A DNA stretch of 29,923 nt from a virus (taxonomy: Duplodnaviria > Caudoviricetes): IMG/VR virus record IMGVR_UViG_3300038809_000047, positions 1-29,923 of that record. One strand, written 5' to 3'. The notes under the pieces were generated by a model. It saw nothing but the letters and a program-made list of their open reading frames with translations, was not told where the DNA came from and made no database searches. Position 1 is the first letter of the stretch, and every line of letters begins with the position of its first letter. Positions 1 through 29,923 of the stretch are shown piece by piece. Made by a program: the position numbers and the translations under genes.

Positions 1-1026
1 TCACCGCCCCTCCAGCAACTCCCCGGCCTTGTCCAGCAGGCCCAGCGGATCGTCGGTCTTGTGAATGTCCACCGACAACAGCTGGCGAAACTTGCGCGCG
101 CCAGGGAAACCCGTGCCCAGCCCCAGCACGTGGCGGGTGATGTGGTGCATCGAGCCGCCGTCGCGCAGGTGGGCTTCGACGTAAGGACGCAGCTGCGCCA
201 GCGCTTCGGCACGGGAGATTGGCGGTTCACTGCCGCCGAACAGTTCGCGGTCGACTTCCGCCAGCAGGTACGGGTTGTGGTAAGCCTCGCGACCCAGCAT
301 CACGCCGTCAAAGGTCTGCAGGTGTTCCTGGCACTGCTCCAGGGTCTTGATGCCGCCGTTGAGGATGAATTCCAGGTCGGGGAAATCCTGTTTGAGCTGC
401 GCGGCGATCTCGTAGCGCAACGGCGGGATGTCGCGGTTTTCCTTCGGCGACAGACCTTCAAGGATCGCGATACGGGCATGCACGGTGAAACTGGTGCAGC
501 CTGCGTCCCGCACCGTGCCGACGAATTCACAGAGCTGCTCGTAGCTGTCACGCCCGTTGATGCCGATGCGATGCTTGACGGTCACCGGGATCGACACCGC
601 ATCGCGCATCGCTTTGACGCAATCGGCCACCAATTGCGGGTGGCCCATCAACACCGCGCCAATCATGTTGTTCTGCACCCGGTCGCTCGGGCAGCCCACG
701 TTGAGGTTGACCTCGTCGTAACCCGCCGCCTGCGCCAGGCGTGCGCTGGCGGCCAGGTCCGCCGGGTTGCTCCCGCCCAACTGCAGCGCCAGCGGATGCT
801 CACTCTGATCGTGGCGCAGGAACCGTTCGCTGTCGCCGTGCAGCAAGGCACCAGTGGTGACCATTTCGGTGTACAGCAGCGCGTTCTTCGACAGCAGCCG
901 CAGGAAGAACCGGCAATGGCGATCCGTCCAGTCCATCATCGGAGCGACAGAAAACCTCCTACTTACCGGATCTACTGGCCTAGCGAGGTTTTCTGCTGAT
1001 TTCATCTGCATTTGCACAACTCTCAT
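1..1026 (-). CDS. dusA: tRNA-dihydrouridine(20/20a) synthase DusA; 5' end probably prophage-supplied
   Basis: 341 aa with RFSVAPMMDWTDRHCR, LQLGGS, NLNVGCPSDRVQ, VHARIAIL and GVMLGREAYHNP motifs. Stop codon at 1-3. The exact start is uncertain (several Met codons in the first 8). Confidence 0.97.
   Translation of the reverse strand: MRVVQMQMKSAENLARPVDPVSRRFSVAPMMDWTDRHCRFFLRLLSKNALLYTEMVTTGALLHGDSERFLRHDQSEHPLALQLGGSNPADLAASARLAQAAGYDEVNLNVGCPSDRVQNNMIGAVLMGHPQLVADCVKAMRDAVSIPVTVKHRIGINGRDSYEQLCEFVGTVRDAGCTSFTVHARIAILEGLSPKENRDIPPLRYEIAAQLKQDFPDLEFILNGGIKTLEQCQEHLQTFDGVMLGREAYHNPYLLAEVDRELFGGSEPPISRAEALAQLRPYVEAHLRDGGSMHHITRHVLGLGTGFPGARKFRQLLSVDIHKTDDPLGLLDKAGELLEGR
948..995. repeat. 11-bp perfect inverted repeat in the 5' part of dusA
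   Basis: CAGAAAACCTC (948-958) and GAGGTTTTCTG (985-995), with a 26-nt spacer. Confidence 0.8.
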
Positions 1027-1069
1027 TTACTACCGTTTACCGCTGTTTTCGCTTGTTTCTGAAAGGCTG

Positions 1070-1107
1070 TTGCTACAATGTAGCAAGCCCGGTCAGTCGT
1101 GTAGCAA
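1070..1107. promoter_or_regulatory. Three TGTAGCAA motifs (palindrome plus direct copy); putative integrase arm or regulator binding sites
   Basis: TTGCTACA-A-TGTAGCAA at 1070-1086 and TGTAGCAA at 1100-1107, between the divergent dusA and int starts. Confidence 0.6.
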
Positions 1108-1112
1108 AATCC

Positions 1113-2228
1113 ATGGGCACTATCACCCTTCGCAAGCGCAAGGACGGGTCTTCGGCGTATACCGCACAGATCCGTATCACTCAAAAAGGCGCAACAGTTT
1201 ATCAGGAAAGCCAGACGTTCGAGCGAAAGGCTACGGCGCAGTCGTGGCTGAAGAAGCGTGAGTCTGAGTTGGCGACTCCGGGGGCAATAGAGAAAGCGAA
1301 TCGCAACGGTCATACAGTCAAGGCGATGATTGACCGCTACCTGGACGAGTACGAGAAGCTGCGCCCGCTCGGGAAGACCAAGCGTGCCACTCTGAAATCT
1401 ATAGGTGACACCTGGCTCGGATTGCTGGAAGACAAGAACGTTACCAGCCAGAAACTAGTGGAATACGCCCTTGATCGAATGGAGAGCGACGGGATTCAAC
1501 CGCAGACTGTCGGCAATGATCTTGCTCATCTGGGTGCGGTGTTGTCTGTAGCAAGACCGGCATGGGGTTACGACGTCGATCCGATGGCAATGCCCGACGC
1601 TCGCAAGGTCTTGAGGAAGATGGGGGCCGTCACTCGTAGCAAGGAACGTGATCGCAGGCCATCGAAAGGTGAGCTCGAAACGATTATTGCGTACTTTCAG
1701 GAGATGAGGGATCGACGCCAGCAAGAGATCGACATGGTGCGCGTGACGCTATTTGCACTGTTCTCCACCCGCAGGCAGGAGGAGATCACGCGCATCCGCT
1801 GGGATGCCATTGATGAGGAACGCCGGAGCGTCCTGATCACTGACATGAAAAACCCCGGCCAGAAGCACGGCAATGACGTTTGGTGTCACTTGCCTGACGA
1901 GGCCTGGCAGATCATGCAATCCATGCCTAAGGGCTCAGAGAGGCCTTTCCCGTACAATCACCGCTCTATTTCCGCAGCCTTTACGCGGGCGTGCAACTTT
2001 CTTGAGATGAACAACCTGCATTTCCATGACTTGCGCCATGATGGTGTCAGTAGACTTTTCGAAATGGGGTGGGATATCCCGAAGGTGGCTTCTGTGTCAG
2101 GCCACCGGGATTGGAATTCGATGAGGCGCTATACGCACCTAAGAGGAAATGGCGACCCCTATAAAGAGTGGCCTTTGCTACAGGAAGTGATTGACGGCCC
2201 GAAGATCGAGCCTAAGAAAAAGACATAG
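1113..2228 (+). CDS. int: Tyrosine recombinase/integrase (dusA-associated integrase family)
   Basis: Catalytic R (STRRQEEI), K (DMKNP), HDLRH, SGHRDW and RRY motifs. MGTITLRKRKDG N-terminus from ATG 1113. Divergent from dusA. Confidence 0.95.
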   Translation: MGTITLRKRKDGSSAYTAQIRITQKGATVYQESQTFERKATAQSWLKKRESELATPGAIEKANRNGHTVKAMIDRYLDEYEKLRPLGKTKRATLKSIGDTWLGLLEDKNVTSQKLVEYALDRMESDGIQPQTVGNDLAHLGAVLSVARPAWGYDVDPMAMPDARKVLRKMGAVTRSKERDRRPSKGELETIIAYFQEMRDRRQQEIDMVRVTLFALFSTRRQEEITRIRWDAIDEERRSVLITDMKNPGQKHGNDVWCHLPDEAWQIMQSMPKGSERPFPYNHRSISAAFTRACNFLEMNNLHFHDLRHDGVSRLFEMGWDIPKVASVSGHRDWNSMRRYTHLRGNGDPYKEWPLLQEVIDGPKIEPKKKT

Positions 2229-2236
2229 ATGCATCA

Positions 2237-2256
2237 GGGCTGGCAATCGTCAGCCC
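2237..2256. terminator. Hairpin between convergent int and SOS operon
   Basis: GGGCTGGC-AATC-GTCAGCCC stem with one wobble pair. No clear U-tract. Confidence 0.35.
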
Positions 2257-2278
2257 CTCCCCGGCGTCCTGCCGACGT

Positions 2279-2557
2279 TCAACCTCTCCCCCTTATTATT
2301 TGAATTCCATCCTCCGGGAACCTGCCGCCGTCGAAAAGACCGATTAGTTCGGCATCCTCCAATTCGAGCAACCCCCAAAGCCTGGCCGCGTCCGATAGCT
2401 CAAGCATTTCGCTCAGCTCTTCGGCGCTGACTTGGTTCCGGCGGCGCGCGAGCATCGCCAGCTCGACAAGCTTTCGCCGATGAGCCTCCGGATCGGTGAC
2501 CAGATCATCGCGCGCCTTGATGGCGACCCGCCAATCAGCCAATGGGTTCTCAACCAA
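2279..2557 (-). CDS. Hypothetical helical protein, second gene of the LexA-box operon
   Basis: ORF 2279-2608. The probable TTG start at 2557 overlaps the upstream stop. Acidic helical sequence (EELSEMLELSDAARLWGL) of a kind seen at Pseudomonas prophage ends. Confidence 0.7.
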   Translation of the reverse strand: MVENPLADWRVAIKARDDLVTDPEAHRRKLVELAMLARRRNQVSAEELSEMLELSDAARLWGLLELEDAELIGLFDGGRFPEDGIQIIRGRG

Positions 2558-2843
2558 ACCGACACCACCACGACTGGAAATAGAAAGCCCCGTCGACTTC
2601 CTCGACACCCGTGATGTTCAAGCCAGTCGTCCCCAGGCCGGTCACCTTCGCGTCCAGCAGTCGCGGAAGAATGTCAGGTCCGGCCCCGGTCTTCATGATG
2701 AACGCCTCGACCGTCACACGGCCAAGGGCACTGTTTCCAGACTCATTCATCTGGACGTCACCCTTTATAGGAGTGGCGTCTCTGACCTCTTTCGAAGTAA
2801 GCGCTACGCCAAGGCGCCTTCGCGGGGTTACAAGGAAATGCAT
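2550..2843 (-). CDS. Hypothetical protein (97 aa), SOS-regulated
   Basis: ATG at 2843 (MHFLVTPRRRLGVAL...FQSWWCRFG), directly downstream of a LexA box. Confidence 0.8.
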   Translation of the reverse strand: MHFLVTPRRRLGVALTSKEVRDATPIKGDVQMNESGNSALGRVTVEAFIMKTGAGPDILPRLLDAKVTGLGTTGLNITGVEEVDGAFYFQSWWCRFG

Positions 2844-2859
2844 GGCCGTTGCTCGAATA

Positions 2860-2875
2860 CTGTATATGAGTACAG
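2860..2875. promoter_or_regulatory. LexA (SOS) box
   Basis: CTGT-ATATGAGT-ACAG matches the gammaproteobacterial CTGT-N8-ACAG consensus and lies 16 bp upstream of the 2843 ATG. Confidence 0.88.
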
Positions 2876-3024
2876 TTAACGAGAGTCGAAGGGGATGGGT
2901 CAATACTGGATGGAATTGCCTCCGACAGATGACCTCAATGCTTGATCAATGATTGGTAGGAGCGCTCGCAGGCCAATCCGGCCCGACGACTTGCTGTAAG
3001 CGCTGCCGCCAGTTCGCCCGCATA

Positions 3025-3654
3025 TCATGTCGGAACCCAGACATTGAGTTTCTGGGAATTCTCAACGGCGGTGAGAATCTGCAAATTCCCTGGCACATGC
3101 AGACCGGAAATGTACTTGCCCTGCAATGGCAGTACATGGTCGACGTGATGCTTGATTCCAGTGAGCGCAGTGATGATTAGGCAGCTATCGTACAAACCAC
3201 TAATAAAAGCATGATCGTCCGGCGTCAGCCATCTTGGGGTTCTCTGGATTGTTGCGGCACGCCTTTTCGCCCCGTAAGCAGGGATCAGATGGGGGTTCTC
3301 TGTCCGCCAGTTCCGGTTGGTTTCTTTCACCTTGTCTGGGTTTTTTGCGTAGTACTCCCGGCGATTGAGCCGACGTTGATCCTTTGTGAGCTCATACCAG
3401 ATGCGATTTGTCGCTGCCTTTCGTGCTTTATTTTCCTTGTAGTATTCTCGGTTTTTTGCCAGATGTTTTTCTCTGGTTTCCTGGTAGCGTTGCGCGCTGT
3501 TCTTGTTCGAGCACTTCTTGCACTTCGACCTCAACCCAGCCTTGACAGTGCGGTCAACAGAAAAATGCGATGCGGACTTTAGCTCTCCGCACTGCTTGCA
3601 GACTTGCTCGATGACGCTCATGGCCGGGCCAAGCGTTCCTTTGTACGGGCGCAT
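3025..3654 (-). CDS. HNH endonuclease with N-terminal zinc ribbon
   Basis: CKQC...CKKC, a basic helical linker, and HHVDHVLPLQG...GLHVPGNLQILTAVENSQK. TGATG overlap with the Rz stop. Alternative start at 3621. Confidence 0.88.
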   Translation of the reverse strand: MRPYKGTLGPAMSVIEQVCKQCGELKSASHFSVDRTVKAGLRSKCKKCSNKNSAQRYQETREKHLAKNREYYKENKARKAATNRIWYELTKDQRRLNRREYYAKNPDKVKETNRNWRTENPHLIPAYGAKRRAATIQRTPRWLTPDDHAFISGLYDSCLIITALTGIKHHVDHVLPLQGKYISGLHVPGNLQILTAVENSQKLNVWVPT

Positions 3655-4166
3655 CAGTGTGCGTCCTTTACAGCAAGAATATGGTAGGACCTTTCGCAAG
3701 CCTGCCCCGCTATTCGGTTTGCATCAGCAATTGCTGCCAGATCTCCCGCTCTTTTGTCAGCGCGCTGGCGCAGGTCGGCGAGCACAGTGGTGAGATCGCG
3801 GATTGTCGCGCTTCCTGAGGCAACTCTGGACTTGAGGGCGGCGCGACTGGCAAGCAGCTTGGAGACTTCGAGCTGCAGGCTGTCAGCAGCAGACTGAGCA
3901 TCAGCAGCGTCGGTTGCAGCCATCTTGATTTTTTTTTGGGCATCGTTGCGTACCTGGTCAATGTCGCGTTGGCGTTGCTGTTCGGTCTCGCGCGCGTTCT
4001 CGCTCGCCTGCTGGGCCTTGGTGGCGATATCGGTCTTGTAGTCGGCATAGTCCGTACGCACACCGCTGAGCTGGATAGTCTGATATCCGAGCCCCACAGC
4101 CAGTGCTACGATCAACGCCATGACTGCCCACGCCCAGACGGGCACCAGCTTGAGAGCGGAAATCAT
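3654..4166 (-). CDS. Rz-like inner-membrane spanin (DUF2514-like)
   Basis: N-terminal TM helix, Ala-rich coiled coil and AGQACERSY C-terminus. Directly follows the endolysin. Confidence 0.9.
   Translation of the reverse strand: MISALKLVPVWAWAVMALIVALAVGLGYQTIQLSGVRTDYADYKTDIATKAQQASENARETEQQRQRDIDQVRNDAQKKIKMAATDAADAQSAADSLQLEVSKLLASRAALKSRVASGSATIRDLTTVLADLRQRADKRAGDLAAIADANRIAGQACERSYHILAVKDAH
3710..3943 (-). CDS. Rz1-like outer-membrane spanin lipoprotein embedded in Rz
   Basis: MPKKKSRWLQPTLLMLSLLLTA-C lipobox and a Pro/Cys-rich mature part, in an alternative frame inside Rz. ATG at 3943. Confidence 0.85.
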   Translation of the reverse strand: MPKKKSRWLQPTLLMLSLLLTACSSKSPSCLPVAPPSSPELPQEARQSAISPLCSPTCASALTKEREIWQQLLMQTE

Positions 4167-4588
4167 GGTACGTCCCTGAAAAAGATGTGATGCCCGAGCT
4201 TCAGCGTCTGCGTGGCCTTTGCAGCCCAGGTCGGTGGCTTCGGCATCGTGGTCGCGTAGTAGTGAGTTGCGCCGCCAGTTGGGTCCGCCACCCTTCCATC
4301 AATCACCTGGTCAGCAGCAATGCGGCACTGCGCCAGTTCGCGGAAGGGGATCTGCTTCGCGCCGGTCAGATACGGCTGATTCGGATCCCCCTTGTTCCAG
4401 CAGCTGAACTGGTAGGGCTTCTGGCACACACCCGCGTACCCCTCGCCCCACCACGACTTCTCCTTACCGTCCTCGACCCGGTTACGAATCGACCACGCCA
4501 CGGCCACCATCCCGGCCAGTCCTTCCCCGCGTGCCTCGCCCCACAGTGTGCGCGCCAGCACATCGCGGTCTAGTTCAGTCACGGTCAT
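4163..4588 (-). CDS. Endolysin, cell wall hydrolase (SleB/Hydrolase_2 family)
   Basis: LARTLWGEARGEG, QFSCWN, DPTGGATHYY and GHHIFF motifs. The real start is ATG 4588 with GGAG upstream, so the 340-aa ORF call is over-extended. Confidence 0.93.
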   Translation of the reverse strand: MTVTELDRDVLARTLWGEARGEGLAGMVAVAWSIRNRVEDGKEKSWWGEGYAGVCQKPYQFSCWNKGDPNQPYLTGAKQIPFRELAQCRIAADQVIDGRVADPTGGATHYYATTMPKPPTWAAKATQTLKLGHHIFFRDVP

Positions 4589-5100
4589 CACTTTTCTCCA
4601 GTCGTAAAAAACCCGGCCTGAGCCGGGTTCTTGGTGTATGAGGTTGATCCGCCGAGCCTGACGCCAAGCCAGAAGATTGAGGCCCGCCATCGGGCAGTGC
4701 CATCGCCGGTCGTGAGCGCCCGATAGAACACGGCATCGCAGTCGGCGCGGGACAAGGTGCCCACGGTGTAGAGCCAGTCGTGCAGGATCGCCGCGCGCAT
4801 GCCGTACCCGGCGAGCAGGCCGTACAGCGCCAGGGTGACGATAGCAAGCACTAGCAGCGCGGACGCCAACCAGCCCCAAGCAAAGATCCACCCTGCCAGC
4901 GCGCCTACGGCCGCCCAACGGCATACCTCTCGCAGAATTCGGATTGAGGCCAGGTCGCTGTAGAAATCGGCCGGGACAGTCAGCAGCCCGTGTACCGAGT
5001 CGTTGAGCGTCATTGCTTCCTGTGTGGCCACATCCCAGCGGCTGGTGAAGCGCACCGCTGGATGAATGTCGAACTTGCCGACGGGGGTCATGTTGGCCAC
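4588..5100 (-). CDS. DUF1353-like protein with inserted hydrophobic segment
   Basis: VPADFYSDLASI, AAILHDWLY, ADCDAVFYRAL and GVRLGG motifs. Start at 5100 (GTG) or 5091 (ATG). Confidence 0.8.
   Translation of the reverse strand: MANMTPVGKFDIHPAVRFTSRWDVATQEAMTLNDSVHGLLTVPADFYSDLASIRILREVCRWAAVGALAGWIFAWGWLASALLVLAIVTLALYGLLAGYGMRAAILHDWLYTVGTLSRADCDAVFYRALTTGDGTARWRASIFWLGVRLGGSTSYTKNPAQAGFFTTGEK
4606..4629 (-). terminator. Intrinsic terminator-like hairpin just upstream of the endolysin
   Basis: Minus strand reads AACCCGGC-TCAG-GCCGGG-TTTTTT. Confidence 0.65.
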
Positions 5101-5657
5101 CCCTCCTCAAGCATCTCCGCCGTGATCGTGCCGGCAGCAACCGCATCGAGCAGATCGGACTCGCGGTTGAAGCATGCCTGCACAAATGCGCGGACAGCCG
5201 AAGCCACTCCGATCACCTGCTGACCTGTGAGATCGACGAAGCCCGCGGATGTCTTCCAGTGCAGCGAGTAGTTGGGATCGATCAGGGCTTGCAGCGCGGC
5301 GCCGGTGATCAGGCCTTGGCTGTCGCGGCCAGTGTCGATTGGGATGTCGTTCACTGTGGTGCCTGATACCTCTGCCTCATAGCGGCGTGCGGCTATGAGA
5401 GGTGCCCACTGGGATGCAGTGGCCGGGACCACCACCCACGACTGAAATACCTCATTCCCTTCTATTCTTAGATCGCCCGGCTCCAGCGTCTCTCCTGGAC
5501 CAATTGCGGGCGCTGGGTCGCGATCGATCACTACGTAGCCGTATTCTAGAATATTGTGCGTTTCTATAGTTTCTGGAAAGCCAACATCTGGAAAGCGGCG
5601 GCGAAGGTCAGCCTCAGTGAATTGTGTTTTTGCCTCTAAGTTATACAGCATATGCAC
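5088..5657 (-). CDS. DUF4376-like tail fibre-associated protein
   Basis: IAARRYEAEVSG, DTGRDSQGLITGA, WKTSAGFVDL and FVQACFNRE motifs. Follows the fibre genes. Confidence 0.8.
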   Translation of the reverse strand: MHMLYNLEAKTQFTEADLRRRFPDVGFPETIETHNILEYGYVVIDRDPAPAIGPGETLEPGDLRIEGNEVFQSWVVVPATASQWAPLIAARRYEAEVSGTTVNDIPIDTGRDSQGLITGAALQALIDPNYSLHWKTSAGFVDLTGQQVIGVASAVRAFVQACFNRESDLLDAVAAGTITAEMLEEGWPT

Positions 5658-7254
5658 TCACCCTATAGTTTATCGACTTGCCGCCAATGTTTAGTGAAAT
5701 AATTGCTTTCCCAAATCCGTCAGCGGCTACTTTAAAGCCAGGGCTTATTATCGGGCTACCGCTTCCGACTGCGAACTCAATAGGAAATGGTGCAACAAAC
5801 GAACCTGACGGGCCAACCGCTTGATATATTTGAGAGGCTGCGACAGCCAGCACTCTGTCCGATAACGGAACCAGAAACGAATTCTGCAATGTTGCGGCAA
5901 GAGTGAGCCCTGCAATAGATGTGCTGGAAGTGAGGTCGTTAGTGGAGTAATTTAACCTGCCCCCACTTAGCGTGGTTATAGAGTATGAATACCCCGCCGC
6001 TTTTGCTATGTCAGACATCAGTTCCGAGGTGAAATTTGTTAGGTCTTTCGTCAAATAGGATCCGGACGTTACTGGATTTCTTCGGGTCAATACGACGGTA
6101 CTGGAAATTGCCCGAACTATCGACGTAGCCCTGTCTGGCGCTGCTCCTGCCGATCCTTCACGCCGATACGTCCAGCTTGTACCAGCATTATCGCTGTAGG
6201 CGAAGTTGTTATCTGAGGAGCCAGTGGACATAGAATTCATGAAGAACCTATCGCCAAAAGACGTTAGGTCCGCCGGACCGTTAAAACTGCCTATGGCGAA
6301 TGTTATCAGCTCCCAGCTTTGTCCATTATCAGTGGACCGAAGTGCGGCATTAACGCTAGTCCCACCGACAACTATCGAGGCCGCCAGCATTATCAGAAAA
6401 GCGCCAGCTGCGTAAGCAATGCCGCTAAACTGCGCGTCCCTTGCCACGCCTGTATTTACGAAGCTTTGCGCATTGTCTGTCGACCGGTACACCGTGCCGC
6501 GAAGACCTGCGTTATTTGTTAGGTTAATACCTATCCAGGTCCCGGAGCCGTTAGTGGCGAACTTTCCTGCGTCGGTAGGAAGTCCGCGAGGGTCGAACAC
6601 TATAGATCCGCCCGCCTCATACGGGGTACGAGTGGAAGGAAACTCCCTCTGTGAGCCAGACCAGAGTACATAGATCACTCCAGCCCCTCCTGCGCCGCCC
6701 ACCGAACCATCTGTGGACCCTTGAAGATTGGCCCCGCTTGCGCCGCCGCCACCGCCGCCACCAGGGCGCAGGCCGGCATTGCCTGCGCCGCTGCCGTAGT
6801 TGGTCGTAAGGAAATCGTAAACTGTCCCGGCTTCGAAGATAGAGGCAGGCCCGCCCGGATAGCCTCCCGCACTCTTCGTAGTTTGTCCGCTTGCCGCTCC
6901 ACCGCCAGTCCCGCCCTGTCCGGCCCGGCCTGCGTCTACTCCACCGGCAGCACCTGTCAGAATGGAACCGAAGTTTGCAGCCCCGGATGATATGGCATAG
7001 GTGAAAGACTGACCTGGCGTAACGGGGTAGTTATTGAGGTAGCGAATCCTCCCCCCTAGCCCACCTTGCCCGCCTACGCCCCCGGTTCCTATGACGAAGT
7101 TTCCGCCCGTGCTGCCGGGATTACCCCCCTCAATCAAGAGAATTGAGATTGAATCGACGCCGTTAGGGACGACAAAAGTCCCTGAGCCAGTTAGGACCGC
7201 CTCCCCCGATTCCTTGACCTCTTCTGAGCTCAGGATGATTTTTTTTATAGTCAT
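5641..7254 (-). CDS. Putative receptor-binding/tail fibre protein: glycine-rich N-domain plus BNR/Asp-box beta-propeller
   Basis: SGTFVVPNGVDSI...GGGGGG...GGAGVI glycine-rich domain. Asp-boxes YRSTDNAQSF, LRSTDNGQSW and YSDNAGTSW. More AT-rich codon usage than its neighbours. Confidence 0.7.
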   Translation of the reverse strand: MTIKKIILSSEEVKESGEAVLTGSGTFVVPNGVDSISILLIEGGNPGSTGGNFVIGTGGVGGQGGLGGRIRYLNNYPVTPGQSFTYAISSGAANFGSILTGAAGGVDAGRAGQGGTGGGAASGQTTKSAGGYPGGPASIFEAGTVYDFLTTNYGSGAGNAGLRPGGGGGGGASGANLQGSTDGSVGGAGGAGVIYVLWSGSQREFPSTRTPYEAGGSIVFDPRGLPTDAGKFATNGSGTWIGINLTNNAGLRGTVYRSTDNAQSFVNTGVARDAQFSGIAYAAGAFLIMLAASIVVGGTSVNAALRSTDNGQSWELITFAIGSFNGPADLTSFGDRFFMNSMSTGSSDNNFAYSDNAGTSWTYRREGSAGAAPDRATSIVRAISSTVVLTRRNPVTSGSYLTKDLTNFTSELMSDIAKAAGYSYSITTLSGGRLNYSTNDLTSSTSIAGLTLAATLQNSFLVPLSDRVLAVAASQIYQAVGPSGSFVAPFPIEFAVGSGSPIISPGFKVAADGFGKAIISLNIGGKSINYRVSAYAV

Positions 7255-7928
7255 GTCGAGGCCCCTTTGCGACCGTACAGCGAGCCCCCCTCAAGTGTCA
7301 GGATGTATTCAGTTCGCTTACCCGCGTTAGGCGTTGCTGGCGCCGCGCCGCCACTTGCAATCCAGGTAATTCCGCTCGGCCAGGTTAATGCAAACGCCGT
7401 GGCCCCTTGCGTCACTCGAATCAAGATGATCATCGACTCGGTGGCGCTGAGTGTTGGCAGGTTAGAAAACGATAAGGTCGCCGCCCCGGTCAGCGTTAGA
7501 TCAAAAACGCCAGTGGTCCCGACGTTTAGTGCAAGCGCACCGGTCGCCGCCGTGGACTTCAACATTGGATCAATGGCGATCAGCTTGATCTGGGCCTGGT
7601 AAGAGACGCCCTGCTCATTCGCAAGAACGGCGAGGGCGCGCCGGGCGTTACCGACCATGCTTGGCAGGCCAGCCTGATTGTTGAGAGCTGCGGCAATTGC
7701 AGCGGCACTGGCAGCAGCACTGCTGGCCGTTTGGGCGTTGGTTGCCGAGGAGTTCGCGTACCCGCCAATGGCTGTCACCTGAGCCCCGATCCACGTCAGC
7801 GACGTGTTGATCTGCGGAACCATCGCCTGTTGCGCGGTCAGCGATGCCCCAGCCTTGGCGTCGAACACCGCCTCGGGATCGGTCGGTAATGGCGGATCTG
7901 GCAGAAGCGTGATTGAAGGAACGGCCAT
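7251..7928 (-). CDS. Putative tail fibre/adaptor protein
   Basis: Pro-rich anchor-like N-terminus, Ala-rich coil and C-terminal beta domain (VTQGATAFALTWPSGITW). Position in the tail module. Confidence 0.65.
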   Translation of the reverse strand: MAVPSITLLPDPPLPTDPEAVFDAKAGASLTAQQAMVPQINTSLTWIGAQVTAIGGYANSSATNAQTASSAAASAAAIAAALNNQAGLPSMVGNARRALAVLANEQGVSYQAQIKLIAIDPMLKSTAATGALALNVGTTGVFDLTLTGAATLSFSNLPTLSATESMIILIRVTQGATAFALTWPSGITWIASGGAAPATPNAGKRTEYILTLEGGSLYGRKGAST

Positions 7929-8842
7929 TAAGTGAGGCTCCTGACTTCAAGGGTGAATTGGGCGTCGTTGGGGGCCCGAAGGTTGGGTGCGAACCGCTCA
8001 TAGCGACCAATGATCACGGTGACGTCGAGACTTGCGCTGCCCACGTAAAGGACCGCGCTCTCGCTGACGCCAGAAAGGGTTCGCTTGATGGTTGAAAGCC
8101 GGTCTTCATCGACCACAACGTCGTAGTTGACGAAATCGCGCTTCCCGCGCGGGACGATAGTGATCTGGCCGAAGTCCCCGATCTTGACGTTGGAGTAGTT
8201 CTCCAGGCCGAACGAGGTGTCGCCGTATACCGCCGCGCCGATGTCATTGGCCCAGCCGACCACCATCATTCCGATTTCAGCGGTTCCGCCCGGCGCGTTC
8301 GCAATCACCTGAATGGTCGCGCCCGCAATTGGCGGAAGATCGAGAACAGCGAGGTTGTCCAGCGTGGTGAAGGGGCCGAAGTAATACTGATACCAGCTGC
8401 CGCCCGACTTGCTCGACATCTGAAACGTGTTGTTGTAAACCTCGACCCCGGCCGATGTCATGATGATCTGGACCGATGAGGCCCTGACTCCCACCAAGCC
8501 GATCGCGTTAACCCTCTTTGTAAGAGCGACCGTCACATCTACCAGTGTTGCGTATGAGGTAGATGTGCCTACGACCCAGTCATTGGCGATCTGCTTTTTG
8601 AACATCTTCCAGCGGTTGGTCGGGCCAAGGTCCTGCCAGACCGGAGGCTGACTGGTATCGGTCTCCGGATTCTTGCCAGTGCTGGTGCCCAGCGCCTGAT
8701 AGTTGCGGTTGTTGTAGGTGACGTACGCCCCAACTGCATAGGCTGTCGAGACGTTCCAGGCTGCGTAGTCCAGCTCTGGAACGTTACTCGTCAGCATCGC
8801 CGGGGTGATTTCCGTCGGCGGCACGATTGTCATGCGGCTCAT
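7928..8842 (-). CDS. Virion tail protein (distal-tail position) with CBM5/12-like motif
   Basis: Directly after the TMP. AWNVSTAYAVGAYVTYNNRNYQAL resembles the CBM5/12 consensus. Also contains WQDLGPTNRWKMF. Confidence 0.65.
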   Translation of the reverse strand: MSRMTIVPPTEITPAMLTSNVPELDYAAWNVSTAYAVGAYVTYNNRNYQALGTSTGKNPETDTSQPPVWQDLGPTNRWKMFKKQIANDWVVGTSTSYATLVDVTVALTKRVNAIGLVGVRASSVQIIMTSAGVEVYNNTFQMSSKSGGSWYQYYFGPFTTLDNLAVLDLPPIAGATIQVIANAPGGTAEIGMMVVGWANDIGAAVYGDTSFGLENYSNVKIGDFGQITIVPRGKRDFVNYDVVVDEDRLSTIKRTLSGVSESAVLYVGSASLDVTVIIGRYERFAPNLRAPNDAQFTLEVRSLT

Positions 8843-11800
8843 GCCACCTCCTTAGTCGAAACGGTACCCACGACTTGAACGCCCGCGTTGTTGATCTGCC
8901 GCAGATCGCGCGAGGCGCTGTCCATGTAGGTTTCAATGTTGCTGAGTCGCTTGTTGAGCTGACGAATCACCTCGGCTGCCTCCCCTGCGTCGCTCCCTGC
9001 CTGAGCGCGTTGCGGACTGGCCGCGACAACCGGGCTCGCAACATTCATCACCGCGCCGCCAGAGGCGAACTTTGGCATTTGAAGGTTGTTCATCCGGTCC
9101 AGCAGGTCTGTGCCGTAGGTATCGACGGCCGCCGCCTTCATGACGTATTCGCCATTCGAGAGACGCGCGAGGATGCTGTCGCTTGTGCCGGTGCCTGGGC
9201 CGCTGATGTAGCCGCCATTCGCATGAGCTTGGAGCGAACCATTGGCGAGCGCTGCGTTCTTGATCGCCTGCTCGAGCTGGGAGTAACTGATCGAACCATT
9301 AGCCAGTTGGCCAAGCCAGTAATCCTTGCCCGCCTGATCAGCGCCGTGCCCCAACACCGACTGGTAAACCGAATCGATCAAGGTTCCATTGTTGGCCGCG
9401 GTACCGCCTGACGCCTTGCCGGTGATGGCCGAAAGCGCGGCCACGACTGCGATGTTCATCTCCTTGACGGCCTGAGCGACGGTCTTGACCGAGTTGTCCA
9501 TACCGTTGAGCGCGTCCAGCTGCTGCTGAGCGAACTCAAGCTGGTCATCCAGTGCGTCGAGCTGACTCTGCAACGTCTTGACGGTCTGCTCGGCATTGGT
9601 CAGCTGCTTGCCGTTCAGCTTCTCCAGCTCGGCCACGACATTGGCTGTTCGGCCTTGGTCGCGGTTGAAGTCCTCAAGCGACGAGTAAAGGTCGGTGCTG
9701 TTGTTGCTGACCGTATCGAGTGCATCGCTTAGCCCATCGAAGCCAGCCAGAGACTTGCCTGCTCGTGCCTGCGCAAGCGCACTTTGCAGAGTCGCCTGAG
9801 CCTGCGCCCTGAGCATCTGCACGGCACTACCCGACTCGCCACGCAGAGACTTGAGCGCCGAGCCCAGATCATTGCTCACACCTGTCAGGTCGCTAACGCT
9901 GGTGTTTGCCGTTGCCAGCATGTCGTTGATCGACGCCTTTTGAGCATTGATCGCGCGCTCAAGGGCGCTCTGGGCCGACGTCACACTGCCCATCAATCCA
10001 TCAATGATCTTCTGCGCGGCATCTGCTGCTGCCTGCTGAGCATCCTTCGCCTTCTGATCCAAAGTGGAGTAGTAGGAGTCGGCGTTCGTGGCAAGGCCAA
10101 CCAGCGTGGCAAACATCGCTTGGCCGGCGGCGGTCGTGACGTCAATGTCTTCGACCATGTCGCGATAGGCGCTACGGGTATCCGGCAATTCAAGCCCGAA
10201 CCCTGCAAACGCTCCCTTGAGGCTCTTTGTCAGGTCGGCGAACTGCTCGTCTGCGCTGAAGAAAGCCTGGTAGTACGTGCCAACCGCCTTGTTCAACGCG
10301 TCGACTTTCTCCTTTGCGGTCGCGGTGGTCGTGTCCAGATCGGACATTGCACCAATCATGTTGAGGATCGAGTCGGACGCGGCCAGGCCTGTGTTGTCGA
10401 GCTTCAGGTTGGCGACGTTAATCAGCGACAGCGCATCGTTCACCCCGTTGAAGCGAGTGAAAATTCCTTCGATGGCCTTGATCACCTCATCAGCAGTCGT
10501 GTCCCAATCGTTCGCGAACTCAGTGAACTGGGCGCGGAAGTAATCCGGCAGCGACTTGGAACTCACGATCGCCTTCGCAAGGAAGGTGCCCATGATGTCG
10601 TCGTAGTTGTGCTGCAGAGCTTCGGCCGCGTCCGCCGCGGTGAATTGCTGATGAATGTTCAGGTCATTGGCGCCGCCGCCATCAATAGTCGCGCCAAACG
10701 TGGTGGAGTACTTGCCAGAGGTCTTGCGGACCTGAAGCATGTCGTAGGCGTAGACCTGCGTCGAAGCACCGAACGCCGTGTACAGGTCACCCAAGGTCTT
10801 CGCGAACTTGTTGACCGTCGAGTCGAGCTGAGCGTCGACACTCGTTCCGAATTTCGGCGCGTTGGTCTGCCAGCCCTGCACGACTCCCTGGGTGTTGTAC
10901 TGGCCGCCTTTGTACGTCCCTTGCGCCGAAGTGCTCAGGTCTGGGTACTTCTCACCGCTTCCGCCGAACAGTTTCCCAGCGCCGAGCGGACCCAGAACCG
11001 TGCCGATAGCAAACCCTGCCGCGGTGCCGAGCGGACCCGCGAATGAACCGATGTAAGCACCGGCAGCGCCAGCGCCCGCAGTCACCGCGCCCCCCTTCAG
11101 CCCGTAGTCCTTGAACGAGTTGAAGATCGTGTAGACACCCTGGATGTAACCCAGAGTCGCGCTGAGTGTTTGCAGGCCTGTTAATGCCGACGATTGCGCA
11201 GCAGCCGAACCGAGAGCGCCATCAAAGGCGCCCTGCCCTGCAACACCGGTACTGAATTGCGCCGCGTAGTTGGAGTAGCCCTGCGACAGTGCGGCAGAGG
11301 TTGTTTCGGAACTGAAGATTGAAGCTGCGGTAGTCGACCCAGTCTCAAATGCACTGGTGACAACAGACTTGAAGTAGTCAGCGCCATTGCTGAAGGCACC
11401 TTCCAGGCCACCTACAACGCCCTCGCCGCCATTCCAGCCAGACAATAAGGACTGGCCGAACTTGCTGCCCGCGGCAGAGACCACAGAGCTGATGTTGCTG
11501 AGCGTGCCGCCAAGACCTCCGCCAGTTCCGCCACCGAACAAAGACCCTAGCCCGCTAGCCGAACCTGCGCCGCCGGCTGAGTCGCCGCCAATGCCCAGCG
11601 CTGCAAGGATTGGAGTGACGATATAGGCCTTGGCCACAATGCGCGCCAGGTCGGCAATGATGCTGTCGGCCAGATCCTTGAAGGACAGCTTGCCTGTCGT
11701 CGCCGCATTGACGAACGCATCCTCTACGCCATGCAGAGCATCAGAGAACAGGCCTTCCGTTTGCCCTGCAACATCCTTGGTTTCGTCGATGTAGTTGGCG

Positions 11801-14499
11801 AACGCGCGCGATGCGCCATTCATCCAGTCGGAGCGAAGGGCGGCTTCGTCCTGGTAATACTTCTGCTGCTTGGCTAGACGCTCGTCCAATGCGCTCTGAA
11901 GCAGTTGGGTTTGCTCATCATATGCATTATCGCTTAGCCGTTTTAAGCGATGATCGCGGTCGAGCTGGTCAAATTTCTGCTCATACTCTTGCCGGATCTT
12001 TAGGGTTTCCTGCAGCTCCTGACGAGCGCGATCACCAAGACCGAAACCTGCCAACTGAAGATCTAGACTTTCCTGCGCGCGCTTCAGGCTGTCCTGCAAT
12101 GCCTGGGCGTAGGCATCAATTGCCTGACGCTCTTTATCCAGTCGGTCCTGCGTCTGGATCGACAGCACTTCCTGATCGGAATCCAGTTTCTTGAGCGCGT
12201 CGACCATCTTCGCTCGCGCATCGGCGATCTTCTGGTCTACCTGGATGCGCTGGGCGCTCGTGGTGCCGGACTTCGCGCTGACAGCTTCGAGGGCGGCGAT
12301 CTCGCCCTGATAGGCGGCTTCGACGTCGGTCTTTTCCTTGTCAATCAGCGCGGACTTTTGGAGTGCGTATTGCTGATCACTTATCAGGCCAGCTTTCTGC
12401 GATGCGTCTAGAACTCGGAGCGAATTCTGGTAGGTCGTTTCGAGTGACTTGAGCGCGTTCTCGGCGGCGTTGAAACCTGTCAAATCAACAGCAGGCGCAG
12501 CTACCTTCTCGGCCTTGTAGCGGTCGTTGATGGCCTTAAGCGAAACATCGTATTCCTTATTGATCTGCGCGACATTGACGCCCTCGCCCTTGAGGGCATC
12601 GGCGCGCTTGCGGTCAAGTTCAGCAATATCAAGTTTCTTCTTTGCCTCCTTTTCCAGGCCGGCCAAGTAGGACGTATGGAGCGAGTCGACGGCCTTAATG
12701 CTCGCCTGCTCTCGCTCTTGAGCATTACCCTGAGCCTTGGCAATTGCGCTTTGACTTTCTAGCTGGTCTTGCAGAAAACCGCGCTGGATATTCCAGCTTT
12801 TCAGCTTGTCAGCATCGTAGCCTGCACTTTCCTTGTAGCGTTTCAGTTGCTCGTCAGATAGGCCTATCTGCTTGCTCGCCATATCCTCGATAGCCTTCAT
12901 TGAGGCGATCTGGCTATCCAGTTGGTCGATTTGGCTTTGGACTGTCTTCTGGCGGCCGAACTCCTTCAGGCCGTCGATTGCGCCTAACGTCATGGTCTTT
13001 ACGGCTTTCCAAGCCGTTTCCACGTAGCCGAGATCATCTACTACCTGGCCGGCCCGAGTTTTTACTGTGGCGGCGTAGGTATCGGTCAGAAGCTTAACTG
13101 CATCCTGCTCTTTGCCCTGCTCCTTCAGCGATACAATCTGTTCGTACACAGAGGCAGTGAGAAAGTGATACTGGTCGTTGAGCGTTTTAGCGGCAGAGAC
13201 CGGATCATCCGCAATCTTGACGAACTCGGCGATCGTGTCCTGTACGGCTTTGCCGGTCGCCTGATTCATGGCGACAGCCGCAACAGCAATCTCGTCGAAG
13301 CTTTCCCCGGCGATTTTGCCGGTAGCCGCGAGTTCGGTCAGTGCTTCCGCTGCCAAGCCAACGGTTCCGTTGGACTTGCCTATCGATTCTGCGAGTGCGT
13401 TGAGCTGCCCCGCGCTCAAGCCCGCACTTCCGCCAGTCAGCGTCAGTGCCTTCTGATACTCGGTGAACTCTTTCGAACCCTGATAGGCACCATACGCAAT
13501 AGCTGCAAGTGCAACGCCAGCAACTGTCAGCGGGTTGATCAGGCCAAGAACGTAGCCCCCGAGGGCGCTGGCAGCCGATCCGATGCCTCCAAAGGAGTCC
13601 TTTATCTGTCCGCCCTGCTGAAGCAGCACAGTTAAAGGCGCCTGCCCCCCCTGAAGCGAGGTGAAGATATCGGTGAACTGAGCCGGCAATGTGCGAAGTG
13701 CCGCAGCATTCTGCTTGGCGCTTACTCCTGTCCTGTTCAGGTCACCCTGAAATCTGGTCAGGCCTTCACGTGTTTTATCAATGGATGCGGTGTATTTAGC
13801 AAAATCTTCTTTCGAGAGCAGTCCTAGCTCTTTCGACCTGCCTAGCAGATCCTGTTGGGCGTCGAGCCTTTTCAGGGCTGCAACTGCCGGATCAATCTGA
13901 CCGATCAGCTTTGCCAGTGCATTAGCGTCTTCTGCTGTTGCGGATGCTGCCTTTTGGGTTGAACTGGTGGCCTTATCTTGAGCCGTCGCCGATTCAGCGG
14001 CGGCTCGTGCGGCCCGGTTCTGCGCGGCCAGCTGGTCGAGCTGCTTGCGTGTCGCCTCCCCGGCTGCGGCTGCCGTGGTGTCGAGCGCCCCGGATAGTTG
14101 CTGCTGACCCTTCGCGGCATCGATGGCTGCCGTGGCAAGCGCCAACATCCGCGCTTTGGCTTGATCTGCAGTTTCGGCAACTTTCGCCTCAGCTGTAGCA
14201 GTCTTTTCGGCCGCGGTGCTTGCGGACGTGAACGCTGCCGACGCCTGGTTTACCGACTGAGCCAGCTTGGCCATCAGTTGCGCGGTGCTGTCCTGGCGGG
14301 CATTGAGCTGCTGAAGCTCTTTGACGATTTGGCTGGTGTCGCTGGAGATGCCGGACACTGCCTTCTGCCAGGCGCTTTCAACGCGCTTGGCAGAGTCCTC
14401 CGCGCCCTTTCCGCTATCAACGAGCTTGTCCAGATCGTCAGCAGCCTGTACCGCTGACTGGGAGTTGATCTCAAATCCGAGCTGGGCAATCGTTGTCAT
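8839..14499 (-). CDS. Tail tape measure protein (1886 aa), lambda-like domains plus long insertion with DUF4214-like motif
   Basis: LPAQFTDIFTSLQGGQAPLTVLLQQGGQIKD, DWMNGASRAFANY...GKLSFKDLADSIIADL and GGYISGPGTGTSDSILARLSNGEYV motifs. Ala-rich coils. Confidence 0.95.
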   Translation of the reverse strand: MTTIAQLGFEINSQSAVQAADDLDKLVDSGKGAEDSAKRVESAWQKAVSGISSDTSQIVKELQQLNARQDSTAQLMAKLAQSVNQASAAFTSASTAAEKTATAEAKVAETADQAKARMLALATAAIDAAKGQQQLSGALDTTAAAAGEATRKQLDQLAAQNRAARAAAESATAQDKATSSTQKAASATAEDANALAKLIGQIDPAVAALKRLDAQQDLLGRSKELGLLSKEDFAKYTASIDKTREGLTRFQGDLNRTGVSAKQNAAALRTLPAQFTDIFTSLQGGQAPLTVLLQQGGQIKDSFGGIGSAASALGGYVLGLINPLTVAGVALAAIAYGAYQGSKEFTEYQKALTLTGGSAGLSAGQLNALAESIGKSNGTVGLAAEALTELAATGKIAGESFDEIAVAAVAMNQATGKAVQDTIAEFVKIADDPVSAAKTLNDQYHFLTASVYEQIVSLKEQGKEQDAVKLLTDTYAATVKTRAGQVVDDLGYVETAWKAVKTMTLGAIDGLKEFGRQKTVQSQIDQLDSQIASMKAIEDMASKQIGLSDEQLKRYKESAGYDADKLKSWNIQRGFLQDQLESQSAIAKAQGNAQEREQASIKAVDSLHTSYLAGLEKEAKKKLDIAELDRKRADALKGEGVNVAQINKEYDVSLKAINDRYKAEKVAAPAVDLTGFNAAENALKSLETTYQNSLRVLDASQKAGLISDQQYALQKSALIDKEKTDVEAAYQGEIAALEAVSAKSGTTSAQRIQVDQKIADARAKMVDALKKLDSDQEVLSIQTQDRLDKERQAIDAYAQALQDSLKRAQESLDLQLAGFGLGDRARQELQETLKIRQEYEQKFDQLDRDHRLKRLSDNAYDEQTQLLQSALDERLAKQQKYYQDEAALRSDWMNGASRAFANYIDETKDVAGQTEGLFSDALHGVEDAFVNAATTGKLSFKDLADSIIADLARIVAKAYIVTPILAALGIGGDSAGGAGSASGLGSLFGGGTGGGLGGTLSNISSVVSAAGSKFGQSLLSGWNGGEGVVGGLEGAFSNGADYFKSVVTSAFETGSTTAASIFSSETTSAALSQGYSNYAAQFSTGVAGQGAFDGALGSAAAQSSALTGLQTLSATLGYIQGVYTIFNSFKDYGLKGGAVTAGAGAAGAYIGSFAGPLGTAAGFAIGTVLGPLGAGKLFGGSGEKYPDLSTSAQGTYKGGQYNTQGVVQGWQTNAPKFGTSVDAQLDSTVNKFAKTLGDLYTAFGASTQVYAYDMLQVRKTSGKYSTTFGATIDGGGANDLNIHQQFTAADAAEALQHNYDDIMGTFLAKAIVSSKSLPDYFRAQFTEFANDWDTTADEVIKAIEGIFTRFNGVNDALSLINVANLKLDNTGLAASDSILNMIGAMSDLDTTTATAKEKVDALNKAVGTYYQAFFSADEQFADLTKSLKGAFAGFGLELPDTRSAYRDMVEDIDVTTAAGQAMFATLVGLATNADSYYSTLDQKAKDAQQAAADAAQKIIDGLMGSVTSAQSALERAINAQKASINDMLATANTSVSDLTGVSNDLGSALKSLRGESGSAVQMLRAQAQATLQSALAQARAGKSLAGFDGLSDALDTVSNNSTDLYSSLEDFNRDQGRTANVVAELEKLNGKQLTNAEQTVKTLQSQLDALDDQLEFAQQQLDALNGMDNSVKTVAQAVKEMNIAVVAALSAITGKASGGTAANNGTLIDSVYQSVLGHGADQAGKDYWLGQLANGSISYSQLEQAIKNAALANGSLQAHANGGYISGPGTGTSDSILARLSNGEYVMKAAAVDTYGTDLLDRMNNLQMPKFASGGAVMNVASPVVAASPQRAQAGSDAGEAAEVIRQLNKRLSNIETYMDSASRDLRQINNAGVQVVGTVSTKEVA

Positions 14500-14517
14500 G
14501 GGTTTATTCCGGGCATT

Positions 14518-14539
14518 AAAAAACCCGCCGAAGCGGGTT
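14518..14539 (-). terminator. Intrinsic terminator after the moron
   Basis: Minus strand reads AACCCGC-TTCG-GCGGG-TTTTTT. Confidence 0.85.
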
Positions 14540-14573
14540 CATAGTGTTTGTTGATGGTGCTGATAAGGCGACT

Positions 14574-15551
14574 TCAGCTGTCCATGTAAAATCTGAAGCC
14601 GTATTCCAGCCCGTCCGTTGCTGCTGCTCCAGACCCTGGAGTCGGAGCGCCTGAGCCAGTTAACTGAATGACTACCTGCTCTCCAGCAAAGACTTGGGCA
14701 GCCCCTTGGTAGCCTATCCAGGCCTCTGATTGCTGATACTGCTCTGCAGAATTGTCCATGATGTGCGTGGTGCCGGCGATTACCGACAGATCAATTTTTC
14801 TGTCGCCAAACTGGGCCAGCTTCAAAATTCCGGTCTTTTGAACGGTTAGGGTGAAGTAGTCAATGTTGTCTGTGTGGGTCGGGCTGTAACGTAACCCGAG
14901 CACTCCATCTACGGATGTGTTTAGCGCAATCTGAGTTGGCGAAAGGATGCTATCGCTCGCATCGGCTAGCTTGTCGTTGTAAGTGGACGGTCCAGGCGGC
15001 AAAGACGCGATGTAAGTATCTGTTGCTGTCTTGGCAGAAGCCAGGCTCGACGGATCTGAGTTAACGCTGTCTACAGCCGCCTTAGAATGCGAAGTAAAGT
15101 CATCCACACCCCAGTTCGCGTCTTTGGTTTTGGTAGTGAAATACTGTGCACTTTCGACCTTGTTAGCCAGCACCTTGGCGTCAGTCAGCGTTTGAGGGTC
15201 TGTTGACTTCGGATCTTTCGCAGCATTCGTGATCGCGCTCACAAAAAAATCGGCACCAATCTTCCCAGAATCAAGTTCCGATATCCAATACGCTTTGCCA
15301 GCTGCATCTGGAGATCGCTCAAGGAAGTTCTGGTAGACCTTATCTACCAGCGCGCCGCTGGAAAGACCACCGTAGATGCTCCAGTACTCAGGCTGATTAG
15401 GGGAAGCAAACGATGCCCTTGTGTCTTCCAGCGTGCGAGCCCCACCCTCAATAGCGTCGGCCCAGTATTTCAGCCCTGCATAGTCCGCAGCTCGCCCCAA
15501 AATACCGATGTACAACTCCTGAATACCTGCCTCTGTTTGCGCTCGGCTCAT
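14574..15551 (-). CDS. Moron: DUF4214-like repeat protein with C-terminal beta (PPC-like) domain
   Basis: IQELYIGILGRAADYAGLKYW and VDKVYQNFLERSPDAAGKAYW repeats, then ...DNIDYFTLTVQKTG. More AT-rich, has its own terminator, and lies between the chaperone and TMP genes. Confidence 0.8.
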   Translation of the reverse strand: MSRAQTEAGIQELYIGILGRAADYAGLKYWADAIEGGARTLEDTRASFASPNQPEYWSIYGGLSSGALVDKVYQNFLERSPDAAGKAYWISELDSGKIGADFFVSAITNAAKDPKSTDPQTLTDAKVLANKVESAQYFTTKTKDANWGVDDFTSHSKAAVDSVNSDPSSLASAKTATDTYIASLPPGPSTYNDKLADASDSILSPTQIALNTSVDGVLGLRYSPTHTDNIDYFTLTVQKTGILKLAQFGDRKIDLSVIAGTTHIMDNSAEQYQQSEAWIGYQGAAQVFAGEQVVIQLTGSGAPTPGSGAAATDGLEYGFRFYMDS

Positions 15552-15584
15552 GCCATCCCCATCCGTGTCAGTTTTGGTACAAAG

Positions 15585-15620
15585 CGAATCTATAGCACAA
15601 CGCTATGCCCAAATAAACAG
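15585..15620 (-). promoter_or_regulatory. Possible moron promoter
   Basis: TGTGCTATAGATT (extended -10-like) about 40 bp upstream of the moron ATG. No convincing -35. Confidence 0.35.
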
Positions 15621-15629
15621 AGTTGCGAT

Positions 15630-15949
15630 CTACGAATCCCGGTTATACGCCATCGTTCGCAGGGCTTCACGCTCCATCACCCGGAGGTCGGCGAATATCG
15701 CGGCGCGAACCTTGCGTTTCTTGAGTCCCGCCATTTCTAGCACGACCGGTAGGGCCTGGTAGTCCAACCCAGTAGCTCCGGCCATCCCCATGCGCCACTG
15801 GGTGCCCATCGACTCAAAGACGGCAAATGACTGAGCATTGGTCGCCCACAGCTCTATCGAATCATCCACGTCCCCCACCTCCAGCCCGAACAATGCGAGC
15901 TGCTCGGCGGAGGTGTCAGGGGTATAGAGCGCGCGGACAACCTCGATCA
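15630..15949 (-). CDS. Tail assembly chaperone, -1 frameshift extension (gpT-like, DUF1799-like)
   Basis: TQWRMGMAGATGLDYQAL and DLRVMEREAL motifs. The frame is open from the slippery site (LIEVVRALYTPDTSAEQLALFGLE). Confidence 0.85.
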
Positions 15950-16330
15950 GTTTCCCTCGCGGGCCTTGTGATAAGCGGTTTTGTATGCGGTCAGGATCGC
16001 ATCAGGCACCGCCGAGGCACTGCGCACCAGCGCACGCAGGTTCTCGTCGTTCAGCTCATCGTCAAAACCCCAGCCCTTGACGATCATCTTCAGCTGGTTG
16101 AATTCGAAGTCGGCCGCCTTGGTGGTGATGTCGCGCACGGTGGCATCGCCCTTCTTGATGACTTCAGTCAGGTCTTTACCGTGGCTGATCTCGCAGTCGC
16201 CGAATTCGGCAAGCTGATCCCGATCGAGATAGGCGAAGGTGAACGGCACCTTGACCGGCTTCTCGCCGATGCGCGGAATCTCCACGTCAGTGGTGAAAGT
16301 CGGCTTTTGCTGGATGGAAATTTTGGCCAC
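15947..16330 (-). CDS. Tail assembly chaperone (gpG-like)
   Basis: IVKGWGFDDELNDENLRAL and a REGN end. Follows the tail tube gene. Confidence 0.9.
   Translation of the reverse strand: MAKISIQQKPTFTTDVEIPRIGEKPVKVPFTFAYLDRDQLAEFGDCEISHGKDLTEVIKKGDATVRDITTKAADFEFNQLKMIVKGWGFDDELNDENLRALVRSASAVPDAILTAYKTAYHKAREGN
15950..15956 (-). other. -1 programmed ribosomal frameshift site G GGA AAC
   Basis: In-frame X XXY YYZ heptamer immediately before the chaperone stop. The -1 frame joins the downstream ORF. Confidence 0.88.
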
Positions 16331-16387
16331 GGGTCAGGCTCCAAAGGCTTGGATAGGGGATTCAGGGGGTGTTAGGTGACGCCGCGA

Positions 16388-17044
16388 TTACGCGGCGTTG
16401 TAACGAACTGGACGGCCAGACAGCGCGAAGTTCACGGTGCGCGTCATGAGAGCATTACGCTCCAGTGTCGGGGTGTCGGTGATGGTGCAGAAGCCTGGGT
16501 ACAGGATCTTGTCGCCGTTGGGCAGGTTCAGACGCAGGATGGTCTGAGTTTTGTTGTCGGTGTAGCCCTCAGCGACAGTTACGTATGCAGCAGTAGGCTG
16601 ATCCTCAACGGTCAGAGCCATGCTCATCGGATTGCGGTTGGTCGGGAACTGACGGTCGTCGTCCTCTGCCAGATAGCCGACGGTCAGGAACTGCTGCTCC
16701 CCGCCGGTGAAGGATGTGCCGGTGATCTTGGTGATCTCGACCCAGCTGGTTACGCTTTGGAAGCCGCCCGCGCCGCCGTCAGGAGTGTAGAAGGTTTCGT
16801 TCACGGTGCTGATATTTTCCAGCGAAAAACTGCCAGTTTCAGCATCTGCCACACGAACAGCACGACCGTCCAGCTTGCCCCAGTTCGACTGCAGCAGGAC
16901 GATATCGCCATCCGCCAAACCGTTCGCAGCTGCGGTGGCTACCGCAGGGTTAGCGTTGCTGATGTCGCTGATCACCTTCGAAACGGCGAAGGCTACGGCC
17001 AGTTGCATGGTGGCGCCGTTGGGCAGCGCAATACGAGTTGCCAT
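16388..17044 (-). CDS. Major tail tube protein
   Basis: LPNGATM, ISNANPAVA, GGEQQF and LPNGDKILYPG motifs. Sits upstream of the chaperones. Confidence 0.9.
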   Translation of the reverse strand: MATRIALPNGATMQLAVAFAVSKVISDISNANPAVATAAANGLADGDIVLLQSNWGKLDGRAVRVADAETGSFSLENISTVNETFYTPDGGAGGFQSVTSWVEITKITGTSFTGGEQQFLTVGYLAEDDDRQFPTNRNPMSMALTVEDQPTAAYVTVAEGYTDNKTQTILRLNLPNGDKILYPGFCTITDTPTLERNALMTRTVNFALSGRPVRYNAA

Positions 17045-17062
17045 GGGGTATTACCTCTTTAG

Positions 17063-17088
17063 AACGAGAAAACCCGCTCATGGCGGGT
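17063..17088 (-). terminator. Terminator-like hairpin between the two tail tube paralogues
   Basis: Minus strand reads ACCCGC-CATGA-GCGGGT-TTTCTCGTT. Confidence 0.55.
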
Positions 17089-17110
17089 GATGGGGTTTCA
17101 GGTAGGTGAA

Positions 17111-17566
17111 TCAGGCAGGGCTGCGCGCAGGCGTCCCTTTTACTGCGATGCTGAGGCTCAGCACCATCAGCTGGTTGCGGTCGAGAACGGGTATCTGGCT
17201 GCCGCTGGCGAAGCCGGTGTAGGTGATGCTTGCCCCGCTGGGCAGCTTGTATTTCCAGCCAAGCGGCTGACGGGTATCGCGGCCATTGGCGATCAGCGCC
17301 TGATGATCTGAGCCCGGGTCATCTTGGAAAACCATCTGGACGTCGATTGGGTTGCGACCGTTTGGCTTGCGCACATCTTCGTACTCCCCGAGCGGGGTGT
17401 AGGCCAGAAAGCGCTCTTCTCCTCCGGACTGGGTCAGGCTCGTGATCTTCTTCACCTCGACCCAGGTGTCAGAGTCTGCCGCCGGCGGCGTCTGGTTTGC
17501 CAGATCGACATCGGCGCTCACCCATACGGTCGTGCCGTTGGGTAGCGGTACTCGCTGAGACATCAC
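17111..17566 (-). CDS. Second, shorter tail tube-like protein
   Basis: Aligns by eye with the 218-aa tail tube protein (LPNG, WVEVKKIT, GGEERFL, RNP, LPSG, PVLDRNQLM). Confidence 0.82.
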   Translation of the reverse strand: MMSQRVPLPNGTTVWVSADVDLANQTPPAADSDTWVEVKKITSLTQSGGEERFLAYTPLGEYEDVRKPNGRNPIDVQMVFQDDPGSDHQALIANGRDTRQPLGWKYKLPSGASITYTGFASGSQIPVLDRNQLMVLSLSIAVKGTPARSPA

Positions 17567-17982
17567 GCCTCCTTTGGCGCCTGGCCGAGATACGAGAATC
17601 TTACCGGCACGGTGTAGACATCTGGCTCGGTGATGGTCGGGCCTTGGTCTACTGGCTGAATCACGATCCCGTCGAAGCCGGCTCGGGAAAGCGCTGAATC
17701 GACTGGAAACAATGCTGCCAATTGATCTACCACGCCCTCAGGAATCCCGATCGCTTCATTCACTGGCGTGACGATGCTGATCTGATAGACGCCGCGGTAT
17801 TCGATTGCCTCGGAGTTAAGGTAACGCGACGTTGTGCTGGCCGGGAGCAAAAAGGCGTGCAGATAAACCTGCCCCTCGGGCTTGTCGAATGTCTCCGCGC
17901 CGTGCGCTATCAGGATTCCTTGAGTATCAGCCCATGCATCAAGTTTGACCTCGATAGCCCTTCTTGCGCGCGCATGGCTCAT
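17563..17982 (-). CDS. Tail terminator-like protein (DUF4128-like)
   Basis: YRGVYQISIVTP and YTVPVRFSY motifs. Gene position. Confidence 0.78.
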   Translation of the reverse strand: MSHARARRAIEVKLDAWADTQGILIAHGAETFDKPEGQVYLHAFLLPASTTSRYLNSEAIEYRGVYQISIVTPVNEAIGIPEGVVDQLAALFPVDSALSRAGFDGIVIQPVDQGPTITEPDVYTVPVRFSYLGQAPKEA

Positions 17983-18425
17983 CTTGTTACCTCTCTAACC
18001 GCTTCATTGACGATCTGTTCGAACAGCTCAAGCGTGATCGCCACCATGCCAGTTGGAGCCTGGCTGCTGTGCCCGTACTCAAGGGGTATCGCGTAGATCA
18101 GGTTGTTGACCACGAAGGCGGTCTGGCCGAAGGAAAGATGCTGAGCATCGGCCACAAGACGGGCGATGGTTTCGTGGCCCTCCTTGTCGTAATTGTCCAG
18201 GCTTGTCGAGGCTGGCTGATCAATCGTCATCTGCCAGTTACCACGGAACCGCCCGGTATCGACAGGACTCAACCGAATAACTGTGCTGCCGATCTGGATT
18301 ACCGTCTTGCGCAGGATCTCATCCATGTCGTCAAGCGCTTGGTCGCGGAACTGCTGCAGGGTCGCAGCGAAGGAACCGTTCAGACCCCCGTACTTGGACG
18401 TCATGTGGTGGATTTTCTCAGCCAT
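17979..18425 (-). CDS. HK97 gp10-like tail completion/neck protein
   Basis: SPVDTGRFRGNW and NNLIYAIPLEYGHSSQAPTGMV motifs. Confidence 0.88.
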   Translation of the reverse strand: MAEKIHHMTSKYGGLNGSFAATLQQFRDQALDDMDEILRKTVIQIGSTVIRLSPVDTGRFRGNWQMTIDQPASTSLDNYDKEGHETIARLVADAQHLSFGQTAFVVNNLIYAIPLEYGHSSQAPTGMVAITLELFEQIVNEAVREVTR

Positions 18426-18814
18426 TACGCCCTCGCTTGCACTTCAAAACCGACTGCAAGGCCGGCGTAATTCCAAGGATTAACCTGGACAACCGTGTAA
18501 ATCTTGCCGTCAAACGTCACCTTGTCCTGCGGCGCTGCCTGCGGCATGTCCAAGCTGTTCAACTGAACTGGCGAAACGATGAATTTGACATCACCTACTT
18601 TTATGTTGGTGCCGTCGATGTCGCTCTGCTCGTAAGACTCGCGCAAGCCAGACCCCGGATAAGTGGTCGTCACATCAGTGGTTGCGCCGGTGTCTGGATT
18701 TCGAGGGCCTTTGACCGTGCGGCTTAGGGTTAGCGGCGCACCCTTCCCACCATTGGCTCGCGGCGCGAGCATGCGGATTGCAAGCGCCTTGCTCCGGTCG
18801 TAGATGTCAGCCAC
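18425..18814 (-). CDS. Head closure/head-tail joining protein
   Basis: GTG start at 18814 with AGGAG upstream. IDGTNIKVGDVK motif. Gene position. Confidence 0.75.
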   Translation of the reverse strand: MADIYDRSKALAIRMLAPRANGGKGAPLTLSRTVKGPRNPDTGATTDVTTTYPGSGLRESYEQSDIDGTNIKVGDVKFIVSPVQLNSLDMPQAAPQDKVTFDGKIYTVVQVNPWNYAGLAVGFEVQARA

Positions 18815-18816
18815 GG

Positions 18817-19839
18817 CTATCTCCTGAGCTGGTAAATGCAGATGCAGCGGCAATTGGCCGTTTCGCTGTACCCGGCCCCCAAACTTGAATCACCCGGGAA
18901 GCGCAAGAGAGCGCCAGCCCCAGTGATGAATGCCTGGCCAAGAACTACGCGTTGCCCGCGCATGCTTCGATGGCTATTGCGGACTTTCTCGTCGCTGCGG
19001 TCGCGCCAGTCCTTGACTACACGATTGCGATCTATGCCCTGCTCTACGATTTGCTCCCAAGCCCGTTCACGACCAGCGCTGAACGACTCGTGGGCGTTGG
19101 TTTGTGCGATCACCTCGGCGTGGTATTTCAGCAAGCGATCGGCATAGCGGCCGGCCATCTTGTCGACATCAGCCTGAGCGACTGGCTTGGCGGCATCGAT
19201 GGCGCGCTGAACAATCTTGTCGTAGCGCCGATCACGCTTGGCTCTGCCTAGATACTGCTTTAGCAGGGCGGGATCACCGCTGAGTAACTGATTGCGAGCG
19301 TTGACCACGTATTGAGCCATGTTCCCAGGGAGCCCCACGACCCCGCCGACACGCTGGCCGGTCTGAGTGCTCACCCGGCCAATCAGGTCCAGCGCGGCTT
19401 GCCTGTCAGTGCGGATTACTTCTTTCGTGCCAACAATGACGCGGCGTGAACCCATCACCGCCCGAACAGCTTCGCGGACTTCCGCAACTGCCGTGGTGCG
19501 CAGGCTTAGTGTCTGCCGCTCAATCCAGTCTGCAGCAGGACGCAGAGTGATGTCGAACTCCTTGCGTCCGATGACTGGTCGATCTGCCACAGGGATGAAG
19601 ATGGCAGCCAACTCATAACGCGCCCCGCCAATGTAGGCGCCGCGTACAAGCTCGGCCAACAACGCCAAAGTGCCAAGGCTGAGCAGCTCAACCAATCCGT
19701 TTTCGTCGTTCTCGCTCAGCAGGCGCTGCACCTCTGCCAGAGTTGCAGCATTGATCGTAGACCTGATCGCGTCCAGATACGCCTTCTGCATTCCTGGCTC
19801 AAGGGCCTCGATCTGCTGAAGAATCTCGGCGGCGGTCAT
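18817..19839 (-). CDS. Head morphogenesis/minor head protein (SPP1 gp7/MuF-like)
   Basis: KDWRDRSDEKVRNSH...LRFPGD...ETANCRC C-terminal motif. Confidence 0.85.
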   Translation of the reverse strand: MTAAEILQQIEALEPGMQKAYLDAIRSTINAATLAEVQRLLSENDENGLVELLSLGTLALLAELVRGAYIGGARYELAAIFIPVADRPVIGRKEFDITLRPAADWIERQTLSLRTTAVAEVREAVRAVMGSRRVIVGTKEVIRTDRQAALDLIGRVSTQTGQRVGGVVGLPGNMAQYVVNARNQLLSGDPALLKQYLGRAKRDRRYDKIVQRAIDAAKPVAQADVDKMAGRYADRLLKYHAEVIAQTNAHESFSAGRERAWEQIVEQGIDRNRVVKDWRDRSDEKVRNSHRSMRGQRVVLGQAFITGAGALLRFPGDSSLGAGYSETANCRCICIYQLRR

Positions 19840-20360
19840 ACAACGAAGACCGCAACGCCGCAGTAGGTCTTGCAGCCAAGCAGCGGAGCGAGCATCTCGT
19901 CGACGGTGGTGATCACTGGGCGGGCTGATGCGGCGCCTGATGCGCCATCACTCACCGCATACTCTGTTTCTAAGGGGCCGACCTTCTCGCGCTTGATTGC
20001 TTGGGTTGCGACGTAGTCCGGGCTCAGGCTGCCAGGGTTCACGATCTCGCGCAGAGCGGCCTCGTATGTGGCTTGCTCGATCTCGTTCGGCACCTCGTCC
20101 GGAGGGATGGCGCTACCTTCGTTGTCGGTCGCCCCTGTGCGCGGCCACTGCAGCGTCTGCGCCCTGCCTCCGGTCTTCACGCCAGAGAACAGCGACTCCC
20201 AGCGCCCGCAGGCGTTCTCGAACTGGTACTTGCCATCAATGTAGGCCGACGCCCGGATCAACGCGGCCTGCTTCGCCATGTCGTCGCCGGTCCAGGCGGT
20301 GTTAGCGCGTGCGGCTTGATAGGCGTCGGCGGCTGCGACGTTTCCGTAAAAATCTGGCAT
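19836..20360 (-). CDS. Head-tail adaptor (often annotated DnaT-like)
   Basis: AALIRASAYID, QTLQWPRTG and KREKVGPLETEY motifs. Confidence 0.82.
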   Translation of the reverse strand: MPDFYGNVAAADAYQAARANTAWTGDDMAKQAALIRASAYIDGKYQFENACGRWESLFSGVKTGGRAQTLQWPRTGATDNEGSAIPPDEVPNEIEQATYEAALREIVNPGSLSPDYVATQAIKREKVGPLETEYAVSDGASGAASARPVITTVDEMLAPLLGCKTYCGVAVFVV

Positions 20361-20379
20361 CGGGATGTCTCGAATAGGT

Positions 20380-20397
20380 GGAGCGGCGAACCGCTCC
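20380..20397 (-). other. Stable hairpin after the capsid-region genes
   Basis: Minus strand reads GGAGCGG-TTCG-CCGCTCC, with no U-tract. Confidence 0.5.
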
Positions 20398-20412
20398 GGG
20401 TTTTGCGGGGAA

Positions 20413-20796
20413 TTACTGTGCAGCGGCCAGCTTGGCTTTCAGATCGTCCAGGCTGTCTTTCTCGTCGAACTCGACGCCCTTCTCGGTCAGCGCAGCAACC
20501 ACTTCGTCGCGCTCTTTGGCGGCGAGCGCTTCGTCGAGCTTCTTGCGCAGGGTTTCGGTCTTGCTATTGCCGGTGGCGTCGATACCCAAGGCTTTCAGCT
20601 GGGCGAACAGGTCGTCGCGCTCATCACCGCCTTCGGCCGGGGCTTTACCCTCGACTTTCAGGAACGGCAGACGGGAAGCACCCTTGTGTCCTGCCGCGGT
20701 TAGGTCTACATCTTTGCTTTCACCTGGCAGCAGGTATACGACGCCAGTGGCGCTGTGCACGCCCTGCAACGCCTTCGAGTTGTTGGTCACTTTCAT
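20413..20796 (-). CDS. Hypothetical protein with two helix-extension-helix-like repeats
   Basis: ERDDLFAQLKALGIDATGNSKTETLRKKL and ERDEVVAALTEKGVEFDEKDSLDDLKAKL. Directly after the capsid gene. Confidence 0.75.
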   Translation of the reverse strand: MKVTNNSKALQGVHSATGVVYLLPGESKDVDLTAAGHKGASRLPFLKVEGKAPAEGGDERDDLFAQLKALGIDATGNSKTETLRKKLDEALAAKERDEVVAALTEKGVEFDEKDSLDDLKAKLAAAQ

Positions 20797-20808
20797 GACG
20801 CTCTCCTA

Positions 20809-21771
20809 TCAGGCCGCTGGCGGGGTGATTTCGTCGAGGTAGGCAACGGCACCCGGCAGGCGGATCTCGGTGCCACCAGTACGGGCGATGATGCCGGTTT
20901 CGAAGCCCATGATGGACTTCTGACGAGGTGCTAGCACGCGGCGAGGCATCGGCAGGTGGAAGCGAACCACTTCCGGATCCTTCCGATACGCGACCAGACG
21001 ACCACCACCGTCCTGGGATGCATTGCGGGCCTCGCGCAGAGGGGCAATATCCAGCGGCAGACCGGTTTCGGCGGTGTAGATGTTGTTCCGGCGCATGTAC
21101 TCCAGCACGGTCATGAAGCCATCGCCTGCGCCCATGCGCTTGGTGGCGACTCCACGGAACGCGTCTGGCGGCATGCGCAGGGTGTCAGCCCATTCAACTT
21201 CGCCGGTGTTGGTGCGGATGCCGCCCAGCAAGCCGTTTACGTCGGCCATGATCAGATCGACGTCCTTGGCCGACCAATAGGTTGAGCCAGCAGTACCGGA
21301 AGACGCCGCGTCTACGCGGGACACGTTGCCGTCGTTCAGCAAGCCGGTCCAACGCTTCTCAACGCTGCCGACGAAAGCAATGCTGTTCAGCAGGCGCTCA
21401 ACCTTATCGGCAGCCGAATCAGCCTTGGTGCCGCTCAGGTCGATACCGTAAAGCTGGGCTTGGTTGACCTCTTCGAGGTTCCATTCCCAGCCCGAACCGA
21501 TCATGGCGAAGTCGTGGGACGCTTGGTCATGCGTGGCCGAGTTGAACGGCATGTCAGTGCCGGTACCAGACAGGAACTTGGCTTCGCCCGCGGTATCCAC
21601 GGTGAAGAACGTGGTCCCGATAGCCCATGGAGCGCCTTCGGTTACCACAGGAATGCTCGCGGCGTAGTTAAACGTCGGGTAGCGGCGCGTGTAGATGCGC
21701 GTTTCGATGTTGCGGCCCTGGGCCAGAACAAAGGGGAACGCTGACTGCGCGTCTTCGAAAACTTGAGGCAT
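20809..21771 (-). CDS. Major capsid protein (DUF2184-like)
   Basis: 320 aa from ATG 21771. GRLVAYRKDPEVVRFHLPMP and RTGGTEIRLPGAVAYLD motifs. Gene position. Confidence 0.9.
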   Translation of the reverse strand: MPQVFEDAQSAFPFVLAQGRNIETRIYTRRYPTFNYAASIPVVTEGAPWAIGTTFFTVDTAGEAKFLSGTGTDMPFNSATHDQASHDFAMIGSGWEWNLEEVNQAQLYGIDLSGTKADSAADKVERLLNSIAFVGSVEKRWTGLLNDGNVSRVDAASSGTAGSTYWSAKDVDLIMADVNGLLGGIRTNTGEVEWADTLRMPPDAFRGVATKRMGAGDGFMTVLEYMRRNNIYTAETGLPLDIAPLREARNASQDGGGRLVAYRKDPEVVRFHLPMPRRVLAPRQKSIMGFETGIIARTGGTEIRLPGAVAYLDEITPPAA

Positions 21772-21772
21772 G

Positions 21773-22252
21773 TTAAGCGCTCCGATGTTTGAGGGATATT
21801 TCCACGATGTCGCCGTCCGCACCGGCGGTGTCGAAGATGGCGCCCGGGATCAGGACGGCACCGGCGGCCGCGGTCGTGGTGTAGCGATTGGTGGCCGTGA
21901 CGTAGTACACGTCGTCACCTGGCACCACAGCAGCACCGGCGGTGACATACATCTGGCCGTCAGTCATGAAACCGCCGGTGAAGTCTTGCGGGTAGCCGTC
22001 AACCAGGGTTGAACCGGTAGCGACCGGAGGAACGGCGGCGGTCAGCACGGCCAGGCCGAGGAACAGCGTGCCGGTGGCCGAGATTTTGTGGTCGTTGCCA
22101 GCGCCCGCGACGCGGAAGCCTGGAGCGCCGAAACGAATGCCCTCGGCGTTCGAGACGGTGCGACTGATCTTGTTGCACTTCTCTTCGTTCGCGACCAGGC
22201 CGGGAACACCTTTCGCCGGAGCGTTGGTGTAGGTGGTTTGGTAAGTTGCCAT
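21773..22252 (-). CDS. Head decoration/cement protein
   Basis: 159-aa beta-rich, Ala/Gly/Thr-rich protein between the scaffold and capsid genes. Confidence 0.78.
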   Translation of the reverse strand: MATYQTTYTNAPAKGVPGLVANEEKCNKISRTVSNAEGIRFGAPGFRVAGAGNDHKISATGTLFLGLAVLTAAVPPVATGSTLVDGYPQDFTGGFMTDGQMYVTAGAAVVPGDDVYYVTATNRYTTTAAAGAVLIPGAIFDTAGADGDIVEISLKHRSA

Positions 22253-22265
22253 GTCGGGTTTCTCC

Positions 22266-23381
22266 TTAGGCCTTGGCTGGAAGGTGAGCGGACTGCATGT
22301 CTGCGATCATCTGCAGGCGCGCTTTGTCGGAGTCGTCGCCACCGGTGCGGCTGTCCAGACCCTGGAAGTGACTGCGGACCGGGTCGGTCTTGCCGTTCTT
22401 GGCGGCGTCTTCCGCGAGGATGTCGAAGCGAGCCTTGATGTAGGCTCCCGGTTGACCTGCAATCGCGGCATCACCGAATTTCGCCACCACGACCGCCTTG
22501 CGGATTTCGTCCGCAGATTTGCCGGTGTAGTCCGCGTCGTGCAGAGTTTTGGCGATGGTCACCAGGTCGGTGCGATCTTTCACCAGCGCGTCGACCTGAG
22601 CGTCGGTCAGGATCTTGGTCTTGGCGTCGTCCAGCGCAGCTTTGATCTTGACGATCTCGTCGTCTTTGCCAGCCAGCGCAACAGCGTGAGCGTCGGTCAG
22701 GGTTTTGACGTTAACCCCGGCGTCGGCCAGCTGCTTGGTCAGCTTGTCGATTGCCTGGGCACCTTGGTCGGTGGTTTGTACGGACAGGCCATCAACAATG
22801 ACCGTGCGAAGTGAATCAGCCATGTCATGGCCTCCTGGTTGGGTTGGTTGCTTGTTGTCGCCGATGCGGAGGTGTTCGCCGCCTCGTGCCCTGTCCACTA
22901 GGGCCAGGTGGTTCATGGTCATCGGGCCGAGGATGGCGTCGTAGGCTTCGCCCTTGTCGGTCACCCCGTCTTGGAAGGTCAGCTCGGCGCCGTAGCCCAT
23001 GGAGAGCTGACGCTTGCCCGACTCGTAGTCAGCAATCGCCTTGGCATCCATCAGCACCAGTGGCACGCGGACGAATTCGCCGTCGCGCATCACTTCGCTG
23101 CCGGTCTGGCCAATGGCAACGTCCTTCCAGTTCTTGGAGTTGACGCCTTCGCCGCCCGGGTGGTCGTTGGTCATGGGTCGGTATGCGTAGGAGCGCATCG
23201 CGGTGTCAGCGAACACCGAGGACTCGGGCCGGTACACGCGAACGATCGGCATGTCAGGCTTGCCCACTTCTGAGCCGAGGTATTCCTGAATGCCGGTGCG
23301 GGCCACTTTTGCGTCGGCCACAAGGTAGCCGTCCGCCGTCCGCCGCGGATTAGACGCGGTCACGGAATCGGTGAAGATCAT
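22266..23381 (-). CDS. DUF2213-like prohead protease/scaffold
   Basis: ARTGIQEY, PMTNDHP, QLSMGY and NHLALVDRARGG motifs, followed by a coiled-coil C-terminal half. Confidence 0.9.
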   Translation of the reverse strand: MIFTDSVTASNPRRTADGYLVADAKVARTGIQEYLGSEVGKPDMPIVRVYRPESSVFADTAMRSYAYRPMTNDHPGGEGVNSKNWKDVAIGQTGSEVMRDGEFVRVPLVLMDAKAIADYESGKRQLSMGYGAELTFQDGVTDKGEAYDAILGPMTMNHLALVDRARGGEHLRIGDNKQPTQPGGHDMADSLRTVIVDGLSVQTTDQGAQAIDKLTKQLADAGVNVKTLTDAHAVALAGKDDEIVKIKAALDDAKTKILTDAQVDALVKDRTDLVTIAKTLHDADYTGKSADEIRKAVVVAKFGDAAIAGQPGAYIKARFDILAEDAAKNGKTDPVRSHFQGLDSRTGGDDSDKARLQMIADMQSAHLPAKA

Positions 23382-25159
23382 TGCGATACCTCTTCGAAGA
23401 TCTCAGGACCCAGCTCGATCGCGCCTCGGTATGGCTCAACCGCAGCCAGATCGACGCTTCCGGGCTCGTAGGTGAAGGTGATATGCGGCTGATACTCAGG
23501 CCAGTCCCACGACGCGCCGGCCTCGATGATCGAGACATGCCGCCAGGCCAGCTCTGAGCTGTTGAACAGCAGCACGACAGCACCTTCGCCGAACTTGTCG
23601 ATCAGCCTTGCCCCGCCGGGTGCGATCTTGAGGAGGCCCTTGCTGTCGCCAGACCAGGACTCGCCAACCTTCATCCAGTCGACCAGCTCGGTGCTGTAGG
23701 CGATGGTGACGTGCAGATCTTCGGCAGGCAGCGTCGAGGTGAAGCCCTGAGACTTCGCCCAAGCGACGATCTCGCTGCCGTTGGTTACCTTGCGGGACAC
23801 GTACAGCGTGCGCGGAGCGGCGTCGTTAATGACCTTGGTGGACGGAACCACACCGTCTACGCCAGCCTCCTCATCTTCCACGTCAGCAGTGCCGAACTCT
23901 TCGACCGCCGCCTCAAGACCAGGCAGAACGCTTTGCTCAACGAGTAGATTGGTGGCCGCCTGACCGAGCGCATCGCCGTCCCACAGCTTGGTATCGGCCA
24001 GAACCTTGATGGTGTCGGCCGTGGTCTTGCCGATGTCTGCCCGCTCCTTCGCCGTCGGCTGCCACAGGGGCGCCCATGCGTAGTGAATCTCTTCGGGGCG
24101 AGCACCCAGCGCCGACCGAATCAGGCACTCATCGAGCACGCTCATGGCTGGCTTGATGACCAGCCCCTGCTGTGCGGACACGTTGTCGTAGTAATTGCGA
24201 GTGTTCTCTTCGCCGTTGGCACCAAGGCCGGTCGAGGACTGCCCAAACATGCGGGTGCCGGGGATATCGAATGCCCCGGCTACGCCCTGCTCGGTCTTGG
24301 CGATCACCTCTGGCAGCGTGCTGAAGCTCGCAGACTTGGAGCTGTGCGTCTCCAAGCCGTCGAGGATCAGTGTTCCGTTGATGCCCTTTGCCGTTGCTGC
24401 CAGGCGAAGACGTTCGAGCAAACTGCGCTCGTAGTTCTTGTCCTGAAGGCTGGACATCAGGTTGGGGATGTTGATGACGTCGATCTTTGCCTCATAAACC
24501 AGGCTGACCACGTTCGCCATCGTCTCGTCATAATGCTTTACGGCGGGCATAGCACTCAGCAGCACCGAATCGCCCCAGCCGAACTGCAGGCCGTCGGCTA
24601 TTTCAGGGTCTGGATGCTCAGCACCGATGAAGATCACCAAGCGCGACGGGTGAATCTCGACCGTCGATCCTGGCAGGCGGTATGCCTTTGGCTTGCCGAA
24701 GCGCAGGCTTTGCGGATCCTGCTCGATCGCGGTCGGGGTCAGCTGTCGACGAGTCATCACAGTCAGGTACTTGATGCCGCCCTTGCCGATCCTTTCAGGA
24801 TTCAGCTCTGATGCTGTATCACGCTCACCCGTGCCGATGAAAACTGCAGCACCACCGAAGAGCCGAGCCTTGATCTGCGCCTCCAGTATCTTACTGGCGA
24901 CGTTCAAGCGGGTTTCTTCAGCCTCGATCAGCTGGATCTCTTTCTTATCGGCCTGCCAGTTGCGCCAGTTGCGGCATGCATCCACCGCCGGGATGTTCAC
25001 GCCCTTGCGCGCAGCCCATGAGCCGCGATAGGCGTTCAGCAACTCAAGGTCGGTCATCACCGGGACGGCATAGTGCGAGTGCGAGGCCTTGTCACGGCCA
25101 GTACCCAGACCTGCCACCAGGTTCTGGAGGCTGTCTTTGACGAAGGTGAATGCGCTCAT
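23378..25159 (-). CDS. Portal protein (DUF1073-like) fused to a C-terminal Acb1-like 2H phosphoesterase
   Basis: ARLFGGA and DIPGTRMFGQSSTGL...NYYD portal motifs, then an acidic linker, then TLYVSR...DLHVTIAYS...YQPHITFTY (two HxT motifs). Confidence 0.9.
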   Translation of the reverse strand: MSAFTFVKDSLQNLVAGLGTGRDKASHSHYAVPVMTDLELLNAYRGSWAARKGVNIPAVDACRNWRNWQADKKEIQLIEAEETRLNVASKILEAQIKARLFGGAAVFIGTGERDTASELNPERIGKGGIKYLTVMTRRQLTPTAIEQDPQSLRFGKPKAYRLPGSTVEIHPSRLVIFIGAEHPDPEIADGLQFGWGDSVLLSAMPAVKHYDETMANVVSLVYEAKIDVINIPNLMSSLQDKNYERSLLERLRLAATAKGINGTLILDGLETHSSKSASFSTLPEVIAKTEQGVAGAFDIPGTRMFGQSSTGLGANGEENTRNYYDNVSAQQGLVIKPAMSVLDECLIRSALGARPEEIHYAWAPLWQPTAKERADIGKTTADTIKVLADTKLWDGDALGQAATNLLVEQSVLPGLEAAVEEFGTADVEDEEAGVDGVVPSTKVINDAAPRTLYVSRKVTNGSEIVAWAKSQGFTSTLPAEDLHVTIAYSTELVDWMKVGESWSGDSKGLLKIAPGGARLIDKFGEGAVVLLFNSSELAWRHVSIIEAGASWDWPEYQPHITFTYEPGSVDLAAVEPYRGAIELGPEIFEEVSQ

Positions 25160-26436
25160 TGGTTGCTCACGTTTGCGAGTGTGTAGCCGCCCGCAATCGG
25201 GAAGCGCTGGACAATGAAGTACCCCAGTGCGTCGACCGGGTCTTCAGTGTCGTCTTTGTTGGGTTCGCCTTTCTCGTTGTAGGCCTGCTGCTCAAGCACC
25301 TGAGTGGTAACAGGGCATCGGTCGGTATTGACCCGATATCGGCACTGCCCTTCACCGTTCAGGAACATGGCATTCACGGCCAGCACCCTGTCGCGTACCA
25401 GCGGGTTGGATAGGTTGACCATCACCATGAAGCCGGCGGCGCGCAGCAGGCTGTGATCGGATTCGCTGCCGCTAACTGACTTGCGGTTCTTGCCGCTGGC
25501 GTCCGGGTAGACGGTGATGCTGCGTCCGGGGAATCGGCGTTTCAGCTCGACGATCATGGCCGGGGTGTCAAACAGGCCGGTCGCCTCTTCAAGCAGCATG
25601 GGCAGGCCATCGCGGATGACATGGATCGTCGCCGCCATGCGGTTTATGTTGAAGTCCATGCCGATGTGCAGCTGCTCACCTGGGCGAATCGTCTCGTTCG
25701 TGTGGCAATTGAACCGATTGAAGTTCGGATACACGCTGCCTGAGGTCAGGTTGACGAACTTGCCGTCGATGTACGCGTCAACCAGGTTGGCCGGGTACGA
25801 CTTGCGCAGCGACGGGATGTAGTCCTTTGGCAGGTTCTTGGCGTTCTGCCGCGTCGAGGCGTGCACGATGCCGTAGAAGTCGCGCTGGGTTGGGTCGGCA
25901 GCCAACTCCTTGACGAACTTGCGATGGACCCAGTTGAAGCCCTCCGGCGTCGTGGTGACGTCAATCGTGTTCTGATCGCGGCCTGGCCAAACCGTGGACA
26001 TCCGCGCAATGATCTTCTTCCAGGCGCTGTCGGCCTTCTTAATCGGCATACAGTCGATCTCATCGACCAATGCGTGTGCAATGTTGAAGCCGACGATGCG
26101 GTGCGGGTGCTCCATGCTCTTGCACACGATGGTGCTCAGGCAGCGGCCCTTGTTGTCGCGCAGGTACACCCGCTTGTTGCTGGCCACGATGTCAGCGAAC
26201 AGGCCGAAAGCTTCAGCAACCCCCGGCAAGGTGTCGTAGAAGATGTCCGTGATCTGCGGATATGTCGGGGCGAAGTAGCCTTGCGGTATGCCTGGGAACT
26301 CCAAGGCATTGATGCACATCCGCACACAGCCGACGAACGTCTTGCCGCTACGGTAGCCCCCGACGAAGGCCATGAACTTGTTGTGGGACTTGATGAACTC
26401 GAATTGGGGCTTATTCAGCATCAGGACAGGACGCAT
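25156..26436 (-). CDS. terL: Terminase large subunit
   Basis: Walker A GGYRSGKT, Walker B ALVDEID, TTTPEG, and nuclease motifs IGMDFN and DPVDALGY. Confidence 0.95.
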   Translation of the reverse strand: MRPVLMLNKPQFEFIKSHNKFMAFVGGYRSGKTFVGCVRMCINALEFPGIPQGYFAPTYPQITDIFYDTLPGVAEAFGLFADIVASNKRVYLRDNKGRCLSTIVCKSMEHPHRIVGFNIAHALVDEIDCMPIKKADSAWKKIIARMSTVWPGRDQNTIDVTTTPEGFNWVHRKFVKELAADPTQRDFYGIVHASTRQNAKNLPKDYIPSLRKSYPANLVDAYIDGKFVNLTSGSVYPNFNRFNCHTNETIRPGEQLHIGMDFNINRMAATIHVIRDGLPMLLEEATGLFDTPAMIVELKRRFPGRSITVYPDASGKNRKSVSGSESDHSLLRAAGFMVMVNLSNPLVRDRVLAVNAMFLNGEGQCRYRVNTDRCPVTTQVLEQQAYNEKGEPNKDDTEDPVDALGYFIVQRFPIAGGYTLANVSNQ

Positions 26437-26932
26437 CTTCCACCCCGATGATTACCTGTTTCGGCTCTGGCAGGCCCTGATTCGGGTCCTCTAGTTCGCG
26501 CTGGAGCTTCTGGATGTTCAGTCGCTTTATTTCGTCGTCAAGAGACTTGTCAGGCTCAACCCTACGGTTAACGTACGCGTCACCGGTTTCTTTGGCTGCC
26601 TGCTCAAGCACTTGGAGTGCGAGCGCCAGGTTCTTCATGCCCTCAGCTTTCTCGATGATCCGCCCCAGTGCTCGCAGGCGGTAAGCCCGATTAGCAATGG
26701 GGATATCCATCGTCTGATGGCGGAATCTCTCTCTGGCCTCGTGGAACATGTCGACCCAACGTTTTGCCAGCGTCTTGCTGCATCGCTTTGTTGGGTCGTG
26801 AGTCTCAACCTGCTGACGGCTCACTTCGATGTTGAATTCGCGTTTGACGGCCTCGGCCACCTGTGAGGGTGTATCGAAGCAGGCCAGCGCCTGAACGATG
26901 AAGGCCTTCACCTCGCTGCTCAGGGCTGCCAT
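26411..26932 (-). CDS. terS: Terminase small subunit (DUF2280-like)
   Basis: KAFIVQALACFDTPSQVA and IPIANRAYRLRAL motifs. Directly upstream of TerL. Confidence 0.85.
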   Translation of the reverse strand: MAALSSEVKAFIVQALACFDTPSQVAEAVKREFNIEVSRQQVETHDPTKRCSKTLAKRWVDMFHEARERFRHQTMDIPIANRAYRLRALGRIIEKAEGMKNLALALQVLEQAAKETGDAYVNRRVEPDKSLDDEIKRLNIQKLQRELEDPNQGLPEPKQVIIGVEDASCPDAE

Positions 26933-26963
26933 AGGATTGGGTTCCGTCTATTACCGTCTAACC

Positions 26964-27587
26964 TCAGGCCGACTTGAGCAGACAGGTTCCGCAGGCCCTC
27001 GAAATGTTGATCTTCGCCACTTCGGGTGGCTTGCTGGCAGCGTCTACTAGCTGCTGTACGTCTTGGCTCGCACCATAGCGGCGGACGACACCGACGAACT
27101 CTTCCACGTCGTGACCTCGAAGGCTCAGGCTTGGTAAGCCGTCTTGAGTGAACTTGGGAGCGCCGTACTGATCGAGCTTCTGGGCGATGTGGTAGAGCTC
27201 ATGCTCGACCAGAGCACAGAACTCAGTGTCACTACACTGGGCGCAGTAGTCAGCGGCAAGGGTGATGAGGAAGTCCGGCACTTCGCCAAACCAGTCGACC
27301 ATCTGTTGCTCTTGTCGAGCTTTCTGCCATCCACCTGCCCGGAACGCGACTTGCTCTGCCTGGCCCAGCACCGTGCGCCCCTGCTTTTCGAAACAGGATG
27401 AGGCCCACATGATGCGCAGCGGAGCGTCGATTAGGTGGGCATGGTCAGGGTTGTGGATGCTTCCGGTGTCCGAAAGGATCTGTTCGGTGATCCACTCCCA
27501 TACATCAGAAGCAGGCGTGAGACGAATGCCGAGCATGGAAAGGTCCGATAGCTCTAGCAGCGAGGCTGGAGGCGCTGGACGGTCCAT
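26964..27587 (-). CDS. Putative phage metallopeptidase
   Basis: HELYH (HExxH), GHDVEEFVGVVRRYG and C-terminal CGTC. Confidence 0.85.
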   Translation of the reverse strand: MDRPAPPASLLELSDLSMLGIRLTPASDVWEWITEQILSDTGSIHNPDHAHLIDAPLRIMWASSCFEKQGRTVLGQAEQVAFRAGGWQKARQEQQMVDWFGEVPDFLITLAADYCAQCSDTEFCALVEHELYHIAQKLDQYGAPKFTQDGLPSLSLRGHDVEEFVGVVRRYGASQDVQQLVDAASKPPEVAKINISRACGTCLLKSA

Positions 27588-27590
27588 GGC

Positions 27591-27794
27591 CTACTCCGTG
27601 TCTTGCTTATCCACCAGCGTGTATTGCTTCACCATCTTGACGATCTCATCACCCTCAATGCGGTCGAGGTCACGCTCGATCGTCACGGTCACGGGCTGGT
27701 TGGGGAGCATGCTGATGTTGATTGAGGTGATGCGCGAGATGTCGAGCTCCAGAGCTCGGCATAGGTCGGTAGCGAATTTCGCACTGGCGATCAT
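27591..27794 (-). CDS. Hypothetical protein (67 aa)
   Basis: ATG 27794 preceded by GGAG. Fills the operon gap. Confidence 0.65.
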   Translation of the reverse strand: MIASAKFATDLCRALELDISRITSINISMLPNQPVTVTIERDLDRIEGDEIVKMVKQYTLVDKQDTE

Positions 27795-27801
27795 GATCTT
27801 C

Positions 27802-27842
27802 TCCGCGCCACGAAACGGACGCATCTGAATTTGTGGCGCGGA
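27802..27842. repeat. Intergenic inverted repeat
   Basis: TCCGCGCCAC (27802-27811) and GTGGCGCGGA (27833-27842). Confidence 0.8.
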
Positions 27843-28064
27843 TTATTCGTTAACCGGCGGCTCGCGAAGCTTCGATTGCTGGATCACCCTGGACACTGCG
27901 ACCGCAATGCTGAGCCCCATGTTCACGACAGCGAACACCAGTGGATCAACTGCGCCCTGAAATACTGACCACCCCGCCGCTGCCGCATTGAGCACCGCAC
28001 CGGCCACCGCCAATTGCACACTGGTCATTCGCCAGGCCTTACGCCATTCAGGGATGAGGGCCAT
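27843..28064 (-). CDS. Putative holin
   Basis: 73 aa with LIPEWRKAWRMTSVQL, two hydrophobic helices and SRVIQQ followed by a charged tail. Confidence 0.75.
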   Translation of the reverse strand: MALIPEWRKAWRMTSVQLAVAGAVLNAAAAGWSVFQGAVDPLVFAVVNMGLSIAVAVSRVIQQSKLREPPVNE

Positions 28065-28296
28065 GTTCTGCGTCCGAGGGAATTAGTTTTTCGAGGCTTT
28101 CGGCGTAGCGCTTCCAGTCGTCACGGCTCTTCGTCACGCGGCGCAGTGCAGCCTTTGGTGGTTCGGGCTCAGGACATACCGAAGGCGCAGAGGTGAACCG
28201 GAAAACCGTTGTCTTGTGCTCGGCTGGTTGCCGGGTTCCTGCGTCTTGCTGTGCGCACCCGGCAAGCAACAGCACTACAACCAGTGCGCACCTCAC
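28048..28296 (-). CDS. Lipoprotein
   Basis: MRCALVVVLLLAG-C lipobox, Pro-rich CPEPEPP segment and C-terminal helix. Confidence 0.72.
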   Translation of the reverse strand: MRCALVVVLLLAGCAQQDAGTRQPAEHKTTVFRFTSAPSVCPEPEPPKAALRRVTKSRDDWKRYAESLEKLIPSDAEHGPHP

Positions 28297-28601
28297 TTTG
28301 GCCGTCCGAATGACTTGACCATTTCGGTGAGCGAGTCCAGGCGGAAGTCCTGGCGCTGGTCGGAGCTACGCAGGGTGTCGATGAACTTGTCACCGGCATC
28401 GCGCGAACGTTCGAGGGAATCTACCCGTTGGGTTAGCAGTGCCTGGCTGGTCTGGTATGCGTTCAGCGAGGCCTGAAGCGTGGACAGCGAGCCCACGACA
28501 TATACGAACGCACCGATCGCAGCAGCAGACAGGACGGTCTGCAAGACAGGCACGACGATTTTAAACACCGTGCTGTCAGCGATGCGGGATACGTCTGTCA
28601 T
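28293..28601 (-). CDS. Membrane protein with N-terminal TM segment and coiled coil
   Basis: Hydrophobic residues ~12-37 followed by a heptad-like helix. Confidence 0.75.
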   Translation of the reverse strand: MTDVSRIADSTVFKIVVPVLQTVLSAAAIGAFVYVVGSLSTLQASLNAYQTSQALLTQRVDSLERSRDAGDKFIDTLRSSDQRQDFRLDSLTEMVKSFGRPK

Positions 28602-28615
28602 GGGCTTTCCGGAAT

Positions 28616-28639
28616 AAAAAAGGCCGATTGGAGGCGGCC
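28616..28639 (-). terminator. Terminator-like hairpin
   Basis: Minus strand reads GGCCG-N8-CGGCC-TTTTTT. Confidence 0.5.
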
Positions 28640-28675
28640 AAAGGGTGCTGAGGAGCAGCGATGGAAACTGGGGCC

Positions 28676-28933
28676 TTATTCGGCCAAGGTGAAGTCGATG
28701 TAATACGCCTTACCGGGTTCGAGCTTGTCGGCTACCGATTTCACGATCTTCGCCTTGTACTCGGCGACCGGGGTGTACTTCCCGAACGCAGCGTTCTCGC
28801 CTGGCGGATCCTTGGGTAAGGCGCATACCGCGCCGAAACGAACATCACACAGCGGATCATCCCGCTCTTGATTGACGTGACGGACGTGCGTGATTTCGTG
28901 GCAGACCATTTTGCAGCGCATGACTGGAGACAT
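28676..28933 (-). CDS. Hypothetical protein, first gene after the late promoter
   Basis: 85 aa with a GAGG ribosome-binding site. Contains ENAAFGKYTP...GKAYYIDFT. Confidence 0.75.
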   Translation of the reverse strand: MSPVMRCKMVCHEITHVRHVNQERDDPLCDVRFGAVCALPKDPPGENAAFGKYTPVAEYKAKIVKSVADKLEPGKAYYIDFTLAE

Positions 28934-29040
28934 GATTTTTCCTCAGGTGGTGAGCAGTAGGGCCTTTCAGTCTTGCGCCTGCGGGGGAATAAGCGGCGTC
29001 ACCTGCACTCCCGGCTCGGAGCGATGGGTGTGGGTGAGCC

Positions 29041-29075
29041 GAAAACGAAAAAGCCCCGCACTTGGCGAGGCTTCT
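29041..29075 (-). terminator. Late-leader terminator (tR'-like)
   Basis: Minus strand reads AAGCCTCGC-CAAGT-GCGGGGCTT-TTTCGTTTT, shortly after the putative late promoter. Confidence 0.78.
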
Positions 29076-29115
29076 GGTGAAATTCGCCAGAGGCGAAATT
29101 GTCACGATGGAGCGG

Positions 29116-29145
29116 ATAATGCCTGATCCGGACATTTGTCGTCAA
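29116..29145 (-). promoter_or_regulatory. Putative late promoter (pR'-like)
   Basis: TTGACG-18 nt-CATTAT overlapping the stop of the Q-like gene and followed by a hairpin and terminator, as in lambdoid architecture. Confidence 0.6.
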
Positions 29146-29735
29146 GCAGCAATTTTCATCTCTTTTATCGCCAATGAGACAGGCATCAAAGCTGCCTTGT
29201 CGAGGTCGTTGCAAGCGTTAAAACAGGCCTGAATGAAACCTTCCCATTCTCGCGTCCATTGCTCGGACGATAGCTCCAAACCGAGCACGCTCAGAAGCCA
29301 TGAGCGGAATGCCTCCGGCGATCGGCATGGGTCAACCCCCTCACTCTGGCCGCCCTGGTGCATTCGGCGATAGCGGTGCACGACGCCTTGGGCAACAAGG
29401 CGCGCCTTCTCGAACTTCTTGGCGTACATCTTCGGCCCAGCGCGATACGCAGCCATGAACACTGCGTCGTCCGCCTCTTCCTTGTCGTCAACAGTGGCAA
29501 TCGGGCTGTACATGAAGTTGCCGAACGCCTGCAGATGGGCCGGAAGTGTGGCAATCGCATGCTGGATCCGGGCTGATATCGACTGATGCATGGCGTGGCG
29601 GCTGTTCACCGACTTCTCGGTCTTCTGCACTGAGCACCCGAGCAAGCCGATTTGCTCAATGTGCGCGCCCTGGCTATCCCACGGCGTGTACAGCGCGTCA
29701 TGCCATGCGAGGCGTGCTGAATTCAAGTTGATCAT
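29142..29735 (-). CDS. Putative late-gene regulator (antiterminator Q position)
   Basis: 197 aa between ninG and the promoter/terminator that precede the late operon. The function is inferred from position. Confidence 0.65.
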   Translation of the reverse strand: MINLNSARLAWHDALYTPWDSQGAHIEQIGLLGCSVQKTEKSVNSRHAMHQSISARIQHAIATLPAHLQAFGNFMYSPIATVDDKEEADDAVFMAAYRAGPKMYAKKFEKARLVAQGVVHRYRRMHQGGQSEGVDPCRSPEAFRSWLLSVLGLELSSEQWTREWEGFIQACFNACNDLDKAALMPVSLAIKEMKIAA

Positions 29736-29923
29736 TACGCTGCTCTCCCCTTCAGCTCTCTGGTCTTTGCCCGGTATTCGGTCGTGATGGCCTTCAATTC
29801 TTCAATCGTGTGCTTGCGTGGTTCGTGGTCGGCTTCCAGCGCCTCGACCGCCTCCAGCCCTATGCGCAAGACCAAGCCGTCTCTGAAAGCCTGCGAGACT
29901 GTCAGGCCTTTGCGGGCGTACTT
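29735..29923 (-). CDS. ninG: NinG/Rap-like recombination endonuclease, 3' fragment
   Basis: Manual translation gives KYARKGLTVSQAFRDGLVLRIGLEAVEALEADHEPRKHTIEELKAITTEYRAKTRELKGRAA*, a typical NinG C-terminus. TAATG overlap with the next gene. Confidence 0.82.
   Translation of the reverse strand, partial: KYARKGLTVSQAFRDGLVLRIGLEAVEALEADHEPRKHTIEELKAITTEYRAKTRELKGRAA

Follow-up and report, generated by a model that had tools for sequence, protein, structure and literature searches.

Among described systems, the closest to the locus reported here is Psh (PP_1794), a secreted phage shield of Pseudomonas putida KT2440 that, together with its type I secretion system (T1SS), was reported in a 2026 preprint to confer broad phage resistance, with all sixteen phages tested being blocked (bioRxiv 10.64898/2026.09.02.748959). 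Psh has RTX repeats, a C-terminal DUF4214 and an adjacent T1SS; its binding to O-antigen was modelled, not measured, and the main text of the preprint mentions neither 'prophage' nor 'tape measure' (10.64898/2026.09.02.748959). In RsaA, the S-layer protein of Caulobacter, the N-terminal domain binds O-antigen (PMC6978808); a literature search on SapA of C. fetus returned nothing. In phage HK97, the host-derived, lower-GC gene for gp15, a small inner-membrane protein of superinfection exclusion, lies between the tail assembly chaperone genes and the tape measure protein (TMP) gene (PMC3594210, PMC10883804). In the window, by which we mean the whole stretch of 29,923 nucleotides that was analysed and which belongs to a Pseudomonas prophage, the same slot, bounded in the Pfam scan by the chaperone genes (PF08748, DUF1799) on one side and by the TMP on the other, holds a gene with DUF4214 repeats (the moron), and the TMP itself carries DUF4214. 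The features are as follows.

7928..8842, minus strand: gene of 304 aa that follows the TMP and encodes a CBM5/12-like module (PF02839, 26.4 bits; phrog_6278), the marker of the tail type in the genome survey
8839..14499, minus strand: TMP, 1886 aa, lambda-like to about residue 1100 and then a long extension (PF06791, PF09718; phrog_24 over residues 1-1099)
9250..9396, minus strand: the TMP's one DUF4214 unit, three helices whose end lies about 137 residues short of the C-terminus (Pfam, structure model)
14520..14539, minus strand: intrinsic-terminator-like hairpin with UUCG loop and U run, closing the moron slot (-13.1 kcal/mol, z -1.9)
14574..15551, minus strand: moron, 325 aa, DUF4214 anchor-type domain and PPC-like beta-sandwich (ORF list, Pfam, AlphaFold2 model)
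14577..14993, minus strand: C-terminal beta-sandwich of the moron, residues 187-325, PPC / collagenase collagen-binding-domain fold (fold search)
14997..15551, minus strand: helical domain of the moron, residues 1-185, with two three-helix DUF4214 repeats at about 3-48 and 65-111 (AlphaFold2 model, mean pLDDT 86.6; alignment with host and cargo proteins)
15552..15629, minus strand: moron leader with a TAGATT-like hexamer, a candidate promoter (the hexamer recurs before slot genes)
15630..16330, minus strand: tail assembly chaperone genes, the upstream border of the slot (PF08748 at 15947-16330, DUF1799 at 15630-15893)

The moron is a soluble, acidic, two-domain protein. PF13946 (DUF4214) matches it in two stretches (61.8 bits versus a cut-off of 23.2, E 6e-17), and its C-terminal sandwich matches the folds of 1nqd_A (Z 12.8, rmsd 2.4, 107 aligned) and 5sv5_A (Z 10.9); all nine longer proteins matching this sandwich carry DUF4214. 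It lacks a hydrophobic stretch (the best 19-residue mean being 0.97), a membrane segment and, as the first-pass annotation had noted, a signal peptide; the GGxGxD motif, PF00353 and cysteine are likewise absent. Its closest full-length relatives (P0002-P0009, 63-81%) lie mostly on contigs under 10 kb. A chromosomal full-length relative (56%) has an efflux outer-membrane gene, gmd, sapC and further DUF4214 genes in its locus, while an N-domain relative (52%) sits directly before a T1SS operon, and a metagenome scan recovered four relatives, all by the N-domain only. The moron is host-derived, its relatives adjoining genes for type I secretion and O-antigen export, and the surface-protein origin first proposed for its motif is borne out.

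Psh and the moron share DUF4214 repeats, an association with Pseudomonas, relatives beside T1SS and O-antigen genes and a proposed masking of receptors. Unlike Psh, the moron carries its repeats at the N-terminus together with a PPC-like domain, lies in a prophage and is without RTX or an adjoining T1SS; no T1SS genes were found among the 39 ORFs scanned in the window. An all-helical N-terminal domain, in the moron a putative anchor, is common to the moron and RsaA, but the moron, at 325 aa, has neither a PF19198 match nor a lattice-forming beta-helix. RsaA_NTD (PF19198) did match three of the 20 members of the moron-domain alignment (best E 4e-5), and the ESM Atlas yielded an RsaA_NTD cluster at 0.92 together with a DUF4214-polysaccharide ABC ATPase fusion cluster. 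Neither the matches listed by fold searches with the whole moron model, which are dominated by the C-terminal domain, nor those from sequence searches of solved structures included RsaA. The DUF4214 helical unit probably anchors certain bacterial surface-coat proteins. The moron repeats also resemble, weakly, the linker repeat of the phycobilisome (ApcE/LCM; 3ohw_A Z 7.2, rmsd 4.9, 109 aligned; ApcE E 0.007), a cyanobacterial protein-protein scaffold, a likeness that shows only that the repeat could bind protein too.

The gene itself behaves as an exchangeable insert. Its GC is 0.527 and its GC3 0.555, whereas seven structural genes have a GC3 of 0.68-0.82; the fibre gene has an equally low value (0.526). 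In a related phage contig it is replaced by 1588 other letters (joint 14539-15742), the slot genes of the two closest phages (TMP C-terminus 97-98%) are unrelated to it, and the slot of phage locus L008 holds a PF14373 gene, an indication that exclusion-type genes can occupy this position. The general traits of a moron (accessory gene, atypical composition, absence from close relatives) are therefore present, as first supposed. The gene had also been credited with its own terminator and a possible promoter. The hairpin is real but belongs to the slot rather than to the moron, because three near phages (L007, L008 and L009) keep it with other slot genes and at least 119 viral stretches contain its motif; no DUF4214 was found around the motif in the 80 of these that have flanks. 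A minus-strand scan found no sigma-70 promoter, and upstream of slot genes the TAGATT-like hexamer is the only recurring element.

Some TMPs carry accessory envelope-acting domains, such as peptidoglycan hydrolases. The TMP in the window likewise has a host-envelope-related module inserted in it, but here the module is a non-enzymatic coat-anchor repeat, and our literature search found no paper on a DUF4214 coat-anchor repeat in a TMP. PF13946 matches residues 1702-1741 (28.2 bits versus the cut-off of 23.2, E 1.9e-6), so that the motif sharing first reported for the two proteins stands by a curated threshold in both; the two ORFs and the three peptides quoted for them are present, with two repeats in the moron, as in host domains, versus one in the TMP. 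Pairwise, 21 of 48 positions are identical (E 3e-8), and profiles of the TMP and moron families match with a probability of 97.4 (E 1e-11, 53 columns). In the TMP model (P0037), the unit forms helices at 168-183, 189-201 and 206-220 at pLDDT 83-87, higher than anywhere else in this model, whose mean is 58. By the helix pattern in both models and by the profile match, the TMP segment forms the same three-helix unit as the moron repeats. Fold searches with the TMP model gave generic helical matches only (none with Z >= 8), and residues 1150-1530 had no match among solved structures. The unit is a family trait: PF13946 exceeds its cut-off in the TMPs of 33 of 35 related virus records, and the unit is present at 46 of 48 related loci. 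Dinoroseobacter phage R5C matches the TMP end but is without DUF4214, and the unit of Salicola phage CGphi29 is sub-threshold (19.2 bits).

This tail type is associated at genome level with DUF4214 proteins in the host. Across 401 Pseudomonas genomes, with DUF4214 matches counted away from prophage, such proteins were encoded by all 11 genomes with this TMP type versus 17 of 390 others (Fisher test with genomes treated as independent, p 2e-14, and 3e-13 once the centre genome G001 is left out). A marker of the tail type that does not include the unit recovered the same 11 genomes, a broken copy in G351, and G219, whose TMP is without DUF4214 and whose genome has no DUF4214 match. G523 is a second such case; the genomes that hold these two unit-less loci of the tail type are both DUF4214-negative. 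In G153 (unpublished), an 84-residue piece of this TMP type ends before the unit, and the genome has no DUF4214 match. The carriers are spread over three gyrB clades, with seven of the 11 in one 12-row clade; a 47-row clade has just three DUF4214-positive genomes, among them G163 and G136, each with two such prophages. With kinship removed, an independent-pairs test was not significant (8-9 pairs, 3-5 in the same direction, 0 opposite, p 0.06-0.25), while a stratified test gave p 1.4e-4 with clades picked after the tree was seen. The genus of G002 offered no chance of replication, as DUF4214 occurred in nine of its 67 genomes and the tail gene in none. The host-level link between a DUF4214-bearing TMP and DUF4214 proteins elsewhere in the genome is new.

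Gene contexts were read in six of the 11 carriers. The DUF4214 gene of G136 lies beside a T1SS, gmd and wzm, that of G163 in a wzm/wzt locus, and G161 has SapC and DUF4214 genes. G148 and G222 each encode an RTX-DUF4214 protein beside a T1SS, and thus Psh-type genes occur in two of the 11 carrier hosts. G001 has a DUF4214 cluster, and among three genomes tried the dusA fragment of the window was closest (87%) to this coat-positive strain. Tails with the unit were found only in strains encoding a DUF4214 coat, which suggests, but does not prove, adaptation to entering coated cells and not a matched decoy pair.

We favour, at about even confidence, a reading in which the TMP unit is an adaptation of the tail to hosts whose coat is anchored by DUF4214, and the moron a further component of that coat. 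Some Pseudomonas strains carry a locus in which a T1SS is combined with genes for glycan synthesis, for Wzm/Wzt export and for at least one DUF4214 protein; such proteins probably form a protein coat held on O-antigen, as RsaA is and as has been proposed for Psh. The phage group would live in such coated hosts and would have acquired the anchor unit twice. Long ago, one or two repeats may have become fixed near the TMP C-terminus; at tail opening, this unit would bind the glycan ligand of the coat or the coat proteins' own repeats, and would thereby tether the TMP or make a path through the coat. In addition, whole host-type DUF4214 genes would have been taken up repeatedly and recently as cargo, the moron being one. 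Produced in the lysogen, secreted through the host's T1SS and anchored via its N-terminal domain, the moron would display its PPC-like domain, add to the coat and mask receptors in a manner not specific to the TMP.

The host association may instead arise because the tail module as a whole (fibres, CBM gene) follows a glycan, the unit being a passenger; the 304-aa CBM5/12-like gene would, from its position, have a distal-tail role. As the unit and the tail module travel together, the association cannot separate them. Under this alternative, which we think somewhat unlikely, the phages recognise a glycan co-inherited with the DUF4214 locus and picked up DUF4214 DNA there, the TMP unit serves nowadays as a helical spacer or in assembly, and the moron, an ordinary item of surface cargo for adhesion or display, has no anti-phage role. 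The varied passenger domains of cargo DUF4214 proteins, including M10/M12-type peptidases and RTX, would fit, as would the absence of the unit from nine of 109 related TMP ends and the frequent loss of the Arg conserved in host repeats, which is His in the window's TMP and unmatched in 18 of 46 TMP units. However, the Tyr, Gly and Trp of the unit are invariant over 32 TMPs at the same positions as in host repeats, the unit is duplicated in 31 of the 109, and both unit-less loci of the tail type are in DUF4214-negative genomes.

The first-pass annotation had itself proposed superinfection exclusion, with the moron dedicated to binding the incoming TMP unit or occupying its specific ligand and so blocking phages of this tail type. 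We now regard this as improbable. The slot position is indeed that of HK97 gp15 (PMC3594210), hybrids that carry the tail tube and TMP genes of HK022 evade gp15, and Ltp has a TMP as its target (PMC10883804); the PF14373 gene of L008 points the same way, and a coat protein that bound the same ligand would incidentally compete with the TMP unit. The parallel with gp15 holds for the slot but not for the protein, as the 325-aa moron is soluble and without a membrane segment or signal peptide, and no homology was seen. Co-occurrence was likewise borne out in part: DUF4214 cargo lies further downstream of the TMP at seven of 48 loci versus 0 of 78 unmatched control loci, but no DUF4214 gene occupies the chaperone-TMP gap upstream of the TMP at any of 44 loci with the gap in view. 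With the TMP unit family-wide and the slot gene so rarely DUF4214, a dedicated decoy pair is unsupported. Moreover, when the moron repeat was scored against 33 TMP units its own TMP ranked only 8th, with third-position DNA identity of 43%, and moron relatives lie in non-TMP contexts at all six genome loci, none adjoining a TMP. Recent duplication from TMP to moron was rejected on sequence comparison. A predicted complex between the moron N-domain and the TMP unit, at a score of 0.00 in two runs whose controls did not fold, counts neither for nor against. A third party, the DUF4214 coat of the host, accounts better for the shared domain. Least probable is that the moron is a late protein decorating the virion or aiding tail assembly by repeat-repeat contact with the TMP, since its place in the tail operon on the same strand and the resemblance of PPC-like sandwiches to accessory binding modules are set against its low GC3, its replacement by other DNA in the closest phages, the lack of a PHROG family and a single weak match in 50,697 phage records. 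A search of viral_contigs with the moron and its alignment returned no locus.

If the TMP unit does adapt the tail to coated hosts, a further proposal, tentative and in our view rather doubtful, is that the tail's copy of the coat anchor binds or displaces the coat at entry, that these phages specialise on shielded cells, and that prophage coat proteins such as the moron strengthen the shield against competitors, together a counter-measure to shielding of the Psh or S-layer type. The questions touched are the ligand of DUF4214 and the passage of a non-contractile tail through a protein coat on a Gram-negative cell. For these, the TMP unit offers a precise place for testing coat passage, and paired P. 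putida strains with the T1SS on or off make it testable; if true, the proposal would be relevant to phage-proofed production strains. Since the hosts in which this temperate phage group was found all have DUF4214 proteins, with Psh-type loci in two, the group is a natural candidate for passing such a coat.

Open reading frames and domains identify the window as the late-gene half of a temperate siphophage of Pseudomonas. The minus-strand order is terminase, portal, capsid, two tail-tube paralogues, chaperones, a moron, a 1886-aa tape measure protein (TMP), a 304-aa CBM-bearing gene, fibres and lysin, and an integrase adjoining dusA. The IMG/VR record contains no host DNA beyond the window. Compared with three genomes, its dusA piece shares 87% identity with G001, 79% with G197 and 76% with G148. 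The features concerned are:

1–2228: integrase adjoining dusA, arranged alike in locus L033 (DNA identity 80% for the integrase, 85% for dusA)
3025–3699, minus strand: Endonuclease VII/HNH-like gene, between integrase and spanin
7928–8842, minus strand: the 304-aa gene, with a CBM5/12-like module, a marker of tail type
8839–14499, minus strand: TMP
9250–9396: TMP unit, its single DUF4214 three-helix repeat
14574–15551, minus strand: moron, 325 aa, in the slot between the chaperone genes and the TMP
16388–17044 and 17111–17566, minus strand: tandem tail-tube paralogues (218 and 151 aa, both PF08813, ~33% identical), a pair kept in loci L007, L009, L035, L074 and L077
23378–25159, minus strand: portal gene with a fused C-terminal Acb1-like domain (PF06381 at 39–385, PF23474 at 450–592, E 6e-41); phrog_146 covers its full length, which makes a family-wide fusion probable

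The first-pass annotation was right that moron and TMP have DUF4214 in common: both pass the Pfam cut-off (61.8 bits over two stretches in the moron; 28.2 bits at TMP residues 1702–1741), and profiles of the two families match with a probability of 97.4. In a pairwise alignment, 21 of 48 positions are identical between moron and TMP unit. An AlphaFold2 model of the moron (mean pLDDT 86.6) comprises a helical domain of two three-helix repeats (residues 1–185) and a beta-sandwich (187–325), which resembles PPC and collagen-binding domains in a fold search (Z 12.8, rmsd 2.4, 107 residues). The TMP unit is likewise predicted to form three helices like those of the moron repeats (pLDDT 83–87, the rest of the TMP model being poor), consistent with the DUF4214-type fold proposed for it. 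The arginine conserved in host DUF4214 repeats is histidine in the window TMP and unmatched in 18 of 46 TMP units, so binding to the original ligand may have been lost. Beyond its lambda-like part the TMP has an extension of ~790 residues (8839–11200, minus strand), and its residues 1150–1530 had no match among solved structures. Domain and PHROG readings of the window revealed no recognisable hub or central-fibre gene after the TMP, so the extension may be part of the tail tip, perhaps replacing them.

The gene at 14574–15551 is a true moron: its GC3 is 0.555, the two nearest phages have unrelated genes in the slot, and a related 50-kb contig carries a different 1588-letter stretch between 14539 and 15742. 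The L008 phage, whose TMP end is 97% identical, has in its slot (L008:4962–5357) a gene for a PF14373 superinfection immunity protein with a SHOCT domain. The terminator and possible promoter once assigned to the moron fared differently: a hairpin terminator exists but belongs to the slot, and no promoter was confirmed. The moron protein (pI 4.5) has no signal peptide, membrane segment, cysteine or RTX motif; this profile fits a type I secretion system (T1SS) substrate, although export is the weakest step of the mechanism proposed below. The suggested likeness to the HK97 exclusion moron gp15, as far as the available text of PMC3594210 and PMC10883804 describes it, extends to position in the slot but not to membrane-protein character.

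Searches identified 19 other full-length moron relatives (50–81% identity). Among genome loci, a phage remnant holds a 59% relative close to SRAP and umuD-like genes, and a chromosomal locus holds a 56% relative together with gmd, sapC, a gene for an outer-membrane efflux protein and three further DUF4214 genes. SapC genes (PF07277) occur within the pseudomonad DUF4214 loci L002 (3–809) and L290 (3789–4580); SapC is part of the Campylobacter fetus S-layer locus. In genomes, relatives of the moron N-domain lie directly 5' of a T1SS operon or adjoin wzm/wzt, and other proteins with this domain carry peptidase, lyase, RTX or long passenger regions, a variety that would be expected of an anchor. 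The N-domain of the Caulobacter S-layer protein RsaA (RsaA_NTD) is also matched by 3 of 20 aligned DUF4214 domains, and the ESM Atlas, as leads only, gave a cluster for RsaA_NTD as well as one fused to a polysaccharide ABC ATPase. O-antigen is the ligand of the RsaA N-domain (accessible part of PMC6978808), and DUF4214 is described as a likely surface anchor in the portions available of PMC12780176 and PMC11970703. The wzm/wzt–DUF4214 locus of genome G163 (L286, G163:C1) lies on a small, replicon-sized 116-kb contig and several DUF4214 genes are on Pseudomonas plasmids (H62, H63, H66, H70), raising the possibility of a mobile coat locus. Among viral proteins, the best match to the moron in fold is gp15 of EBPR siphovirus 2 (JF412297.1; L296:3915–5198), a DUF4214 protein annotated as a protease and encoded among small early genes.

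The first-pass annotation had also proposed that moron and TMP form a pair, with the moron as a candidate decoy. We assembled 48 TMP-end loci (35 from IMG/VR, 13 from genomes; 42 clusters at 95%), leaving out L042, whose 726-aa protein on a viral contig (L042:1183–3363) has six DUF4214 stretches but is not a TMP. The TMP unit was present in 46 of the 48. Upstream of the TMP, no DUF4214 gene occurred in any of the 44 loci that show 1.5 kb or more of this side. Against the moron's second repeat, its own TMP scored only eighth of 33 TMP units, and bacterial proteins scored higher. By these sequence comparisons the TMP unit is a long-standing feature of its family and the moron was acquired recently. 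A dedicated pair is not supported, and a TMP-specific decoy is unlikely. When TMP ends were reduced to representatives at 50% identity, 100 of the 109 that could be compared had the unit (69 one, 31 two), a share biased upward because the query profile contained it. A virion role for the moron is very improbable.

DUF4214 cargo also occurs elsewhere in these prophages. A separate DUF4214 gene lies downstream of the fibres in 7/48 loci (5/13 from genomes, 2/35 from IMG/VR), against 0/78 loci of other lambda-like TMPs (p 0.0009, with controls unmatched for host or length in view); one further gene close by in G091 and two in G163, which could be part of adjacent prophages, were left out. In L018 the cargo gene lies between lysin and integrase. 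In L071 (12642–13865) and L077 (12502–13788) the cargo encodes a metallopeptidase ending in DUF4214 repeats and sits between the fibre and lysis genes, on the opposite strand.

Across one sample of 401 genomes of the genus of G001, searched four ways with misses counted as 'not found' (completeness not given), the TMP end matched 21: 11 strongly (13 prophages), nine via a generic C-terminal motif only, and the unpublished G153 via a fragment ending before the TMP unit. The DUF4214 profile PF13946 matched 28 of the 401 genomes. DUF4214 matches away from the prophage occurred in 11/11 strong carriers versus 17/390 others; gene context was read in six carriers, and the other five (G048, G091, G150, G197 and G253) are counted from matches on contigs other than that of the prophage. 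A profile built from the 304-aa gene, without the TMP unit, recovered the same 11 genomes, a broken copy in G351, and G219, whose 1393-aa TMP lacks DUF4214 and whose genome has no DUF4214 match. Of 26 additional genomes, G523 encodes the 304-aa gene; the preceding 1.5 kb contains no unit, and the genome gave no DUF4214 match. In a tree built on gyrB from 85 genomes, comprising the 28 DUF4214 positives and 57 of 373 negatives, carriers fell in three clades, and G163 and G136 are two of the three positives in a clade of 47. Several points count against the association: independent pairs gave p 0.06–0.25 (3–5 in the same direction, 0 opposite), the clade-stratified p of 1.4e-4 is post hoc, one clade holds seven of the 11 carriers, and in the genus of G002 the tail type was found in 0/67 genomes and DUF4214 in 9/67.

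The secreted P. putida phage shield Psh, according to the part available of 10.64898/2026.09.02.748959, is a T1SS-exported RTX-DUF4214 protein protecting against sixteen phages of six genera, with O-antigen binding proposed from a Boltz-2 model. The moron is not a member of that system as defined; any action it has would resemble that of Psh or of a protein anchored in the manner of RsaA. No paper reporting DUF4214 within a TMP was among the open-access papers listed by the searches, and what is new here is the genome-level test of the TMP unit against host DUF4214. A passenger model, with the tail recognising a glycan inherited together with the host DUF4214 locus, the TMP unit a mere helical or assembly element and the moron ordinary surface cargo, is somewhat unlikely. 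The reading we prefer, at about even odds, is that this phage group has specialised on hosts whose coat is anchored by DUF4214: the TMP unit would engage coat glycan or coat proteins during entry, while cargo genes such as the moron would be host coat proteins that add to the lysogen surface and may mask receptors broadly.
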